A DNA stretch of 64,000 nt, taken from Planctomycetaceae bacterium (GTDB lineage Bacteria > Planctomycetota > Phycisphaerae > Phycisphaerales > UBA5793). How positions within the stretch are numbered: the stretch's first letter is position 1; each line of letters begins with the position of its first letter. The stretch is from assembly GCA_040255465.1 (NCBI GenBank), contig JBDZVA010000002.1:932375-996374 (forward strand), in the 5' to 3' direction. Positions 1-64,000 of this stretch are shown here, one piece after another. The notes under the pieces are model-generated. The model was not told the DNA's origin. It did not search any database and saw nothing but the letters and a program-made list of their open reading frames with translations. The position numbers were made by a program, and so were the translations under genes.

Positions 1-882
1 CGCATCTCCGGCGGAGCGCAGGTGTTTGTTCAGAACACTCCGATTGGGAGGTTTGCACGCGTGTTCCGGGCGCCTTTGGCGCTGGATGACGACCCGCAGA
101 TGCTTAACCAAGTAGTAGACGAGCTTGAACATCTGGCACACAGGCACTCGTATGTATCCGTACGCGTGGACACGCTGCCCACGCAGACCGCCGCGCGTGA
201 AGCGCTAGAGCGAGCGGGCTATCGGGCGAGCCAAGCGTGGGCACCGCCACACCGCTCTTTGGTCATTCGTCTAAGCTATTCCGATGATGAACTTCTTTCG
301 CGCATGAGACGAAAGACCCGATACGATGTCCGATTCGCTGAGCGGGCCGGCGTCCAGGTGAAAACTGGCGATGCCGCCTCGATTGACGAGTTCTTCGATC
401 TCTACTCGATGAGCGCCTCATTTCAGGAGTACGTGCCCTTTGCGAAGGAGTACTTTGTGTACCTCTGGCAGCTCTTTGGCAAACACGGTAAGGCGATCCT
501 GTGCATCGCATCTCACAGCAACGAGCCGTTGGCGGCCATTTTGAGCGTGGTATCCGGCAATCGAATGTACGCGGGATGGATCGGCACGAATCGAGGCGAC
601 TCCGAGCGCAAGTTCCGCGCTCAGACGCTTTTGCACTTCAATGCAATGTGCCGCGGACGGGACCTTGGTTGCGACCTGCTGGATCTGCAGGACAATCGCG
701 AATACAAGCGCAAGTTCACCGATGAGGAGATCGAATGGCCCACTCCGATGCGCAAGTTCTACGGACCATTGCGCGGCCCGCGTCATCGTTTCATGCGATG
801 GTCATCATCCAATCCGTACCTGCATCGGATGGTGCGGCGTGTGTCAAATCGACTTGGACTGCATCCGAGGATGCCCTACTGA
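1..882 (+). CDS. FemAB-family (GNAT-fold) protein of the PEP-CTERM-locus type; 5' end lies outside the window
   Basis: ORF track 22..882. The frame stays open through nt 1-21, so the gene is cut by the window edge. The pattern RKTRYDVRFAERAGV...FFDLY...YAGWIGTN...LLDLQ fits FemAB/CelD-like acyltransferases, a family that recurs in exosortase EPS loci. Confidence 0.6.
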   Translation, partial: RISGGAQVFVQNTPIGRFARVFRAPLALDDDPQMLNQVVDELEHLAHRHSYVSVRVDTLPTQTAAREALERAGYRASQAWAPPHRSLVIRLSYSDDELLSRMRRKTRYDVRFAERAGVQVKTGDAASIDEFFDLYSMSASFQEYVPFAKEYFVYLWQLFGKHGKAILCIASHSNEPLAAILSVVSGNRMYAGWIGTNRGDSERKFRAQTLLHFNAMCRGRDLGCDLLDLQDNREYKRKFTDEEIEWPTPMRKFYGPLRGPRHRFMRWSSSNPYLHRMVRRVSNRLGLHPRMPY

Positions 883-949
883 CGGGCCGTAGGTGTTCGT
901 TGCGGCGGCTCTCCCCTGCTCGTATTCGTTACACGCTGAAGATAGTATC

Positions 950-1957
950 ATGAGCCGTGTTGGCATTATTATTATTGGACGCAATGAAGGCGAGCGACTC
1001 TTGCCCGCATTTCGCGCCGCGCGAAAGTCAGGCGAAGTAGCCGTATACGTCGATTCGGCGTCGACCGACAACAGCGTCGAACTGGCGCATCAGGCAGGTC
1101 TGGAAACGGTCGTGCTCTCATCGGATGTTCCCCTCTCAGCGGCGCGGGGTCGCAATGCCGGATTCCAACATCTCATGAATCGGAACCCGTCTCTCCAGTA
1201 CATCCAGTTTGTCGATGGCGACAGCGAACTCGACGCAGCGTGGCTAGCCACGGCACAGAGCGAACTTGATCGAGATGAGAGCGTGTCCATCGTGTGCGGA
1301 CAACTGCGTGAGCGGTTTCCAGACCAATCAATCTACAGCCTGCTCTGCGATCTGGAGTGGCGCAAACCTACCGGAGAGATCCCATACTGTGGCGGGATCT
1401 TCATGGTCCGTGCCGACGTCTTTTCGAAGGCGAAGGGATTTGATCCGTCCGTCCCAGCGGGCGAAGAGCCCGAGCTGTGCAGCCGCATTCGTGCCGCCGG
1501 AGGGCGCATTGTGCGTCTCGACCAGCCCATGGCAATCCACGATGCGAATATGACCCGGTTTGGGCAATGGTGGACACGGAACTTCCGCACTGGATATGGC
1601 GGGCTTGACATACAAGAACGGTTCGGTCAACTCGGTTTCAGCAAGATCAACCGCAGCGCCTGGATTTGGGCGGTCGGCTGGCCGGTCACCGTTGCCGTCG
1701 CGGCGTTGCTCGGTCTTCTCTTTGGCGGCTTAGTATCGGCTCTGCTGTGCGGAGGATCCGCAGCGGCGATCCTGCCTGCACAAGTCATCAGGCTCGCTTT
1801 CAGGACAAAAGGCGTTGAACTGTCCTGGAGCCAGGCTGTGGCGTGTGCGTCAATGACTCTGCTCTCAAAGGTTGCTCAACTCCAGGGCCAGATCTATTGG
1901 TATCTGCATCACCGGGCGCGTCCGAACACTTCTGCGCCCGCTGCCCAATCGGCTTGA
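950..1957 (+). CDS. Family 2 glycosyltransferase with C-terminal membrane segment
   Basis: In-frame ATG at 950 within ORF 893..1957. GT-A signatures: VGIIIIGRNEGERL, VYVDSASTDNS, FVDGDSEL (DxD). Hydrophobic helices near the C-terminus (WIWAVGWPVTVAVAALLGLLFGGLV). Confidence 0.8.
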   Translation: MSRVGIIIIGRNEGERLLPAFRAARKSGEVAVYVDSASTDNSVELAHQAGLETVVLSSDVPLSAARGRNAGFQHLMNRNPSLQYIQFVDGDSELDAAWLATAQSELDRDESVSIVCGQLRERFPDQSIYSLLCDLEWRKPTGEIPYCGGIFMVRADVFSKAKGFDPSVPAGEEPELCSRIRAAGGRIVRLDQPMAIHDANMTRFGQWWTRNFRTGYGGLDIQERFGQLGFSKINRSAWIWAVGWPVTVAVAALLGLLFGGLVSALLCGGSAAAILPAQVIRLAFRTKGVELSWSQAVACASMTLLSKVAQLQGQIYWYLHHRARPNTSAPAAQSA

Positions 1958-2002
1958 TCTGATGATCCCATCTGCTTCGATACACCGCACTGACTGAATC
2001 TG

Positions 2003-2575
2003 ATGGCCCGCAAGCCTCTCATCTTTGGTCGATCGGACAGCAATTGGATTGCCGATCTGCAGCGGTACCCGTCGCGTCCGTTCCTGCGTGAGCAATCGAT
2101 CTGGGCGATTGCCGTGTACCGGTTTGGCCGCCGTGTCGATGCGCGTCGGAGCGGTCCGCTGAAGTGGGTTCTTGCCAAAGTGTACTGGACGATCTATCGC
2201 GTTGTTGAAACGCTCACCGGCATCACGTTGCCCAAAGAATGCACCATCGGTCCGGGTCTGCGAATCTGGCACTTTGGAAATATCATCGTACATAGCGACT
2301 CGGTCATCGGTGCGCGATGTTCGCTGCGACACGGTGTCACCATTGGCAGTCGCCAGGACGATGGACCGACTCCGGTCATCGGAGATGATGTGAACATCGG
2401 TGCATACGCACAGATTCTCGGCGGGATTACCGTCGGCTCTGGCGCCAAGATCGGCGCCATGACTTTAGTACTTCATGATGTGCCCGCCGGCGCCACGGTG
2501 GTTGGCAATCCCGGCCGCGTCGTCGCCAAGAACAGAGCGTCCACCGTGTCAGACTTCGCCAATGCCAGCGCTTAG
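2003..2575 (+). CDS. Hexapeptide-repeat O-acetyltransferase (serine acetyltransferase/WcaB-like)
   Basis: Left-handed beta-helix repeats: IGPGLRIWHFGNIIVHSDSVIGARCSLRHGVTIGS...IGDDVNIGAYAQILGGITVGSGAKIGAMTLV. Confidence 0.8.
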   Translation: MARKPLIFGRSDSNWIADLQRYPSRPFLREQSIWAIAVYRFGRRVDARRSGPLKWVLAKVYWTIYRVVETLTGITLPKECTIGPGLRIWHFGNIIVHSDSVIGARCSLRHGVTIGSRQDDGPTPVIGDDVNIGAYAQILGGITVGSGAKIGAMTLVLHDVPAGATVVGNPGRVVAKNRASTVSDFANASA

Positions 2576-3686
2576 CACCACACTTCCTATCGAAACCGTC
2601 ACTCATACTTCGACTCAGTCGTCACGAGCTCAACGACGTGTCTCAAGCGCCATCGTCGGCTGTGGAAAGATTTCCGAACAGCATCTGCTCGTGTTGAAGG
2701 AAATGGCAAACGTCTCGATTACATCGCTCTGCGACCAGTCAGCGGCGCTCGCTCGATTCTCGGCCCAACGATTCGGTGTGGGTGGGTGGCACACGGATCT
2801 GGCCGAGATGCTTGAAGCGTGCCGGCCGGATGTGGTTCACATTCTGACACCGCCGGCTACGCACGAGTCGATCGCCCGTACGTGTATGGCCGCCGGCGCA
2901 CACGTGATCGTCGAGAAGCCGGTCGCCCTTTCCAATCCAGAATTTCAAGACACTTGGAAGTGCGCTTGCCAGCACGGCGTACGGCTGATCGAGAATCACA
3001 ACTATCGATTCAACGGCCCGGTTGCATGGCTTGATCAGACCATAGCCAGAGGCACCATCGGTCGCGTTGAAGAAGTTGAAGTTCGAATGGCACTACGGAT
3101 CCGTGATGGTGGGCGCTACGCGGATCAGAATGCGCCGCACCCGAGCCACAAACTCCCGGCTGGCGTAATTCACGAGTTCATCTCACATCTGTGCTATCTC
3201 GCACTGCAGTTCTTTCCGACGGATCCCAAATCTATCCGAGCGGATTGGCGGAATCTGGGTGCGGACAAGTTGTTCAAGTATGACGATCTGGATGCATTGG
3301 TTCGGTTTCCGACAGGCACGGCCCGACTGCGATTCACCTGCCAGCACTGGCCCGACGAATTCAGCATCACAGCTCGCGGAACTGCTGGGCAGGCATACGC
3401 CGAACTCTTCTATCCGACGTGTCGCCTCACTCGGCGGCGAGGAGGAAGCCAGCATCTCGTGCCGACGCTGAATTCGCTGAGTGCGGCAAGAGCGTCACTC
3501 ACTTCAGGAATCGGCGGTCTCTGGAACAAGATCGCCGGGCGGACCGCGTATGAGGGACTTGAGCGATTCCTTCAGGAGACTTATGTCGCGCTGGCGAACG
3601 GCACCGAGCCTCCAGTCACCTATTCCGACATGGATCGCACCAGCCGACTGATCGACGCCCTGTTATTGCCGGAGAATCAGGTTTGA
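2562..3686 (+). CDS. Gfo/Idh/MocA-family NAD(P)-dependent sugar oxidoreductase
   Basis: Internal ATG at 2562 of ORF 2475..3686 overlaps the upstream stop, and the upstream part of the ORF is Pro/Arg-rich junk. Rossmann start IVGCGKISEQHL, EKP motif (VIVEKPVAL). Confidence 0.75.
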   Translation: MPALSTTLPIETVTHTSTQSSRAQRRVSSAIVGCGKISEQHLLVLKEMANVSITSLCDQSAALARFSAQRFGVGGWHTDLAEMLEACRPDVVHILTPPATHESIARTCMAAGAHVIVEKPVALSNPEFQDTWKCACQHGVRLIENHNYRFNGPVAWLDQTIARGTIGRVEEVEVRMALRIRDGGRYADQNAPHPSHKLPAGVIHEFISHLCYLALQFFPTDPKSIRADWRNLGADKLFKYDDLDALVRFPTGTARLRFTCQHWPDEFSITARGTAGQAYAELFYPTCRLTRRRGGSQHLVPTLNSLSAARASLTSGIGGLWNKIAGRTAYEGLERFLQETYVALANGTEPPVTYSDMDRTSRLIDALLLPENQV

Positions 3687-4750
3687 AGCTGCTTGTGACC
3701 GGTGCGACGGGATTCCTGGGTCGTCACGTCGTGGCCGCGGCCGTCGAACGCGGCCATGAGGTGCGCGCGCTTGTTCGCGCGGGCACAAGAAGCCTCCCCG
3801 ATGGCTGGGATGGCCACTCAGCAATCGAAGTCGCGCGTGGCGACCTGCGCAATCGTGCAAACCTGCCCGCTGTGGTCGGCGGAATCGATTGCGTTATCCA
3901 CCTCGCAGCCTCAAAGGCAGGCGACCTCTACGAACAACTTGGCGGAACAGTCATCGCCACTGAGAATCTGTTGGACGCCATGGTCAACCTTGGTGTGAAC
4001 AACATTGTCCTCACGAGTTCTTTTGCAGTCTATGAGTACCTCCATCAGATGGCCTGGACCCGCCTGGACGAGGGTTCTGCGCTAGCCGATGAGCCGGGCA
4101 ATCGAGATGAGTATTGCCAGACCAAGCTTTTTCAGGAGCAGCTCGTCCGCGAGTATGCAAGAGCGAACGACTGGCGGCTGGTGGTACTTCGTCCCGGCGT
4201 CGTCTTTGGCAGGGAAAACCTGTGGACGGCACGACTGGGCGCGACCATCGGAGATCGTTGGTGCATCCGCATTGGATCCTTTGCCCCCTTGCCGCTGACC
4301 TACGTCGAGAATTGCGCCGACGCAGTAGTGCGAGGCGCGGAGTATTCAGGGAACGAACAGGAACTGATTGTGAACATCGTGGACGATCACCTTCCGTCCC
4401 AGCGGACCTACCTGCGGAGCGTGCGACACCACATTGGCGCCGGCCTGCGCATTGTTCCACTGCCGTGGTGGATCCACCGTGCAATTGCCAGATTGGCTTG
4501 GGTGACCAGCGAAGTGGCTTTCAAGGGCCGGGCCAAGGTACCGGGAGTTTTGGTACCGAGCAAGATCCACGCTCGTTGCAAGCCGCGTCGATACGACAAC
4601 ACTCGGGCGAAGTCCCAACTCGGCTGGAATCCAAGATTCACCTGGCGTGAGGGCGTCATGCGAGCGATTGATACCTCCACGGCACCGGACACTGTCCCCC
4701 ACTCTGTGCGCGTCACCCAACCGAAGTCCACCATGGTGGCAACAACATGA
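3683..4750 (+). CDS. NAD-dependent epimerase/dehydratase (extended SDR)
   Basis: MKLLVTGATGFLGRHV glycine-rich NAD motif and YCQTK (YxxxK) catalytic motif. TTGA start/stop overlap with the upstream gene. Confidence 0.85.
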   Translation: MKLLVTGATGFLGRHVVAAAVERGHEVRALVRAGTRSLPDGWDGHSAIEVARGDLRNRANLPAVVGGIDCVIHLAASKAGDLYEQLGGTVIATENLLDAMVNLGVNNIVLTSSFAVYEYLHQMAWTRLDEGSALADEPGNRDEYCQTKLFQEQLVREYARANDWRLVVLRPGVVFGRENLWTARLGATIGDRWCIRIGSFAPLPLTYVENCADAVVRGAEYSGNEQELIVNIVDDHLPSQRTYLRSVRHHIGAGLRIVPLPWWIHRAIARLAWVTSEVAFKGRAKVPGVLVPSKIHARCKPRRYDNTRAKSQLGWNPRFTWREGVMRAIDTSTAPDTVPHSVRVTQPKSTMVATT

Positions 4751-6036
4751 TCGACGAGAAGATCGTGCAATACATCACTCCAATCGGCATCGGCGCCCCG
4801 TGGGTGGCAACGGAAGTGCACGCGATGATCGAGGGTGGAATCTCCTGCCGCCTGAGTGCGCTGCACAAGCCAACCGCAACCTGGTTCTCCGCGGATTGGG
4901 CAAACACACTTCACGAACAAACAGAGTCAATCTATCCACTCGGGTCGAGAGTGGTATTCTCGGTGCTGTCAGCCCCGTTCCGGTTCCGGACCCGTTTTGT
5001 TTCGGCTCTGACCAATGCATTGTTTGGAAAGCGCGAAAGTGTCACAAAGCGAGCCGCTGCACTGGCTCACCTGTTCGTAGCCTGTCACTGGGCTCGTGGG
5101 CTTGACCCGAATGAAGTCGGTCTGATCCATGCGCAGTGGATCCATGCGTCGGCGACAGTCGGCATGTACGCCGCGTGGCTTACTGGTATCCCGTTTTCTT
5201 TCACAGGCCACGCCGTTGACCTCTTCCGCGATCGGGTCGCGCTCAACGACAAGATTCGCCGGGCCAGGTTTATCGTGTGTATTTCGAGCTTTCACCGCCA
5301 GTTCTACCTGGATCACGGAGCCGATGACTCACAACTGATTACAGTTCACTGCGGGATCGAAACGGAGATGTATGAATTCCGTTTGCGCGAATCTCTGCCC
5401 GAAGTTCCGCACGTCATTTCCATTGGCCGTCTCATCGAGAAGAAAGGATTCGGGTACCTGATCGATGCGTGTGGCATGCTTCGCGATCGTGGAGTATCCA
5501 TCCGCTGTACGATCGCTGGTGACGGACCATTGATGGGTCCGCTTCGCCAGCGCGTTCAGGATCTCAATCTCGATGCAGTCGTTGAGATCACCGGCAAGGC
5601 CGTGCTCCAGGAGCAGATGGCTGAGTTCATGCACTCCGGCGACCTGTTTGCCCAGCCGTGCGTCTGGTCGAGCGATAACGACGTCGATGGCACCCCCCGG
5701 ACGCTGATGGAAGCCATGGCCTGCGGAGTGCCAAGCGTGTCTACTCGACTGGCGGGCATTCCGGACATCATTGAAGAAGGTGTCTCAGGATTGCTCGTAG
5801 AGCCCAACAGCGTCACCGACCTTGCAGATGCTCTTGAGCGATTGATCAATGAGCCAGGCCTGGTGGGAACATTGAGCCGTGGCGGCAGAGCGCACATCGA
5901 GAGGGAATTTCAACTTCCCGATTGTCTTGCCGCCCTTGAATCCAAGTTTCGCAGCCTGTTGCAGCAGCGCGAATCCGAATTGCCGATCGCAACCCAACCT
6001 CCTGCCAAGACACCGCACACGGCAGGTGTTCAATGA
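4747..6036 (+). CDS. Family 4 (GT-B) glycosyltransferase, WcaL-like
   Basis: C-terminal GT-B donor-binding pattern: ISIGRLIEKKG...TIAGDGP...PRTLMEAMACGVPSVSTRLAGIPDIIEEGVSGLLVEP. ATGA overlap with the upstream gene. Confidence 0.8.
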   Translation: MIDEKIVQYITPIGIGAPWVATEVHAMIEGGISCRLSALHKPTATWFSADWANTLHEQTESIYPLGSRVVFSVLSAPFRFRTRFVSALTNALFGKRESVTKRAAALAHLFVACHWARGLDPNEVGLIHAQWIHASATVGMYAAWLTGIPFSFTGHAVDLFRDRVALNDKIRRARFIVCISSFHRQFYLDHGADDSQLITVHCGIETEMYEFRLRESLPEVPHVISIGRLIEKKGFGYLIDACGMLRDRGVSIRCTIAGDGPLMGPLRQRVQDLNLDAVVEITGKAVLQEQMAEFMHSGDLFAQPCVWSSDNDVDGTPRTLMEAMACGVPSVSTRLAGIPDIIEEGVSGLLVEPNSVTDLADALERLINEPGLVGTLSRGGRAHIEREFQLPDCLAALESKFRSLLQQRESELPIATQPPAKTPHTAGVQ

Positions 6037-7007
6037 TTATCTCTCAAACGCCCTATCGCGTGTCCTTTGCTGGTGGTGGCACGGATCTGCCCGCGTTCTA
6101 TGAGGGCGATCCCGGGGCGGTGTTGAGCGTCACCATCAATCGGCACATGTACGTTGCAGTTCACACGCGATTCGAACCCACGTTTCGAATCGCCTACTCG
6201 CGCATCGAATTGGCGAGCCACCTTCAGCAGATTGAGCATGAACTGGTGCGTGAAGCGCTCACAACGACAGGCGTTGCTGAACCCATCGAAGTCACGACCA
6301 TTGGCGATGTTCCGGCAGGAACCGGCATGGGGTCCAGCAGCACGCTAACGGTGGGGTTGCTCAATGCGTTCTATGCCATTCGCGGGCAGATCGCATCCGC
6401 AGCAAGACTTGCTGAGGAGGCGTGCGCCATTGAGATTGACAAGCTTGGCAAACCGATTGGACGCCAGGACCAGTATGCCGCAGCGTTCGGTGGATTGAAC
6501 CTGATTCGTTTCAATCCAGATCACTCAGTCAACGTGCAGCCGGTGCCATGCCGGAGAGACACGCTCGACGAACTTCAGCGACGCTCGCTACTCTTGTACA
6601 CCAATCAGACCCGAAGCGCCGACGGCATCCTCAAAAAGCAAAGCGAAGGCACGCGCGCCAAGGCAGCCGTGCTAACAGACATGCGGGAGCTCGCGTACCA
6701 GATGCGAGAAGTCCTCAGCGGGAACGGAGACCTAGATGACTTCGCCACACTTCTCCACGAGGGCTGGTGCCTGAAACGGTCACTCGGTTTCGGTATTACC
6801 GACGACTCCATTGATTCCTGGTACGAGGCCGCACGGCGGGCCGGAGCTCAAGGCGGCAAACTGCTGGGCGCCGGTGGCGGCGGATTCATTTTGCTCATGG
6901 CGCCACCCGAGCGACACGAAGCGATCCGCGAGGCCCTTGGGCGACCGAAGGAATTGGAATTCTCGATCGACCCACTTGGAAGTCGCATCATCTTTATCAG
7001 CGGGTGA
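6033..7007 (+). CDS. hddA: GHMP-family D-glycero-alpha-D-manno-heptose 7-phosphate kinase
   Basis: N-terminus MIISQTPYRVSFAGGGTDLPAFY and GHMP motif PAGTGMGSSS. Sits directly beside the gmhA and hddC-gmhB genes. Confidence 0.8.
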   Translation: MIISQTPYRVSFAGGGTDLPAFYEGDPGAVLSVTINRHMYVAVHTRFEPTFRIAYSRIELASHLQQIEHELVREALTTTGVAEPIEVTTIGDVPAGTGMGSSSTLTVGLLNAFYAIRGQIASAARLAEEACAIEIDKLGKPIGRQDQYAAAFGGLNLIRFNPDHSVNVQPVPCRRDTLDELQRRSLLLYTNQTRSADGILKKQSEGTRAKAAVLTDMRELAYQMREVLSGNGDLDDFATLLHEGWCLKRSLGFGITDDSIDSWYEAARRAGAQGGKLLGAGGGGFILLMAPPERHEAIREALGRPKELEFSIDPLGSRIIFISG

Positions 7008-7066
7008 ACCCTTGGCGGTTTCAAGCGAGAAGCGTTAGCCGCGCCCGCCCACATGAAGGCTCCATC

Positions 7067-7666
7067 ATGACTCACACGGTTGCAAACTCAGCTCGCAGTT
7101 ATCTGACCACATTGGCAGACCATGCATCGAGGCTGGACTCTGCAGTAATCGATCGTTACGCCGATCTGATTTACGATGCTTGGCGAAACAAGCGCCGCGT
7201 GTTCGTGTTCGGCAATGGCGGCAGCGCGCTGACGGCGAGCCATCATGTGTGCGATTATGTCAAGACTGCGGAAGTCGCCACTCAGCGCCGACTGCAAGCA
7301 TTTAGTCTGGTTGACAATCCCGGCCTGACCACAGCCATCGGGAACGACATCGACTACGACTCAACCTTTGTCTATCCACTCGAGTCGTATGCTGAAGCGG
7401 GAGATGTGGCCGTCGCGATCAGCGCCTCGGGCAATTCACCGAACGTAGTCAAAGCTTGCCAGTGGGCAAAAGCTCATGAGATGACTGTGGTCGCGATGAC
7501 CGGCTTTAATGGCGGGAAGATTGGTACGATGGCCGATCTTCACATCAACGCTCCGAGCGACAACTATGGCATCATCGAAGACCTGCACATGTCGATCGGT
7601 CACATCGCCGCACAGTTGCTTCAGCAGCGCGTGGCGGCGGCAGCTCTCGCTGCACAGAGCGCATGA
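7067..7666 (+). CDS. gmhA: Phosphoheptose isomerase (SIS domain)
   Basis: ATG at 7067 within ORF 7004..7666. SIS motifs VFVFGNGGSALTASH, VAISASGNSPNV and EDLHMSIGH. Confidence 0.85.
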   Translation: MTHTVANSARSYLTTLADHASRLDSAVIDRYADLIYDAWRNKRRVFVFGNGGSALTASHHVCDYVKTAEVATQRRLQAFSLVDNPGLTTAIGNDIDYDSTFVYPLESYAEAGDVAVAISASGNSPNVVKACQWAKAHEMTVVAMTGFNGGKIGTMADLHINAPSDNYGIIEDLHMSIGHIAAQLLQQRVAAAALAAQSA

Positions 7667-9015
7667 CCAAGATCAAGGCCGTCATCCTCGCTGCCGGCTT
7701 GGGCACGCGGTTGCGTCCGCTCACGGATCGCATGCCGAAGTGCCTGGTTCCGCTTGGACCCCGCGATGCCGCTCGTCCACTTCTCGACTTCTGGCTCGAT
7801 CTTCTTGGCGACGCCGGCGTCCGCGAGATCTTGGTCAACACGCACGTGTTTCGCGACCAGATGGTCGAGTACTTCACCTCGCGAGCGAGCGGTGGTTGCC
7901 GCGACCTTGTTGAGGCGCATGAACCGACGCTGTTGGGATCGGCGGGCACCATCATGGCGAATGGCACGTTTGCCGACGATGCGACGCACATCATCATCAT
8001 TTACGCAGACAATTTGAGCGATATCAACCTCTCGACCATGCTTGCGTTTCACAAGTCGCACGCGGATCCAGTCACGATGCTGCTTTTCCGAACAACCAAA
8101 CCAAGCCAATGCGGCATCTCCGAGTTAGATGCCGAGAAGCGGATTGTCTCATTTGTTGAGAAGCCGAGCAAACCCGTCAGCAATCTAGCCAACGCGGGCG
8201 TCTACATCTTCGACGCCAAAGCGTATCGAGAGGTTGGCGCGATGGGTGCATTCGACCTGGGGCACGACGTGCTCCCGCGGTTTGTGGGGCGCATGCGTGG
8301 GTGGGAGTGGAGTGGGTATCACCGTGATATCGGAACGCTCGATGCCTACGAGCGAGCACTGCACGACGCGCACGGATTGCTTTCCGCTCGCGGTGCAGAT
8401 GTGCATGGTCGCTTTCCTGCGGTGTTTCTCGACCGCGATGGAACGCTGATTGAGCACGTTCACTATCTGGCCGAGCCGAATCTGGTCCGCATTCTTCCCG
8501 GCGTATCCGAATCGCTCAGGCAGCTTCGCGCAATCGGCTTTCGAACGATCGTGGTCAGCAACCAGTCCGTCGTTGGGCGCGGCATGGCCACCCAGGCTCA
8601 AATGGAGGCAGTCAATCGCCGGATGTGTGAATTGCTCGCCGAGGAGGGTGCGGTGCTTGACGCGATCTACACCTGTACAGATGTGCCCACCACGACAAAT
8701 CGAACGGAAGTCCAGCAGCCAAACCGAAAACCGGGACCGGGCATGCTCATTCAAGCAGCTCGGGAGCACCACATCGATCTGACCCGATCCTGGATGGTCG
8801 GCGACATGGTCAGCGACATTCTGGCGGGTCACAACGCCGGATGCCGCGGCTCCATCTTTGTCGACACGGGCAAGGGAGATACCGCTGATGATGGGCTTGA
8901 GGGTTTGGCCTTCAAGCGTTGTGCGGACCTCTGTGCTGCCACAGAGCACATCCTCGGCCAAGAGCGGAGCGTCGAAGACGAATTTGCAAGTCCACCGGAA
9001 GGGAAGCTCGCATGA
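7663..9015 (+). CDS. Bifunctional fusion: heptose-1-phosphate nucleotidyl(guanylyl)transferase (HddC-like) plus D,D-heptose 1,7-bisphosphate phosphatase (GmhB-like HAD)
   Basis: N-terminal NTP-transferase fold (KAVILAAGLGTRLRPLTDRMPKCLVP, GSAGT, EKP...NAGVYIF). C-terminal HAD-IIIA motifs (VFLDRDGTLI, VVSNQSVVGRG, RKPGPGM, MVGDMVSDILAGHNAG). Confidence 0.8.
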   Translation: MTKIKAVILAAGLGTRLRPLTDRMPKCLVPLGPRDAARPLLDFWLDLLGDAGVREILVNTHVFRDQMVEYFTSRASGGCRDLVEAHEPTLLGSAGTIMANGTFADDATHIIIIYADNLSDINLSTMLAFHKSHADPVTMLLFRTTKPSQCGISELDAEKRIVSFVEKPSKPVSNLANAGVYIFDAKAYREVGAMGAFDLGHDVLPRFVGRMRGWEWSGYHRDIGTLDAYERALHDAHGLLSARGADVHGRFPAVFLDRDGTLIEHVHYLAEPNLVRILPGVSESLRQLRAIGFRTIVVSNQSVVGRGMATQAQMEAVNRRMCELLAEEGAVLDAIYTCTDVPTTTNRTEVQQPNRKPGPGMLIQAAREHHIDLTRSWMVGDMVSDILAGHNAGCRGSIFVDTGKGDTADDGLEGLAFKRCADLCAATEHILGQERSVEDEFASPPEGKLA

Positions 9016-10025
9016 GGATTCTGTGCACGGGTGGAGCGGGGTATGTCGGCAGTGCCTGCCTTCGCTGGCTGATAGCTCACGGCCACGAGCCGATCGCATA
9101 CGATGACCTGTCGACGGGCAACGCGGCAGCAGTACCAGACAAACGACTGGTCGTGGGCGACATCCTCGACAAGGAAGCGCTGGCCCAGGCGATGACCAGC
9201 CATCGCATCGACGCGGTCATGCACTTTGCCGCTGTGGCATCGGTTCCGGACTCAATCCGCGATCCCGCAAACTACTGGAACGTCAATGTGGTTGGCACCA
9301 AGATGGTGCTCGATGCGATGCTCGAATGCGGCGTGAAACTCTTACTCTTCAGCTCCACCGCAGCCACATATGAGTTCACAGATCGCATGCCGTTGACCGA
9401 AGACTCTCCACAGCGCCCGCAAGTTCCATACGGCACCACCAAACTCGCGTGCGAGAGGCTGATTGCTGACTATGCCAGAGCGTACGATTTGGGCTATACA
9501 TTCCTGCGCTACTTCAATGCATCCGGAGCCGACTCCGACGGGCAATTCGGAGAATCACGACCCAGCGAGAGTCATCTCATCCCATTGACGCTTTATGTCG
9601 CGCTGGGACGGCGCGAGAAGCTGCAAGTCTTCGGCACAGATTTTCCGACGCGCGACGGGTCGTGCGTGCGCGATTACGTGCACACTGAGGATTTGGCGCA
9701 AGCCCACCAGCTGGCAATCGAATCGCTCAAGCCAGGAATTGGGAGGGCGTTCAATATCGGCTCGGGCACCGGTACAACCGTACTCGAAGTGCACAAGGCG
9801 TGCGAGGAAGTTGTGGGCCGATCAATTCCCGTAGCCAAAGTTGATCGTCGACCGGGCGATCCGGCAACGCTCATTGCCGATCCCGCCCGCCTCGAGGCCA
9901 CGTTCGGCTGGAAGCCGCGCCATCCCGAGATTCGCTCAATCGTCGAGACCGCGTGGCGCTGGCACAAGAACTTTCCGAATGGCTATACCAGCAAGAGAGC
10001 GAGCGAGCCTGCAAGTGCAGGCTGA
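9012..10025 (+). CDS. galE: UDP-glucose 4-epimerase
   Basis: ATG at 9012 (ATGA overlap) inside ORF 8919..10025. MRILCTGGAGYVGS, YGTTK (YxxxK), and the RYFNASGA and DGSCVRDYVHTEDLA blocks typical of GalE. Confidence 0.85.
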   Translation: MRILCTGGAGYVGSACLRWLIAHGHEPIAYDDLSTGNAAAVPDKRLVVGDILDKEALAQAMTSHRIDAVMHFAAVASVPDSIRDPANYWNVNVVGTKMVLDAMLECGVKLLLFSSTAATYEFTDRMPLTEDSPQRPQVPYGTTKLACERLIADYARAYDLGYTFLRYFNASGADSDGQFGESRPSESHLIPLTLYVALGRREKLQVFGTDFPTRDGSCVRDYVHTEDLAQAHQLAIESLKPGIGRAFNIGSGTGTTVLEVHKACEEVVGRSIPVAKVDRRPGDPATLIADPARLEATFGWKPRHPEIRSIVETAWRWHKNFPNGYTSKRASEPASAG

Positions 10026-10057
10026 ATCTGTGCAGTCGGGGTATTGACTCACCGCAA

Positions 10058-11065
10058 ATGAACCAACCGCGTCAAAATAGTCTCGCTTCGCACCGGTACG
10101 CGCTCGTCTCCCCGTGTCGCGATGAAGCTCGCTACGTGCGCCGGACCCTCGAATCGGTGATCTCGCAAACGATTCGCCCCACGCTCTGGGTGATCGTTGA
10201 TGATGGATCAACCGATGGCACATCTGAAATTCTCGACGAGTATGCCGCCACTCACCAGTTCATTCAAATCGTGCGGCGCGAAGATCGCGGGCGTCGCAGT
10301 GTGGGTCCCGGCGTGATCGATGCCTTCTATGCCGGTGTAGACACGATTGAACTGACCGAATTTGACTTCGTTGCCAAGGTGGATCTAGATCTTGATCTTC
10401 CCCCGGGTTACTTCGAAGAGTTGATGAAACGAATGGAGTCCGACTCCCACCTGGGGACTTGCAGTGGGAAACCCTATTTCGTACACCCCCGCACCGGCGC
10501 CCTCGAAAGCGAGAAGTGCGGAGACGAGATGTCGGTGGGCATGACGAAGTTCTACCGCACCGAGTGTTTCAAACAGATTGGCGGCTTCGTCCGCGAAGTT
10601 ATGTGGGATGGCATCGACTGCCATCGATGTCGCATGCTCGGGTGGAAGGCCCGCAGTTGGGATGACCCCGAGCTACGCTTCATTCATCTGCGTCCCATGG
10701 GGACGAGCGACAAGGGATGGTGGACCGGCCGGATGCGCCACGGCGCCGGCCAGTACTTCATGGGCACAAGTCTGGCGTATATGACGGTCAGCGCGGTGTA
10801 TCGGATTACGCGGCCTCCCCTGCTGCTTGGAGGATTGGCCATGTGGTGGGGATTCGTGAAAGCAATGCTTGATCGGCGCCCGCGATACGACGACCCGGAA
10901 TTCCGTCAGTTTCTTCGTCGCTACCAATGGGAGTGTTTGTTGAAGGGCAAGCGACGTGCAACGCAGGAATTGGATCGACGGCAGGCATCGGTCTTTGCCG
11001 CGAGGATAACGAAGACCAGCCCAGAATCTGAATCGGCAACCCCTCAACCGGTGGTTGCCTCATGA
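10058..11065 (+). CDS. Family 2 glycosyltransferase
   Basis: ATG at 10058 inside ORF 9953..11065. YALVSPCRDEARYVRRTLESV, WVIVDDGSTDGT and KVDLDLDLP (DxD-like), with a hydrophobic C-terminal part. Confidence 0.75.
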   Translation: MNQPRQNSLASHRYALVSPCRDEARYVRRTLESVISQTIRPTLWVIVDDGSTDGTSEILDEYAATHQFIQIVRREDRGRRSVGPGVIDAFYAGVDTIELTEFDFVAKVDLDLDLPPGYFEELMKRMESDSHLGTCSGKPYFVHPRTGALESEKCGDEMSVGMTKFYRTECFKQIGGFVREVMWDGIDCHRCRMLGWKARSWDDPELRFIHLRPMGTSDKGWWTGRMRHGAGQYFMGTSLAYMTVSAVYRITRPPLLLGGLAMWWGFVKAMLDRRPRYDDPEFRQFLRRYQWECLLKGKRRATQELDRRQASVFAARITKTSPESESATPQPVVAS

Positions 11066-11949
11066 GCAGAGAGTTGGTGGCCACAACGCATGTAGACGCG
11101 GGAGTGTCTGATCGACTTGGCGTAGACAAAGCAGATCGATCCCAGCTTGAACCGAAAGATCACCCCACGCTCGAATCGGCGCGCCGAATTGACCTCTTGG
11201 GGTTCCCAATCGATGCAATGACTGAGGTGGAGTGCATCGAGCGTATTCTAGAATCGATTCGTTCAAGCCGAGGGGGCTGGGTGGTAACGCATAACCTGGA
11301 CCATCTGCGTCGACTGGCTAACGACCGCGCATTCGCTGATTTGTGTGATGATTCCGATATTCGTGTGGCCGACGGCATGCCGCTTGTGTGGGCGAGCCGT
11401 CTCCAGGGGACGCCGCTGCCCGAGCGCGTAGCGGGCTCGAGCCTGATCTGGACACTGACTGCAGCCGCCGCGTCCCAGGATCGATCGATCTTTCTGCTTG
11501 GAGGGGATGGTAACACTGCGTCTGATGCGGCGGCGACGCTCAAGTCGCGCTTCCCTTCCCTGCGAATCGCAGGGACGGACCCAGCGCCACTCGGCTTTGA
11601 CAGGAACACCGAGCAGTTCGCGCAGCTGAAGCGAACTCTCGAGAACGCACAGCCGGACATTGTCTACGTGGCGCTGGGTTCGCCAAAGCAGGAGCTGGTC
11701 ATTGGCGAGCTGCGAGATCTGTTACCCGCTACGTGGTGGATGGGTGTGGGAATCAGTTTCAGCTTCGTCTGCGGTGAAGTAAGGCGGGCGCCGCGATGGA
11801 TGCAGCATCTGGGACTTGAATGGATACACCGCATGGCGCAGGAACCAGGCCGACTCTGGAAGAGATATCTCGTCGAAGGCGTCCCATTTGCTATCCGCCT
11901 CCTGCTGTGGGCAGCATCCCGACGCTTTCGCTCATTTCGCCCGACGTGA
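11062..11949 (+). CDS. WecB/TagA/CpsF-family (GT26) glycosyltransferase
   Basis: IDLLGFPIDAMTEVECIERI, VVTHNLDHL, ADGMPLVWASRL, YVALGSPKQE and WIHRMAQEPGRLWKRY are hallmark blocks of the GT26 family. ATGA overlap upstream. Confidence 0.85.
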   Translation: MSRELVATTHVDAGVSDRLGVDKADRSQLEPKDHPTLESARRIDLLGFPIDAMTEVECIERILESIRSSRGGWVVTHNLDHLRRLANDRAFADLCDDSDIRVADGMPLVWASRLQGTPLPERVAGSSLIWTLTAAAASQDRSIFLLGGDGNTASDAAATLKSRFPSLRIAGTDPAPLGFDRNTEQFAQLKRTLENAQPDIVYVALGSPKQELVIGELRDLLPATWWMGVGISFSFVCGEVRRAPRWMQHLGLEWIHRMAQEPGRLWKRYLVEGVPFAIRLLLWAASRRFRSFRPT

Positions 11950-12001
11950 ACCACGATTGAACGTGAACCAACAACACCTACCTCGATTCTCCAAATAGAG
12001 C

Positions 12002-13342
12002 ATGCACAACACACTTCAATCTCAACTCGACTCAGGCGCCGCGATCATCGGCATCATTGGCCTTGGCTACGTCGGCCTGCCGCTCGCCAGTGCGATGCAC
12101 TCGGGTGGATTTCGTGTGCTCGGATTCGATGTGGATTCGAGCAAAATCGAGTCACTCGCCGCGGGCCGGAACTACCTTAAGCATCTTGGTCAGGAGATGA
12201 CTGCTGCACTTGCAGCAAGTGATCGATTCGAGGCGACAACCTCGTTTGCGCGTCTCAGCGAACCGGACGTAGTCATCGTGTGTTTGCCCACGCCCTTGGG
12301 CGCCCATCGCGAGCCTGACTTGAGTTACGTCATCGATGCCGGCCAGCGAATTGGCGCCACGCTGCGACGTGGTCAATTGATCGTGCTGGAGTCTACAACG
12401 TATCCCGGGACCACCCGAGATGAGTTCTTACCCGCAATTCTTGACGCAGCCAAGGCAGCAGGTCGTGAACCGCTCACGTGCGGCACAGACTTCTTCGTAG
12501 CGTACTCACCGGAACGAGAGGACCCCGGCCGACAGTCTCATTCGACCAAGACCATTCCCAAGCTCGTCGGCGGCCTGGATGATGCGGCCACGGACTTGGC
12601 AGTTCGAATGTACCGACGTGCAGTAGAGCAAGTAATTGCCGTGCGTTCGGCAGAAGTCGCCGAGGCGGCCAAACTGCTGGAAAACATCTTCCGGTCGGTC
12701 AACATCGCCATGGCCAACGAAATGAAGATGATTCTTGATCCGATGGGCATCGACGTCTGGGAGGTGATTTCGGCCGCTTCAACTAAGCCGTTTGGTTTTA
12801 TGCCGTTTTATCCAGGGCCGGGGCTCGGTGGACACTGCATCCCGATCGATCCCTTCTACTTGACGTGGAAAGCGAAAGAAGTCGGCCGCCCAACCAAGTT
12901 CATCGAGCTTGCCGGCGAAATCAACACGTCGATGCCACACTATGTGATGAGCAAGGTGACCGATGCACTGAACGTGCACGGTAAGGCAGTACGAGGCTCG
13001 AAGGTACTCGTGTTGGGATTGGCGTACAAGCCGAACGTCGACGACATTCGCGAGTCGCCATCGTTTGAGCTGATTGAACTCTTGCGTGCGCACGGTGCTC
13101 ACGTCGAATACTCTGACCCGCACGTGCCGCAAACCCATCCGATGCGAAAGCACGATTTGCAGATGCGAAGTGTCGATCTGAACGCTGAGTCGATCAAGTC
13201 GTTTGATGCGTTGCTGCTGGCGACAAATCATGATGCGTTCGACTATGCGGCGATCTCCGAGCACGCTCGACTCGTAATCGACACACGAAATGCGATGCAC
13301 GCGTTTGAGAGCGAAATGGCAGACCGACTTGTCAAAGCGTAG
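12002..13342 (+). CDS. UDP-N-acetyl-hexosamine (ManNAc/GlcNAc) 6-dehydrogenase family nucleotide-sugar dehydrogenase
   Basis: IGIIGLGYVGLPLA NAD motif, catalytic GGHCIPIDP, and a C-terminal VLVLGLAYKPNVDDIRESP block. Confidence 0.85.
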   Translation: MHNTLQSQLDSGAAIIGIIGLGYVGLPLASAMHSGGFRVLGFDVDSSKIESLAAGRNYLKHLGQEMTAALAASDRFEATTSFARLSEPDVVIVCLPTPLGAHREPDLSYVIDAGQRIGATLRRGQLIVLESTTYPGTTRDEFLPAILDAAKAAGREPLTCGTDFFVAYSPEREDPGRQSHSTKTIPKLVGGLDDAATDLAVRMYRRAVEQVIAVRSAEVAEAAKLLENIFRSVNIAMANEMKMILDPMGIDVWEVISAASTKPFGFMPFYPGPGLGGHCIPIDPFYLTWKAKEVGRPTKFIELAGEINTSMPHYVMSKVTDALNVHGKAVRGSKVLVLGLAYKPNVDDIRESPSFELIELLRAHGAHVEYSDPHVPQTHPMRKHDLQMRSVDLNAESIKSFDALLLATNHDAFDYAAISEHARLVIDTRNAMHAFESEMADRLVKA

Positions 13343-13351
13343 AGCAATGCA

Positions 13352-14422
13352 ATGCGTAGCCCGAGTGCTCGCGTACCCGGTGCGACACGCGAGGCGTCCG
13401 ATTCGACCATGAACGGTAATCACTCAATTCAAGTCGGTACCAGTCAGGTTCCCGATCCTGAATTGGGACGGGCAGCCGGCTCCGACCGAGACCGCGTGGA
13501 GGCATTTATCCTGCTCGGCGGCGGGTTAACGCCGTCGCCACTCACGGCGGCGACCCGATGCTCGGTGCTCGATTTGCTTGTCGGACCGGGAGATTCCACT
13601 GTGTTCGCTCGATGGCTGCGTGCTGTCGATGTACTAAATGACGGCGCCAAGGGTAACATGCCCGTTGTTATCGCCAACGGTGGTGGAAATCCAGCTCCGA
13701 AACTCGAATCACATCTCGGCGGAAGGACCATAGAAGTCGTCATTGATAAAGAGTCATTTCGCGGCGCGGCTGGCGTCGTGCGCGATGTGTCGAGGCAGTT
13801 TGATGAAGATGCACTGCTCTTGGTGGCCGAAGCCGCACGCTGCCCCGACTTTGACCTGAGTGGAACCGTCAATCACCATCGGGTTAATGGATTTGATGCG
13901 ACGGTGCTGGTCAATCCGGACAACACGCCGGCGGGCGTATATCTCATGGCCAGAAAGCTCCTCGACCATGTGCAGCGCGAAGGGTACATGGATCTGAAAG
14001 AGCAATGGCTGAACAAGGTCGTCGAGAGCAATCATCGGGTCGGCGTGCATCGATTGAGTGCGGGATACTCTCGACCGCTTCGCACCCGGGAGCAGTTGCT
14101 ACTCGCCGCTCGTGCTGCTTTCCAGGGCGGTGACGGACAGCCTGCCTCGATGCACTTTGGAGCCGCAGTACGCACTTCCGGCCACGGTGCTTTCAGCTGC
14201 ATCTCACCTGACGCGGTGATCGATGAAAGTGCGGTCATCGTGGATTCAATTATCATGCCGGGGGCAAGAATTGGAGCTTCAAGCATCGTCACCCGCTCCG
14301 TCGTTTGCCATGGCGGCCTCGTATCCGCGGACGCACGATTGGTTGACGCCGTAGTTGGAGCGACTGCTGCCACTCGCTCACAACTGTCGCCACATGGACT
14401 ACACCGGGAGCCACCTTCTTGA
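13352..14422 (+). CDS. Sugar-nucleotidyltransferase-like protein with degenerate signature plus C-terminal left-handed beta-helix
   Basis: The layout resembles NDP-sugar pyrophosphorylases, but the GxGTRL signature is degenerate (FILLGGGLTPSPL). The C-terminus has LbH-like repeats (ISPDAVIDESAVIVDSIIMPGARIGASSIVTRSVV). Start uncertain. Confidence 0.45.
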   Translation: MRSPSARVPGATREASDSTMNGNHSIQVGTSQVPDPELGRAAGSDRDRVEAFILLGGGLTPSPLTAATRCSVLDLLVGPGDSTVFARWLRAVDVLNDGAKGNMPVVIANGGGNPAPKLESHLGGRTIEVVIDKESFRGAAGVVRDVSRQFDEDALLLVAEAARCPDFDLSGTVNHHRVNGFDATVLVNPDNTPAGVYLMARKLLDHVQREGYMDLKEQWLNKVVESNHRVGVHRLSAGYSRPLRTREQLLLAARAAFQGGDGQPASMHFGAAVRTSGHGAFSCISPDAVIDESAVIVDSIIMPGARIGASSIVTRSVVCHGGLVSADARLVDAVVGATAATRSQLSPHGLHREPPS

Positions 14423-15291
14423 CTACATTGCGTCGTAATTGGGACTTCTCGATCGGCCTTTGGCTGGGCGTGCTCATACTCGTCGCCATTGCTGCCACGA
14501 TGGATCTCTGGAAGGACATCTTCGCCATCGGATGGCGCGATGCCGAGAACTCGCATTTGATCCTGGCGCCATTTGTCGCCCTCTGGCTCGTTTGGGTTCG
14601 GCGAGAGCGGATTCGTTTTGCGCGACCTCAAGTCAGCGCGCTTGGTCCGCTCGTGATCATCATTGGATGGCTCAGCATTCGGATCGGCTATGACCAGGGG
14701 ATCATTATCGCTCAGCATGGTGGGGCGCTACTCATGGTTTGTGGCGCTGCACTGACGATGCTCGGTCCGCGGATCGTAGAACTCTTCCTTCCGGCTGCTG
14801 CCGCATTGGTGTTTGTTCTGCCGGTTCCCGGCCGCATCCGCCAAGCCATCGCGGTCCCGCTTCAGGAGCACACAGCTCAGATCACGCACTACCTGCTCAA
14901 CATCATCAATGTTCCCCTTGAGCGGAGCGGCAGCGTACTCACCATTAATGGACATGAGGTCGCCGTCGCCGAAGCCTGCAATGGGATGCGGATGGTGACT
15001 GCACTCTTGCTCATCACGTTTGCATTCGTCTTCTCCGTCCCGATGCGCCAAAGAATTCGACTGTTCTTTCTGATCATCAGTCCGATGATCGCCCTGTTGG
15101 TCAACGTCATACGCCTTGTCCCAACCGTACTTCTCTACGGCTATTCCAGCACTGCGGTCGCGGATGCGTTCCACGAGGCGAGCGGCTGGCTCATGCTCTT
15201 TATTGCGCTGGCAATTCTCTGGGGCACTCTGGGACTCCTGCGATGGCTGGAAATCGCTGTTTCGCCACACCCAGTTGGAGAGGAGGACTGA
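14419..15291 (+). CDS. Exosortase (EpsH/Xrt family transpeptidase)
   Basis: Polytopic membrane protein with the exosortase Cys motif region VAVAEACNGMRMV. Followed by an EpsI-like gene and lies in the same locus as (I/V)PLPAP-CTERM substrates. Confidence 0.8.
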   Translation: MTTLRRNWDFSIGLWLGVLILVAIAATMDLWKDIFAIGWRDAENSHLILAPFVALWLVWVRRERIRFARPQVSALGPLVIIIGWLSIRIGYDQGIIIAQHGGALLMVCGAALTMLGPRIVELFLPAAAALVFVLPVPGRIRQAIAVPLQEHTAQITHYLLNIINVPLERSGSVLTINGHEVAVAEACNGMRMVTALLLITFAFVFSVPMRQRIRLFFLIISPMIALLVNVIRLVPTVLLYGYSSTAVADAFHEASGWLMLFIALAILWGTLGLLRWLEIAVSPHPVGEED

Positions 15292-15984
15292 ATGGCGGTA
15301 TCGGTGCACCACCCCGCTCGCACGCTCGGCATCCCCGCAGGCACGCTCGTGCTGCTGATCGCCATTCTGACTGCCGGCGGCATCGGTCAGGAGCCGCCCG
15401 TCGGTGCTCAGAAGTACTTCGATCACGTCGCCACCCAGATCGACGCGCTTCCCTATGTCGTTGGTGGCTGGTTTGGCGTCAACCTACCCTACACAGATGT
15501 TGAAGTAAAAATGCTGCGCCCCAACAAGATGCTCCAGCGCACCTACCAAGATCCCATGACCGGCCGCAAGGCTAGCCTATCGATCGTCCATTGCACAGAT
15601 ATTCGAGATATGGACGGCCACTTCCCGCCCAAGTGCTACGTAGCCCACGGCTGGGATTTTGACTCAAGCGAACTCGTCATGATTACCGTCGAGGGTCGAG
15701 AACAGCAGGCACGGAGCTATACGTTCTCAAGGATGAGCCAAGGTGCCCGTGAGACGATTCGGATCGTGAGTTTCTTCATCGTCCCCTACTCCGAGGGTAT
15801 CCTCAGTGAGATGAGTTCGCTGTCAAGGGCGGCAAAGAACCCGCAGGCCGCCGGACTCGGAGCCGCACAGGTCCAGATTCTCACACCAGCTTCGCAGTCG
15901 AGTGCAGCCACGGACGAGTTGGTCTCGAACATCCTGCAAGCGGTTGAGCCCGTGATCAAGACGATCGAAGAAGGTGTAAAATGA
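15292..15984 (+). CDS. EpsI-family exosortase-associated protein
   Basis: ATG lies 1 nt after the exosortase stop, with AGGAGGA upstream. N-terminal TM helix and HFPPKCYVAHGWDF, which resembles the EpsI H-x-P-x-x-C...GW block. Confidence 0.65.
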   Translation: MAVSVHHPARTLGIPAGTLVLLIAILTAGGIGQEPPVGAQKYFDHVATQIDALPYVVGGWFGVNLPYTDVEVKMLRPNKMLQRTYQDPMTGRKASLSIVHCTDIRDMDGHFPPKCYVAHGWDFDSSELVMITVEGREQQARSYTFSRMSQGARETIRIVSFFIVPYSEGILSEMSSLSRAAKNPQAAGLGAAQVQILTPASQSSAATDELVSNILQAVEPVIKTIEEGVK

Positions 15985-18266
15985 ATTCCGACAGTCAGCT
16001 GCAAGTTCACCGAGTGCAGGTGACCAATCCTCCGCTGGCTCAGCCGGGTGAAGAGCCTCGCGGCGCGGGTACTGCAACGCTCCTGCATCGACGCCTGCGA
16101 GGACGGTATCCGATCGCTTTGGTTCTTGCAGGCATCTTGGGCGCCATCGGAATGGTTGTGGGCTACAAGTCCACAGTCCCGCAGTACACCAGCGAGGGCA
16201 TGGTTCAGATCTCTCCGACGATACAGCGCACTCTGTATCGAACCGAGGAGAACGAAACTCCTCCTCTCTTTGAGTCCTTCGTTGCAGCACAAGCGACTTT
16301 TCTACAGTCATCGCGTGTCTTGGCAAAGGCGGTTGAGAATCCGAAGTTGCTTGAAGTAGGCTGGCCGGCAGGCAACGTCGGAATCTCCAAGCTGCGACGA
16401 GCCGTTTCCGTTGAGTACCGCCGAGGCTCGCAGGTGATCATGGTTCGAGCCACGCTCGACAGCGCCGCGCAACCCCAGCAAGCTGTCGACGCTGTGATCG
16501 ACGCCTATCAAGAGCTGTACAGTGAAGCCGGCGACAAGGAAATGGGAGACCGCGAGCGTGCTTTGTTGGATCGACGGATTTCCCTCGAAGGGCAACTAAA
16601 GGATAAACGCGACGAGATTTTGCAGACAGGTGAAAAGTTCGGAACGGACGAACTCGATGAGATTTCCAAGGTCCGCCTTAACGACATGCTGGAGCTTGAG
16701 CAGAAAGTCGCCCACCAACGGCAGATTATCGCTCAGCTCGAGTCCAATGCTCCTCAGGACGACCAGCAGGGGAGCGACAATCCTGATCTCACGCTCGAGC
16801 ACCTGGCGACGCTTGATCCGGAACTCGGACAGCTGCTCTCCCAACGAGAGGATCTGGACGCACAACTCAAGATGGCGAGACGCTTTGGACCTCGGCACAT
16901 TCAAACGCGAAAGCTTGAAGAAGACAAGCAAGTTCTTGATTCTCGCGTTCAGAGTCGATACGACCTCGTTCGCTCCTGGATTGAGAGTGGCACTGCCCTA
17001 AGTCCTGAAGCATTACCGATCGCCGTCGAGACCACGCTTCCTCAAGCAAAGACGCTCCTTGACAGCCTGGAAGGCGACCTGAAGAAGCTCAAAGCGGAAG
17101 TCCTCGAAGTGGGAAAGGCGCGACTTCTGATCAATGCGCTCAAACAGGACACCGAAACCATCAAGGGTCGGCTTGCAGAAACAAACCAGGCGCTGGAGCA
17201 GTTTCAAGTCGAACGACAGAACATTCGACAGGGTCGAATCATGCCGATCTACGGCGACATCCCGACCCAGCCCTCAAAGGATCGTCGCATCCAGCTCGCT
17301 GTGATGGGCGGTATGGGCGGGGCGGGAGTTGGCGTCGGTCTGGTCCTTCTGATCGGCTTACTCAAACCCAGCTACCGCTACCTTGATGAGATTGAAGAGG
17401 CTGAGACTCTGGTTCCCGTGTTGGGGTCTCTACCAAATCTGAACAGCAAGGACGACGAGCTGGAGTCGCTCGCTTCGCTCAGCGTACATCACTTGCGCAA
17501 CATGTTGGCCATGCAATCTCGACCGCGCCGAGAGGGCGGCACCGCGTTCATGGTCACGAGCGCCCGCCCCGGAGATGGCAAGACCAGCCTGACCGTAGCG
17601 CTCGGCATGTCATTCGCGGCACAGGGCAGCAAGGTACTGATGATCGATGCTGATCTCATCGGGCACGGGCTCTCGCCCACCATGAGAATGGATGGAAAGG
17701 TAGGACTCCGCCAGGTTGCCGGGGGCGGAGCAATCGAAAGTTTCATCTTCCCATCGCGCGTTGCGAATCTCTCTGTCCTTCCAGCGGGTCTCACTTCGCG
17801 AAACGGCATCCATGGAAACGGTGCGTCGTCTTCGGATCCCACCGTCGAGGCAGAGCACCTCGGCACCGAACGAATGCAGGAGATTCTGGACGAAGCGAGG
17901 TCCCGCTTCGATGTGGTCTTGGTCGACACCGGCCCCTTGATGGGCAGCCTTGAGGCCAACGTGCTCGCAACGGTGGTTGACCGCGTGATCCTGACCGTGC
18001 CTCGGGGTCAGGACCCGCGACTCCTTCGAGCTGCACTGGGCCGCCTGCGCTCTGTTGGCGCAACGTGTGCCGGGCTGGTCTTCAATCGCGCAATTGCCAG
18101 TGACCTGCGAAGCAGCATGAGCACAATCTCGTTCCATTCTCAGAGCATGCGAGCCAACGGTGATTCGGGTCCGGAATCGACCGCTGAATCGCGCCATGCG
18201 CTCGTCCGAGCCATTCTCATGAGCGGCCAGGCGACCGACGCGAAGGGCAGAGACGTTTCCAAGTGA
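15981..18266 (+). CDS. Fused polysaccharide chain-length determinant (Wzz/GumC-like) and bacterial tyrosine (BY) kinase
   Basis: Two TM helices flank a long coiled-coil periplasmic region. The C-terminal P-loop domain has Walker A SARPGDGKTSLT, A' VLMIDADL and B VVLVDTGP. Confidence 0.8.
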   Translation: MNSDSQLQVHRVQVTNPPLAQPGEEPRGAGTATLLHRRLRGRYPIALVLAGILGAIGMVVGYKSTVPQYTSEGMVQISPTIQRTLYRTEENETPPLFESFVAAQATFLQSSRVLAKAVENPKLLEVGWPAGNVGISKLRRAVSVEYRRGSQVIMVRATLDSAAQPQQAVDAVIDAYQELYSEAGDKEMGDRERALLDRRISLEGQLKDKRDEILQTGEKFGTDELDEISKVRLNDMLELEQKVAHQRQIIAQLESNAPQDDQQGSDNPDLTLEHLATLDPELGQLLSQREDLDAQLKMARRFGPRHIQTRKLEEDKQVLDSRVQSRYDLVRSWIESGTALSPEALPIAVETTLPQAKTLLDSLEGDLKKLKAEVLEVGKARLLINALKQDTETIKGRLAETNQALEQFQVERQNIRQGRIMPIYGDIPTQPSKDRRIQLAVMGGMGGAGVGVGLVLLIGLLKPSYRYLDEIEEAETLVPVLGSLPNLNSKDDELESLASLSVHHLRNMLAMQSRPRREGGTAFMVTSARPGDGKTSLTVALGMSFAAQGSKVLMIDADLIGHGLSPTMRMDGKVGLRQVAGGGAIESFIFPSRVANLSVLPAGLTSRNGIHGNGASSSDPTVEAEHLGTERMQEILDEARSRFDVVLVDTGPLMGSLEANVLATVVDRVILTVPRGQDPRLLRAALGRLRSVGATCAGLVFNRAIASDLRSSMSTISFHSQSMRANGDSGPESTAESRHALVRAILMSGQATDAKGRDVSK

Positions 18267-19750
18267 GTGTTCTGACAACCCAAACAGAAAGAGAAGCTTC
18301 CAGACCGGAGTGTTCTTCTCCGCGATTCTGGGGCCTCGACCACCGTGCCCTCCATGATCGCTTCTGGGCTTCGCGCGGAGTTCAGGTTGTTCGCCCCGGG
18401 ATGTTGTCGGATTCCAAGAACAGCAAAACGTCACCCGCTCCACGAAAGGGGTCTGCCAGGCGACAGCGGGGCGACTTCTACCTTCTGCTTGGCGACGACG
18501 ACCTCGTGCTGTTTCGAATTGCCCCGCTGCTCGATCGCTTCAGCTGGCTCAAGCCACGTGCCATGCGCCTTCGGCTCATCGAGAAAGAACCCGAGCCCTA
18601 TATCGAAATGGTCGAAACCGACGAGCATGGTCTGCTCAAGCGAATTCGCCGGCACTACCACCGGCGCTCAAGTGCGACGCAACAAACTTGGCTAACTGCT
18701 GATGGCAGCCTTGCAATGGCATGGGCGAGGTGCCAAACCACCTTCGAGGCGAAGCGACGGATCAAGAACAGGCTCGAACACGATCCGATCGTGCCTGCAG
18801 TGGCGCAGGCCCGACTGTTTGAGCATGATGGGGATGCCGAGCGAATTGATCAGTTCATGCTCCTTCTTCAGCGTCTCTGGCACCGTCCCGGCGCAACTCT
18901 TGATGGCGTCTATGAGTTCAGTCCCGGCATTTGGGTTCACGAGAGCGCCAACATTGCGACTGGAGCTCGCCTGATTGCCCCCTCCTGGATCGGCGCCGGA
19001 GTCCGAGTCGGGCCAACCGACGTCATTGTTGGACCGGGCGGCGTCGCGGACGATCCGTCCGTCCAGACAGATCATCCGCCTATTGATTGGGAGTACATCC
19101 GATTCGCGTCGCGCAGTCGGTTCACTCGAGGTGAAATGGCCCCGTTGTCACGCCCGGGCAAGCGGCTATTCGATGTGGTATTCGCCATCGCCGCTCTACT
19201 GGCGACTGGCATCATCTATCCCTTTGTGATTGCCGCAATTGTTTCAGAAGACGGGTGGCCACCGTTCTTCAGTCACCATCGCCAGACGATCGGCGGGCGT
19301 GAGTTCCCCTGCTACAAGTTCCGCACGATGTTGAAAAACGCGGAGGCCATGAAGGCTGAACTCGCGAAAGCGAACGTGTGCGACGGTCCGCAGTTTCATA
19401 TTGACGACGATCCGCGCGTGCTCAGAGTCGGCCGCTTCCTTCGCAAGTATCACCTCGACGAGTTGCCGCAGTTCTGGAATGTGCTGCTCGGCCACATGAG
19501 CGTTGTCGGCCCGCGCCCGAGCCCCGAGAAGGAAAACCAGTTCTGCCCAACTTGGCGTGAGGCTCGTTTGAGCGTTCGCCCCGGCGTAACCGGCCTCTGG
19601 CAGGTTCGGCGTACTCGGCGCCCTGAGAATGATTTTCAAGAATGGATTCGCTACGACCTTGAATACGTCCAAAACCAGAACTGGCGTCTCGATCTCTGGA
19701 TCGTTTTTCAGACGATTCGCAAGATTGTTTTCGGATCTCATGACCTGTAG
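18263..19750 (+). CDS. Priming phosphoglycosyl transferase (bacterial sugar transferase domain) with a ~285-aa soluble N-terminal extension
   Basis: The C-terminal ~200 aa carry KRLFDVVFAIAALLATGIIYPFVIAAIV (re-entrant helix), YKFRTM, DELPQFWNVLLGHMSVVGPRP and RPGVTGLWQV. The N-terminal part has no TM helices and ends in LbH-like repeats. Confidence 0.8.
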   Translation: MSVLTTQTEREASRPECSSPRFWGLDHRALHDRFWASRGVQVVRPGMLSDSKNSKTSPAPRKGSARRQRGDFYLLLGDDDLVLFRIAPLLDRFSWLKPRAMRLRLIEKEPEPYIEMVETDEHGLLKRIRRHYHRRSSATQQTWLTADGSLAMAWARCQTTFEAKRRIKNRLEHDPIVPAVAQARLFEHDGDAERIDQFMLLLQRLWHRPGATLDGVYEFSPGIWVHESANIATGARLIAPSWIGAGVRVGPTDVIVGPGGVADDPSVQTDHPPIDWEYIRFASRSRFTRGEMAPLSRPGKRLFDVVFAIAALLATGIIYPFVIAAIVSEDGWPPFFSHHRQTIGGREFPCYKFRTMLKNAEAMKAELAKANVCDGPQFHIDDDPRVLRVGRFLRKYHLDELPQFWNVLLGHMSVVGPRPSPEKENQFCPTWREARLSVRPGVTGLWQVRRTRRPENDFQEWIRYDLEYVQNQNWRLDLWIVFQTIRKIVFGSHDL

Positions 19751-19765
19751 GATGTGGAGTTTCCC

Positions 19766-22700
19766 ATGACTCGACGCGGAAAGAAGCGTCTATTAATCCT
19801 CGTAGCCGTAGCTGGCGTTTTGGCCGTCGCAGCCGGTGCGGCGTATGTCGTGCGCGAAGCTCGCCATGCGCAACAGTTGTCTGAGGCTTATCGAGATGGC
19901 ATGGACGCGTACGACGCAGGTGACTACGAAGGCGCCCTTCGGGGGTTGGGAAAGTCGCTCTCCGAGCATCGGGACGATGCTGAAGTTCTTTATCGTGTAG
20001 CCGATTCGCGTCAGCGCCTCCCCCTTGGCAACGATCGGCACATCGCAGCCGCGATTCCTTACGCTCGCGAGGCAAGCACCCGGAGCCCGAGCGACAAACG
20101 ACCACTCGAGCTCCTCATCGATCTCTATCGCAAGTCTGGCTTTATCACTGAGCGGCTCGAAGCCGCAAATCGCCTGCTGGCGCTTGACCCCCACCACCAT
20201 GCCGCCCACCTCGCGAAGATAGAATGCCTCTCTGCGCTTGGACGAAGCGAAGAAATGCGCAAAGCGATTGGCGATCTGATTGACGCATATCCCGCGGATT
20301 CCTTTGCTCACGCCAGTCGGGTCGAAATGATGCGACTTGATGCGAAGCCGTCCTCTGAGATACTCGCCTACGTCGATTCGCTCGTCAAACAATGGCCAGG
20401 CGATGTTGCGCTTGCCACTCTACAGATCCGGACGTTGGCCGCGTTCGGGAATCGCGACGATGCAGTTGTAGCCGCGAAGAGGGCAGTGGAACTCGAGATT
20501 CCGAACACAGAGTTGTTACTTGAACTCGTGCGCACCCTCGACTTGCTCGGCCTGCGTTCCAATTCCGATGAACTTCTGGCTCGCGCGGTATCTGATGAAC
20601 GTTTTCGCGAAGATGTCTTTGCCTATCTCATCGAGCGGGCCTGGAAAACCGGCCAGGCCGATCGCGCAAGGGAACAGGTTCGAGAACATGCGGAATCGAT
20701 CCCAACGGCTCCTTCCAACCTGCTCGGATGGATGGCCTTGGCCTCACTTTCGGCAGACGGATCATGGAAGAACTCCGAACCGGGCCGCGTGCTCGCTGAT
20801 CGCACCGACGACGATGCTCATTACTGGCAGGTCATGCTCAAGAGTCGCGAACTGATTAACGCACAAAAGCTCAGTGCCGCGAGGGAATCGCTGAACGACG
20901 CTCGAATGATGAGGGAAGACGCAAGTCTGGTTTGGTCGTCGCTGGGCGAGGTTTTTCAACAACTCGGTGAAACCGACACGGCTGTTTCGAGTTTCCGACA
21001 GGCAGTCAGTCTCGACCCCACGTACTCCCGTGCACAAATGATGTTGGCGGCTTCATTAATCGATCAGGGACGCCTCGACGACGCCCGGTTCGCAGCCGAG
21101 CGAGCCGTGATGTCCAATCCAGCCGCTCCCGAGGCCCTGACACTGGCACGTGTCTACATCGCGCTGATTGACGCCGACCGCGGGGATTCCCAGATCGAGA
21201 ACGGCGCTGTCAGTATTCTTGAGGAGCTCTCGGCACAGGCTCCGGACCAGCCTGATGTGCAGGGGCTCCTCGCGCGAACCTACGTCGCGGTCGGGCACGT
21301 ACAGGACGCGCAGGAAGTCATCAATCGCCTGTCGCAGTCGGACCGTATTCCGGCTCCCGCCGTATTGATTGACCTCATACGCGCATGCAGGCAGAAGGCG
21401 CCCGCACTCGTGGCACCGCTGATGGAAATGTCAGAACGATCGCGGGACGACAGCCCTGAAATGGTGGCGCTGCGGTTGACTCGCGGAGCGGTCGACGTCG
21501 CCCCAGAGCAGGCACGTGCCGCCTACCAGAGCGCGATCGAAGATGCGGCGGATCCCATTGATCGCATGCGATGCGAGATCGCCTATGCGCAGTTTCTTGA
21601 CGTCATTGGAGATGACAAGGCGTTTGAAGAGCTGAAACGCGTGGCCGAAGCCTATCCCGACCGTGCCGAAGCGCAGCAGGCACTACTCGACTCGCGCGCC
21701 GCATGGACCGACCAGAACGTGATCTCCGCCGCGATCGGACGCCTCAAAGCGATTACTGGAGAACAAGCTTCGCGATGGCGTCTTGCCGATGCCCAGCGTG
21801 CATTGGCCTTCGAACCGGGAGATGCCACGGCCTCCGAAGTCATTCTCAATCTGACCCCGTTGGCCCAACCGCCAATTTCGAACGTCAAGGCGATGATGCT
21901 CACCTCAGACGCCATGTTGATGCTCAACGACCGCCCGGGTGCTGTTCGGGTGCTGTCAAGAGCGATTGAACTGCAGTCAGACAATCCACTGCTTTACTCA
22001 CAGGCGATCGACCTACTTCAGTCCACAGGCCGGACGAGTGAAGCAAGTCAGCAACTTCGAGCCTTCTTGAAGCTCAAGGCTCTCAACCCAGTCCTGCAAC
22101 GCCGACGCATTGAGCTCCTGGCTCGCCAGAGGATGTGGCCTGAAGCGATAGCGGATTGCGAAGACCTTGTAACCACGACTGAAGATCCACGAGACCAACT
22201 CAGACTTGCAATACTGTATGGTGGGCACGGCCGACCAGTCGAAGCACGCCGACTGTTCGAACAACTTCTGGCCGCACCGTCCGCCGACAGAGATACGCGA
22301 GTCGCGGCCGCCAATTTCTACGCCGCCGCGGGCGAGTTTGAAAGCGGCCTCGCCGTGCTGAAACCGCTTCAATCTGAGTTGAACGCATCCGAGTATGCAG
22401 CCACTCTCGGCTCCTACTACGAGCGGCACGGCCAAGTCGATGACGCCGCTCGTGTGTATCGTGAGCAAGCGGAGACTTCAGCCAATGCCGATGACTGGGC
22501 CAAACTGGTCGAGTTTCAGGTGCGCAATCGTCGACTCGAACAGGCTCGCCTGTCGATCGATCGAGGTCTCGCTATCTCCGCAAATCATCCGTCGCTTTTG
22601 GCGCTTCGAAGTGTTCTGGACGCCCTTGAGTCCGGACAACTGAATGCGGACTCTGTTCAGGGGATTCTCAACACTCTTGTGGACGAGAGCATTCGCCCGG

Positions 22701-23938
22701 CGATGTCCCGACTTGCCGAGGCCATGCAGTACTACGAAGCGAACCCGAACGACTTTAATGGCTACATCCAACGTCTTCGCACGGCGGTGGACCGGGATCC
22801 GGGGCTGATACTCGGCTGGCAACTCCTGGCGGGTGCTCTGCTGGGAAACAGTCGCAATGATGAAGCGGTAGAGGCCGCCCAAAGTGCGGTTCGCATTCTT
22901 CCCAACTCCGTTCGGGCAGCGGAGCTGCTGGCCTCCACGCTGTTTGCGGCTCGTCGATTTGATGAAGCTCGCATCGCGGCGCGACGTTGGAACGAACTTG
23001 ATACCGAACTGCTTTCGAGATCCGAGCTTCTGTTGGCGCAAATCGAGAGTGCTACGAACAATCCCACGGCGGCACTGACTGCCATCGAACCTTGGATTCA
23101 GCGAATTCAAGACGAAGCTGAAGAATACCCAACCCGGCTGGGGTTTTACGCGAGCATTCTCGTCAAGGCCGGTCGAATCGACGAGGCTCACAATCTCATC
23201 TGGCCGCGCGCACGGCAAAGTGCCGACTGGGCCAAGATCTACATACAACTGGCTTCGGAAATGTCGACGGCGATCGAGACCGCGATTCAGTGGGTCGACC
23301 GGGCGACGCCGCTAATCCCCCTGGACGTGGAGTCGCGAGCCGCCTTGGCACAGGTCCGAGTGGGGCTTGGCCGTCAATCGTCACGGCTCGATCAGATTGA
23401 GCTGGCGGTGAATCTGATTGAGCCAATCAGAACCGACCCGAAGACTCCGGGGGCCGTTCTGGGAATGCTCGCAAGCTGCTACCAACAGCTGGGCCAGCTG
23501 GAAAAGGCGGAGACGGCGTACCGCAGCGCCCTTCAGCTCACACCGGGGGACCCGATTGTCTTGAATAACTTGGCGTACCTGCTGCTTCGATCCGATGGGA
23601 AGGGGGAAGAGGCGCTGCGTCTGGCTGAGCAGGCCATCGCGGGGGCACAGCAGCGCCGCTTCCCACCGACCATTCGCGCCAATCTACTGGACACCGTGGG
23701 TAGTGCCCAGCTTCGGCTCTCGATGATCGCGGAGGCACGGGAGACGTTCGGCCGGGGATTGAGCCTCGACCCGAACAGTGCAATGCTCCGACTCGGTCTG
23801 GCGGAAGCCCTGGCCAAGTCTGGTCGAGTAGAAGACGCGCGATCCGAATACCGACGGGTGACCGCGCGAGGTGACTTGAACCGCGGCGATGCGGATTTGG
23901 CCTCCCGGCTTGAGCAGGTTTCCCAATTGCTCAACTAG
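19766..23938 (+). CDS. Giant TPR-repeat protein (occupies the PrsT-like position of PEP-CTERM loci), N-terminally membrane anchored
   Basis: ATG at 19766 preceded by GGAG. N-terminus RRGKKRLLILVAVAGVLAVAAGAAYVV, then about 1350 aa of recurring TPR-like A/L/Y-rich helical repeats (e.g. YRSALQLTPGDPIVLNNLAYLLL). Confidence 0.75.
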   Translation: MTRRGKKRLLILVAVAGVLAVAAGAAYVVREARHAQQLSEAYRDGMDAYDAGDYEGALRGLGKSLSEHRDDAEVLYRVADSRQRLPLGNDRHIAAAIPYAREASTRSPSDKRPLELLIDLYRKSGFITERLEAANRLLALDPHHHAAHLAKIECLSALGRSEEMRKAIGDLIDAYPADSFAHASRVEMMRLDAKPSSEILAYVDSLVKQWPGDVALATLQIRTLAAFGNRDDAVVAAKRAVELEIPNTELLLELVRTLDLLGLRSNSDELLARAVSDERFREDVFAYLIERAWKTGQADRAREQVREHAESIPTAPSNLLGWMALASLSADGSWKNSEPGRVLADRTDDDAHYWQVMLKSRELINAQKLSAARESLNDARMMREDASLVWSSLGEVFQQLGETDTAVSSFRQAVSLDPTYSRAQMMLAASLIDQGRLDDARFAAERAVMSNPAAPEALTLARVYIALIDADRGDSQIENGAVSILEELSAQAPDQPDVQGLLARTYVAVGHVQDAQEVINRLSQSDRIPAPAVLIDLIRACRQKAPALVAPLMEMSERSRDDSPEMVALRLTRGAVDVAPEQARAAYQSAIEDAADPIDRMRCEIAYAQFLDVIGDDKAFEELKRVAEAYPDRAEAQQALLDSRAAWTDQNVISAAIGRLKAITGEQASRWRLADAQRALAFEPGDATASEVILNLTPLAQPPISNVKAMMLTSDAMLMLNDRPGAVRVLSRAIELQSDNPLLYSQAIDLLQSTGRTSEASQQLRAFLKLKALNPVLQRRRIELLARQRMWPEAIADCEDLVTTTEDPRDQLRLAILYGGHGRPVEARRLFEQLLAAPSADRDTRVAAANFYAAAGEFESGLAVLKPLQSELNASEYAATLGSYYERHGQVDDAARVYREQAETSANADDWAKLVEFQVRNRRLEQARLSIDRGLAISANHPSLLALRSVLDALESGQLNADSVQGILNTLVDESIRPAMSRLAEAMQYYEANPNDFNGYIQRLRTAVDRDPGLILGWQLLAGALLGNSRNDEAVEAAQSAVRILPNSVRAAELLASTLFAARRFDEARIAARRWNELDTELLSRSELLLAQIESATNNPTAALTAIEPWIQRIQDEAEEYPTRLGFYASILVKAGRIDEAHNLIWPRARQSADWAKIYIQLASEMSTAIETAIQWVDRATPLIPLDVESRAALAQVRVGLGRQSSRLDQIELAVNLIEPIRTDPKTPGAVLGMLASCYQQLGQLEKAETAYRSALQLTPGDPIVLNNLAYLLLRSDGKGEEALRLAEQAIAGAQQRRFPPTIRANLLDTVGSAQLRLSMIAEARETFGRGLSLDPNSAMLRLGLAEALAKSGRVEDARSEYRRVTARGDLNRGDADLASRLEQVSQLLN

Positions 23939-23980
23939 GCGACCGGGCAAGCCAGACAGCTCCTGATTCTCCCTTCGACC

Positions 23981-24014
23981 CGTGACACGGCTCTGCCGTG
24001 TCACGTTATTTTTC
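23981..24014 (+). terminator. Rho-independent terminator closing the EPS operon
   Basis: Perfect 11-bp stem CGTGACACGGC / GCCGTGTCACG (23981-23991 / 23995-24005) with a 3-nt loop, followed by TTATTTTTCT. Confidence 0.8.
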
Positions 24015-24229
24015 TCAGATATCCAACGCCAAACCAGTGCCTGCACAACCGAGCTGACGCGGAGCCGGCGAGCATTCCATCGCTGTTGCAAGGTGCGCTC
24101 CTCTCCAAGTTCCCCATCTTCACTATCGATGATCGGTCCGAGGTTCAATCTAGTTTCATAAGGCCAACCGGCAGGAAGCGAAACCCGAAACTTTTTATTG
24201 GAAATCGCATCAATTTTTCTTGCAACCCC

Positions 24230-24260
24230 TTGACACGGGAATCGAAAGTGGAGACACTAT
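24230..24260 (+). promoter_or_regulatory. Candidate sigma70-like promoter (TTGACA-N19-CACTAT)
   Basis: cTTGACA at 24230-24235 and CACTAT at 24255-24260, about 250 nt upstream of the 24510 start. A near-identical arrangement lies the same distance upstream of the paralog at 26849. Confidence 0.3.
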
Positions 24261-24509
24261 TGCGTCGCGCTTCAGCCATTCGGCTGCGCGAGGAGAGATG
24301 ATCGCCCCGGTCCCTGCCCTGCCCGAGGCTTCAACCGTTCTTGAGTGACGGGACAGCAAATCAATGAGTTGCACCATTCCCTTTTTGGGTTGGTGGCATC
24401 CTGCTTGTTGATTTTGTGGAGGCTGAGGGAAGGCGTCGTTCTGGAGGATCCAGGGCGACCAGAAGAATACTGGGCGAAGCACAATTCCGTGACACGGAGG
24501 ACGAGAATA

Positions 24510-25265
24510 ATGAAGACACGCTCGATTTGTATTGCCGCAGCCGCGATCTTGGGCGCGATGTCCATGTCCGCGCTTGCAGGCGAAGAAATCACGGTCGTCG
24601 AGACCGATCTCTGGGGGCCGGGCAGTTCCGGTGGCCCGTTTGAAGTAACGCCCAGTGGATTCACAAATGTGATCCACGGAATTGGACTTCATGGTGCTGG
24701 CCCTGGCAATTTCGTCACGTTCTGTGTCGAAACAAACGAATACCTCACCGAGGGCGGCCACTACTACGTCGAACTGAGCAAGGAGGCCAAGGCCGGCGGC
24801 AGCGGTGGTCCGAGCCCCGACCCCCTCGACTCTCGCACGGCCTACCTCTACGCGAGTTTCATCCGTGGCACACTTCAGTCACAACTGAATGCCTGGCTCG
24901 CGGACGGTGGAACCGGAGGAACCTGGACGGACGAAGATAATGCGTCCGGAACGGCACTCCAGAATGCGATTTGGTACATCGAGCAGGAAGGCGGGAGCAA
25001 TAGCGGTCTCGCCGGCAAACTGGTGTCGCTCGCGGCATGGGCCGTCGGTGGTGGCACGGGTGCGAACGTCTCCGAGATCAACAAAGTTCACGTGATGAAC
25101 ATGTGGACCAACTCCAATCACACGGGCAATGCTCAGGATCTGCTTGTCATGATCCCCCTGCCAGCACCTGTTTGGATGGGTGGGATCGGGCTTTGCGGGG
25201 TCGTCGGAATGGCGCTCCGTCGCCGCAGATCTGATTCTGGCTCTCTTCAAGATCTGGTTGGCTAG
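24510..25265 (+). CDS. PEP-CTERM-class secreted protein, type A paralog 1 (FCVE / LQNAIW motifs)
   Basis: ATG at 24510 in ORF 24345..25265. Signal peptide MKTRSICIAAAAILGAMSMSALA. C-terminal sorting tail MIPLPAPVWMGGIGLCGVVGMALRRRR. Confidence 0.8.
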   Translation: MKTRSICIAAAAILGAMSMSALAGEEITVVETDLWGPGSSGGPFEVTPSGFTNVIHGIGLHGAGPGNFVTFCVETNEYLTEGGHYYVELSKEAKAGGSGGPSPDPLDSRTAYLYASFIRGTLQSQLNAWLADGGTGGTWTDEDNASGTALQNAIWYIEQEGGSNSGLAGKLVSLAAWAVGGGTGANVSEINKVHVMNMWTNSNHTGNAQDLLVMIPLPAPVWMGGIGLCGVVGMALRRRRSDSGSLQDLVG

Positions 25266-25304
25266 TAGCCCGAACAGAGGCTCGTTCATACACACGCAAA
25301 CATG

Positions 25305-25341
25305 ATCGTGGGCCGGTGGAAATCACCGGCCCACGATTTTG
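25305..25341 (+). terminator. Rho-independent terminator
   Basis: 14-bp perfect stem ATCGTGGGCCGGTG / CACCGGCCCACGAT with loop GAAAT, followed by TTTT. Confidence 0.75.
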
Positions 25342-25399
25342 AGTGACCATGGGGCGATACTCCTCGTCGAAGGGCCGGCGAGCATTGGAGAAACTGGCG

Positions 25400-26206
25400 A
25401 TGCGCTGCTCAGCGATTCAGTTCACGAAGCGAACACTGAAGCACTTGGTCATTGCTATTGCTGCGTCGATTTCGGTCGGCGCGGTTTCGTTTCCCGCCCA
25501 GGCCGATCCCATTCCTGCCGGTGAAATCCGTATGGACGGACTGCGGAACTACTTCAGCGTGCCCGGCGGCGGGTATGCCGGCGAGTTCCTCGTCAACGCA
25601 AGTCGGCTGAACTTCACGCCCGTCGGCCTCGGCCGCAATGGCGTGGACGGCGATCATTTTGTTAGCTTCTGTGTTGAGACCACTGAAGACATCCGTCTCA
25701 ACCGGTGGTATGACGCCGATCTGAATACGGAGTCCCGCAACACGTACCAGACCGTTCAGGCCGAGACGGCCTATCTCTACTCGCACTTCATCAAGGGCGA
25801 CTTGGCGGGATACAAGTACTTCGACGACAACACCGCCAGCGGCTCGCAGAAGGCCGGTTCTGTTCGAGCGCTCCAGGAAGTTATCTGGTACTTCCAGGAT
25901 CCTGCGGGCTTTACCGCCCGATATGGCGCCAACGCGTTCGCCTCGGGCGGCTATTTTACGGGTTCGGGTTTCCACAAGTTCCTCGCACGCAGTTGGTATT
26001 CGAGCCTCGCCGGGTGGATTCAGGATTCGGGCCCGGAACTAAACAACGTCCGGATCATTAACATCTGGGAAGGCGGCAACGCTCGCCAGGACACGCTCGT
26101 CATGATCCCTCTTCCGCCTCCCTTCTGGATGGCCTGCGCCGGGTTGGGGATTTCGGGAGGGCTGGCTCGTCGACGTCGTCGTCATGAGCCGTCCCAAGTC
26201 ATCTGA
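25400..26206 (+). CDS. PEP-CTERM-class secreted protein, type B paralog 1 (FCVE / LQEVIW motifs)
   Basis: ATG at 25400 in ORF 25343..26206. Signal peptide ending SFPAQA. C-terminal tail MIPLPPPFWMACAGLGISGGLARRRRR. About 75% identical by eye to the 27710 product. Confidence 0.8.
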   Translation: MRCSAIQFTKRTLKHLVIAIAASISVGAVSFPAQADPIPAGEIRMDGLRNYFSVPGGGYAGEFLVNASRLNFTPVGLGRNGVDGDHFVSFCVETTEDIRLNRWYDADLNTESRNTYQTVQAETAYLYSHFIKGDLAGYKYFDDNTASGSQKAGSVRALQEVIWYFQDPAGFTARYGANAFASGGYFTGSGFHKFLARSWYSSLAGWIQDSGPELNNVRIINIWEGGNARQDTLVMIPLPPPFWMACAGLGISGGLARRRRRHEPSQVI

Positions 26207-26256
26207 GGCTCACTGCAGGTCATTCAGTTCCAACTCAGTGCTTGTGGATCCGCCTG

Positions 26257-26286
26257 TCGCGACATAGATCGATGTCGCGGCTTTTT
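26257..26286 (+). terminator. Rho-independent terminator
   Basis: Stem CGCGACAT / ATGTCGCG (26257-26264 / 26271-26278) followed by GCTTTTTT. Confidence 0.65.
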
Positions 26287-26569
26287 TCGCCTATCCGCCG
26301 CAGGATGCTCTCTACAGCCACCACCAAAGTTCTCAGGATCAAATAAACACTGAGTCTTGACGGGCGATCCTACTGCGCGAGACGCGCTCCGATAGTCCAC
26401 CTGCCAAATGGCGTCCGGAAACCTCAAAAAGTGATCATCTGGCGCCGAAAATCAGAAGGCGAAGACACGCTGGACAGAGTGCCGCAGCCCCCCTTCCTCC
26501 GATAAGTCGACTGGCCAGTAGACCAGCGAGGATTCTTGCTCGAATTGGTTGACTTTGCAATCAATCTGC

Positions 26570-26599
26570 TTGACAAGCCCCGGTCTTGGGCAACACTAA
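26570..26599 (+). promoter_or_regulatory. Candidate sigma70-like promoter (TTGACA-N18-CACTAA)
   Basis: cTTGACA at 26570-26575 and CACTAA at 26594-26599, about 250 nt upstream of the 26849 start. Mirrors the 24230 site. Confidence 0.3.
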
Positions 26600-26848
26600 C
26601 CTCTTGTTAGTACGCCTCTTACGGCGTAAAGATGGAGAAGATGACTGCCGGAGCGCCTGGCCAGCCAGGGGCGTTGTGGGTTCCGGCACAGCGATAGACC
26701 AGAGTGTACCTGTGACGCCCCCACTTCGGGTGGGTGCGGTGGGTACGAAGCCACGTTTGGGGGTGGAGCAGATCCGGCGTATCCGGGCTCGCTCCCGAGA
26801 TCGAATGAAGATGCCCTGTGCAGGGCACCCAAGAGGAGGATTCGAGAA

Positions 26849-27565
26849 ATGAAACTGCGTTCCGTTTGCATTGCCGCAGCCGCACTGCTGCTTCCCGCTA
26901 TTGCGGCGACTCAGGCACAAGCCGGGCCCGCCTACATTGGAAAAATGCGATTTGACACCCTGCTTGCGGGCAATGGGAGCGGTGGCGAGTTTGCCTGGAC
27001 GAACATCAATCTCGCTCTGACGCCAGCTGGTCAGGGTGAGCACGGCGCCGGTCCGAGCCAGTTCATCACTTTCTGCGTTGAAGAAAGCGAGAACATCAAC
27101 TACGGGCAAACAGCCCACGCGTTCGTCAACACCCAATCGGAGAACACGGGTGTGGCGCTCAAGGCCGAGACGGCGTTCCTCTATACGCAGTTCATCCGGG
27201 GCACGCTCACCGGCTACACATACAACAACAACGCCAGCGCGACCTCGCTTCAGAAGGCCATCTGGTATCTGCAGGAGCAGATCGCCGGCGTCGGCGGCGA
27301 TACCCAGGCCCAGGCCTGGCTCGACCTGGCTGACTTTGAAGTCCACAATGCCAGCGGTTCGTGGGGCGACTCAATTGGAAGCGTTCGCATCCTCAATCTC
27401 TGGACCGGCGTGAGCGGTGGCAATCCCTCCGGCAGTGCGCTGCAGGATCAGCTTGTGATGATCCCGCTGCCCGCGCCCGTTTGGATGGCTGGGCTTGGCC
27501 TCTTTGGCGTGATCGGCGGCAGCGTGTACCGTCGTCGCTCGATCAGTTCCGTGACGACGCTCTGA
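26849..27565 (+). CDS. PEP-CTERM-class secreted protein, type A paralog 2 (FCVE / LQKAIW motifs)
   Basis: GGAGGA RBS. Signal peptide MKLRSVCIAAAALLLPAIAATQAQA. C-terminal tail MIPLPAPVWMAGLGLFGVIGGSVYRRR. Confidence 0.8.
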   Translation: MKLRSVCIAAAALLLPAIAATQAQAGPAYIGKMRFDTLLAGNGSGGEFAWTNINLALTPAGQGEHGAGPSQFITFCVEESENINYGQTAHAFVNTQSENTGVALKAETAFLYTQFIRGTLTGYTYNNNASATSLQKAIWYLQEQIAGVGGDTQAQAWLDLADFEVHNASGSWGDSIGSVRILNLWTGVSGGNPSGSALQDQLVMIPLPAPVWMAGLGLFGVIGGSVYRRRSISSVTTL

Positions 27566-27614
27566 TCGACCTGTCGCGAGGCCCGCGCTCGTGAGTGACA
27601 ACCAAGTTTCCCAT

Positions 27615-27648
27615 GCGTGGGCCGGTGGAGATCGCCGGCCCACGCTTT
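27615..27648 (+). terminator. Rho-independent terminator (paralogous to the 25305 hairpin)
   Basis: 11-bp stem GCGTGGGCCGG / CCGGCCCACGC followed by TTTG. The stem sequence is nearly the same as in the 25305 terminator. Confidence 0.65.
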
Positions 27649-27709
27649 GCAGACACTCCTTATCTGACCTGACCTCATTTGAATTCGTGGGAGAAAGAGA
27701 AGCACCTCC

Positions 27710-28495
27710 ATGGCCCGCACAGCCATTTGCAGCTCACATCGCAAGCAACTCAGCGTCATCGCCGCAGCAGCGCTCCTCGGCGCCGTTGCGACGGTTGTGC
27801 ATGCCGATCCCGTTCCCGTGGGCCAGATTCGCATGGACGGACTGCGCAATCACTTTGCAGTGCCCGGCGGCGGGTACGCCGGCGAATTCCTCGTCAACGC
27901 CAGTCAACTGAACTTCACACCGATGGGTCTCGGCCGCAATGGAGCTGACGCGAGCCACTTTGTCAGCTTCTGCGTTGAGACAACCGAGTATCTCCAGTTG
28001 AAGACCTGGTACGATGCAGATCTCAACACCGAGTCACGCAACACGTATCGAACGGTCCAAGCTGAAACGGCCTACCTCTACTCGCACTTCATCAGGGGCG
28101 ACCTGGACGGCTACAAGTATTTCGACGACGCCTCCGCAAGCGACACGGAAAAGGCCGCGTCGGCTCGAGCACTGCAGGAGGTCATCTGGTTCTACCAGGA
28201 TCCGGCTGGGTTCGCGGCTCGCTATGGCGGCGACGCTTTCTCCAGCAGTGGCTACTTCAAGGGTACGGCCCTGCATAAGGTGCTGGCGCGAAGCTGGTAC
28301 TCCAGTATGGCGGCCTGGATTCAGGACTCCGGACCGGAGTTGAGCAACGTCCGAATCCTCAATCTCTGGGAAGGCGGCAACGCCCGACAGGATACACTGG
28401 TCATGATCCCCCTCCCCGCACCCATCTGGCTCGGAGGCAGCGGCCTGTTCCTTGTGGGACTGGCTGGAACGGTGGCACGGCGCCGGCGACTTTGA
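27710..28495 (+). CDS. PEP-CTERM-class secreted protein, type B paralog 2 (FCVE / LQEVIW motifs)
   Basis: Signal peptide ending VVHA. C-terminal tail MIPLPAPIWLGGSGLFLVGLAGTVARRRR. Collinear with the 25400 product. Confidence 0.8.
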   Translation: MARTAICSSHRKQLSVIAAAALLGAVATVVHADPVPVGQIRMDGLRNHFAVPGGGYAGEFLVNASQLNFTPMGLGRNGADASHFVSFCVETTEYLQLKTWYDADLNTESRNTYRTVQAETAYLYSHFIRGDLDGYKYFDDASASDTEKAASARALQEVIWFYQDPAGFAARYGGDAFSSSGYFKGTALHKVLARSWYSSMAAWIQDSGPELSNVRILNLWEGGNARQDTLVMIPLPAPIWLGGSGLFLVGLAGTVARRRRL

Positions 28496-28770
28496 GTTGA
28501 TTCACGATCAACCCCGAGATCTCAAAACAACGCGCGAACTGCAGCACGCTGTCGGATTGGCCAGGGCGAGGCGCGCTCCAATACCGGGACAACCCGGCCT
28601 GCTGTTTTCAGCCATTTTGCAATTCCAAACAGTCCGGGGCGAAGGCTCGGCTGCTGTGGCGAGCTTTCCGCCTGCTGACGCTCGCCAACAGACGGATGAC
28701 GGGGCCAGCCACGCCCAACGACAGGCGAGACCGATGACTATCGCGGACAAACGCCCTGGGAAGCCCGGAG

Positions 28771-28804
28771 AAAACAAACACCGCCGAGACGCGTCCCGGC
28801 GGTG
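28771..28804 (-). terminator. Rho-independent terminator for the minus-strand PEP-CTERM gene
   Basis: Stem CACCGCCG / CGGCGGTG (28779-28786 / 28797-28804). On the minus strand it is followed by TTTGTTTT (28771-28778). Confidence 0.6.
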
Positions 28805-28841
28805 ATGTGAGTGCTTTGGTTTGTGCAGCCAGTCAGAAGAT

Positions 28842-29552
28842 TCAGCGAGGCGAAGTCGCTCTCAGACGCCGCCGGGCGGACGAATAGGTCACTGCACCCA
28901 GCAAGCCAGCGAGCGCCATGCTGACCGGCGCTGGAAGCGGAACCGATTCCGGTCCGAGCATATAGGTATCACTCTTGCCGTCACCCAAGGCGATCAAGTG
29001 AAACGCGACGCGGAGCGCGGCCGCGTTGGGGTTATACGCCTGGTCACCGGCGGTTTTCAGGAAGCCGTTTTCGATGGCGGCAACGGTGTCGGAGAAATCC
29101 ACCCCGCTCTGCAAATTGAATATAACCTTGAGCCACTCGCCGGGGTTGACGCCATTCTCAGGCTTCGGGTTCTTGGCATTGACGGAAAAGGCTACGGTGG
29201 TGGCGAAATTGTTGATGCCCGGCGGATTCTCAGGGCTGCCGGGATCGTGTTGGAAATCAACGCCGGTGCTCTCTTCCAATGTCGAAATGCCCAGAATCGG
29301 CCCATCTTCGAAGTAGATATTGGCGATGGACGACGCTGCGCCCCCGGCCATGTTCTCGAAGAGGATCCACATCTGGTTCGATGCAACGCCGTCGTTGCCA
29401 ATAGTCATGCCGAATTGCGATGACAGGCTCGAGGAGTTGTTCGTCACGTTTGCGGCGGCATACGCAACTGAGTCCGCAAACGAATCCGATACCACAACGC
29501 CGCCGACCAAGCCGGCAAAAAGACAAGTTTGTATCCAAGACCTACGACGCAT
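28842..29552 (-). CDS. PEP-CTERM-class secreted protein of an unrelated family (Cys-free mature region)
   Basis: Internal ATG at 29552 of ORF 28842..29669. Signal peptide MRRRSWIQTCLFAGLVGGVVVSDSFA. C-terminal tail SVPLPAPVSMALAGLLGAVTYSSARRR. Confidence 0.75.
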   Translation of the reverse strand: MRRRSWIQTCLFAGLVGGVVVSDSFADSVAYAAANVTNNSSSLSSQFGMTIGNDGVASNQMWILFENMAGGAASSIANIYFEDGPILGISTLEESTGVDFQHDPGSPENPPGINNFATTVAFSVNAKNPKPENGVNPGEWLKVIFNLQSGVDFSDTVAAIENGFLKTAGDQAYNPNAAALRVAFHLIALGDGKSDTYMLGPESVPLPAPVSMALAGLLGAVTYSSARRRLRATSPR

Positions 29553-30590
29553 TTTTCTCTCCTCAGTGCCGATCCTTCGGACCCCGGGTCGCGAGTCAGC
29601 CGCCGCCGGGATCCGAACTACAGCCATGCGGCCGACGCGGCCGCGAATAGCCGCAAAAGAATACCTCAAATCTTCTCAAAACGCAAGCAAAAGTCGTCCC
29701 CTTGCGCGATTTTGTGCCAGACTTTCTATACGATTTGCCTCGCTGCCGTCGCCCCCACCCAGCCAAGTCTGGCCACTCAACCCCCCTGCCCGCCTTTGCC
29801 GCAGTTTCATTGAATTCGAGCAAGTACCCGCTGTGCTGGGAGCCGTGGGCAGTGTCGGTGGCAGTGATCGTGTCGGGAATCACGGAACCTGGGAGGTCAG
29901 CGATTTTACGTGAGTCCGCCACCGACCATCGATCGCCCTGCCGCCACCGGGTTGGCCCTTCGGTGAATCCCCTCGCGAACATTCGCCAGCCGAGCCAGGA
30001 GGGCGGCTCGCGAGTCCAAGCCGCCCGAGCTACTTTGTCGGGCGTCGGTCCTGACTCTGCGTCAGTTGCCGGCGATGAGAGAGCCGCCCTCCCACATCCA
30101 GATCGCCCATGCCGTACCCCACGACTGTGTCACTAGTTGCTTTGCTACGGGTTGTGAATGCACGTCTTTTGCCCTCCAACTGACACAAAAAGTAACACAG
30201 TCGGTAGAACAAAACGGCGCCTTTTGCTTTACAATCAACGTCCGATACCTAGATATCACCACGACATCTCGTCGCATCTCAAACCGGCACCCGAGGGGAT
30301 GCACACAGGCGAAAGCTACGATTCTGCCCCACGAACGCGTTCTTTTTTGCCTCCCGATGCGCTGCTGCGCATTGGCCCGAGGCGTCTCCACCAGACACCA
30401 GCCCGCTGCAAATTGAAGAGATGAGAAATCTGATGTTTCAGTTGTTACTCCGGGCACGATTCAGAGCAGCGGGTGGACCTCCGCCACTGAATCCGCTGAG
30501 GTGGCACGGCAGCGGAGGATCCACTGAATCGCTGTGCCCTATTTCTGCGAGTTCCCAAGTTCGGACACCTCTGCGCGAGTTTCGGACGCC

Positions 30591-31646
30591 TAGAGCGTTC
30601 GCACTTCAAGCCTAGCGCGGTTCGGCGCATGTTCGGTGGCGCGAGGTGATGCGGGCATCTATGGTGTGTGCGGCTCAGGAACGAGCCGGACAAGGAGCCA
30701 GGATGGCCGGGCCGTATTCAACCGATCTGCGTCTCAAAGTGCTCGCTGCGTACGAGCGTGGCATGACGACTTCGGCCATTGCCGAGGCGTTCAGCGTCTG
30801 CCCGGCGTGGGCGCGACGCGTCAAGCAACGCTTCTGCGAGAACGGCGAAGTCGAAGCGCGGCCGATGGGCGGTGCTCGCTACCTCAAGATCAGCCGTGCC
30901 CGTCTGGCGCAACTCGTGGCCGAGCACCCCGACGCCACGCTGGCGGAACTGTGCGAACGCATCGAAGTCGAGTGCTCTCAATCCGGCATCAGCAAGGCGC
31001 TGCGGTCGCTGGAAATGACGCTAAAAAAAAGACGATCCATGCGGCGGAGCAGGATCGTCCGGACGTCGCAGCGCGCCGTGAACAGTGGCGTGAGTGGATT
31101 GCCGAGGTGGATGCCCGTCGACTGATCTTCATCGACGAAACCTGGGCCAAGACGAACATGACGCGATCGCGCGGCCGCTGCCGACGCGGGCAACGTCTGA
31201 TCGACAAGACGCCGCACGGTCACTGGATGACGACCACCCTCATCGGCGCCTTGGACGGTCATGGCATGCGCTGCTCCATGGTGGTGGACGGCGCGGTGAA
31301 TCGTGAGGTGTTCGAAGCGTTCGTCGAGCAGGTGTTGTTGAAGCAGCTCAAGCCCGGCGACATCGTGGTGATGGACAACCTCTCAAGCCACAAGGGCGAG
31401 CGGATCGCCGAGTTGATCGAATCGGCCGGTGCGGAGGTGCGTTACCTGCCGCCGTACAGCCCCGACCTGAACCCGATCGAGATGATCTTCAGCAAGATCA
31501 AGCAGCTGCTTCGCAGCCTGGCGTGCCGGACGGTGGATCGATTGTGGCGTGCGATGCAGTCGGTGCTCGACCGCGTCACCGCCAGCGACGCCATCAACTG
31601 CTTCAACCATGGCGGATACCGCTACAGATGAGGTGCGAATGCTCTA
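30591..31646 (+). mobile_element. IS630-family insertion sequence (~1.05 kb) flanked by TA
   Basis: Terminal inverted repeats TAGAGCGTTCGCAC (30591-) and GTGCGAATGCTCTA (-31646), matching 13 of 14 positions. A TA dinucleotide sits at both ends, as expected for IS630/Tc1 target duplication. Encodes a DD35E transposase. Confidence 0.8.
30703..31631 (+). CDS. IS630-family transposase; needs a -1 frameshift at A_AAA_AAA (31023-31029) to join the HTH and DDE parts
   Basis: orfA (frame of ORF 30646..31125) starts at ATG 30703 after AGGAG and has an HTH-like N-terminus. The catalytic part lies in the frame of ORF 30636..31631: FIDETW (D), VVMDNLSSH (D) and PDLNPIE (E, 35 residues after the second D). 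The A8 run at 31023-31030 lies in the overlap. Confidence 0.75.
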
Positions 31647-32338
31647 ACGACCGAACTGGTCAAAAACGAAATGAACGTGCGCGATGCGGCCACCGCACTT
31701 CGGACTGAAATCCAACTCATCCAAGATCCGGCGACACCGTTTGGAACCCGAATCGATCGCCGTACGACCAGCGAAAAGCAATCGACGATTGTCACTTGCT
31801 TCTCCATTTTGGTAAGTACATTCCTATCAACAACCAATCGACAATTCGCCAAAAAATCGCCCTTTGTTTCCAAACTAAATACGAACAGATCCTGCCGCTT
31901 CACAGACAAGAAAACGCAGGCACCCCTCAGAATAGTAGCTCTTCAGCGAAAAAACGAGGGTTTTTCCCTTGAGACAACTCACCGAGCGAGCAGCCGAGAA
32001 TCAGAGGGTGAAATCACGATTGATTGTATCTTGAGTTTGTATCATGCTGCCCGGAACTTGGACCCCGATCAGCCGCGAGGCTTGCTCCTTGAAGCACCCC
32101 GCAGAGTGCCCGAATAGACCCAACTCGGAGTCCCCGTGCGGCTCACCACGAGCGGTTCGACGCGGCCCCTTGCCCGATGCTGTCATCGGCGCAGCGCTTT
32201 CCGCAGCGGCGTGGCAAGACCCGTCACTGCCGCGGGTTACAGAATCATCCATCAGACGGGTAATCTGAGAGAATGCGCTGGTTAACTCGAAATCGTGCGG
32301 ATCTCCGGCGAGTGCTCGCCTCTCTCACCGCCCCCTCA

Positions 32339-32791
32339 TCACTCCTGCGTCAACTCATCGATCTTGCGATCGATCCAGTCGCAGATTCTGCCACGCACGC
32401 CCTCGGCTCGGCGTTCTTCTTCCTCTGCGGTGAGATGGGCGCGCACAACTTTGATCTCCTGGAACAGCCCGGCCTCGAGCCACACGCCAGAGCACTCGCC
32501 GCACATGTCTATGGTGGCCAGCGTCCCGGGATAGCGGAAAGTCCACATCGGGCCGTGCCCCTTCGGGCAATCCAGCGAACCCGCCAGCGCGTCGCTCGGC
32601 CGTTCCATCTGCTGGTCGGCATCGGCAAAGGATCGCTCGAGTTCACCGCCATCGAACCAGAGGCCCTCGCAGCGCGGGCACCAGTCGACGACGATGCCCG
32701 TGCCCTTCACCGGGCGTCGCTTGAGATCGCATTGGCCGCGCAACACACCGTTCGCGTTGCATCGCGGGCATTCGATGGATTGTCCACTCAT
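32339..32791 (-). CDS. Tandem zinc-ribbon (zf-TFIIB-like) protein
   Basis: Two CxxC...CxxC units, each followed by W(F/L)(D/E)xGE(L/F): CPRCN...CPRCEGLWFDGGELE and CPKGH...CGECSGVWLEAGLFQ. Confidence 0.7.
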   Translation of the reverse strand: MSGQSIECPRCNANGVLRGQCDLKRRPVKGTGIVVDWCPRCEGLWFDGGELERSFADADQQMERPSDALAGSLDCPKGHGPMWTFRYPGTLATIDMCGECSGVWLEAGLFQEIKVVRAHLTAEEEERRAEGVRGRICDWIDRKIDELTQE

Positions 32792-32800
32792 GGCCGTCCT

Positions 32801-33694
32801 CTACCAACCGCCGCTGGCGCCGCCGCCACCGGATGATCCACCGCCGAACCCTCCGCCAAATCCGCCGGCCGATCCACCACCTCCCAGTCCCCCACCCCAA
32901 CCCCCACCACCGAGCTCGTCGTTGAGTCGGTTCACGGCTCGGAAGGCGTTTGCAACATACAGCGCCGCGATGATGCCGCCTCCCACTGCGACCCAGCCCC
33001 AGCCGCGCTTGCCGCTGCGAAACAGACTGATCGAAATCGTCACGCTCAGCACGAGCAGCACGATTCCGATGAGCATGGGCCAGTTGAAACCGTAGCGCAC
33101 TGCGGCAAACTGCAGCCCCAGGGCGTGAGTGCCCGCGATCAGACCATCGGCGTAGTTTCCGCTTTTGAATCGCGGGATGATCTTGCCATCCATGATTCGC
33201 CTTGCATCGCCGTCGCGCAGGTTGCCGTAGCCGGCCCCGAGTTCAATGCGGGCCTTGCGGTCGCGCAGCGCCACCACGAGCAGCACGCCATCGTTTTTGG
33301 GCAGGTTGCCGACACCCCACCTGTCAAACACGCCGGTGGCAAACGACTCGATCGTGCCATTGCTGGTCCCGGGATAATCCTTGATCGAACTGATCGTGAG
33401 CACGGCGATCTCCACGCCGGTGTCGCGCTCGATTCCCCACAGGTAGCGTTCCAGATCTAGCTCCTGTTCGAGGTTGAGTACATTCGCCAGATCAGTCACA
33501 TAGCCGCCGTCAGGTACTGGCCAGGGCGCGTATTTCGGCGCGTCGCCACCCGCATCGCCGACGCCTTGTGTCACTCCGGAAATCGCAGATGTTGCCGTCG
33601 ACTTGTCCTGAGCATTGACCGGCGCTTGCTGGGCGCGCAGCGACCGGCAACAGCCGAGCAGAACCACGATGGCGAGGATGAACGGCCGCATCAT
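32801..33694 (-). CDS. TPM-domain protein (YgcG-like) with TM helix and Gly-rich C-terminal tail
   Basis: Signal peptide. TPM-like core YVTDLANVLN...GVEIAVLTISSI...FDRWGVG..NDGVLLVVALRDRKARIELGAGY. One TM helix, then a GGGGWGGGLGGGGSAGGFGGGFGGGSSGGGG tail. Confidence 0.75.
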   Translation of the reverse strand: MMRPFILAIVVLLGCCRSLRAQQAPVNAQDKSTATSAISGVTQGVGDAGGDAPKYAPWPVPDGGYVTDLANVLNLEQELDLERYLWGIERDTGVEIAVLTISSIKDYPGTSNGTIESFATGVFDRWGVGNLPKNDGVLLVVALRDRKARIELGAGYGNLRDGDARRIMDGKIIPRFKSGNYADGLIAGTHALGLQFAAVRYGFNWPMLIGIVLLVLSVTISISLFRSGKRGWGWVAVGGGIIAALYVANAFRAVNRLNDELGGGGWGGGLGGGGSAGGFGGGFGGGSSGGGGASGGW

Positions 33695-33695
33695 G

Positions 33696-34133
33696 CTACT
33701 GCTCCCTCACGACCGCATCATCAATCTCGTTTTCGTTGGCGCCGTCGGCCGGGTAGTGCTGCGCCAGTTTCGATCCGACCATCTCGATTGCCGCGCAGAG
33801 GCCCTCGGCCATCTCACCCTTGCGGAAGTGGTCGGCCATCACATCGCGCACGTCAAACCAGTAGTCCGGGCCGACGCGGGCGGTGATGCCGCGATCGCCG
33901 TAGATGACGAACTCACGGTTTGTTTCGATAAGGAGGATGAGCACGCAGTTGTGTTCACGCGTGCAATCGAGCCCGAGGCGGTGAAAGATCTCTACGGCCT
34001 TGGCCTGCAGAGGCATCCAGCACCAGCGCAGAATCACGACTTTGATTTCTGCGGTCGTGGACTGTTCAGCCGCCGCAACCGCCGCTTCGACGCGCTGACT
34101 TTCGCGCTTGGTGAGCAGGGAGGCAGCGTTCAT
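33696..34133 (-). CDS. TPM-domain protein (cytoplasmic-type, short)
   Basis: ATG at 34133 inside ORF 33696..34277. ESQRVEAAVAAAEQSTTAEIKVVIL...HNCVLILLIETNREFVIYGDRGI matches the TPM/phosphatase-like fold pattern. Lies 1 nt upstream of the next TPM gene. Confidence 0.65.
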   Translation of the reverse strand: MNAASLLTKRESQRVEAAVAAAEQSTTAEIKVVILRWCWMPLQAKAVEIFHRLGLDCTREHNCVLILLIETNREFVIYGDRGITARVGPDYWFDVRDVMADHFRKGEMAEGLCAAIEMVGSKLAQHYPADGANENEIDDAVVREQ

Positions 34134-34632
34134 CGGTCGATCCTCCACGTCGGGCGGTCCTTCCAGTACTCTACTCCGTGAATCGCACGTAGATGGAACG
34201 CACCCCCAACGTGCCAAGACCGACCGCCAGGCAGAGCACTCGAGTGCCGGTGTCGTCGGCAAGCACGGCTGCGCCAATCGCGACGACGATGAGAAACCAG
34301 CAGATGACAGCGTATTCGAGTCGGCTCGGAGTCTTCCAAGGCCACAGAAGCACGATCGACTCTCCTTTCATTCCTGCAGGCTCCGCGCGACTGGCGCCGG
34401 GGGATTCTTTGCCGGCGGAACGACCCCATTTCACCCGGTCTGGTGGCGGAATGAACCCTATTCGAGTCTCACGGCCCATGAAAGCACGGGTGCGGCGGAA
34501 CAGCGCGTCGATCGGGCCGTAAATAAGATAGAATTATCTGCTTATTTGTCGCCTATTCCCCCACCTGCTTTCCACGGCCCGCCCGGCCGAATTGGTCGCG
34601 CGAGCGATCAACTCACAGAATTGGAGCTCAAA

Positions 34633-35541
34633 ATGAAGATTGCGCCCATTGCCTTCACCGCTACGCTGCTGTGCGCCTCGGCCGCTCTCAGCCAAGTCCC
34701 GATCTACGAGCAACCAATCTTCAACACCGGCGGCACCTTGCGCGCCACCCAATTGTGGCAGGATCCATCGGGCCAGAATGACTCCGATCTCGACGCCATC
34801 GCCTGGGAGGACTTCAAGTTGACGCAAGACGCGACTCTCACGCGCGTGAACTGGGTCGGCGACCCGGCTCCGTCGCTGGGATTTCGGATCGGATTCTGGC
34901 TCCAGGACCCGAACACAATCTCGCTTCAACCTGATCTCTTTGCCGGCCCATTTGATGAGCACGACTATCCAAGCGTCTCGCAAACGGCGATCGGCAACGG
35001 GCTGTACCGCATCGAAGTGCAGCTCGCTCGGCCGCAATCGCTTCTGGCGGATACGCAGTACTTCATCACCGTCATCGGACTCACGCCCCAGCCATTCAAC
35101 CAGTGGCGCTGGGCCCAGGCGATCGGGCCAAACACCGGCACGTTTTACTGGCAGCGAGCCGATGGCGGGCGCTACAGCCGCCTCGGGGAAGACCGAGTCA
35201 TGACCCTGTTCGGCCAGATCATGGCGCCCGCACTGACCATATCACCTGATCCGCTCATTGCCGGACAGAACGGCACATTCACGATTGACAACATGACGCC
35301 CTCGACCCGCGCCTATCTCGTCTACAGCCTTCGCGGCCCCGGCAGCACGCGCGTCAATCAACTCAATGTCACGCTTGATCTCGCCCAGCCCGCGCAGGCG
35401 GGCAGCCCGAAGACGACCAACGGCAACGGCCACGCGGTGTGGAATCTGCCCATCCCCATCAACGGACGCGGCCGCAACATCTGGTTCCAGGCGGCGCAGT
35501 ATGGCATGAAAACCAACGTCTTGGCAACGCGCATGAACTAA
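34633..35541 (+). CDS. Secreted hypothetical protein
   Basis: ATG at 34633 inside ORF 34108..35541. Signal peptide MKIAPIAFTATLLCASAALSQ. Beta-rich sequence with no recognisable catalytic motif. Confidence 0.6.
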   Translation: MKIAPIAFTATLLCASAALSQVPIYEQPIFNTGGTLRATQLWQDPSGQNDSDLDAIAWEDFKLTQDATLTRVNWVGDPAPSLGFRIGFWLQDPNTISLQPDLFAGPFDEHDYPSVSQTAIGNGLYRIEVQLARPQSLLADTQYFITVIGLTPQPFNQWRWAQAIGPNTGTFYWQRADGGRYSRLGEDRVMTLFGQIMAPALTISPDPLIAGQNGTFTIDNMTPSTRAYLVYSLRGPGSTRVNQLNVTLDLAQPAQAGSPKTTNGNGHAVWNLPIPINGRGRNIWFQAAQYGMKTNVLATRMN

Positions 35542-35604
35542 GCCCACTCTGATTTGACAACATCGCGAGAGGGAGCGCATTCACCGCGTTCCCTCTGCAC
35601 TTTC

Positions 35605-36639
35605 TCACCGACTGGTGCTCACCGCCACGTCTGCAATCACTCCCAGGTGGTCCGAACCCACGTCCGGCCCCACGCGGCGATCAACGATCGTTGCGCCATC
35701 GGTCACGAGGACGTGATCGATCGGGATGCGCATTGGCCACATCGAGATCGGCCAAGTGCGCTGCAGACCGAAGCCGCGCGATGTGTCGTGCAATCCGCCA
35801 TCTCGCAACAGGTCGGCGAACAACGGCGACCACGGCGTGGTGTTCAGATCTCCCGCCACCATCGTCGGCAGTTCCTGATGCGAGCTGACCAATGCGGCGA
35901 TCAATGACAACTGATCGTTGCGCAGGCGAACGTATGCACCGCTCACCGGCGGCAGAGGATGCGTACCTATGAAGCGAAACGACCCGCCCGGCGCGGCGAT
36001 GTCGGCAATGATCGTCGGCACTCGCGCTTCGGTCATCGGTTCAATACGTGTGTTCATGAGCTCGAACCTGCTCCACAACGCGATGCCGAAGTTGTCGGTG
36101 CGAGGGCTCGACGACGTGAACGGATACATCGCGTTGAGCGGTTGCATGTGTTCCATCCAGCGCCCGTCGACTTCGAGCAGCAATACAAGATCCGGCTGCT
36201 CCGCCTGGATGAACGCGAGCACCGCCGCAAAGTTGTGGTTTGCCGTGTTGACGTTCTGACTGAGCAATCGAATTGTCGGCGCCGCGTTGGCGACCGATGC
36301 CGCGGCTGGTCGATTCGGCAGGACGTGGGGTGCAATCACAACTAAGTCCATCAATGCCACCAGGCCCGCGAGCACGGCGAACTTGAAAGAACGCAGGATC
36401 AGCAGCAGTGCGCAGGCAATCACGAGCAGAACCGCATATTGCACGCGAAAATGGGAGGCGAGTTCAAAGAACAGACCGTGCCTTGCGAGGTGGCCCAGCA
36501 GGCTCGCCGTACAGACGCCGAGCGCACCGAGGCGAATGAGAATCAGAATAATCCGAGTCATTTGCCGCATCGATGCCCAAGCGTAGTCGAGCCGCAACAG
36601 CAGGCGACGGGTCTGATCGCCGGACTGAATCGGCCACAA
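35605..36639 (-). CDS. Endonuclease/exonuclease/phosphatase (EEP) family protein with N-terminal TM helices
   Basis: Three N-terminal hydrophobic helices, then EEP blocks: LLSQNVNTAN, PDLVLLLEV, GDLNTTPWS and a C-terminal SDHLGVIADV. Confidence 0.75.
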   Translation of the reverse strand: MWPIQSGDQTRRLLLRLDYAWASMRQMTRIILILIRLGALGVCTASLLGHLARHGLFFELASHFRVQYAVLLVIACALLLILRSFKFAVLAGLVALMDLVVIAPHVLPNRPAAASVANAAPTIRLLSQNVNTANHNFAAVLAFIQAEQPDLVLLLEVDGRWMEHMQPLNAMYPFTSSSPRTDNFGIALWSRFELMNTRIEPMTEARVPTIIADIAAPGGSFRFIGTHPLPPVSGAYVRLRNDQLSLIAALVSSHQELPTMVAGDLNTTPWSPLFADLLRDGGLHDTSRGFGLQRTWPISMWPMRIPIDHVLVTDGATIVDRRVGPDVGSDHLGVIADVAVSTSR

Positions 36640-36728
36640 AGGGCCCGTGCCCCCCCCGGGGCAATCTGCCAGACTTCGTCGGTCGCGCGTTGGGCTGTTT
36701 GCGGGCCCCCCTGCTACGCTCCATCATC

Positions 36729-37634
36729 ATGAGCAAACGGCCGAAGAACTGGAAGCGTGGACTGCGCAACGTCGTTCTCCGCTGGTCCGTGCTGCTCGGC
36801 ATCACCGCCTTCATCCTCTGGAGCACCGGCTGCATGGAGCGAATGTTCTACTACCCCGAGCGCGGCCCCACGCCCATTGCTGAAGCGCCCAGCGGCAGTG
36901 AGGTGGTTGAGTTCGAATCGGCCGACGATACGAAACTCTTCGGCTGGTTCATCCCGGCGCGCGGCGCGACCACGGCCGAGGCGCGACGCACGCATCCCAC
37001 GATCCTCCATGTTCACGGCAATGCCGGAAACATTCTCAGTCACGCCTACTTCACCGAGCACCTCCCGCCGGCCGGCTTTAATGTTCTCGTTTTTGATTTC
37101 CGCGGTTATGGCCAAAGCGAAGGCACCGCGCATCACCGCGAGGGTCTGATCGCCGACACCAGTGCCGCGCTCGATGTGCTGCTCAAGCGCGAAGATGTCG
37201 ATCCGGCCCGCATTGGCATCTACGGCCAGTCGCTGGGTGGGGCGATCGCCCTTAATGTCATGGCGGATCGACCCGAGATTCGCTGCGGCGTTTTCGAGTC
37301 TGCGTTTGCCAGTTGGCGCGAAGTGGCGGCCAGCGCCGTGGGTGGTGACCCGCCATTCTTTGCGGCATCCTGGCTGGCCGCGATCTGCGTGCCAGATCAG
37401 CTGCGCCCCATCGATGCGATCGCGCGGATCGATCGGCCCATGCTCCTCCTTCAGGGCGATCTCGACGCGATCGTTCCGGTCAGCCACGGCCGGCGACTTG
37501 CGGCAGCGTCAAACGGCCACGCGAAGCTCATCACCCTCCACGGCGGCGGTCACAACACGCTGCGCCAGACCAATCCCGAGATCGACCAGGAGACGATCAA
37601 CTTCCTCCACGAACATCTTGGTATCGAACAATAG
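36729..37634 (+). CDS. Alpha/beta hydrolase (BAAT/prolyl-oligopeptidase-like serine hydrolase)
   Basis: ATG at 36729 inside ORF 36573..37634. N-terminal TM helix, HVHGNAGN, nucleophile elbow GQSLGG and C-terminal GGGHN. Confidence 0.75.
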   Translation: MSKRPKNWKRGLRNVVLRWSVLLGITAFILWSTGCMERMFYYPERGPTPIAEAPSGSEVVEFESADDTKLFGWFIPARGATTAEARRTHPTILHVHGNAGNILSHAYFTEHLPPAGFNVLVFDFRGYGQSEGTAHHREGLIADTSAALDVLLKREDVDPARIGIYGQSLGGAIALNVMADRPEIRCGVFESAFASWREVAASAVGGDPPFFAASWLAAICVPDQLRPIDAIARIDRPMLLLQGDLDAIVPVSHGRRLAAASNGHAKLITLHGGGHNTLRQTNPEIDQETINFLHEHLGIEQ

Positions 37635-37736
37635 AACGGGCCGGAGTCTCAAGTTGTGCGCATCTCGATGTCGCACAAAGCCACAGCCCTGCAGCGCCGG
37701 GCCGCAGGGCTGGGCCGACTCCAATCAGGAGAGGTG

Positions 37737-38300
37737 TCAGTTCGAGCCGGAGATCGAGCCATTGTGCCTTCGCTCAATGCCGATCTGGATGGTTTCGCTG
37801 TCGGCCGCGCAGATGGTGCCGCGTTCATCTTTGAGGAGGTCGTTGAGCGTATAGGATCGCAACTCATCGTGCAGGACGCCAATGGCGCGATCGATGCTGG
37901 CGTGAAGGGCGCAGAGATGTCCTTCGTGTTCGACGCGCCCCAGCGGGCACTTGGTAATGCGATCGAGCGGGTCGATCACACGAACGAGATCGAGCAACGT
38001 TGTCGTGCTCGCATCGCAGGCCAATCGGAACCCACCTCCGCGGCCGCGCTGCGCGCGAACAAACTTCGCTCGACCAAGTTGCTGCAGAATCTTCACGGCA
38101 TAATCAGGTGAGACGTCGGTCCGTCGCGACAGTTGTTCGCTGGTGAGCGGTCGCCCTTCGGCCTCGGCCAAAGCGATCATCATTCGTAATGCGTACTCGG
38201 CGGTTGTGGATAGCACGCTGAGCCTCTCGCTGGTGGAGTTGTTAGAAGTATACCGCCGAAATCGGATAAGTTCATCCCCTTTATCGCTCATACTCACCAT
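37737..38300 (-). CDS. Rrf2-family transcriptional regulator (three Cys, possible Fe-S sensor)
   Basis: Rrf2 wHTH start LSTTAEYALRMMIALAE...YAVKILQQLGRAKFVRAQRGRGGGFRLA, with Cys residues in RLAC, KCPL and HLCALH. The start could be ATG 38300 or 38291. Confidence 0.75.
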   Translation of the reverse strand: MVSMSDKGDELIRFRRYTSNNSTSERLSVLSTTAEYALRMMIALAEAEGRPLTSEQLSRRTDVSPDYAVKILQQLGRAKFVRAQRGRGGGFRLACDASTTTLLDLVRVIDPLDRITKCPLGRVEHEGHLCALHASIDRAIGVLHDELRSYTLNDLLKDERGTICAADSETIQIGIERRHNGSISGSN

Positions 38301-38461
38301 CTTCGGTGATTTGGGGAAAAACACCCCTAAGGCGACCAAGAGGTGCGGGATTAGCCGCAATTGGGGCTGGCCAGCCCTTCGATTCCGGACGCGGAATCCC
38401 AACGCCTCTACTCTTGGCCGGATCCGGTCGCCCTCGGGTTCGACCCTCCACTGGAGTCGCC

Positions 38462-39412
38462 GTGGCCACGGATGTTCGTCTCAAAGTCCTGCCCCGAGTG
38501 GAGTCGCGCGGCCACCGGTACGTCTGGCTGCGATACCTGACCCAGGCGATCACCATCGGCATCCTTTTCGTCGTCCCCCTCTCCGGGCTGGCCCGCGTGG
38601 ATCTGTACGGCGGCGATCACCGCATGCTCTACAAGGAAGCCACCCTCAAGGAAGGGCTGGCCGCGGTCATCCTCGGGATTGCCGCCATGTACATTGCCAC
38701 CTTCCTGATCAACTTCGCGTGCGGAAGGATGTTCTGCGGCTGGGGCTGTCCGGTGGGGTTTCTCAACCGTCTCGCCGACGTAGCGCACCTCAAGCCTGAC
38801 AAGCGGCACGCCAGGTGGCGTCGGTGGCGCGATGCGGCGGGCCCTCTCGGACACAGCACGCTGCTGGTCGTTTCATGCATGCTCTGGTGGACCAGCGCCT
38901 CGACCTACGTCGCCTTTGATTCACCCGTCGCGCTGGCATGGGTCTGGGGCCTGACGCTCGCCGGTATCGCCGGGCTCGCCTCACTCGGCTGGTGGTGGCG
39001 CTGGGGGTTCTGCATGCGCGCCTGCCCCATCGGTCTGTACTATTCGTTCATCGCGCCGAGCAAGGAATTCGGCATCTTTTTTCGCGAAGCAACCGAGGAC
39101 GGCGGCAAGGATGCGTGTCTGCATTGCAATGCGTGCATCAAGGTCTGCCCCGTCGATCTCAACCCGATGGACCTGTGCGAGGCGATTCCCGCGCGCGGCG
39201 GGGTGAGCGTGGCCGACGCGCCCGCCAACAACCACTGCCTCAAGTGCGGCGATTGCATACAGGCATGCGAAATGATGATCGACCTCGCGGCGCCGCGTCG
39301 AGGCATCACCGAGGTGCCTCTGCGATTCGGTTTCTACGAGGGCGAGCAGCGGCTGGAGCGAGATCGGGCCGTTGCAACCACCGGCAACCCCACGGGTGAA
39401 TCCACGGCGTGA
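38462..39412 (+). CDS. CcoG/FixG-like membrane polyferredoxin (4Fe-4S)
   Basis: ORF 38306..39412. I prefer the in-frame GTG at 38462 because the first ~50 codons are Arg/Gly/Pro-rich and would abut the divergent Rrf2 start. Motifs: MFCGWGCPVG, CLHCNACIKVCP and CLKCGDCIQACE, with multiple TM helices. Confidence 0.65.
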   Translation: MATDVRLKVLPRVESRGHRYVWLRYLTQAITIGILFVVPLSGLARVDLYGGDHRMLYKEATLKEGLAAVILGIAAMYIATFLINFACGRMFCGWGCPVGFLNRLADVAHLKPDKRHARWRRWRDAAGPLGHSTLLVVSCMLWWTSASTYVAFDSPVALAWVWGLTLAGIAGLASLGWWWRWGFCMRACPIGLYYSFIAPSKEFGIFFREATEDGGKDACLHCNACIKVCPVDLNPMDLCEAIPARGGVSVADAPANNHCLKCGDCIQACEMMIDLAAPRRGITEVPLRFGFYEGEQRLERDRAVATTGNPTGESTA

Positions 39413-39503
39413 TGCTTGAACCGAGAGCCGCGCTCGGCAAGCATACAGAGCAACGTGTGGCACACTTCGGACTCCAGGCTGCGATCAGTCCAGTGATCCC
39501 TCC

Positions 39504-40904
39504 ATGATCTTCACCAGCTTCGTCTACGTCTATTTTCTGGCTTTCGTCGTCGCCGCCTACTGGATGGCGTACTGGCTGCCTCGCGGCAAGATGTGGCAGA
39601 ACATCCTGCTGCTCGTCGCCAGTTACGTCTTTTACGGCTACGTGCATCCGTGGTTCTGCTACCTCATCGCCGGATCCACGGTGCTGGACTACGGCTGCGG
39701 ACTGGGCATGGCAAAGTATCCGGCCCGGCGCAAGTGGCTGCTGGTCGCCAGCCTGATCGGCAACCTCGGCATGCTCGGCGTGTTCAAGTACTTCAACTTC
39801 TTCGCAGACAACGTCGTCATCGCCATGCACGGCCTGGGATTCGATATGGATCCGGTCGTCGCCCGCCTCTTTCTGCCGGTGGGCATCTCGTTCTACACTT
39901 TTCAGACGCTTAGCTACACGATCGACATCTACCGTGGTGAGATGGAGCCACGGCGCAGCTTCATTGACTTCGCGTTGTTCGTTGCGTTCTTTCCCCAACT
40001 CGTGGCCGGACCGATCGAGCGGGCCACACACTTTCTGCCGCAGATTGAGAGCGAGCGGAAGTGGAACACGGACGTCTTCGTATCCGCCTGGCCGCTGATC
40101 ATTCGCGGGTATCTCAAGAAGCTCGTGATTGCCGACAACGTTTCGGTGTATGCCGACAAGGTGTACATGCTCGATCATCCGACGGCCCTGCTGCTGGCCG
40201 CAGGCACGCTGGCGTTTGCGGTGCAGATTCTCGCTGATTTCTCGGCGTACACTGACATTGCGCGCGGCACGGCACGACTGCTCGGGTTTGAACTCATGGA
40301 AAACTTCGACTCGCCGTATCTGGCCATCTCGCCGTCCGATTTCTGGCGGCGCTGGCACATTTCGTTTTCCACGTGGATTCGCGACTACATCTACATTCCG
40401 CTGGGCGGCTCGCGCGTGAAGACGGCTTTCGCCGGAGCGATGATCGTGCTGACATCGATGGGGCTCAGCGGCCTGTGGCACGGCGCCGCGTGGCACTTCG
40501 TCGCGTGGGGGATCTACCATGCCATTCTGCTCATCGTGTATCGCCAACTTGGATACTCGGGCCGATGGAAACCGATCACCCGCCTCGGAGTTCTGCTGTC
40601 GTGGGCGCTGATGTTCTTCTTCACGCTTGTGGGTTGGGCGATCTTCCGCACGCCGAGCATGACGTGGCTGGTCAGGGCGGCGGGCAACATGTCCGTCGGT
40701 CTTTCGGGCGATTCGCTGCTCGTTTCGGCCACGATCGCAGCGCTTGTCGCCCTGTACTCCCTGCCGCTCATCGTGTCGCTCATCCTGTCGCGGCGCGAAT
40801 CAAAGACGGGCCCCGTCTCCGCCATCGCCTACGCGCTGGCGGTCTGTCTCATCGGCCTCTTCGCGCAAGAGCATGGCCAGGATTTCATTTACTTCCAGTT
40901 CTGA
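39504..40904 (+). CDS. MBOAT-family membrane O-acyltransferase (AlgI/DltB/PatA-like)
   Basis: About 11 hydrophobic segments. Conserved blocks ISFYTFQTLSYTIDIY, FPQLVAGPIER, RWHISFSTWIRDYIYIPLGG and the catalytic His region LWHGAAWHFVAWG. Confidence 0.85.
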   Translation: MIFTSFVYVYFLAFVVAAYWMAYWLPRGKMWQNILLLVASYVFYGYVHPWFCYLIAGSTVLDYGCGLGMAKYPARRKWLLVASLIGNLGMLGVFKYFNFFADNVVIAMHGLGFDMDPVVARLFLPVGISFYTFQTLSYTIDIYRGEMEPRRSFIDFALFVAFFPQLVAGPIERATHFLPQIESERKWNTDVFVSAWPLIIRGYLKKLVIADNVSVYADKVYMLDHPTALLLAAGTLAFAVQILADFSAYTDIARGTARLLGFELMENFDSPYLAISPSDFWRRWHISFSTWIRDYIYIPLGGSRVKTAFAGAMIVLTSMGLSGLWHGAAWHFVAWGIYHAILLIVYRQLGYSGRWKPITRLGVLLSWALMFFFTLVGWAIFRTPSMTWLVRAAGNMSVGLSGDSLLVSATIAALVALYSLPLIVSLILSRRESKTGPVSAIAYALAVCLIGLFAQEHGQDFIYFQF

Positions 40905-40916
40905 GAGCCTCGCGTC

Positions 40917-42290
40917 TTGAAACGTCTGCTCAGTCTCATCCTCTTTCTTGCCACGATCGGCGCCATCACCTGGGCGCTGCGGCCGCCTCCAATCGAGGCG
41001 CCAAAGCTTGACAAGGATGCGGTCGAGAATGCGCAGCGCTGGCGACAGAGCCTCATCGACGAGCATCCGCAGGTCGTGCTGCTTGGCAACTCCATGCTCG
41101 GGCACGGCGTGAACACCATCCACTTCGCGATGCGCACGGGCTTGCCGACCGTCAAGATGTGGGACGGCGGAGTGGCGTCCGCGTGGCGCTACCTCATGCT
41201 CAAGAACGTCATCGCCCGCAGCCCCGGCAGGCCCGAGGTCGTGGTGATCTTCTTCAAGGACCAGTATCTCACCGAACCGGCCTTTCGCGTAGACGGCAAC
41301 TACAAAGACCGCCTGGATGCGCTGCGGCAGCCCAACGAGCCGCTGCTTGACGAACTTGCCTACGGCAAGGAGCGGCGTGACCCGCTCGCTTATCTCATCG
41401 AAGACCACTGGCCACTGGATCGGCAGAGAGCGGTCGTCAAGCCGACCGTCGAGGACTGGGTAAAGAAGCAGGTCGGGTACGGCCTGCATGAGAATGGCAA
41501 AGAAGCGGTGGACGCGGCGATCGGGCGCGTCTTTGCCGACAGCAATCTGAACACTGAGCTGTTCACCAAGGCGCAGCTGGAGGCAATGGGCACAAAAACG
41601 AAGGACAATCGTGACTTCCAAACCCTGATCAGCGAATCATTCCTTCCGGCGGACATTCAAATCGCGAAAACTGCCGGCATTCGACTCATCTACGTGCGCG
41701 TCAAGCGAGCACAAGATGCGCAGGCGCAGGCGGACGGAACGGCTGCCTCGAATGACAACTCCTACATGAACCAGTATATGATCGACATGCGCGCCTATCT
41801 CGCTTCTCATGATGTGCCGCTGTTCGATTTCACCACGGAGACTCAGCTCAAAGTGAGTGACTACGCCGACGGCGATCACCTCACGGAAGCAGGGCGACTG
41901 CGATTTACCGGCATTCTGGTGGAGGCGCTGAAGGACAAGCTGCCCACGCCTTTGGCATCGGAGCGTCCGTACGCCGAACTTTCCGCAATGCGGGATCCGC
42001 TTGTCTTGAGTGGGCCGTTCAATTCTCGTCCACCGTTTGGATGGATTGCCAAATGTCCAGAATGGAAACAGTACGCCAGCAACGCAGGCGACAGCTATCG
42101 CTCGGTGCTCGAGGTGCTCGAAGATGGTGTGCCGCTGGGGCCCGCGAACTCGTTCATCTCGGAGATCGCGTCCAAGGGCTCCGGCCGCTTCTCTCACTGG
42201 CTCGATGCAGTCTACTTCTCCGCATCGGACAACACCGATCCGAACACGAACGGCCGGGTGTATTCAGTTCGGTTCAGGGTGCCCGAGTAG
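40917..42290 (+). CDS. Periplasmic SGNH-like partner of the MBOAT protein (putative O-acetyltransferase/esterase)
   Basis: TTG start 12 nt after the MBOAT stop. N-terminal anchor LSLILFLATIGAITWAL. Block I-like VVLLGNSMLGHG (Ser) and block V-like DGDHLT (DxxH). Has an extra ~130-aa C-terminal region. Confidence 0.45.
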   Translation: MKRLLSLILFLATIGAITWALRPPPIEAPKLDKDAVENAQRWRQSLIDEHPQVVLLGNSMLGHGVNTIHFAMRTGLPTVKMWDGGVASAWRYLMLKNVIARSPGRPEVVVIFFKDQYLTEPAFRVDGNYKDRLDALRQPNEPLLDELAYGKERRDPLAYLIEDHWPLDRQRAVVKPTVEDWVKKQVGYGLHENGKEAVDAAIGRVFADSNLNTELFTKAQLEAMGTKTKDNRDFQTLISESFLPADIQIAKTAGIRLIYVRVKRAQDAQAQADGTAASNDNSYMNQYMIDMRAYLASHDVPLFDFTTETQLKVSDYADGDHLTEAGRLRFTGILVEALKDKLPTPLASERPYAELSAMRDPLVLSGPFNSRPPFGWIAKCPEWKQYASNAGDSYRSVLEVLEDGVPLGPANSFISEIASKGSGRFSHWLDAVYFSASDNTDPNTNGRVYSVRFRVPE

Positions 42291-42511
42291 GTCCGCCGAT
42301 TGCGAGAGCGTCCGGACGATGCGGTGCGCGGCGCCTCAAGCCGAGTCGCCTCCGCGCATCGGAGATGCAAAACAGGGAAACGAACCCGGGTACAAACACT
42401 TGATAGCCGAGGCTGGGATGTCAATCATGCGCCGTCTGGGACGCGTGGCGAGTCCTCGTTCATTGCAAGTCTGCGTTGCCGCACCCGTTGGCGCACAGGA
42501 GGCTGTCGTTC

Positions 42512-43183
42512 ATGCCAGAACGCGATGACCTGCTCCGACAACTCGAATTCCACGTCGCCGAGGCCCATCGTCTGCGCGACGAACTTGACACCGGCGCCGC
42601 AACCGACTGGCGGCCGCACGGGTTCTACACGATGTACCACCTCATGGCTGGCATCACGCTTGGCGGTATTGCCGCGGCCGTCAGCCTGCTCTGGAACGTG
42701 CTCGGCGCCACGCTGCTGCTGCCAAACGAGCACCCCCTGTACATCATCAAGCTCTACCTGACGTTCGGCATGGGCGCGGACGCACTGAAACTCGACGAAG
42801 GCCCCAATCGAGGCCTGCTACTTTTCGCCGGATCGTTTCTCTACCTCGCCACGGGTGCGCTGTTCGGGATTGTCTTGCAGTTCATTCTGCAGGGTCTCTT
42901 CGGCCGCACCGGTCCGCTAATCAAAGCCATCGTGTGCGCTGCTTTTGGCGCTGGGTTGTGGGCAGCGAACTTCCTCATCATTCTTCCCTGGCTCCAGCCG
43001 CTGCTGTTCGGCGGGGGGAACTGGATCGCCGACCAAACGCCCTGGTACGTCGGCCTCTCGACGCATCTCGTCTTCTCGATGTCGTATTTCCTTTTCTCGT
43101 CGTGGGGTCGGTTTGACCCGTCGCGCGAACTGGCGCCGTGGGCCGACATGCCCAGACCCGCAGAGGACGCCCAGGCCAGCTAG
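42512..43183 (+). CDS. Hypothetical polytopic membrane protein
   Basis: ATG at 42512 in ORF 42476..43183. Four to five hydrophobic helices and no recognisable motif. Confidence 0.5.
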   Translation: MPERDDLLRQLEFHVAEAHRLRDELDTGAATDWRPHGFYTMYHLMAGITLGGIAAAVSLLWNVLGATLLLPNEHPLYIIKLYLTFGMGADALKLDEGPNRGLLLFAGSFLYLATGALFGIVLQFILQGLFGRTGPLIKAIVCAAFGAGLWAANFLIILPWLQPLLFGGGNWIADQTPWYVGLSTHLVFSMSYFLFSSWGRFDPSRELAPWADMPRPAEDAQAS

Positions 43184-43216
43184 CGCTCATCTGACTGATC
43201 CGATCACTGAATCCGG

Positions 43217-44284
43217 GTGGATGAAATGACCAAGTCTCTCGCGTACCTCGCACCAACTCTGGCGATCAGTGCCGCATGCCTCGTCGCGATCGGTGGCTGC
43301 TCGCGCGATACGCAACCCACCGAGACGATCGCGACCATGGCGGAACTGCCGGAGGGGATTCGAGCGTCCGTCGTCGCTTCTCCCGAACTGAAACTGGGCT
43401 TTGCCGTCTATTCCCGCAACTGCGTCGGCTGTCACGGGATCAAGGGCGACGGAGCCGGACCGGCCGCCGTTCGCCTGATCATTCAGCCGCGCAACTTCAC
43501 GACTGGCGAGTTCAAGTTTCGCTCGACTCCCAACGGTCAACTTCCGCTTGACGAAGACCTCCACCGCACCATTCGCCAGGGACTCAAGGGCAGCTCAATG
43601 CCCGCCTTCCAGTTCATGCCCGAGCGCGAGCGCAATGCGGTGATCGCCTTCATCAAGCAGTATTCCCCGAAATGGACTGACAAGGGGCAGAAGCGAGACC
43701 GCGTGATTCTGCCCAGTTCCGCGCCCGACAACCTGCTCACCGAAGAGCGGGTCTGGAAGGGTCGCTTTGCCTACATCGGCATGGGCTGCCACAACTGCCA
43801 CGGCATGACCGGGCGCGGCGACGGTCCAAGTGCCTACGCGCTGCATGATGATTGGGGCAACCCCGTGCGCCCCTACAACTACCATCGCGGCGCGCCCAAG
43901 GGCGGGTCGACTCCTCTCGACATCTACCGCACCTTCCGCACTGGCGTGACGCCCATGCCCAACTACCAGTCAAGCACGCTGGGGCTGGTGACACGGGACC
44001 TCAAACCCACGGTCTTCAACCTGCTCGTCGAACAGGAACAGAAGCTCATCGAGCCCTACGTCGACTCGCTCGCCACCATGGAAGAGGTGATGAAATGGCA
44101 GGAACAATCGCCGGAACGCTACGAGGCGTACAGCGATGACCGCGCCTGGGATCTCGTCGCCTACACCCTCTGGCTCCGCGAACAAAGCAAGCCCGTTGGC
44201 GAACGCAGCGCCGCTATCTGGCCCCATCACCCGGAATCCGAAGCGAGCACATCGGCTGACACGCCGCCATCTACAGGCAACTGA
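43217..44284 (+). CDS. Diheme c-type cytochrome, probable lipoprotein
   Basis: Lipobox-like VAIGGC after the signal sequence. Two CxxCH sites (CVGCHG, CHNCHG). Immediately upstream of ccoN. Confidence 0.75.
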   Translation: MDEMTKSLAYLAPTLAISAACLVAIGGCSRDTQPTETIATMAELPEGIRASVVASPELKLGFAVYSRNCVGCHGIKGDGAGPAAVRLIIQPRNFTTGEFKFRSTPNGQLPLDEDLHRTIRQGLKGSSMPAFQFMPERERNAVIAFIKQYSPKWTDKGQKRDRVILPSSAPDNLLTEERVWKGRFAYIGMGCHNCHGMTGRGDGPSAYALHDDWGNPVRPYNYHRGAPKGGSTPLDIYRTFRTGVTPMPNYQSSTLGLVTRDLKPTVFNLLVEQEQKLIEPYVDSLATMEEVMKWQEQSPERYEAYSDDRAWDLVAYTLWLREQSKPVGERSAAIWPHHPESEASTSADTPPSTGN

Positions 44285-44329
44285 TTCTTCCGCGACACTT
44301 GCATCGCCCCTGACGGAAAGCATGCACTC

Positions 44330-45787
44330 ATGACTCAGACAGTTACGACCCCACTCATTCGACCCACCGTCGTCACCAGTCGCGGCGAAACTCGCGTCCT
44401 GGTTGACACGACTGCGTGCAAACTCCACTTCATCGCCGCGGTAAGTTGGATCGGCGTCGGCATCGTCGCCGGCCTGCTCTACTCGTTCGTCTTCCTTCGC
44501 CTCTACCCGCATGAAGGCGTCGAAGTGCTCAGCCCCGGCCGCATTCGCATGATCCACACCAACCTCATGGCGTATGGGTTTCTGACCAACGCGTTTATTG
44601 CCATGCTGCATTGGGTCGTGCCGCGACTCACGGGCGAGCCGGTTCTCAGTCACCCGCTTTCCAAGGTGATTTTCCTTGCCTGGAACGTGATCGTTGGCGC
44701 GGCGGTCTGGGGCATCCTGACCGGGCAGGCCCAGGCGATTGAGTGGGGCGAAACGCCTTTCTGGGCCGATCACCTTGTCGTCTTCGGCGTGGCTCTCGTC
44801 GTCATCAACTTCACGTGGTCGATCATCCGTTCGCGCGAGAAGTCGATGTACGTCTCGCTCTGGTACTTCACCGCCGCATTCGTCTGGACGCCGCTGGTCT
44901 ACATCATGGGCAACTACCTGCCCCAGACGCTTGTGCCCGGCACCGGCGGCGCGGCCCTCGTCGGCCTCTACATCCACGACCTCGTCGGCCTGTTCGTCAC
45001 GCCGATGGGCTGGGGCTTGATGTACTTCTTCGTTCCCGTCATCTCCCGCAAACCGATCTACTCACACGCCATCAGCCTCGTCGGTTTCTGGGGGCTGGCG
45101 TTCTTTTACCCGCTCAATGGCGTGCACCATTTCCTGTGGTCGCCCATTCCGATGTTCGCGCAGTACGGCGCCGTCATCTCCACCATCGCCGTGGAAGTCG
45201 TCGTCACCACCGTCGTGATCAACTTCGTCATGACGATGCGCGGCGAGTGGTATCGCCTCAAGGAGACGATCGCGCTGCGCTGGTTCATGGTCGGCATGAC
45301 CTGCTACTTCATCACCTGCTTCCAGTGCGCCTTCCAAACCACGCTGACCATGCAGAAGGTCATTCACTTCACCGACTGGGTCGTGGGCCACTCGCACCTG
45401 GTCATGTTCGGCGTCTTCTCCTTCTGGATTGCTGGCGTGATCGAACATCTCTGGCCCAAACTCACCGGCCGCAACTGGTGGTCGCGCCGCCTCAACCTCT
45501 GGCACTTCTGGCTTTGGACGCTTGGCGTGGCGCTGATGTTCACCGACCTTACCGTCATCGGTGTTATTCAGGGCCTCGTGTGGGACAGCCTCCGTCCGTG
45601 GGAAGAGTCCATCCGCTATTCGGAAATCGGCTGGTTTATCCGCATGATCACCGGCTGGATGATCCTCGGCGGGTTCCTCTGCCTGGCGCTCAACATGTTC
45701 ATGACTTTCATGGCACGCGAGGATCACACCGACACCGAGTACGCCGGCCAGTTCCCCGAAACCTCGGCCGCAGGAGCGAGGGCGTAA
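44330..45787 (+). CDS. ccoN: cbb3-type cytochrome c oxidase subunit I
   Basis: Twelve or more TM helices. Heme-copper blocks HWVVPRLTG, GLYIHDLVGLFVTPMGWG and HFTDWVVGHSHLVMFG. Confidence 0.85.
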   Translation: MTQTVTTPLIRPTVVTSRGETRVLVDTTACKLHFIAAVSWIGVGIVAGLLYSFVFLRLYPHEGVEVLSPGRIRMIHTNLMAYGFLTNAFIAMLHWVVPRLTGEPVLSHPLSKVIFLAWNVIVGAAVWGILTGQAQAIEWGETPFWADHLVVFGVALVVINFTWSIIRSREKSMYVSLWYFTAAFVWTPLVYIMGNYLPQTLVPGTGGAALVGLYIHDLVGLFVTPMGWGLMYFFVPVISRKPIYSHAISLVGFWGLAFFYPLNGVHHFLWSPIPMFAQYGAVISTIAVEVVVTTVVINFVMTMRGEWYRLKETIALRWFMVGMTCYFITCFQCAFQTTLTMQKVIHFTDWVVGHSHLVMFGVFSFWIAGVIEHLWPKLTGRNWWSRRLNLWHFWLWTLGVALMFTDLTVIGVIQGLVWDSLRPWEESIRYSEIGWFIRMITGWMILGGFLCLALNMFMTFMAREDHTDTEYAGQFPETSAAGARA

Positions 45788-46564
45788 ATGGAAAGATTCA
45801 ATTTCATCTTCGTGGTTGCAGGCATCGGCTTCTTCGCGCTGGCGTTCGTCATCATGGGCGCTCTGCCGCTGGCGCAGTATCAGGGTGTGGATGTCGTGAG
45901 CATGGCGCAAATCGCCACCAACATCCCCTATCAGTTTGAAGAGCTGGCCCGCGACTATCCCGACGCTTTTCAAAGAGCATTTGGCACGACCGAGCCCACC
46001 GCCGCCGCCTTCGAAGACGCCCTTGAGACGGGTCGTCAGGCCTACATCGCCGAAGCCTGCTGGCACTGCCACACTCAGCAGATTCGTCGCATCGATCCCA
46101 ACGACGGCACCGAAGTCGGCCACGACATCAGCCGCTGGGCGTCCGACACGCATCAGGAATCGCAGGCCGATGAGTACCACAATGCGATGAACTACCCGCA
46201 CCTGTTTGGCACCCGCCGCGTGGGACCAGATCTGATTCGCAGTTCGGGTCGACACAGTAACGACTGGCATCTCGCGCACCTGTGGAATCCGCGGCAGACA
46301 TCGCCCTATTCCGTCATGCCGCCATACACGTGGTTTTTTGACGACGCTGAAGGCAAGGTGCCCAACAAGCGCGGCCTCGGGATTGTGACCTACCTCCAGT
46401 GGCTTGGATGCTGGTACACGCAGTTCGCTCCATCTGAGTACAAAGACCTGCCGCAATTGCCCGTCGACGAAGCCTGGTATCCGCCGTACGTCCCGCCCAA
46501 GGATGAGCCGACGGAAGAAGGCGGTGACGACCCCTACGGCTCGAGCGAGGAGGATCCTTACTAA
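45788..46564 (+). CDS. ccoO: cbb3-type cytochrome c oxidase monoheme subunit II
   Basis: ATG directly after the ccoN stop. N-terminal TM helix, CWHCHTQQIR heme site, GPDL and MPPY blocks typical of CcoO/FixO. Confidence 0.8.
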   Translation: MERFNFIFVVAGIGFFALAFVIMGALPLAQYQGVDVVSMAQIATNIPYQFEELARDYPDAFQRAFGTTEPTAAAFEDALETGRQAYIAEACWHCHTQQIRRIDPNDGTEVGHDISRWASDTHQESQADEYHNAMNYPHLFGTRRVGPDLIRSSGRHSNDWHLAHLWNPRQTSPYSVMPPYTWFFDDAEGKVPNKRGLGIVTYLQWLGCWYTQFAPSEYKDLPQLPVDEAWYPPYVPPKDEPTEEGGDDPYGSSEEDPY

Positions 46565-46899
46565 TGCGCACGGACCACCCTGAAAACCCGCCGACTTCAC
46601 GAGCTCAGCCGCGCAGCGGCAAGAACCCGCTGTGGGTCTGGATCTTCCTCTGGTCGATCACGGTGCTCGCCGGCGCCGGTTTCATCTTCAAACTTGTTGA
46701 GTTCACGCTCGCCTGGGCCCGCGGCGGCGCCGGGTCCTTCGCGATCGTGCCCGTCGTCTCGTATCTGGCAGTCGCAGGTGGATTCCTCTGCATCTTCATC
46801 TGGTCTTTCAACCGCGGCGAGTACAACGATGTCGAGCGTGCCAAGTACCGCATGCTCGAGATGCAGGATGAGATTGATGCGCGAGGAGGCCGCGCATGA
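46564..46899 (+). CDS. Small two-TM membrane protein in the cbb3 cluster
   Basis: ATG at 46564, 2 nt after the ccoO stop codon (46562-46564). Two hydrophobic helices (LWVWIFLWSITVLAGAGFIF, VPVVSYLAVAGGFLCIFIW). Confidence 0.55.
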   Translation: MRTDHPENPPTSRAQPRSGKNPLWVWIFLWSITVLAGAGFIFKLVEFTLAWARGGAGSFAIVPVVSYLAVAGGFLCIFIWSFNRGEYNDVERAKYRMLEMQDEIDARGGRA

Positions 46900-47036
46900 G
46901 GATGTTCCGTCGCCACGCCGCGCACACCTACGAGGGCTACCACTTTCCGTGGTTTCTCACGCTGTTCTGGATCACCTTCTTCTCTGCGGCGGTGATCTAC
47001 CTGGTCCGATTCCTCTTGCTGAGTGGACCAAACTGA
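46896..47036 (+). CDS. 46-aa single-TM micro-protein (CcoQ-like position); not in the ORF track
   Basis: Hand translation: ATG 46896 (ATGA overlap with the upstream stop) to TGA 47034-47036 gives MRMFRRHAAHTYEGYHFPWFLTLFWITFFSAAVIYLVRFLLLSGPN. It is below the 60-aa track cutoff. Confidence 0.45.
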   Translation: MRMFRRHAAHTYEGYHFPWFLTLFWITFFSAAVIYLVRFLLLSGPN

Positions 47037-47122
47037 TTCACAGGCCGGATGCCGAGGTCCAGGCGGAGTCAATCACTGCGAGGGCCACGCGTCGCGCAAT
47101 AGGGCGTCGAGAAAGACCAGGC

Positions 47123-49324
47123 ATGACTACGCCGCCTGACAATTCGAGCAGTGCGAGGGCCGCCCCATCATGCGCTCACTGCAGTCTGCCTGTGGCGCCC
47201 ACGCTGCTTCGTCGTGTTCACGATGCCGCGCGCAACAACGAACCGCTGTTCTGCTGCGGCGGCTGTCGGCTTGTCCACTCACTTCTCGCCACTCGTCAGG
47301 CAGATCACACCATCAGTTCGGCCATGCTCCGCATCGGCCTGGGCATCTTCTTCAGCATGAACCTGATGGTCTTTTCCTTTTGCTTTTACGGAGCTGATAC
47401 GCTTGTCCCGCCGGGGGGCGCGACGTCCGCCGACATGGCGCTCGCCAATCTGTTCCGCTGGCTGCTGCTCCTGCTCGCGTCCGGTGTCATGCTCACGCTT
47501 TGGACGCAAATCGCGCGTGGCGCCTGGGATGATCTGCGCCGCGGCCGACTGCAGGCCGGAGTACTGATTGCGACCGGAGCACTCGCCGCGTTCATCGTCA
47601 GCGCCATTTCGGTCCTGCGAGGCGAGGGCCCCCTCTACTTCGACTCCGCCTCGATGATTCTGCTGCTTGTGACCATCGGCCAGTATCTTGAAGCCAAGAT
47701 GAAGACCGCGGCGGTCCGCAGCGCGGAAGGCCGACTGCTCAGCCTTCCGGACGAGGTTACGATTGAGTCGGCAGTTGGCGATCAGACCGTCAATGTATCG
47801 GAGGTGCAGACGGGTCAGACCGCGCGCGTTGCAGCCGGAAGTGCGATCCCCATCGATGGGGCGATCGTGCGCGGCCACGCCACCATCGATGTCTCACTGC
47901 TCACCGGTGAATCTGAGCCGCGACAGTGCGGCCCCGGGGCCAACGTGTGGGCCGGCTCACACGTGCTCGACGGCGTCATCTGGATTCGCGCAACATCGAC
48001 GTCTTCGGAGCGCCGCATCGAGACCATCGTGCGACAACTTCACGCCCTGCGCAACGAGCCGACACACATTCAACGCCTCACGGACCGCATCGCCGCTGTC
48101 TTCATACCCGCAACCATCGTGCTTTCGCTCGCCGTCTTTGCATACCAGGCGATCGTGTACGGCGCCGCCATGGAAGGTGTCATGCGCGCGCTGGCCGTCG
48201 CCCTCATCGCCTGCCCGTGCGCGCTGGGCCTGACGGCGCCCCTCGTTGTCTCGCGCGTTGCGTCATCGCTCGCGCGGCACGGCATCATTGTCCGCAGTGG
48301 ACGCGCACTCGAACTCGCAGCGTCGGTCCGCCACATCTTTTTCGACAAGACCGGCACGCTCACGACCGGCGACTTCCGCGTGCAGCGCACCATCCGCATC
48401 GATCCGTGCTGCGATCCTGATCCGATAGCCGCAGCACTCGAGCAAGCCTCGAATCACCCCATCGCGCGGGCCTGGTCCAAGGTGGCGTCCGCTTCACTGC
48501 CCTCGGTTTCGGATCTCGAACCCATCATTGGCCTCGGCGTTCGCGGCTTCATTGACGGCCAGAGGTACTTCATCGGCCGCGCCAGCGTAACCTCCGCGGT
48601 GCGAACCACATCCCTGCAACCGCCGATCGAACTGGCGGACCTGCTCCCCATAATGCTCACGCGCGACGATCAACTTGTTGCCTGGTTCGGCCTCACTGAA
48701 TCAATCCGCCCGGAGTCCACTGTCGTATTACGTGATCTGCACTCCATGCACATTCGCGCCGAAGTCCTGACCGGCGACGTGTCGCAGCGTGCGGTTCAGC
48801 TCGGTGAGGCGCTCGGCGTGCAGGTTCACAGTGCCCAGACGCCCGAGTCGAAGCGCACAATGATCCGGCAGCGTCGCGACGAGTCCAACACCCCGGTAGC
48901 ATTCGTAGGCGATGGCATCAATGACGCGCTCGCTCTGGCCGAAGCCGATCTCGGCATCACCGTCGCTGGCGGCAGCGATCTCGCCCACGCTTCCGGACAG
49001 GTCAGTCTGCTCGATGGTGATCTGCATCGACTCGTTCACCTGCTGCAGGCAGCCCGCATCGCGCAACGCCGCATCGCGCTTGCGCTGGGTTGGTCGTTCG
49101 GCTACAACGCTGTGGGACTTACGCTTGCAACGCTGGGCATGCTCACGCCCGCCTTTGCCGCAATCGCGATGGTACTGTCCAGCGCGGTCACCATCATCAT
49201 TGCTTCGCGCCCCGTTTCTACTGGCTCGCTTGAAACCGCAGATCCCACCCGTTCTCCACTTGCGCTCTCACGTCGGGCCCCATCGTCCAGAGGTCTTCCC
49301 GTTCCCGCGGCTCCCCCGGCATGA
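47123..49324 (+). CDS. ccoI: Copper-translocating P1B-type ATPase (CcoI/FixI-like)
   Basis: ATG at 47123 inside ORF 46694..49324. N-terminal CAHC and FCCGGC metal sites, a CPC TM motif (IACPCALGL), DKTGTLT and GDGINDA. Confidence 0.8.
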   Translation: MTTPPDNSSSARAAPSCAHCSLPVAPTLLRRVHDAARNNEPLFCCGGCRLVHSLLATRQADHTISSAMLRIGLGIFFSMNLMVFSFCFYGADTLVPPGGATSADMALANLFRWLLLLLASGVMLTLWTQIARGAWDDLRRGRLQAGVLIATGALAAFIVSAISVLRGEGPLYFDSASMILLLVTIGQYLEAKMKTAAVRSAEGRLLSLPDEVTIESAVGDQTVNVSEVQTGQTARVAAGSAIPIDGAIVRGHATIDVSLLTGESEPRQCGPGANVWAGSHVLDGVIWIRATSTSSERRIETIVRQLHALRNEPTHIQRLTDRIAAVFIPATIVLSLAVFAYQAIVYGAAMEGVMRALAVALIACPCALGLTAPLVVSRVASSLARHGIIVRSGRALELAASVRHIFFDKTGTLTTGDFRVQRTIRIDPCCDPDPIAAALEQASNHPIARAWSKVASASLPSVSDLEPIIGLGVRGFIDGQRYFIGRASVTSAVRTTSLQPPIELADLLPIMLTRDDQLVAWFGLTESIRPESTVVLRDLHSMHIRAEVLTGDVSQRAVQLGEALGVQVHSAQTPESKRTMIRQRRDESNTPVAFVGDGINDALALAEADLGITVAGGSDLAHASGQVSLLDGDLHRLVHLLQAARIAQRRIALALGWSFGYNAVGLTLATLGMLTPAFAAIAMVLSSAVTIIIASRPVSTGSLETADPTRSPLALSRRAPSSRGLPVPAAPPA

Positions 49325-50124
49325 CGCTCCTACTGACCTATCTCGGGTTCTTCCTCGCGGGCCTGGCGGGAAGCCTGCACTGCATTGGCATGTGTGGCCC
49401 CATTCTTACCGCCATCGCCGGCGTCGATCGCCGCGCTGAGGTAACCCTCAACGGCCAATCCGTGTCCCAGCGTGCAAACAGAGCCGCTCGCGACCTGCTG
49501 TGGTATCATGCCGGCCGCATCAGCACCTACGCCATGCTCGGCGCGCTGGCAGGTGCTTTGGGTGCGACGATCCGCGAAGCGATTTGGCTTGGGCAACTTC
49601 AGGGTTGGCTGGGCTTCGCGACAGGACTCATCGCCTTCTTCGTCGCCGGCATCCTGCTCCTCAGACCAGTCACGAGTTGTTCAAACGCGCTCGAGCTGAC
49701 ACCTCGCAATCGCTCTCTTGCCGGCACCTTTGCACTTCTTCGCTCGCTCGCTCAGCAGAAATCGCCATCATCGCGATTCCTTCTCGGCGCGATCATGGGC
49801 TTCATACCCTGCGGCCTCGTCTACATCATGCTCGCTGCGGTCGCCGCAACCGGTCATCCGCTCGCCGCTTCGCTCGGCATGATTGCCTTCGGCCTCGGCA
49901 CACTCCCCGCGCTGACCGGCGTCATCCTCGCCGTGCGACTGGTCCCAATTCGATGGCGCAAGCACGGCAACCGCGCCGCCATGCTCATGGCTCTTGTTGT
50001 CGGTTCGATGTTCTTGTGGAGGTCGTGGCCTACTCACGCCCATGGTGCCGCAGCGCTCGATCAGCACAACTGTCCGCTGTGCAATGACGCTGCATCGGAA
50101 CCATCGAACCACACACGCCCGTGA
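49321..50124 (+). CDS. TauE/SafE- or DsbD_2-like membrane protein coupled to ccoI
   Basis: ATGA overlap with ccoI. Six or so TM helices and an N-terminal GSLHCIGMCGP motif. Confidence 0.65.
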   Translation: MTLLLTYLGFFLAGLAGSLHCIGMCGPILTAIAGVDRRAEVTLNGQSVSQRANRAARDLLWYHAGRISTYAMLGALAGALGATIREAIWLGQLQGWLGFATGLIAFFVAGILLLRPVTSCSNALELTPRNRSLAGTFALLRSLAQQKSPSSRFLLGAIMGFIPCGLVYIMLAAVAATGHPLAASLGMIAFGLGTLPALTGVILAVRLVPIRWRKHGNRAAMLMALVVGSMFLWRSWPTHAHGAAALDQHNCPLCNDAASEPSNHTRP

Positions 50125-50446
50125 CGGGCCGCCTCCGTTCCGCGCCCACTAGAGCATCAACGAAGCAGGCGCAATCCGTGATCTCTGCGTATCGCGCCAC
50201 CCCAAGCGATCGGTCACGCGCACTCCGTGTTGGCACCGCTGCTGGGGATCGCACTTGCGCGCCAATGGCGTCAATTTTCACCACTTGCTTCAACGACCGG
50301 GGCAGTTTCCCTCATCTCGATTGCTCCATGCATGTTTTTATTGACCACATTTGGTTTATCAGTTAGGTTGAAGTGACGGCGCAGCGAATCGAGCGAGCAC
50401 GCTTGAGGCTGATCGACCGACACACATCCTTCACAAGGAGATGGGA

Positions 50447-51364
50447 ATGACTTCTACACGACTCCGTAGCCACTTTTGTCTGTTCTGCCTGCTTCTTTTC
50501 GCCGTTGTGGCAACACCGGCCATGGCCTTTCCGGATCTGGCAACCGGTACCAATGGCGACTGCTTCGCCTGCCACACCACCATTCAAACCGGCCGCATGG
50601 AACTGCTTGATTTTGCGGGCATGATTGACCCCGTCGAAATGCAGGGCGTACCCGATCAGGGTTCGCTCAAGTACTACTCCGTCGCGCCGGGCGGCAGTGT
50701 GGGCATGACGATTCACGCGATCAACGGGGCCAACCAATACGCCTTCCAGGTCACTGGCTTTGACGCACCCGACGTCACCGGCGGTGGCACACTCACCTAC
50801 ACCGATGATCCCGCATGGCTCGCATACCGCGGGAACTTCAAGACCTACTTCTGCCGTGCCGACGGCGGTCGGAACGGCTACGACTGGGGAACCGGGGATC
50901 CCACGACCGTCACGTACAACATCCAAGTCGATCAGTCAACCCCGCCCGGATACTACCTGCTTCGGTATGCGCTGGCGGGCAAGGGTGGCGGCGAGTGGTA
51001 TCAGGATGAGCTGTTCTACCTCGAAGTCACCGGTGGTTCGGGCGGACCGGTGCTCACGGTCAACGCGACCTGCCCAAGCGGCGGGCCGATCATGATCTCG
51101 TGGTCCGGCGCGACGCCGCGCTCCACCATCGCGCTCATCTACGCGCGGAACACCGGCAGCTTCCGGATCCCGTCCAACTACGCCTGCGCCGGCACCGTCC
51201 TGGGACTCGGCTCCAACCAGGTCCAACTGGCCTACCAGGGGGCATCCGGCACCAATGGCAGCAAGACACTGAATTCGAACGCCGGGCCCGGAGTCTGCGG
51301 AGGCTACTTCCAGTTGCTCGACGTCGCCACCTGCTCGACGAGTAATGTCGTTCAGGCCCAGTGA
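50447..51364 (+). CDS. Secreted CxxCH protein, paralog 1, with 4-Cys C-terminal module
   Basis: ATG at 50447 lies 6 nt after AAGGAG. Signal peptide ...VVATPAMA, then NGDCFACHTT about 10 residues after the predicted cleavage site. C-terminal LTVNATCPSGG...CAGT...CGGYFQLL...CSTSN. Confidence 0.7.
   Translation: MTSTRLRSHFCLFCLLLFAVVATPAMAFPDLATGTNGDCFACHTTIQTGRMELLDFAGMIDPVEMQGVPDQGSLKYYSVAPGGSVGMTIHAINGANQYAFQVTGFDAPDVTGGGTLTYTDDPAWLAYRGNFKTYFCRADGGRNGYDWGTGDPTTVTYNIQVDQSTPPGYYLLRYALAGKGGGEWYQDELFYLEVTGGSGGPVLTVNATCPSGGPIMISWSGATPRSTIALIYARNTGSFRIPSNYACAGTVLGLGSNQVQLAYQGASGTNGSKTLNSNAGPGVCGGYFQLLDVATCSTSNVVQAQ
51011..51324 (+). repeat. 314-bp perfect direct repeat, copy 1
   Basis: I read nt 51011-51324 as identical to 52196-52509 (offset 1185). 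The first mismatch is at 51325 (C) versus 52510 (T). Confidence 0.85.
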
Positions 51365-51422
51365 TCGCGCTCCGTTTGCCGCTGCCCAATTCGGCTCCGG
51401 TAATTCAGGCTCTCATTGACTC

Positions 51423-51459
51423 GTCGCGGCGCTCGCCCTGAGCGCCGCGACTCTTTTTT
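51423..51459 (+). terminator. Rho-independent terminator
   Basis: 12-bp perfect stem GTCGCGGCGCTC / GAGCGCCGCGAC with loop GCCCT, followed by TCTTTTTT. Confidence 0.8.
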
Positions 51460-51625
51460 CACTCATCCGCGCCGCTCAAGCTACCGCGATTTCTTCTCCT
51501 TCTTGACGGGATCATGCAAGATTTTTCGGCCCGGCTCGCGATTGTGAGGTACTCTTCAATACCGGTGCCGCACACGCGGATGGACCGTCTGCTGTAGTAC
51601 CGACTCGATGCACCAGGAGAGAGAC

Positions 51626-52549
51626 ATGCCCCCCTCGCGATTTTCTATCGGACTCATCGCCGTCGCCCTGTTCGTCCTCGGGACGCTCGCAGGCCGAGCG
51701 GTCGCCTATCCCGCATTCGGGGAGGGCGTGGACGGCAACTGCTTCGTCTGCCACTCGACCATCGTCGACAACCGGATGGAGCTGCTCGATTTTGCCGGCA
51801 TGATCGACCCCGTCGAGATGCAGGGCGTTCCGGACCAGGGCTCGCTCAAGTACTACTCAGCGCCGGCAGGCGGCAACGTCGGTATGAGCATGCGCGCCAT
51901 CGACGGCACCGAGAACTATGCCTTCCAGATCATCGGGTTCAGCGAGCCCGACGTGACACAGGGCGGCACGCTCCTCTATTCTGCCGACCCCACGTGGTTG
52001 TCCTTTCAAGGCCCCACGCAGACCTATTTCGTTCGTGCCGACGGCGAGTTCGATGGCTACGACTGGCTCACCAACGATCCCACTGAGGTTACGTACGACA
52101 TCCACGTCGATGCCTCAACACCCCCCGGCTACTACCTGCTCCAGTTCGCGCTTGTCGGGCGCGATGTCCAGCGCGATGGCTGGTACCACAGCGAACTGTT
52201 CTACCTCGAAGTCACCGGTGGTTCGGGCGGACCGGTGCTCACGGTCAACGCGACCTGCCCAAGCGGCGGGCCGATCATGATCTCGTGGTCCGGCGCGACG
52301 CCGCGCTCCACCATCGCGCTCATCTACGCGCGGAACACCGGCAGCTTCCGGATCCCGTCCAACTACGCCTGCGCCGGCACCGTCCTGGGACTCGGCTCCA
52401 ACCAGGTCCAACTGGCCTACCAGGGGGCATCCGGCACCAATGGCAGCAAGACACTGAATTCGAACGCCGGGCCCGGAGTCTGCGGAGGCTACTTCCAGTT
52501 GCTCGACGTTGCCACCTGCTCGACGAGCAACGTCGTTCGAGCGGAGTAA
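51626..52549 (+). CDS. Secreted CxxCH protein, paralog 2, with 4-Cys C-terminal module
   Basis: ATG at 51626 in ORF 51608..52549. Signal peptide ...LAGRAVA, then DGNCFVCHST at the same position as in paralog 1. The C-terminal ~105 aa are identical to paralog 1. Confidence 0.7.
   Translation: MPPSRFSIGLIAVALFVLGTLAGRAVAYPAFGEGVDGNCFVCHSTIVDNRMELLDFAGMIDPVEMQGVPDQGSLKYYSAPAGGNVGMSMRAIDGTENYAFQIIGFSEPDVTQGGTLLYSADPTWLSFQGPTQTYFVRADGEFDGYDWLTNDPTEVTYDIHVDASTPPGYYLLQFALVGRDVQRDGWYHSELFYLEVTGGSGGPVLTVNATCPSGGPIMISWSGATPRSTIALIYARNTGSFRIPSNYACAGTVLGLGSNQVQLAYQGASGTNGSKTLNSNAGPGVCGGYFQLLDVATCSTSNVVRAE
52196..52509 (+). repeat. 314-bp perfect direct repeat, copy 2
   Basis: See copy 1 (51011-51324). 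Confidence 0.85.
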
Positions 52550-52585
52550 CGCATGACAGAGCACAAAACTCTTCATTTTTTGGTC

Positions 52586-52622
52586 CATCGCGGCACTCCA
52601 GCGAGTGCCGCGATGTCGTTTT
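52586..52622 (+). terminator. Rho-independent terminator
   Basis: 13-bp perfect stem CATCGCGGCACTC / GAGTGCCGCGATG with loop CAGC, followed by TCGTTTT. Confidence 0.75.
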
Positions 52623-52737
52623 GACCCGCCGCGACTAGAGGCGATTGCCTAATGACTCCCCGCGCTGGTGTCCCCTGAGCAGTGGCGACATATCCTTCTT
52701 TTCACACATCGAAACCCCAAGCACGGAGCAATGCACC

Positions 52738-53208
52738 ATGGCACTCAAAGTTGGCGACAAGGCTGTTGCAGTGAAACTCTCTCCCGAACCCAAGCAGTGG
52801 ATCGACCTTGGCGATCAGATCGGCAAGGACAAGATCGTCCTGCTCTTCTTCCCGCTCGCATTCTCGGGCGTATGCACCAAAGAACTCTGCACGATGCGCG
52901 ACGATTGGTCCAAGTGGAGCGGTTTGGGTGCGAAGGTCTATGGCGTCAGCGTCGACAGCCCGTTTGTGAACGTGAAGTTCGCCAAGGAAAACAACCTCCC
53001 CTTCCCGCTACTCTCCGACTTCAACCGCGAAGCCAGTAAGGCGTACGGCGTGCTCATGGAAGATCTCATCGGCCTCAAGAACGTGTCGATGCGCAGCGCC
53101 TTCGTGATCGATCGCCAGGGCAAGATTGCGTACTCGTGGGTCGCGGAAAACCCGGGCGTCGAGCCAGATTACGCAGCGGTGCGGAAGGCCGTGCAAGGCG
53201 CGGCGTAA
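52738..53208 (+). CDS. Peroxiredoxin (AhpE/Bcp-like, AhpC/TSA family)
   Basis: ATG at 52738 in ORF 52645..53208. LLFFPLAFSGVCTKELC peroxidatic Cys motif and VYGVSVDSPF. Confidence 0.8.
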   Translation: MALKVGDKAVAVKLSPEPKQWIDLGDQIGKDKIVLLFFPLAFSGVCTKELCTMRDDWSKWSGLGAKVYGVSVDSPFVNVKFAKENNLPFPLLSDFNREASKAYGVLMEDLIGLKNVSMRSAFVIDRQGKIAYSWVAENPGVEPDYAAVRKAVQGAA

Positions 53209-53428
53209 GACAGCTGCAAGCGAAAGAGAATTGACTTGACGCATCGTCCCCCAGTCCAGCCCGGGGGGCGGTGTTTTTCACGTTGCACGCGACGAACCTT
53301 TCGACCGGTGCGTCCGCGTGCGAGGCCGTCCCCGGCCCTGCGGAGAGTTGAATCGCGCGATGCGCAGAGATCTGTGTCATCTTTTGGCGGCTGCCGGCAG
53401 TGGGAAGCGCGCCAGCGTGGACTGATGC

Positions 53429-53941
53429 TTGAGAGTCCGGTGGCGGTGTTTATGCTTGCTCGTGCCAACGTCTTCCAATCAGTCTGGCTCGCGGGACAAC
53501 GAACGGCTCGAAGCGGGGTCGACCTGCGCAAAGTGCGGGTGCAATCTTGCCAGCCGGGCGCCGCATGGGCAATGTCCGGAGTGCGGAACCACCTACGAGC
53601 GATGGACGGTGGCGCGGCGGGGGCCGGTGTCGGCGCTGGGGCTGCTCGTGCGGTTTGGGTGGCCGTTCATGGTGTTTGCTGTCGTCATGTACGCCGTCAA
53701 TGGCGGCATAGCGATCCCCAGTGGGCTGGGTAGACTAAGCGGATGGATTGCCGTGGCATCCGGTGCGGCGCTGTTCATCAACATCCCCGTGCAGTTCATT
53801 TGGTTGCATTACAGGGGGGCGCCGTACTTCATTGACGTTTCGCCCGGCCGGGTTGTGTGGCGGTTCGTCATCTGCATCGTGCTGTTGTTCTTGTTACTGC
53901 CATTCCTGCTTCTGGGAGCGTGCCTGCTTCTGGTGCTCTGA
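53429..53941 (+). CDS. Zinc-ribbon membrane protein, paralog 1 (N-terminal CxxC...CPEC, three TM helices)
   Basis: CAKCGCNLASRAPHGQCPECGTTY followed by LLVRFGWPFMVFAVV and two further helices. Start uncertain (TTG at 53429). Confidence 0.6.
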   Translation: MRVRWRCLCLLVPTSSNQSGSRDNERLEAGSTCAKCGCNLASRAPHGQCPECGTTYERWTVARRGPVSALGLLVRFGWPFMVFAVVMYAVNGGIAIPSGLGRLSGWIAVASGAALFINIPVQFIWLHYRGAPYFIDVSPGRVVWRFVICIVLLFLLLPFLLLGACLLLVL

Positions 53942-54024
53942 GGGACTCGTCGGCGGTCCGCTCATCTGCCTGATCAGGAGCAAAGCTCGTTCCGGGAAGC
54001 AGGCGGGAGAACTTCGCGGTATGC

Positions 54025-54498
54025 TTGTGCGTGGAAACGACTCCTGGACAGACTGCGGCCACGGCGAGGCTCGGCGAGCAGGCGTATTGCGTGAAGTGCG
54101 GATATCAGCTCTCGGGACTTTCAGCGAGCGGAGCGTGCCCGGAGTGCGGCAACGCCTATCAACCTACAACCGTGGCTCGCGAGCCGGCGCCGATGACGAT
54201 GAATCTACTGCTGCGGTTCGGCTGGCCAATGGTGGCGTACCTGCTGTTCACGGTAGTGCCGATGACCGGCGCGGGTGATGGCAATTTCGTCCTGCCGTTG
54301 TCGCTGGTGCTGCTTGCGGCTTCGTTCCTGGCGTGCATCGTCAATGTGCCGATTCAGTTTCGGCTGCTGAGAGGCCGCTCCGTTGGACCGCGCGCCGATC
54401 AGGTGCGCCGCTTAATGGTGACGCTCGCAGTGCTGTCTATTCTCTGGCCGTTTCTCATCTTCGGCGGCTGCCTGGCTGTGGTGGCGACGCTGGCGTGA
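54025..54498 (+). CDS. Zinc-ribbon membrane protein, paralog 2
   Basis: CVKCGYQLSGLSASGACPECGNAY followed by LLLRFGWPMVAYLLF and two further helices. Collinear with the 53429 product. Confidence 0.6.
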   Translation: MCVETTPGQTAATARLGEQAYCVKCGYQLSGLSASGACPECGNAYQPTTVAREPAPMTMNLLLRFGWPMVAYLLFTVVPMTGAGDGNFVLPLSLVLLAASFLACIVNVPIQFRLLRGRSVGPRADQVRRLMVTLAVLSILWPFLIFGGCLAVVATLA

Positions 54499-55910
54499 GC
54501 GTGCCGCTTTCCATCCTGAATGCACCGTCACCGCTCAAGGTCACGCGGAGCCGATGTCCGGTGTGCCTCGACGAGATTGACGCGGAAATCTTCACGCGGG
54601 GCAACAGGGTCTACATGAGCAAGCGATGTATTGCGCACGGCGCGTTTGAGACGCTGTTGGCGCGGGATGCGAGGTTCTACTATGAATCGAAGGGCGCCGG
54701 GTCGTGCGGGGCAGGTTGTGGGTGCGCCGCGGGAAGCGACGGCGGCCACGGCTTCGGATTGCGCGGGGACGATGGAGGCGTCGACGTAGACCCCTTTGAC
54801 GTGCTTTCGACGTGCGTGGCGCTCATAGAGATTGTGGATTCGTGCAACCTGACCTGCCCGACGTGTTTTGCGGCATCGCCCTTCGGAGTCGATGAGCGTG
54901 TCGAGTGCCTGCCGTTCGATGAGTTCGTCAGGTGCGTCGAGAAGGTGTTGACGCGCAAGGGGTATGTCGACATTTTGCAACTGTCAGGCGGGGAACCGAC
55001 GATTCACCCGGAGTTCTTCAAGTTGCTCGAGTGGTCGCTCAAGCAAAGCACAATCGGCTACGTGCTCATCAACACCAATGGCGTGCGGGTGGCGCGCGAT
55101 GCAGCGTTTCGGGAAGAGTTGGGGCGAGTGCGGCGGAAGCACAAGAAGTTCGAGTTGTATCTGCAGTTTGACGGGCCGCAGGAGGCGGGGCAGTTTGAAT
55201 TGCGCGGAGCGAATCTGCGGGCGCTGCGCGAACAGGCGATCGACCTGGCTGGTGGGGCAGGCATACCAACGACGCTGGGGATGGTCGTGACAGAGCAGAC
55301 GCGCGCGGCGCTGGGTGATGCGTTGCGATTCGGACTGGAGCGGCCGCACTGTCGAGGCTTGACGCTGCAGCCGATGTTCGGCTCCGGGCGCGTGCCCGAG
55401 GTGCAGACGTCTCTGCCGATGGCGCGGGAAATGCGCGAGCCGATCTCGGTTGGTGATGTGATTGCCGATCTGGTGGCGCAGAGTGACGGGCAGTTGGCGT
55501 TCGAGGACTTCACCCCTCTGCCGTGCGGCGATCCGAACTGCCACACGATGAGTTACCTCATTCGTAGCGAGAACGGGTCCACCGGCTTGAGCCGGCTGAT
55601 CGACTTGAGGTCGCTACAGGGATTCCTCGCGAACCGACTCGACTATCGGCTGGAGGATCTGGCGCAATGCGGCTGCGAGAGTGAGCCACTTGGCGCGGTG
55701 CTCAAGGAGTTGGAGATCGGACCCGATCAGCCGTTTCGGATCTTCATCAAGCCGTTTATGGACGCGTGGACATTCGACCAGGACCGGATCGATCGGTGTT
55801 GCACCCACGTCATCCGGCGCGACGGAACGCTGGACTCGTTCTGCCGGTACTACCTGAACGGCGGCCGCGCGGGTGAGATAGCGCGGGCATCTCAGAGCGC
55901 TGCGCGATGA
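54495..55910 (+). CDS. Radical SAM enzyme of the MJ0619 / Tes (GDGT-MAS)-like family
   Basis: GTG at 54495 (GTGA overlap with the upstream stop) in ORF 54333..55910. N-terminal CPVCLDEIDAEIFTRGNRVYMSKRCIAHG, radical SAM CNLTCPTC (CxxxCxxC), SGGEPT. C-terminal FIKPFMDAWTFDQDRIDRCCTHVIRRDGTLDSFCRYY, resembling the MJ0619-type C-terminus. Confidence 0.65.
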   Translation: MSVPLSILNAPSPLKVTRSRCPVCLDEIDAEIFTRGNRVYMSKRCIAHGAFETLLARDARFYYESKGAGSCGAGCGCAAGSDGGHGFGLRGDDGGVDVDPFDVLSTCVALIEIVDSCNLTCPTCFAASPFGVDERVECLPFDEFVRCVEKVLTRKGYVDILQLSGGEPTIHPEFFKLLEWSLKQSTIGYVLINTNGVRVARDAAFREELGRVRRKHKKFELYLQFDGPQEAGQFELRGANLRALREQAIDLAGGAGIPTTLGMVVTEQTRAALGDALRFGLERPHCRGLTLQPMFGSGRVPEVQTSLPMAREMREPISVGDVIADLVAQSDGQLAFEDFTPLPCGDPNCHTMSYLIRSENGSTGLSRLIDLRSLQGFLANRLDYRLEDLAQCGCESEPLGAVLKELEIGPDQPFRIFIKPFMDAWTFDQDRIDRCCTHVIRRDGTLDSFCRYYLNGGRAGEIARASQSAAR

Positions 55911-56641
55911 CTCTAGGCAGCGCGTATAGCGTGCTGATGATTACGGGGATTGTTCTGGGCGCGTGGCTGTGGAGTCGCATCACGGGACAGCAGACGCGGC
56001 GTGATCCGCGGTTGACGATCATCTACCTCTCGGCACTCGTCGGCGCCATCGTCGGCACCAAGGTCGCGTTTCTGCTGGCCGAGGGCTGGCACTATCGCGA
56101 TAACTGGGTTGCGCTGCTGACGGGACGGAGCATCACGGGCGGACTGCTCGGCGGATACGCCGCGGTCGAGATTGCGAAGTGGCGTACGGGCTATAGGCAG
56201 GCAACCGGTGATGCGTTTGCACTGATTGTGCCGACCGGGTTGGTGCTCGGGCGCGTGGGCTGCTGGATCCAGGGGTGCTGCCAGGGGGCGCTGTGCGCTG
56301 AGCACTGGTGGTCGCTCAATGACAGCGTGGGGGCAGGTCGGTGGCCGATTGTGCCGCTGGAGATCGGGTTCAACGCGGCGTTTCTCATTTGGGCGCTGGC
56401 CGCGCGACGGTTGGGGTGGGTGCGCGGCAACCAGTTTCACGTGTATCTCATCGCGTACGGCGTCTTTCGATTCGTCGAAGAGTTTGCGCGCGACACAGCG
56501 AGGATTGATGGAACATCCTTCAGCGGATACCAGGTGATCGCGCTGGCAACCATAGTGTTCGGAGCAGAGCGGTTTGTGGGGCGCAGGTTTGTGGGGCGCA
56601 CTAAGCAGGCGCTTCGTGAAGAAGCGCCTGCGATGAAGTAA
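55907..56641 (+). CDS. lgt: Prolipoprotein diacylglyceryl transferase (Lgt) family protein
   Basis: ATGA overlap with the radical SAM gene. Polytopic membrane protein with GGLLGGYAAVEIAKW and LGRVGCWIQGCCQG (an Lgt GRxGC..GCC.G-type block). Confidence 0.6.
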   Translation: MTLGSAYSVLMITGIVLGAWLWSRITGQQTRRDPRLTIIYLSALVGAIVGTKVAFLLAEGWHYRDNWVALLTGRSITGGLLGGYAAVEIAKWRTGYRQATGDAFALIVPTGLVLGRVGCWIQGCCQGALCAEHWWSLNDSVGAGRWPIVPLEIGFNAAFLIWALAARRLGWVRGNQFHVYLIAYGVFRFVEEFARDTARIDGTSFSGYQVIALATIVFGAERFVGRRFVGRTKQALREEAPAMK

Positions 56642-56670
56642 GCGAATTGCAGTGATCGCTTGCCGCTAGC

Positions 56671-57819
56671 TCAGCGATCGTCGATGGGAACGTAGGGTTG
56701 GTCGTGCGGACCGATGTAGTCCGCCTTGGGGCGAATGAGACGGTTGCCATCCTGCTGTTCGATGACGTGTCCCAACCACCCGCCGATGCGGGAAATGGCA
56801 AACATCGGGGTGAAGAGGTCGAGTTCGAGGCCGATGCAGTGGTAGGTTGTGGCGGAGTAGAAGTCGACGTTTGGATAGATGCCGCGCGCGGCGACGGCTT
56901 CTTCCATGATGTCCTCAATGCGGCGACTCATCTCGTAGAGGTTGGAGTTGCCGGTCTGCTCGGCGAGTTTCTTGCTGAAGTTCTTGAGGAACATGGCCCG
57001 CGGGTCGCGCGTCTTGTAAACGCGGTGGCCGAAGCCCATGATCTTGTCCTTGGTTTCGAGCTTGTGGTGGATGAAGTCATCGACCTTGTCGAGTGAGCCG
57101 ATTTCGTTGAGCATGTGCATGACGCCCTCGTTGGCGCCGCCGTGCAGCGGGCCGCGCAGGGCGCCAATGGCGCCGCTGATGGCGGAATAGACGTCGCTGA
57201 GGGTGGAGGCGATGACGCGAGCGGTGAAGGTCGAAGCGTTGAGGCCGTGATCGGTATGGAGGATGAGGCAGGCGTCAAGGGCCTTCTCCATGGTCTTTGT
57301 CGGCTTCTCGCCATTGAGCATGTACATGAGGTTGGCGGCGAAGGAGAGAGATGAATCAGGGGCCACAACTGGCTTGCCCTTCCGATAGCGATCGAAGGTG
57401 GTGATGATGCCGGGCATCTTGGCCATCATGGAGATGCCCTTGGTGTGGACGTCGTCGGCGGTGATCGCGTCGGGAGACTTATCCCAGAGAGAGAGCGCGC
57501 TCACGCCGGTGCGCAGGACATGCATCGGCTCGGCCGTTTTGGGAAAGGACGTGATGATGGCGATGAGTTCTTTGGGAAGGGCATACTGGGCGCGGATCTG
57601 GGCGACAAAGGCGTCGAGTTCCGCGCGGTTTGGCAGGCGGCCGTTCCAGAGGAGGAATACTGTCTCTTCGAAAGTCGAGTTCTCTGCGAGCGCGGCGATC
57701 GGGATGCCGACGTATTCGAGTATGCCGTTCGTGCCGTCAATGAAGGACATCTTGGTCTCAGCCGCGACGACTCCTTCGAGGCCTTTGGACGCGGTGGATG
57801 GTGCTGTGGCGGATGTCAT
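56671..57819 (-). CDS. gltA: Citrate synthase (~380-aa type)
   Basis: GLEGVVAAETKMSFIDG, LILHTDHGLNAST, GPLHGGANE, GFGHRVYKTRDPR and a C-terminal IRPKADYIGP. Confidence 0.9.
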   Translation of the reverse strand: MTSATAPSTASKGLEGVVAAETKMSFIDGTNGILEYVGIPIAALAENSTFEETVFLLWNGRLPNRAELDAFVAQIRAQYALPKELIAIITSFPKTAEPMHVLRTGVSALSLWDKSPDAITADDVHTKGISMMAKMPGIITTFDRYRKGKPVVAPDSSLSFAANLMYMLNGEKPTKTMEKALDACLILHTDHGLNASTFTARVIASTLSDVYSAISGAIGALRGPLHGGANEGVMHMLNEIGSLDKVDDFIHHKLETKDKIMGFGHRVYKTRDPRAMFLKNFSKKLAEQTGNSNLYEMSRRIEDIMEEAVAARGIYPNVDFYSATTYHCIGLELDLFTPMFAISRIGGWLGHVIEQQDGNRLIRPKADYIGPHDQPYVPIDDR

Positions 57820-58030
57820 GAGAACTCCCTGTCCCGGTTGGCTTCGTGCGGGCGGAATGCCGGCACAATAGAAGTGTAGTAGATCAGGATGGGATACTAT
57901 GACGGCGCGCGATGATCAGCAACAGCGCGAAACGCCGTAGCGGACCAATACTGGGGACTTTCGAGGCATTGGCTGCGGATTTGAGGTTGATTGATCGGGG
58001 AAGTGACCGCATCGGGCGACGCGACAGAGC

Positions 58031-59266
58031 ATGATTCCACTCAGCACCGATAGACCGACACGCCGCACGCCGGCTGTGAATGTGACGATCATCGTGATCA
58101 ACGTGCTTGTGGCGCTGGTGGTGGCGGCGTCAGAGCCCGTGCGGATGTGGACCCAGCAGCACCTGTACCTGTGGCCCGACTGGACACTCCTTCGAATGCC
58201 GGATGACTCGGTCGTCGAGTACGGCCCGCATCTCTGGCAGTTCATTACATACCAGTTCCTGCACGAGCCCAGCAGCCTGAGCCACATTGGGTTCAACATG
58301 CTCTTTCTGTGGGTGTTCGGCAATGCGATCGAGGACAAGATCGGCCATGCGGGGTACCTCTGCTTTTACCTCGCGGGCGGTGTTTTCGCCGGTCTGGGGC
58401 ACTGCCTGACCTCGGACAACCCAGTGCTGGGCGCGAGCGGGTCCGTGTCGGCGGTGACGGGGCTGTTCCTGGCGTTGTTTCCGCAGACGCGGATCAAGGT
58501 GCTTTGGCTGTTCTTCCTCATCTCGGTCTTCGAGATCCCGAGTCTGTGGTTCATCGGCTTCAGCATCGGCATGGACCTTTTCGGCGCTCTGAGGGGCGGC
58601 GGAGGCGTGGCGTACTTCGCCCATATCGGGGGCAACCTGTTTGGCTTCCTGCTGGGCATGTCGCTGCTGTGGACCCGACTGGTGCCGCGCGATCCCTATG
58701 ACCTGCTGAGCATGATTAACCAGTGGAACCGAAGGCGACAGTTTCGGTCGATCACGGATCGCGGCTATGACCCCTGGGCCGGACGGCGCGCCGGCAGCAA
58801 AGGCGCGTTCAAGGAGACGAAGCCGAACTTCAAGAAGGAGAAGCCCGCGGGGGCAAAGGCGAAGGACGATCCGGACGGTCGGGCCCAACTGGAGGCACGT
58901 CAGCAGGTTGCCAACCTCGTCATCGCGACGAAACTGAAGGAAGCGGCGGTCGAGTATGCCAAGGCAACGCAGCGCTGGCCGGACTTCGTGCTGGGCGCAC
59001 CGGCGCAACTCGATCTGGCGAACTATCTGTTCAGCGAGCACCAGTACGAGCGGGCTGTGGCGGCCTACCAGGCGCTGCTCAAGCACTACCCCACGAGCGA
59101 CCCGACTGGACGGCTGCGTTTGCTAATCGGCTTGGCGCTGGCGCGCTATCTCGGGCGGCCGGGCGAGGCTTCCGAGCCGCTGCGCATCGCGGCTGAGCGG
59201 CTGGGCTCGGGACCCGATCGCGATCTGGCGCATGAAATTCTTGCCGAGGTGAGCGGGTCCGCATAA
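58031..59266 (+). CDS. Rhomboid-family intramembrane serine protease with C-terminal TPR-like domain
   Basis: HIGFNMLFLWVFG, catalytic GASGSV and AHIGGNLFG. The C-terminal ~130 aa are helical and TPR-like (YERAVAAYQALLKHYP). Confidence 0.8.
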   Translation: MIPLSTDRPTRRTPAVNVTIIVINVLVALVVAASEPVRMWTQQHLYLWPDWTLLRMPDDSVVEYGPHLWQFITYQFLHEPSSLSHIGFNMLFLWVFGNAIEDKIGHAGYLCFYLAGGVFAGLGHCLTSDNPVLGASGSVSAVTGLFLALFPQTRIKVLWLFFLISVFEIPSLWFIGFSIGMDLFGALRGGGGVAYFAHIGGNLFGFLLGMSLLWTRLVPRDPYDLLSMINQWNRRRQFRSITDRGYDPWAGRRAGSKGAFKETKPNFKKEKPAGAKAKDDPDGRAQLEARQQVANLVIATKLKEAAVEYAKATQRWPDFVLGAPAQLDLANYLFSEHQYERAVAAYQALLKHYPTSDPTGRLRLLIGLALARYLGRPGEASEPLRIAAERLGSGPDRDLAHEILAEVSGSA

Positions 59267-59394
59267 CGCGTTGCGGCGCGGAAGGTAGCGCGGCATGATG
59301 GCTGGCTGGCCGCTCCGGGACATTTGCGGGCGGTTCATTCACTCAATGCGCGTCTCGCGTTGGAACGCGGCGGCTATCGACCCGATCTATTGGA

Positions 59395-60042
59395 GTGCCC
59401 CAATCGAGGGAGAACTCCTTGACGCTGCCGCATCGGGTCATTGTGATTGCCGGCGCTTCGTGCGTCGGCAAGTCGACGCTCATCGACGGGCTGAGGGGCG
59501 GCAAGCATCCGCGCCTGGCGGCAGTGCTGGGATTGACTGATCCGGAGATTTGGGCGATTCAGAATGCGCGGCGCACGGCAGGCGCCGCCGCGCCCCCTGC
59601 CGCACGCCACCTCGTGCTCCACTACGACATTGTGCGGCCGGTGATGGAGCGGTCGTTTGCGAGCTTTGACGATGATCCGGGTCTGGCGCCGGCCGTCGAC
59701 GCGTCAGACCTGTGCATCTGCACGATGTGGGGCGCGGGTGAGCTGCTTCGCGCACGGGCCACCCTCAAGACGAGGCGTCGAGCGAAGATCGACGCAACGG
59801 CGTTGCGCGCTCCGGTCCAGTGGTGGATGCGCAATCGCCGCATGAAAACGCTGCGCCGCTGGTATCGGGACGACGACTTTATCCGCGAGCGATACCAGCA
59901 GTGGTTCGCGTTTGTCGAGTCGATGTCGCCGGGAATGCGGCACCTGGTTGTGAACGCGCACGACGCCCACCCCGTGGCCACTCCCTTTGCCCGGTGGTCG
60001 GATGGGACGAACCTCGAAGAGGCAGCCCGGGCGGCAGGATGA
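59395..60042 (+). CDS. Hypothetical P-loop protein
   Basis: Walker A-like VIVIAGASCVGKSTLI. Otherwise unrecognised. Start uncertain. Confidence 0.45.
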   Translation: MPQSRENSLTLPHRVIVIAGASCVGKSTLIDGLRGGKHPRLAAVLGLTDPEIWAIQNARRTAGAAAPPAARHLVLHYDIVRPVMERSFASFDDDPGLAPAVDASDLCICTMWGAGELLRARATLKTRRRAKIDATALRAPVQWWMRNRRMKTLRRWYRDDDFIRERYQQWFAFVESMSPGMRHLVVNAHDAHPVATPFARWSDGTNLEEAARAAG

Positions 60043-60089
60043 TCGCCGCAGGCCGCCGCTAAGCGAGGCCGAGAGCCAAAGCACAACAA

Positions 60090-60124
60090 CCCCGCTCAAT
60101 GAGAGCGGGGTCGCTGGGTTTGTT
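60090..60124. terminator. Candidate bidirectional terminator between convergent genes
   Basis: Stem CCCCGCTC / GAGCGGGG (60090-60097 / 60103-60110). T-rich tracts follow on both strands (GGGTTTGTT on plus, TTGTTGTGCTTTGG on minus). Confidence 0.5.
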
Positions 60125-60140
60125 CGGTTCGCTGGTCGCG

Positions 60141-61187
60141 CTACGGGATCTGGTCCGTGTTGCTGACCGCGCATGATCCCAAGGTAATGAGCTGGAGGTA
60201 TCCGCCGCACGCCCCGGTACCGGCGCGACCGTTGACCGAGCCGGCGCCTCCGCCGGTGCCGATGGTATTGACGAGCTGAATGTTTCCCTGAAGTCCGAGG
60301 ACCGTTCCCGCGCACGGGCCGCCGGGAATGTTGGTGCTGCCTTCACGACTGCCAAAGACGATGCCCTGCTGCCGACCGGGCTCAGCGCCGCTCCAGGAGA
60401 CGCTCACCGAGCCGGGGCACGCGCCGCCGACCGTGAGGCGATACCCCCCTCCGCCCCCGGCGACGTATTCGAGCGCGTTGGCCATCAGGATGTCGCCGTC
60501 GGTCGTCTGATCCCACCACGTGCTGGAAACGGCACTCGAGGGTGGGTAGAAGCCGATATCGGCGCGGTTGGGAAGCGCACCGGCCACGGTGAGCGGCTTG
60601 CCATCACTCCATTGCGCGACAAGTGTGGAGCCGGGCGCGAGGGAAGTCGTCGTCGGCCGGAACCCGCTTGAGCCCCCGATGAAGGTGGATACACCCTGGA
60701 TGAGCGGGTGATTCGGGTCGAGAATCGTGCCCAGCGATGCGTTGCCCGACGAGGTGCCGCCGCGCGGGACGATGACGTCGTAATCGGGCGACCAGCGGCC
60801 GGTGAGGTAGCGGTTGTTCGTGGTGGTCGTATTACCGAACACGGCGATAACCACGCCGCCGCCCGCGTCGACGTAGTCGGCGAGGACATTGCCCAAGGCG
60901 GCGCTGTCAAGGTAGTTCAGATTCGACCAGACGATGACGGCGTCGTACTGCTGGAGGGTTTGAAGCGTCGGCGTCACCACACCGGCGTCGATGATATCGA
61001 CGACGTTGAAGCGGCCGGTGCCAACCAGTTTGTCGCGCGGATCAGTAAAGCGGGCGTCTCCCGATCCGCTGCCGGCAGCCGCGACGATGGCCACATCCGT
61101 GGCGAGCGCGGCATTGGCGGCGAGCAGGCTGCCCGCAACGACTGCGATCAAACCCATCGTGTAACGGCGATCACGGTTGGTTTTCAT
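60141..61187 (-). CDS. Secreted protein: flavodoxin/GATase1-like N-terminal region plus 4-Cys C-terminal module
   Basis: ATG at 61187 in ORF 60141..61244. Signal peptide ...LLAANAALA. C-terminal LTVGGACPGSVSVSWSGA...CAGTVLGL...CGGYLQLI...CAVSN is homologous to the tails of the 50447 and 51626 products. Confidence 0.65.
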   Translation of the reverse strand: MKTNRDRRYTMGLIAVVAGSLLAANAALATDVAIVAAAGSGSGDARFTDPRDKLVGTGRFNVVDIIDAGVVTPTLQTLQQYDAVIVWSNLNYLDSAALGNVLADYVDAGGGVVIAVFGNTTTTNNRYLTGRWSPDYDVIVPRGGTSSGNASLGTILDPNHPLIQGVSTFIGGSSGFRPTTTSLAPGSTLVAQWSDGKPLTVAGALPNRADIGFYPPSSAVSSTWWDQTTDGDILMANALEYVAGGGGGYRLTVGGACPGSVSVSWSGAEPGRQQGIVFGSREGSTNIPGGPCAGTVLGLQGNIQLVNTIGTGGGAGSVNGRAGTGACGGYLQLITLGSCAVSNTDQIP

Positions 61188-61372
61188 CTCTCTTCTCTCC
61201 TGTGGTTTTCTCACCAAGACATGCGGCTTTGCTGACCAGATCAATCAGGCAATGACAGCCCCGCGGGGAAACGACCGGGGGTCGACCCGTCAGGATAACG
61301 GGTTTGGCATTGCATTGCAATGGAATAGCCACTACATCTCGTTGATCACGGAGTCCAAGGACCAGACCCAAA

Positions 61373-61843
61373 TCAGACGGCCGGTCGCGGCTGGACGCGG
61401 TCGGCGCCGGGGCCGGTCGTGGTCTCAGGGTTGGCGCTTTGGGCTCGCACGGCGCCGGTTCCAGGTTGGGCCGGGGCATCTTCGGCGGCGTGCTCCTTGG
61501 GTTGGAGAATCACGCCGGACTGGGCCAGGGGGGTCCAGACCTTGTAGATCTTCATGAGGGACTCGAACTGCTCGGAGTAGCCGACGAGCTTGAGTGTGGC
61601 TCGCATGGGCCGGGCGCGGCGGCTGAGGAGGATGATGCCCGCAATCAGGCCACTGTCCATGCTGATAGCGTCGGAAAGGTCCAGAACGAGGACCTTGTAG
61701 CCCTGCTCGAGAGCCCGCTCTCCCCAGCGGACCAGTTCCCGGATCTGGTCATCGGTCGTCATGTCGGGCAGAGCGCGAAAAACGGGCTCCCGCCGCACAA
61801 ACTGCGGGGCTCGATCTCGCCATGCCTTGAGCCACTTCAGCAT
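61373..61843 (-). CDS. STAS-domain-like protein
   Basis: YKVLVLDLSDAISMDSGLIAGIILLSRRARPMRATLKLVGYSEQF resembles the anti-sigma antagonist/STAS core. Low-complexity C-terminal tail. Confidence 0.5.
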   Translation of the reverse strand: MLKWLKAWRDRAPQFVRREPVFRALPDMTTDDQIRELVRWGERALEQGYKVLVLDLSDAISMDSGLIAGIILLSRRARPMRATLKLVGYSEQFESLMKIYKVWTPLAQSGVILQPKEHAAEDAPAQPGTGAVRAQSANPETTTGPGADRVQPRPAV

Positions 61844-62083
61844 CCGGTGCTCGCTTTGCGGTCAAACTACCGACGGGTTGAGAGGATAGCGTCAACCCCC
61901 TCAGTGGTATTGTGCATCATGGAGCAGAGGTTTCAAGCCCAATCCGGGAATCGGGTAGCGCTATGTCCGGTATCGTGAGAATAGCTTGGCCACTTTGACT
62001 TCCGCAGCCCCCGCGCGAGCAGCGCTGCTTGCTTATCGTACCGTGTAGGCGATTGAACGAATCCTGATTGGCCGGAGCCTGCC

Positions 62084-63226
62084 ATGTCGACGCCATTCCT
62101 GCTTGCCGGATATCCGGACCGCTTCCCGGGGGTCTACCACCGCATCCGCTTTCTGTGCGGCGATATGACCGTCTTTCTCGATCTGGGTGGCGGCCAGACA
62201 CATCTGATCGTGCGCAACATCGAGCTGCCTCGGGCGAAGAAAGCCGGCACGGCCCAGCACATCTGGTGTCCCGAAGACCTGCCGCCAACCGGCGGGCTGA
62301 GTAGCGATCGTGACACGTCGTATGCCCAGGCGACGGCGGAGCTGCTGGTGCGCGAGGGGGTGAAAGAGATTGCTGGCGATTATCTTTTGCCGCTGCTCTT
62401 CGTCGATGTGCTGCGCGAGCGTGGGATCAAAGTGGTTTTCGATCCCGATCTCGGACGCGTCGACCGGCGGATGAAGGACGACTGGGAGGTGGAGCAGCTG
62501 CGCGACTCGCAACAGCACACCGAAGCGGCAATCCGGTTTGCCTATGACACCATCGCGCGGGCCAACGTCGTCGATGGCATGCTGCACCACGATGGAGCCG
62601 CGCTAACGGCCGACGGGCTTCGGTCGATGATCGTCATCTTCCTGCTCAAACGAGGCCTGTCGAATCCGAACGACTGCATCGTCGCGCCGGGCAAGGTCGG
62701 TTCGGACTGCCACCATCGTGGCGAAGGAGTGCTGCGGATCAACGAACCGATCATCCTTGACGTGTTCCCGCTCAACACCAAGACCCGCTACTGGGGAGAC
62801 TGCACGCGAACGCTGTGTCGCGGCACGCCGCATCCGACGCTGTCGATGATGCATGCGCATGTGGTGGAAGCGAAAGCGGCAGCGATCAAGGCGTGTCGGG
62901 CCGGGGCAGCGGGAGCACAGGTGCACCAGGCGGTGCTCGACGTGTTCAATCGCGAAAAGTACCACATCGGCATGCCGCCCGACGATGCGCCGGATGATCT
63001 CATCTTCTACCCGCACGGCACGGGTCACGGCATCGGCCTCGAATGCCACGAGCCGCCCATTCTCGATTTACTGTGCGGCACGCTGGTCAATGGCGACGCC
63101 CTGACGATCGAGCCGGGGCTGTACTGCAAGGCTGTAGGCGGCGTGCGCGTTGAAGACATGGTGATCGCCCGGGCGGACGGATGCGAGAATCTGAATGAAC
63201 TGCCGGAGGGGTTATGGTGGGATTGA
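62084..63226 (+). CDS. M24-family metallopeptidase (Xaa-Pro aminopeptidase/creatinase-like)
   Basis: Pita-bread fold metal ligands: ILDVFP...YWGDCTRT, HGTGHGIGLECHEPP, TIEPGLY and GGVRVEDM. Confidence 0.85.
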   Translation: MSTPFLLAGYPDRFPGVYHRIRFLCGDMTVFLDLGGGQTHLIVRNIELPRAKKAGTAQHIWCPEDLPPTGGLSSDRDTSYAQATAELLVREGVKEIAGDYLLPLLFVDVLRERGIKVVFDPDLGRVDRRMKDDWEVEQLRDSQQHTEAAIRFAYDTIARANVVDGMLHHDGAALTADGLRSMIVIFLLKRGLSNPNDCIVAPGKVGSDCHHRGEGVLRINEPIILDVFPLNTKTRYWGDCTRTLCRGTPHPTLSMMHAHVVEAKAAAIKACRAGAAGAQVHQAVLDVFNREKYHIGMPPDDAPDDLIFYPHGTGHGIGLECHEPPILDLLCGTLVNGDALTIEPGLYCKAVGGVRVEDMVIARADGCENLNELPEGLWWD

Positions 63227-63269
63227 TTCCGCGGACTCCGATTCAGGTCGGGTTCAGGAGAAATGCACC

Positions 63270-63608
63270 ATGCGCAACTGGAGAATCGCTCTCTGCTTAC
63301 TACTGCTTTGCGTTGGTGCTATCGCGATTTTGTACTCGGCAAATATGACCGCATATTCGGTGTGGTTGAGTGCGCACCCTCAATTCGATGATGAACTTTG
63401 GGCGGCACGAGCAATCGCGTGGCTCGTTGCAACCCTCGGGATCATGGTTGTCGAAATGGCGGGTTTTTGGTTGTTCATCAAGAGACAACATCGATGGCGT
63501 AGTTCATCAGTTGGCAACCACTGTCCCGATTGCGGATACGACCTTCGTGAGAGTGTGTCGCGTTGTCCGGAATGCGGACACGAGGCAAACGTCAACGGGA
63601 GTGAATAG
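63270..63608 (+). CDS. Membrane protein with C-terminal zinc ribbon (CPDCGY...CPECG)
   Basis: ATG at 63270 in ORF 63195..63608. Two TM helices, then CPDCGYDLRESVSRCPECGHE at the C-terminus. Confidence 0.6.
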   Translation: MRNWRIALCLLLLCVGAIAILYSANMTAYSVWLSAHPQFDDELWAARAIAWLVATLGIMVVEMAGFWLFIKRQHRWRSSSVGNHCPDCGYDLRESVSRCPECGHEANVNGSE

Positions 63609-63657
63609 GCGCGTGCCCGAGGGGTTGTGGTAGGATTGAGTGGCGCCGTGTGCCATT

Positions 63658-63693
63658 CGCCCCCGAGGGGCACGTGAGTGTAGCCACGGGTGG
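63658..63693 (-). repeat. GC-rich repeat unit (CCCGTGGCTACA...CCCC-loop-GGGG), minus orientation
   Basis: The reverse complement reads CCACCCGTGGCTACACTCACGTGCCCCTCGGGGGCG. It shares a 12/12 core plus a terminal hairpin with the unit at 63898-63934. Confidence 0.6.
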
Positions 63694-63897
63694 AGCGATG
63701 CGCAGCGAGCGGAACCCGTGATCATCGTTGATGAAAGCTGAAAGCCCCGAAGGGGCGACAGAAGTTTGCAATGTCGACCGGCGGCGAATACTGATTGATC
63801 ACGCGCTCCATCGATCGGCGGTTTCCTGCACCCCTGCCGGGGTGCGCCGCGTATCGGATCATCGGTTCCACGGGCTGCGCGACACGGGTGTGTTGCT

Positions 63898-63934
63898 GCG
63901 CCCGTGGCTACATTCCGTGACCCCATTCGGGGTC
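63898..63934 (+). repeat. GC-rich repeat unit (CCCGTGGCTACA...CCCC-loop-GGGG), plus orientation
   Basis: GCGCCCGTGGCTACATTCCGTGACCCCATTCGGGGTC, the inverted partner of 63658-63693. Confidence 0.6.
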
Positions 63935-64000
63935 GAAGGCACAAACCGCGGGATCAGGTGATGAACGATCAACAGGAACCACCGCATGTCGTCTTCGGAC

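Follow-up and report, generated by a model that had tools for sequence, protein, structure and literature searches.

Three genes in the window, which is the whole stretch of 64,000 nucleotides that was analysed, encode proteins with a common type of C-terminal tail. These genes are called A, B and C in the following (Table 1). Their products open with Sec-type signal peptides, which were read by eye from the sequence; all three have a basic n-region, a hydrophobic core and an AxA site (AMA/FP in A, AVA/YP in B and ALA/TD in C, the slash marking the cleavage site). The tail of ~105-110 aa, hereafter the module, contains four Cys residues and is preceded by a Gly-rich linker, which reads TGGSGG or GGGGG. 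In module copy 1 the four Cys are at aa 211, 249, 286 and 298 of gene A. The probable start of gene B is Met7 at nt 51626. For gene C the Met at 61187 is the most likely real start, since a protein in the databases (P0163) is 100% identical over 348 aa from there.

Table 1. Positions of the module genes and of other features in the window.
Feature	Coordinates	Strand	Description
Gene A	50441-51364	+	307 aa, from the ORF list; signal peptide ..ATPAMA/FP, CxxCH at aa 41-45, beta-rich passenger, Gly-rich linker TGGSGG, C-terminal four-Cys module
CxxCH of gene A	50561-50575		
Module copy 1	~51032-51361	+	gene A aa 198-307; long-loop subtype
Gene B	51608-52549	+	313 aa from first ATG; tandem paralog of gene A, same domain order
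CxxCH of gene B	51740-51754		
Module copy 2	~52217-52546	+	gene B aa 204-313
Identical tract	51011-51324 (gene A) = 52196-52509 (gene B)	+	314 nt, 100% identical; longest exact match
Gene C	60141-61187	-	348 aa from MKTNRD...; full ORF 60141-61244; signal peptide ..ANAALA/TD, ThuA/GATase1-like passenger, GGGGG linker, C-terminal module
Module copy 3	60144-60458	-	C-terminal 105 aa of gene C; subtype with short loop, end ..SNTDQIP
Genes directly upstream of A/B	43217-50124		cytochrome c, ccoN, ccoO, CcoI-like P-type ATPase, DsbD_2/CcdA-like genes
Small zinc-ribbon genes	53429-53941 and 54025-54498	+	adjacent paralogs
Radical SAM gene	54333-56641	+	HMPTM-type N-terminal zinc ribbon (PF23545 + PF04055)
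34633 gene	34633-35541	+	product with Cys-free tail

Genes A and B are tandem paralogs with an overall protein identity of 73%. Their modules have the same protein sequence apart from the final 3 residues. At the DNA level the identical tract spans the linker plus the module minus its last ~12 codons; upstream of it, about half to three quarters of the aligned positions match between the two genes (60-column alignment blocks). The complete identity of these 314 nt, next to upstream DNA that has diverged, indicates a recent gene-conversion tract, which is confined to linker and module. The passenger of gene B is 75% identical to that of the single-copy ortholog P0156, the passenger of gene A 69%. 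The earlier note on this DNA had described the domains upstream of the three tails as unrelated. This is true for gene C, which differs from A and B, but not for A and B themselves, which are tandem paralogs with a gene-converted module. The window therefore contains two independent module architectures and not three.

The product of gene A has no match in Pfam-A or NCBIfam, and the word-indexed protein search returned a single homolog of the passenger. An AlphaFold2 model of full-length gene A, which was based on 3 sequences, reached a pLDDT of 41.6.

Sequence and predicted structure of the module family

The similarity of the three tails, which the earlier note had claimed from the letters, is well supported. 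Tail A aligns with protein C with 44% identity over 108 aa (E=3e-20), and an HMM built from 2 sequences and run against the six-frame translation of the window recovered exactly three copies, with E values from 1e-61 to 1e-51; the next best hit had E>1. Outside the window the family is large. An exhaustive profile search of 1.84 billion cluster representatives gave 1,882 sequences at E<=1e-3, and 861 of these reached E<=1e-10. The word-indexed protein search with the module found 7 relatives and badly underestimates the family in comparison with the exhaustive search.

No family of Pfam-A or NCBIfam covers the module. Pfam-A and NCBIfam gave no match to it in the proteins of the window at E<=1 or in 30 isolated modules at E<=10. 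A profile search of the PDB sequences returned noise only (E>=0.044). The profile search proposed in the earlier note was highly significant and placed the module behind many unrelated passenger domains. The view that it is a portable, unnamed C-terminal unit on exported proteins agrees with these results, i.e. with the many unrelated passengers and with the lack of a sequence match in Pfam, NCBIfam or PDB. The module is a candidate for a new Pfam/NCBIfam family.

The consensus sequence of the module is ..L.V.G.CPG...V.WSGATP..Q.AL.FA.NTGSF.IP.GPCAGT.LGLG....QLV.....G..GSG.....AG..ACGGYLQL.D...C.TSNVAQIP. The four Cys are invariant in alignments of 9 and of 125 sequences, and in the latter the same holds for several Gly; losses are rare among the genomic copies (L033). 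Nearly invariant in the 125-sequence alignment are also P68, W75 and residues of the TSNV region. Two subtypes can be distinguished by a rule on the spacing between Cys and Trp; hierarchical clustering was uninformative in this respect. The long-loop subtype, to which genes A and B belong, has the motif CPxGGP, a Cys-to-Trp spacing of 10 and usually the end ..R[IV]E. The short-loop subtype, represented by gene C, has CPG, a spacing of 8 and the end ..Q[ILV]P. Both subtypes occur together within single genomes, as they do in the window.

The structure of the module was predicted with AlphaFold2 from the 9-sequence alignment. The best model has a pLDDT of 90 and a pTM of 0.82, and 2 of the 5 models were confident. 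The model contains nine beta-strands and zero helices, which form a beta-sandwich. A beta-sandwich, one of the folds for which the earlier note had suggested a structure prediction, is hence what the model predicts. A Foldseek search against the PDB gave a best E of 0.02 and TM-scores of 0.45-0.62, with zero matches at E<=0.001. The matches include nanobodies, neocarzinostatin, FN3-like domains and the Nir2 C-terminal domain. These Ig-like and neocarzinostatin-like sandwiches are all-beta and of similar size, and apo-neocarzinostatin has two disulfides. The likeness is at the level of the fold only; the predicted resemblance to Ig-like sandwiches denotes a fold class and not a family assignment.

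In the numbering of the module, C14 is located in the beta1-beta2 loop and C52 in the highly conserved beta4-beta5 loop, and C89 and C101 lie on either side of the beta8-beta9 hairpin. A single natural variant (L033) has lost C1 and C2 and kept C3 and C4. Because C1 and C2 were lost together, this one case suggests a disulfide pairing of C1-C2 and C3-C4. The invariant Cys and the confidently predicted beta-sandwich would fit an extracytoplasmic domain.

Position, passengers and hosts of the module

The module is strictly C-terminal. It ends 0-4 residues from the C-terminus in 155 of 155 database proteins, and 0-4 codons before the stop codon in 94 of 95 genomic copies from 68 loci. The sole exception is a copy (L062 5821-6705) that is followed by 137 further residues before the stop; it could stem from gene fusion, from read-through or from faulty assembly. 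Each protein carries essentially one copy. Signal peptides were detected with a crude test in 129 of the 155 family members.

The proteins are 98 to 1,260 aa long and their passengers are diverse. Pfam families among the latter include FG-GAP, Kelch and SBBP propellers, I-set Ig domains, DUF4394, subtilases of the Peptidase_S8 family, beta-helix and C-type lectin domains. On the NCBIfam side there are HAF repeat, delta-60 repeat, choice-of-anchor Q, DNRLRE and DVUA0089 family proteins, and four of these (HAF repeat, choice-of-anchor Q, DNRLRE and DVUA0089) also occur in other anchor systems. Glycoside hydrolases and lyases are absent from the 25 partner families that are most frequent.

In one case the passenger may have been separated from its module. 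P0006 (155 aa; L002 6887-8468) overlaps an upstream ORF of 385 aa and starts with a subtilase-like end, GYGRVNLNAAMH. This region is probably a frameshifted or mis-called single gene for a protease plus module. A Peptidase_S8 gene is located just upstream of it (L002 3839-6412).

The hosts were examined with a genome scan that used two peptide patterns from the 2-sequence alignment, so that the copy numbers and the taxonomic range are minima. Genomic loci with the module came from Planctomycetota MAGs in 66 of 66 cases, and these are mostly labelled Phycisphaerales or Phycisphaerae. Single MAGs contain many copies (at least 19, 14, 12 and 10 in four of them). The WYBR01 MAG, 'Vicinamibacteraceae bacterium isolate PLA1', has at least 19 module genes (e.g. 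L006, L012, L018 and L063), like the Phycisphaerales MAGs; its Vicinamibacteraceae label is probably wrong.

Most module genes are dispersed singletons. A recurrent neighbour gene that might encode a partner, for instance a receptor, a sortase or a translocon, was not found, the best candidate being present at 7 of the 68 loci. Tandem arrays occur as well: one contains four small genes, each of which encodes a signal peptide and the four-Cys module only (L034 5815-7536); in another array of four, three genes encode signal peptide plus module and the fourth bears a passenger (L063 4636-7282). In tandem pairs of paralogs the amino acid identities of module and passenger are 59/36, 65/39, 72/55, 61/37 and 68/50%. 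In neighbouring paralog pairs, evolution is hence slower in the module than in its passengers.

The module as a probable alternative C-terminal anchor

The passenger of gene C matches PF06283 with E=7e-5, which is under the gathering score of this family, and many of its homologs carry a precomputed PF06283 match. Both results fit the guess in the earlier note that this passenger is GATase1-like. The word-indexed search identified 170 homologs of the passenger, and the endings were counted in the 120 that are listed. The GC-type dockerin NF041540 is present on 67 of these 120 homologs. PEP-CTERM (TIGR02595) occurs on at least 12, and further PEP-CTERM subfamilies also match. Five of the 120 end with the four-Cys module (P0163, P0164, P0197, P0205 and P0021), and a few have other C-terminal domains without family assignment. 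On one orthologous passenger family the module alternates with established anchors.

The term 'choice-of-anchor' describes passengers of this kind, i.e. surface proteins with alternative C-terminal anchors (bioRxiv 10.1101/2023.03.06.531300). The alternation of GC-type dockerin, PEP-CTERM and module on the gene C passenger therefore indicates that the module fills the anchor slot. This result favours surface attachment or sorting over carbohydrate binding. It also means that the exchange of anchors can be studied on one passenger family. Tails of the PEP-CTERM or GC-dockerin type were not found in the window by a regex scan. Likewise, the dockerin_GC and PEP-CTERM families are absent from the 25 listed of the 41 NCBIfam families that match 125 module proteins.

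Four homologs of the gene C passenger (P0177, P0201, P0264 and P0265) have in common another C-terminal domain without family assignment, which ends with ..G.(T/S)W.FQ.WFRD....NF(S/T)DG. This tail domain is a further alternative for the anchor slot.

The known C-terminal anchors resemble the module in several respects. The GC-type dockerin is found in the same lineage, in the same extreme C-terminal slot and on orthologs of the same ThuA-like passenger, and it also has conserved Cys. It is, however, a tandem repeat of the Asp-rich dockerin/EF-hand-like type that ends with Gly-Cys, whereas the module is predicted to be a beta-sandwich of ~105 aa; NF041540 had zero matches on the window proteins or on 30 modules. 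PEP-CTERM (TIGR02595, PF07589) is likewise an alternative ending of the gene C passenger family and is present on many paralogous substrates per genome with diverse passengers. It consists of a motif of ~25 aa, a transmembrane helix and a basic, Arg-rich tail. The module, in contrast, would be a globular domain of 105 aa without a hydrophobic helix, and neither the PEP motif nor a transmembrane helix nor a profile match was detected in the window proteins and the 30 modules.

A further parallel concerns the C-terminal domains (CTDs) of substrates of type IX secretion (T9SS) (type A, TIGR04183/PF18962; type B, TIGR04131). These are obligate C-terminal Ig-like beta-sandwiches of ~70-100 aa on Sec-exported proteins with diverse passengers, and they occur in dozens of copies per genome. 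The module is, by its predicted fold, also a beta-sandwich at the extreme C-terminus of Sec-exported proteins, and its two subtypes recall the types A and B. Yet the four invariant Cys are a feature of the module that is foreign to T9SS CTDs. There was no match to Por_Secre_tail/T9SS families at E<=10 in the 30 modules or in the window proteins, and T9SS CTD structures are missing among the 50 Foldseek matches listed. The hosts are Planctomycetota, from which T9SS is not known. Families of carbohydrate-binding modules (CBMs) or lectins in Pfam did not match at E<=10 either, and the 25 most frequent partners are free of glycoside hydrolases and lyases. A search of the literature on the GC-type dockerin or on C-terminal sorting domains of Phycisphaerae/Planctomycetes found nothing relevant. 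The module is best regarded as a new family among the C-terminal surface anchor/sorting domains, which as a functional kind are already known.

We consider it reasonably likely that the module is a lineage-specific C-terminal domain for cell-surface sorting or anchoring, which has so far been found, in the scan with two peptide patterns, only in Phycisphaerales-type Planctomycetota. The reasons are the choice-of-anchor pattern, the strict terminal position, the single copy per protein, the diversity of passengers, the lineage-specific expansion and the slow evolution. Module proteins would be exported by Sec via their N-terminal signal peptides. The last ~105 residues would fold outside the cytoplasm into the predicted 9-strand Ig-like beta-sandwich, and two disulfides, probably C1-C2 and C3-C4, would stabilise it. 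The module could then attach, by non-covalent docking, to a surface component of the cell itself, or it could be the handle for a surface-targeting or outer-membrane export machinery. Either route would result in the display of the variable N-terminal passenger at the cell surface, for instance of a beta-propeller, an Ig domain, a subtilase, a lectin, or the ThuA-like or CxxCH domain. We slightly prefer non-covalent docking to an export tag because stand-alone genes for signal peptide plus module exist. Their tandem arrays (L034, L063) are odd for a pure export tag and fit an intrinsic function in binding or assembly.

A more far-reaching form of this interpretation, to which we give only a small chance, has two variants. 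The module could be the recognition signal of a new sorting or outer-membrane secretion pathway of Phycisphaerales, a counterpart of the T9SS CTD with the subtypes ..R[IV]E and ..Q[ILV]P and with dozens of substrates per genome; or it could be the unit from which a new surface structure assembles by itself, with passengers grafted onto it. To our knowledge the cell envelope of Planctomycetes, and especially that of Phycisphaerae, is unusual and poorly understood, and protein display and secretion in these bacteria are almost wholly uncharted. If the module is a sorting/anchoring domain, it offers a handle for computing the surface proteome of abundant marine and sediment bacteria and a bait for the cognate receptor or sorting machinery.

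Other functions have to be considered for a domain with these properties. The module could bind an external substrate, as a lectin-/CBM-like ligand-binding domain or as an adhesion domain, and take no part in the sorting of the protein to the envelope of the cell itself. A small beta-sandwich with stabilising disulfides, as predicted here, would be suitable for this purpose, and the strongly conserved loop IPxGPCAGTxLGLG is a candidate binding site; stand-alone secreted copies in tandem arrays are also seen for some lectins. The searches, however, gave zero matches to CBM or lectin families at the permissive threshold of E<=10, and the listed partners lack the glycoside hydrolases and lyases. 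A strict terminal position with one copy per protein is moreover atypical of CBMs, and the swap of the module with PEP-CTERM and the GC-type dockerin on the same passenger speaks against a ligand-binding domain. Overall, this explanation is rather unlikely.

The same tandem arrays, with 3-4 stand-alone genes and in one case a passenger-bearing gene at the array end, can be understood if the module associates with itself as the subunit of a polymer or lattice at the surface. The stand-alone copies would then be the body and the fusions with passengers the display subunits, formally like the two-domain tip adhesins and pilins of chaperone-usher pili. The Ig-like fold, the conserved Cys and the conserved last strand ..C.TSNV.Q[ILV]P would agree with such a role. 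The predicted model, however, is a complete 9-strand sandwich without a missing strand or a donor extension. Genes for chaperone-, usher- or sortase-like proteins do not recur nearby, and most module genes are dispersed singletons, which makes self-association improbable. Still another explanation is a passive structural role without a targeting function, in which the module is a stabilising cap, a spacer or an intramolecular chaperone like the pre-peptidase C-terminal (PPC) domains of proteases. Subtilases are indeed among the partners and generic Ig-like domains are common spacers. But spacers are usually internal and repeated, whereas the module is single and terminal; it is also better conserved than the passengers and is exchanged with bona fide anchors. 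Since PPC (PF04151) is unmatched as well, we regard a passive role as very improbable. The interpretation as a sorting or anchoring domain thus remains the preferred one.

Gene neighbourhood of A and B, and the 34633 tail

Genes A and B are situated next to genes for a cbb3 oxidase (Table 1), and a peroxiredoxin gene follows downstream. The order DsbD_2 - module gene - peroxiredoxin - citrate synthase - rhomboid is kept on a related metagenomic contig (L069). This contig has one copy only of the A/B gene. In both A and B the CxxCH motif is ~10 residues past the cleavage site of the signal peptide, and it is kept in P0156. Cytochrome families did not match the products of the two genes. The motif raises the possibility that A and B encode envelope-displayed monoheme proteins. 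The module in turn suggests envelope display of a conserved CxxCH protein that is encoded beside cbb3 oxidase genes.

Further downstream there are two adjacent paralogous small genes. Their products have an N-terminal zinc ribbon of the type C.KCG...CPECG, which is followed by transmembrane segments, and share the motif LL.RFGWP. The radical SAM gene has a 4-nt overlap with a gene for an Lgt-like (PF01790) membrane protein. This is an unusual pairing.

The earlier note had also asked, with reservation, whether the tail of the 34633 product is related to the module. This relation did not hold: BLASTP gave E=0.71, the HMM E>1 and hhalign a probability of 0.9%. The product has a weak match to choice-of-anchor R (NF041539, E=0.017), which is under the cut-off. 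Its Cys-free tail shows a weak similarity to the C-terminal ends of P0262 and P0254 (BLASTP E=0.033), and these are another alternative ending of the ThuA-like passenger. The 34633 tail may represent a further unnamed anchor family.

Follow-up and report, generated by a model that had tools for sequence, protein, structure and literature searches.

The DNA analysed here, referred to as the window, is a 64-kb stretch of the Planctomycetaceae bacterium contig JBDZVA010000002.1, and all coordinates below are positions within it. Between 53429 and 56641 lie four co-directional ORFs, which, like all the features described within them, are on the + strand: ORF1 (53429–53941) and ORF2 (54025–54498), which encode small membrane proteins, a radical SAM gene (54495–55910, GTG start, 471 aa) and a gene for an Lgt-family membrane protein (55907–56641, ATG start, 244 aa). 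At 54495 the letters GTGA hold both the GTG of the radical SAM gene and the TGA with which ORF2 stops, and at 55907 ATGA likewise joins the ATG of the Lgt-like gene to the TGA that closes the radical SAM gene, such that the ORF coordinates and the start and stop letters bear out the coupled, head-to-tail arrangement proposed in the initial annotation of this DNA. Since other genomes contain homologues of all four, arranged in the same way, the ORFs are evidently genuine genes and not chance reading frames. Automated gene calls start ORF1 at 53609 and ORF2 at 54193, thereby cutting off an N-terminal zinc ribbon in each case. The longer ORFs are the better models because the ribbon is conserved in frame in all 10 of 10 aligned relatives, where its motif reads CxxCGYxLxGL...G.CPECG. 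The start of ORF1 is not fixed, the candidates being TTG 53429 (giving 170 aa), TTG 53456 and GTG 53462.

ORF1 and ORF2 are paralogues, as had been supposed (blastp E about 1e-15), and in each an N-terminal CxxC...CPxC knuckle is followed by about three hydrophobic segments. The Cys4 knuckle of ORF1 is zinc-ribbon or rubredoxin-like (C33-x2-C36 ... C49-x2-C52, 53525–53584), while that of the 157-aa ORF2 (C22, C25, C38 and C41) matches rubredoxin-like models weakly. Homologues of ORF1 adjoin the radical SAM gene in loci L003–L012, L016 and L022, and the ribbon is lineage-specific, being absent outside Phycisphaerales-type loci. At their other ends, both proteins carry a lipobox-like motif just before the stop codon. 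The C-terminus of ORF1 reads ...LLLPFLLLGAC-LLLVL, in which L-L-G-A-C165 is followed by a 5-residue tail (53909–53938), and that of ORF2 reads ...WPFLIFGGC-LAVVATLA, in which F-G-G-C149 is followed by an 8-residue tail (54460–54495). The Phe at position −3 in ORF2 is a departure from the classical lipobox, and a positively charged loop precedes the last helix of this protein.

The radical SAM protein contains all three motif blocks that had been claimed for it, SRCPVCLDEIDAEIFTRGNRVYMSKRCIAHG, CNLTCPTC and FIKPFMDAWTFDQDRIDRCCTHVIRRDGTLDSFCRYY, and its domains are those of Pfam PF23545 and PF04055. It matches the GDGT-MAS structure 7TOL over all domains in sequence comparison (E 2.5e-30), and its predicted fold does likewise (Foldseek E 2.3e-27, TM-score 0.68). 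In other words, the protein is, on homology, a full-length relative of GDGT-MAS/Tes (MJ0619, PDB 7TOL/7TOM; MA_1486) and belongs to the MJ0619/Tes/TrsS superfamily. It shares the four-domain architecture of GDGT-MAS, namely a rubredoxin-like CX2CX20CX2H site (C21-x2-C24-x20-C45-x2-H48, 54555–54638; C9X2C12X20C33X2H36 in GDGT-MAS, PMC9433317), a Cys-rich N-terminal segment, a CX3CX2C radical SAM core (C117-x3-C121-x2-C124, the CNLTCPTC motif, 54843–54866) and a C-terminal Cys-rich block (FIKPFMD...RIDRCCTHV...FCRYY, 55743–55853), which in alignment matches the C-terminal cluster domain of GDGT-MAS. The initial assignment to the MJ0619/Tes family thus stands at the level of the superfamily but not of Tes orthology, which is rejected: the score of 147 bits lies below the NCBIfam cut-off of 450, and Met439 and Tyr459, reported to be fully conserved in 1000 archaeal GDGT-MAS homologues (PMC9433317), are replaced by K419 and V439, respectively. 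The N-terminal cluster motif is CX3CXC and not CX3CX2C. The best curated family is instead that of the TrsS radical SAM (seleno)protein (NCBIfam NF045646, 208 bits), as it also is for members of the linked family from Bacteroidota and Acidobacteriota (319–332 bits, near full length), although all of these scores fall under the 490-bit cut-off. TrsS was reportedly described by Haft and Tolstoy in 2025, and no function for it was found in the literature searched. The enzyme has no transmembrane segment and no SPASM or peptide-recognition domain.

The assignment of the fourth gene to the Lgt family is upheld by a Pfam LGT match of 80.6 bits, by a profile of the Lgt-like family that matches E. coli Lgt (PDB 5AZB) with E 5e-16, and by an AlphaFold2 model (pLDDT 92.7) for which Lgt is the only significant PDB match, the fold being predicted to be common to both. 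In E. coli numbering, the protein keeps Y26, D129, R143, G154, Y235, R239, E243 and R246, the last four corresponding to Y184, R188, E192 and R195 here (56456–56491). It is nevertheless shorter than E. coli Lgt, aligning without the long segment after G154, and its signature is altered to G115-R116-V-G-C119-x4-C124-C125-x-G127-x2-C130 (56249–56296), such that N146 and E151 are both Cys. Transferase activity is not assured, since Thr replaces H103 and Cys replaces N146, both of which E. coli Lgt cannot do without. Variants with N146C are, however, already known among distant Lgt proteins, and the Leptospira enzyme carries this change yet partly complements E. coli (PMC13251419); the Leptospira interrogans protein and M. 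smegmatis MSMEG_5408 are the second-copy or N146C-type Lgt proteins that invite comparison. Across the 66 enzyme-linked Lgt-like relatives, D129 and R143 are kept in every case, R239 and E243 (the latter as E or D) in 64 each and Y235 in 63, and the N146 position is Cys in all 66. Judged by these residues, the protein looks competent. A different reading of the same pattern is that the Lgt-like protein assembles with the small proteins into a membrane complex of structural or regulatory function, in which C119 and the tail Cys make intermolecular disulfides or bind metal and no lipid is transferred. In this regard, no Cys other than C119 is shared by all 66 proteins, which excludes a universal internal disulfide, and the loss of two essential Lgt residues would be accommodated. 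Such a complex is nonetheless improbable, since it is hard to explain why a non-enzyme should keep R143, R239, Y235, D129 and E243 in 63–66 of 66 cases, and structural subunits do not usually come in one to four divergent copies in tandem.

In 65 of 83 non-redundant loci the Lgt-like gene neighbours the radical SAM gene and has the same orientation, and in 45 of these the two are no more than 150 nt apart. Seven of the other loci are cut by contig ends, and in 11 of the 83 there is none within 5 kb of the radical SAM gene. The linked loci come from Planctomycetota, Verrucomicrobiota, Bacteroidota, Betaproteobacteria, Acidobacteriota and others, the adjacency being kept in at least eight phyla with differing flanks. 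In the Planctomycetota/Verrucomicrobiota clade the radical SAM gene comes first and the Lgt-like gene follows it, whereas the order is inverted in the clade of Bacteroidota, Betaproteobacteria and Acidobacteriota. Reverse look-ups from three Lgt-like proteins also reach the neighbourhood of the radical SAM gene, and on a single contig a 671-aa ORF fuses the two proteins. In Chondrinema litorale, according to the RefSeq annotation, a plasmid carries all three genes of the module, by which we mean the two enzyme genes together with the small-protein genes described below. Conserved and functional linkage of the two enzyme genes is therefore supported, in line with the gene-neighbourhood check that had been suggested. 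The window holds no second lgt, as might be expected if an ordinary housekeeping lgt simply followed an unrelated radical SAM gene, but such a chance neighbourhood is highly improbable and already contradicted by the conserved linkage, with its inverted order, its fusion ORF and its plasmid-borne copy; moreover, the Lgt-like protein falls below every NCBIfam Lgt equivalog cut-off. The bacterial enzyme also differs from archaeal GDGT-MAS/Tes in having this Lgt-like partner and, often, Cys-tailed small proteins. No description of the gene combination was found in the literature searched, and it does appear, as had been thought, to be undescribed.

Genes for the small membrane proteins that adjoin the module number one to four in tandem, and the proteins of different phyla have little in common except a final helix with a Cys tail. 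This tail carries a lipobox-like G-[GA]-C, 4–17 residues before the stop (G-[IFL]-C-G in Bacteroidota), always near the outer end of a predicted in-to-out helix and downstream of basic residues, and the residues after the Cys are hypervariable. The tails of Bacteroidota and Betaproteobacteria depart from the classical lipobox in having I, F or L at position −1. Within the same loci, a helix followed by [GAS]-C and 4–17 residues to the stop is found in 56 of 1422 ORFs adjoining the module and in 3 of 8731 elsewhere (odds ratio 119, about 120-fold; p 1e-44); when only ORFs with hydrophobic tails are considered, the motif is present in 49 of 81 adjoining the module against 4 of 67 elsewhere. In the Bacteroidota small-protein family, few positions reach 80% conservation, the C-G of the tail being among them. 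Among the loci examined, most Pirellulales-type loci, Chloracidobacterium and Vicinamibacteria have no clear small-protein partner. By their sequence features, then, ORF1 and ORF2 are the local form of a third module component, the Cys-tailed small membrane proteins; they are paralogues upstream of the enzyme gene, as first described, but not mere paralogues, and are likely substrates.

Our tentative reading, to which we give somewhat less than even credence, is that the operon is the Phycisphaerales form of an apparently undescribed three-component membrane module of many bacterial phyla, in which the Lgt paralogue lipidates the small proteins, with remodelling of the lipid being the task of the radical SAM enzyme. 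The initial interpretation, a membrane-lipid or lipoprotein-modifying pathway, is to this extent supported in its family assignments and linkage but not in Tes orthology or in the role given to the small proteins. The latter are probably the substrates of the Lgt paralogue: the last helix of ORF1 and ORF2 is predicted to run from the cytoplasm to the outside and ends in P-x-L-x-[FL]-G-[GA]-C, with only 5–8 residues to follow. The Cys-type paralogue, in which the residues required by E. coli Lgt to bind phosphatidylglycerol are retained, would move a diacylglyceryl group onto the tail Cys via a thioether at the outer leaflet. In other words, Lgt chemistry would here act on a C-terminal signal, the gene being linked both to that of a radical SAM enzyme and to those of proteins with a lipobox-like Cys in a C-terminal helix and not in an N-terminal signal peptide, as for Lgt itself. 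The soluble radical SAM enzyme may dock on the cytoplasmic side of the Lgt-like protein, as the one natural fusion suggests, and the zinc ribbon of ORF1 and ORF2 would be a cytoplasmic addition peculiar to the lineage, perhaps for docking or as a redox module. Direct radical SAM action on the tail Cys is topologically awkward, because the enzyme is cytoplasmic and the Cys is predicted at the outer leaflet; lipid tails alone could plausibly be shared between the two. By analogy with Tes, the radical step might then abstract hydrogen from a lipid tail, either of the phosphatidylglycerol donor before transfer or of the attached anchor after it, with tail-to-tail C-C coupling or macrocyclisation as example chemistries. 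The result could be a small lipoprotein with a special anchor, or a membrane-spanning lipid linked to a protein. Mss, the membrane-spanning lipid synthase of Thermotoga and Thermoanaerobacter, is likened to the enzyme by described function and not by sequence; as a radical SAM enzyme with demonstrated coupling of bacterial fatty-acid tails, it sets a functional precedent for Tes-like chemistry on bacterial lipids, with no Lgt-like or small-protein partner mentioned in the descriptions consulted.

Closer to the initial view is a bulk-lipid pathway, in which the radical SAM protein would be a bacterial synthase of tetraether or membrane-spanning lipids with ordinary phospholipids as its substrates, the Lgt-like protein would only extract or present phosphatidylglycerol, and the small proteins would be tethers, regulators or, via the Cys4 knuckle, electron donors. 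Homology to GDGT-MAS covers the entire enzyme, and GDGT-MAS binds an archaeal phosphatidylglycerol analogue (PMC9433317). Tes homologues of bacteria, Phycisphaerae included, have been proposed as branched-tetraether (brGDGT) enzymes, the weak rubredoxin-like match of the ORF2 knuckle would suit an electron donor, and in one related locus a fatty-acid hydroxylase family gene, together with a methyltransferase gene, sits next to the pair; this locus and the likeness of the enzyme to GDGT-MAS count for the preferred reading as well. We regard this reading as serious but unlikely. It leaves unexplained why the G-C tail is the sole feature common to unrelated small proteins, why these occur in tandem and why the same tails follow Lgt-like proteins that, on their short contigs, have no radical SAM gene nearby; the zinc ribbon, moreover, is missing outside Phycisphaerales-type loci, and the Tes-conserved Met439 and Tyr459 are absent. 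Membrane-spanning lipids are not known from most carriers of the module, such as Flavobacteriia, Sphingobacterium, Massilia and Akkermansiaceae.

RiPP clusters, too, typically combine a radical SAM enzyme with tandem, fast-evolving genes of the precursor type, and the hypervariable tails past the Cys would fit a lipopeptide pathway of this kind. The small proteins would then be precursors, cut by a peptidase next to the lipidated Cys to give either a short lipidated C-terminal peptide (Cys plus 4–17 residues) or a protein ending in lipid-Cys, which the radical SAM enzyme would modify further. This is quite improbable, given that no protease gene is conserved in the loci examined (the rhomboid gene in the window is missing from three relatives with annotated neighbourhoods) and that the enzyme, lacking SPASM, resembles a lipid enzyme and not a peptide maturase. 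For both this pathway and the preferred lipidation of the small proteins, a parallel may be drawn with eukaryotic CAAX processing, that is, thioether lipidation near the C-terminus, tail removal and methylation, in which enzymes of the ICMT family methylate a C-terminal lipidated Cys once the tail is removed. The putative lipidated Cys of the module likewise lies few residues from the C-terminus. The parallel is one of analogy, the enzymes being unrelated, the lipid a putative diacylglycerol and not prenyl, the Cys lying within a transmembrane helix and no protease having been identified in the loci. A sister group of more distant Cys-type Lgt-like proteins nonetheless adjoins PEMT/ICMT-family methyltransferase genes, in loci L093 and L094; at L095, which encodes a further distant Cys-type protein, no radical SAM gene was called on the short contig. 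In all three, which serve as independent contexts in support of the preferred reading, the Lgt-like protein again precedes one or two small Cys-tailed proteins, whose ends read ...LLLFGAC..., ...LIQAC..., ...LLVFGGC... and ...LLVFGAC....

Four open reading frames, all on the plus strand, occupy positions 53429-56641 of the window: two small membrane proteins that are paralogues of each other, ORF1 (53429-53941) and ORF2 (54025-54498), a radical SAM enzyme (54495-55910) and a protein resembling Lgt, the prolipoprotein diacylglyceryl transferase (55907-56641). The 3' end of ORF2 reads ...CTG GCG TGA, with the GTG start of the radical SAM gene inside it at 54495, and the radical SAM gene itself ends in ...CGA TGA, with the ATG of the Lgt-like gene at 55907. 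The head-to-tail operon with GTGA and ATGA overlaps described in the initial annotation is correct. The operon is flanked by a peroxiredoxin gene on the upstream side and, on the downstream side, by a citrate synthase gene in convergent orientation; scans of the region for promoters and terminators gave match counts no higher than those of shuffled controls. The top homologues come from MAGs named as Phycisphaerales or Planctomycetota, which places the window in a member of that group. In the databases, ORF1 and ORF2 are called from starts at 53609 and 54193 (products of 110 and 101 amino acids); since both automated starts lie 3' of the conserved zinc ribbons, the N-terminal domains are missing from the database proteins.

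The association of the two enzyme genes extends well beyond this operon. A scan for relatives of the radical SAM enzyme, taking one genome per species, returned 80 loci, and the radical SAM loci come from Planctomycetota (of both Phycisphaerae and Pirellulales types), Verrucomicrobiota, Bacteroidota, Betaproteobacteria, Acidobacteriota, Bdellovibrionota, Sumerlaeota and Blackallbacteria. Across 83 non-redundant loci, 65 contain an Lgt-like gene on the same strand, less than 150 nt away in 45 of them; in seven of the loci without such a gene the sequence ends less than 1.3 kb from the radical SAM gene. In the Planctomycetota/Verrucomicrobiota clade the Lgt-like gene follows the radical SAM gene, and in a clade of about 30% identity it precedes it; the flanking genes vary between loci. 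Reverse look-ups from three Lgt-like proteins arrive next to a radical SAM gene. The gene combination that the initial annotation had picked out is real and widespread. All-against-all clustering of six-frame ORFs, which was swamped by shadow ORFs, yielded no fourth conserved neighbour.

In one metagenomic locus (L088, 2684-4699; protein P0356), a single ORF of 671 amino acids contains an Lgt-like domain followed by a Tes-like radical SAM domain; the gene for a membrane protein of 190 amino acids with a zinc ribbon precedes it. This fusion, known from a single contig in which an assembly frameshift is possible, would put the radical SAM domain at the cytoplasmic C-terminus of the Lgt fold. The full three-gene module is also present, with RefSeq annotation, on a 162-kb plasmid of Chondrinema litorale WSW3-B12, a cultured Cytophagales strain (NZ_CP111057.1, 54932-57252; genes OQ292_RS35420-35430), and its plasmid-borne location suggests that the Lgt-like gene is an accessory copy there. 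No second lgt gene occurs within the 64-kb window. Some 1,300 genomes are reported to have two lgt copies, and the accessible part of that report makes no mention of a radical SAM link. Other cultured carriers of the module include Olleya sp. R77988, Roseibacillus spp. (R. ishigakijimensis KCTC 12986 among them), Novipirellula sp. SH528, Massilia luteola, Sphingobacterium spp. and Aequorivita antarctica. In a further metagenomic locus (L092, 1440-6637), genes for a member of the fatty-acid hydroxylase family (PF04116) and for a UbiE-type methyltransferase come after the radical SAM/Lgt-like pair, on its strand; the small ORF between the pair is devoid of Cys.

The small proteins had initially been regarded as plain paralogous membrane proteins, a description that overlooked what is the most informative feature of the operon, namely a Cys close to the C-terminus. 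Their zinc ribbon is not the conserved feature: it is in Phycisphaerales-type loci alone that zinc-ribbon relatives of ORF1 and ORF2 adjoin the radical SAM gene, a hidden Markov model of these proteins finds only loci of Planctomycetota type, and only the Cys tail recurs elsewhere. A word-based homologue search with ORF2 gave just three matches, because the family evolves too fast for that method. The arrangement of the small proteins is diverse, with four tandem 140-aa copies separating the enzyme genes of an Akkermansiaceae locus, one to three tandem two-helix proteins of 65-75 amino acids downstream in Bacteroidota, and a two-helix protein directly upstream of the Lgt-like gene in Betaproteobacteria. 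Common to them is an outward-running helix that comes after basic residues and has, a few positions short of its outer end, a Cys with small residues before it. This Cys lies in the last helix, with the stop 4-17 residues on, in all but the Betaproteobacteria, whose variants have it in the first helix. The tails, each written up to the stop, read ...LLLGAC-LLLVL in ORF1, ...LIFGGC-LAVVATLA in ORF2, ...SLGICGSMM in Olleya and ...GAGVCGSFF in the RefSeq-annotated, plasmid-borne protein of Chondrinema.

Of 1422 ORFs that adjoin the module, 56 show a helix followed by [GAS]-C and a short tail, as against 3 of the 8731 other ORFs in these loci (odds ratio 119, p 1e-44). Restricting the count to ORFs with hydrophobic tails leaves the motif in 49/81 beside the module as against 4/67 elsewhere, and within the Bacteroidota small-protein family the C-G of the tail is among the few positions at 80% conservation. 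When compared with the lipobox consensus [LVI][ASTVI][GAS]C, the L-G-A-C of ORF1 fits and the F-G-G-C of ORF2 is atypical at position -3. In bacterial lipoproteins the lipobox closes an N-terminal signal peptide, whereas ORF1 and ORF2 have the motif in their final helix, with 5-8 residues left before the stop; the geometry of a bacterial signal peptide, with basic residues and then an in-to-out helix, is nevertheless retained. The predicted place of the motif Cys, at the outer leaflet, agrees with that of the lipobox Cys in a signal peptide. An apparent fusion of a small protein to an Lgt-like protein at one locus (L055, a single open frame of 353 amino acids) was set aside, being a possible open-frame artefact of high GC content with a topology that conflicts with the periplasmic N-terminus of Lgt.

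That the fourth gene encodes a protein with the Lgt fold is clear. It passes the Pfam LGT gathering cut-off (PF01790, 80.6 bits against 24.9), a profile built from 24 relatives matches E. coli Lgt (5AZB) with an E-value of 5e-16, and the AlphaFold2 model (pLDDT 92.7) has 5AZB as its sole significant PDB match (E 1.3e-7, probability 1.00). The protein misses every NCBIfam equivalog cut-off for housekeeping Lgt (TIGR00544 and PRK00052 models), with 50 versus 118.9 bits for TIGR00544 and 58.9 versus 334 for NF000778; linked Lgt-like proteins of other phyla stay below as well. On alignment of 66 Lgt-like proteins that adjoin Tes-like radical SAM genes to E. coli Lgt, whose numbering is used here, the residues kept are D129 (66/66), R143 (66/66), Y235 (63/66), R239 (64/66) and E243 (as E or D, 64/66). 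The N146 position is Cys in all 66 (C119 in the window protein, motif GRVGC), and H103 is not kept. E. coli Lgt has an absolute requirement for Y26, H103, R143, N146, G154 and R239 (PMC13251419); the window protein keeps four of these six, as Y7, R116, G127 and R188 (equivalent to Y26, R143, G154 and R239), and alters two, H103 to Thr77 and N146 to Cys119.

The loss of two essential residues argues against a transferase, and a complex without catalytic function is a rival reading in this regard. On the other side stands the occurrence of N146C in distant Lgt proteins, which include a partly functional Leptospira enzyme and a minor copy in M. smegmatis (PMC13251419). The substitution is not, then, unique to the present proteins; it marks a subfamily and is compatible with transferase activity. 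A role for C119 as one half of a structural disulfide is in general unlikely, since it is the single Cys that is invariant across both clades. A full-library profile search gave 149 clusters at 50% identity, with E-values of up to 1e-30, and the simple pattern GR-x-[GAS]-C is present in 115 of these 149 sequences; 13 full-length sequences without it were inspected, of which nine contain near variants of the pattern and one, at the foot of the ranking, the canonical GRLGN.

The radical SAM enzyme was initially assigned to the family of MJ0619 and Tes (the archaeal tetraether lipid synthase, GDGT-MAS), an assignment that holds at the level of the superfamily. Its Pfam domains are an MJ0619-type zinc ribbon (PF23545, E 4e-17) and Radical_SAM, and the sole solved relative by sequence is GDGT-MAS itself (7TOL; phmmer E 2.5e-30), with an alignment that runs from the ribbon through the core to the C-terminal CC.H...FC block. 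A Foldseek search with the AlphaFold2 model, the mean pLDDT of which is only 69, returns 7TOL and 7TOM (E 2.3e-27, TM-scores 0.68/0.66), the next radical SAM structure being SkfB at 3e-8. The rubredoxin-like site, CX2CX20CX2H at C21, C24, C45 and H48, is invariant in 18 relatives and has exactly the spacing of GDGT-MAS. The candidate N-terminal auxiliary cluster motif, C71-x3-C75-x-C77, is one residue off the spacing of the CX3CX2C plus His of GDGT-MAS and sits in a variable loop modelled with low confidence.

What does not hold is orthology with Tes. The enzyme scores 146.9 bits with the NCBIfam Tes model (NF045702) against a curated equivalog cut-off of 450, and its top-scoring curated family, TrsS (NF045646), is likewise far from reached (208.1 bits, cut-off 490). 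Moreover, Met439 and Tyr459 of GDGT-MAS, which are reported to be completely conserved in 1000 archaeal homologues (PMC9433317), are replaced by K419 and V439, both invariant in the window clade; across loci of the Planctomycetota/Verrucomicrobiota type the two positions are K or T and V, H or I, respectively. In a separate clade comprising Bacteroidota, Betaproteobacteria and Acidobacteriota (L059-L085), the C-terminus reads ...MQFMD...KKSC[VI]H...PF[ED]..., keeping the Met439 equivalent and having Ser and Glu/Asp where the window clade and GDGT-MAS have Cys; the two Lgt-linked clades may therefore not share one form of the C-terminal cluster site. A Mycolicibacterium vanbaalenii plasmid (L089, NZ_CP126902.1) encodes a more remote full-length relative of the radical SAM enzyme (29% identity) beside a methyltransferase gene, with CcdA and disulfide oxidoreductase genes nearby and no Lgt-like gene; this is the context of a different subfamily.

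A lipopeptide or CAAX-like processing pathway is a further rival. Models of SPASM and RiPP maturases (StsB, AlbA and similar) do match the enzyme, weakly and over the radical SAM core only (E 1e-6 or worse). Against a lipopeptide pathway, no SPASM/twitch C-terminal or peptide-recognition domain is found in the enzyme, the C-terminal half of which aligns instead to GDGT-MAS. The protein has no transmembrane segment.

The reading favoured here is that the small proteins would be substrates of a dedicated Lgt paralogue, because they have a lipobox-like motif at a predicted outer-leaflet position, the phosphatidylglycerol-binding residues of the Lgt-like protein are kept, and the multiple copies of the small proteins diverge except in the motif. 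Against it are the -1 position, where 54 distinct tails have G, A or S and those of Bacteroidota and Betaproteobacteria an atypical I, F or L, and the lack of an evident small partner in several clades. Under this reading the Lgt paralogue would lipidate the Cys-tailed proteins, and the radical step on the lipid would fall to the Tes-like enzyme. A further weakness is that this enzyme and the motif Cys are on opposite sides of the membrane, so that only lipid tails could link both. A tail-to-tail C-C coupling by the window enzyme can be hypothesised. Taken in full, the scheme is of a new protein lipidation system, in which the Lgt paralogue places a glycerolipid on the Cys of a C-terminal 'reverse lipobox' and Tes-like C-C joining of the tails leaves the protein on a macrocyclic or membrane-spanning lipid; this is offered tentatively, as a possibility that we hold to be rather doubtful in its entirety. 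On these data the Lgt fold seems to have a second, dedicated use, with C-terminal signals taking the place of N-terminal ones.

Three short contigs lend independent support to the partnership. Distant Cys-type Lgt-like genes adjoin genes for a PEMT/ICMT-family methyltransferase and a DUF4395 protein in two of them (L093, 285-2557; L094, 599-2899), and in the third (L095, 125-1530) the gene call upstream of a Cys-type Lgt-like gene is cut by the contig end. None of the three contigs has a called radical SAM gene. One or two small membrane proteins follow each Lgt-like gene, with ends that read ...LLLFGAC..., ...LIQAC..., ...LLVFGGC... and ...LLVFGAC... plus 6-13 residues. It follows that the Cys-tailed proteins go with the Lgt-like enzyme. 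These loci suggest a sister system that has ICMT-family methyltransferases where the module has its radical SAM enzyme; this may represent a second form of the system, resembling CAAX processing.

Earlier work has drawn attention to bacterial homologues of Tes, those of Phycisphaerae among them, and has put them forward as enzymes of branched-tetraether (brGDGT) synthesis, with their function described as unconfirmed in the accessible parts of that literature. Known since 2022, they serve as candidate markers of brGDGT makers in environmental genomics. A bulk-lipid synthase with accessory proteins is another rival for the present operon. The literature search found no paper that ties bacterial Tes homologues to Lgt or to proteins with a C-terminal lipobox-like motif, and the combination of the three genes is apparently undescribed. 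That a large, multi-phylum group of these homologues is tied to an Lgt paralogue and Cys-tailed proteins alters what such gene counts can mean. Were the full lipidation scheme true, many 'bacterial Tes homologues' counted as brGDGT markers would serve protein lipidation. The three-gene unit is concrete and testable, and cultured carriers of it exist.

Some other features of the surrounding DNA may be recorded. Two genes downstream of the operon, 58031-59266 encodes a fusion of a rhomboid intramembrane protease to TPR repeats; it was considered as a protease of the module and rejected, and is probably unrelated, because it is not beside the module in three relatives with annotated neighbourhoods. 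The tandem paralogous genes at 50441-51364 and 51608-52549, which have no Pfam match and a CxxCH near each N-terminus, lie just downstream of a gene for a DsbD_2 membrane protein of cytochrome c biogenesis type (49321-50124). Their last (3') 300 nt are 98% identical and the remainder about 74%, a pattern that suggests recent gene conversion. The sign of the GC skew switches at about 50000-54000 of the window, with the cumulative minimum near 52 kb, which could be either a gene-strand switch or a replication landmark. Lastly, a small membrane protein at 63195-63605 has a C-terminal CxxCGY..CPECG knuckle resembling that of ORF1 and ORF2, placed after the hydrophobic part rather than before it.
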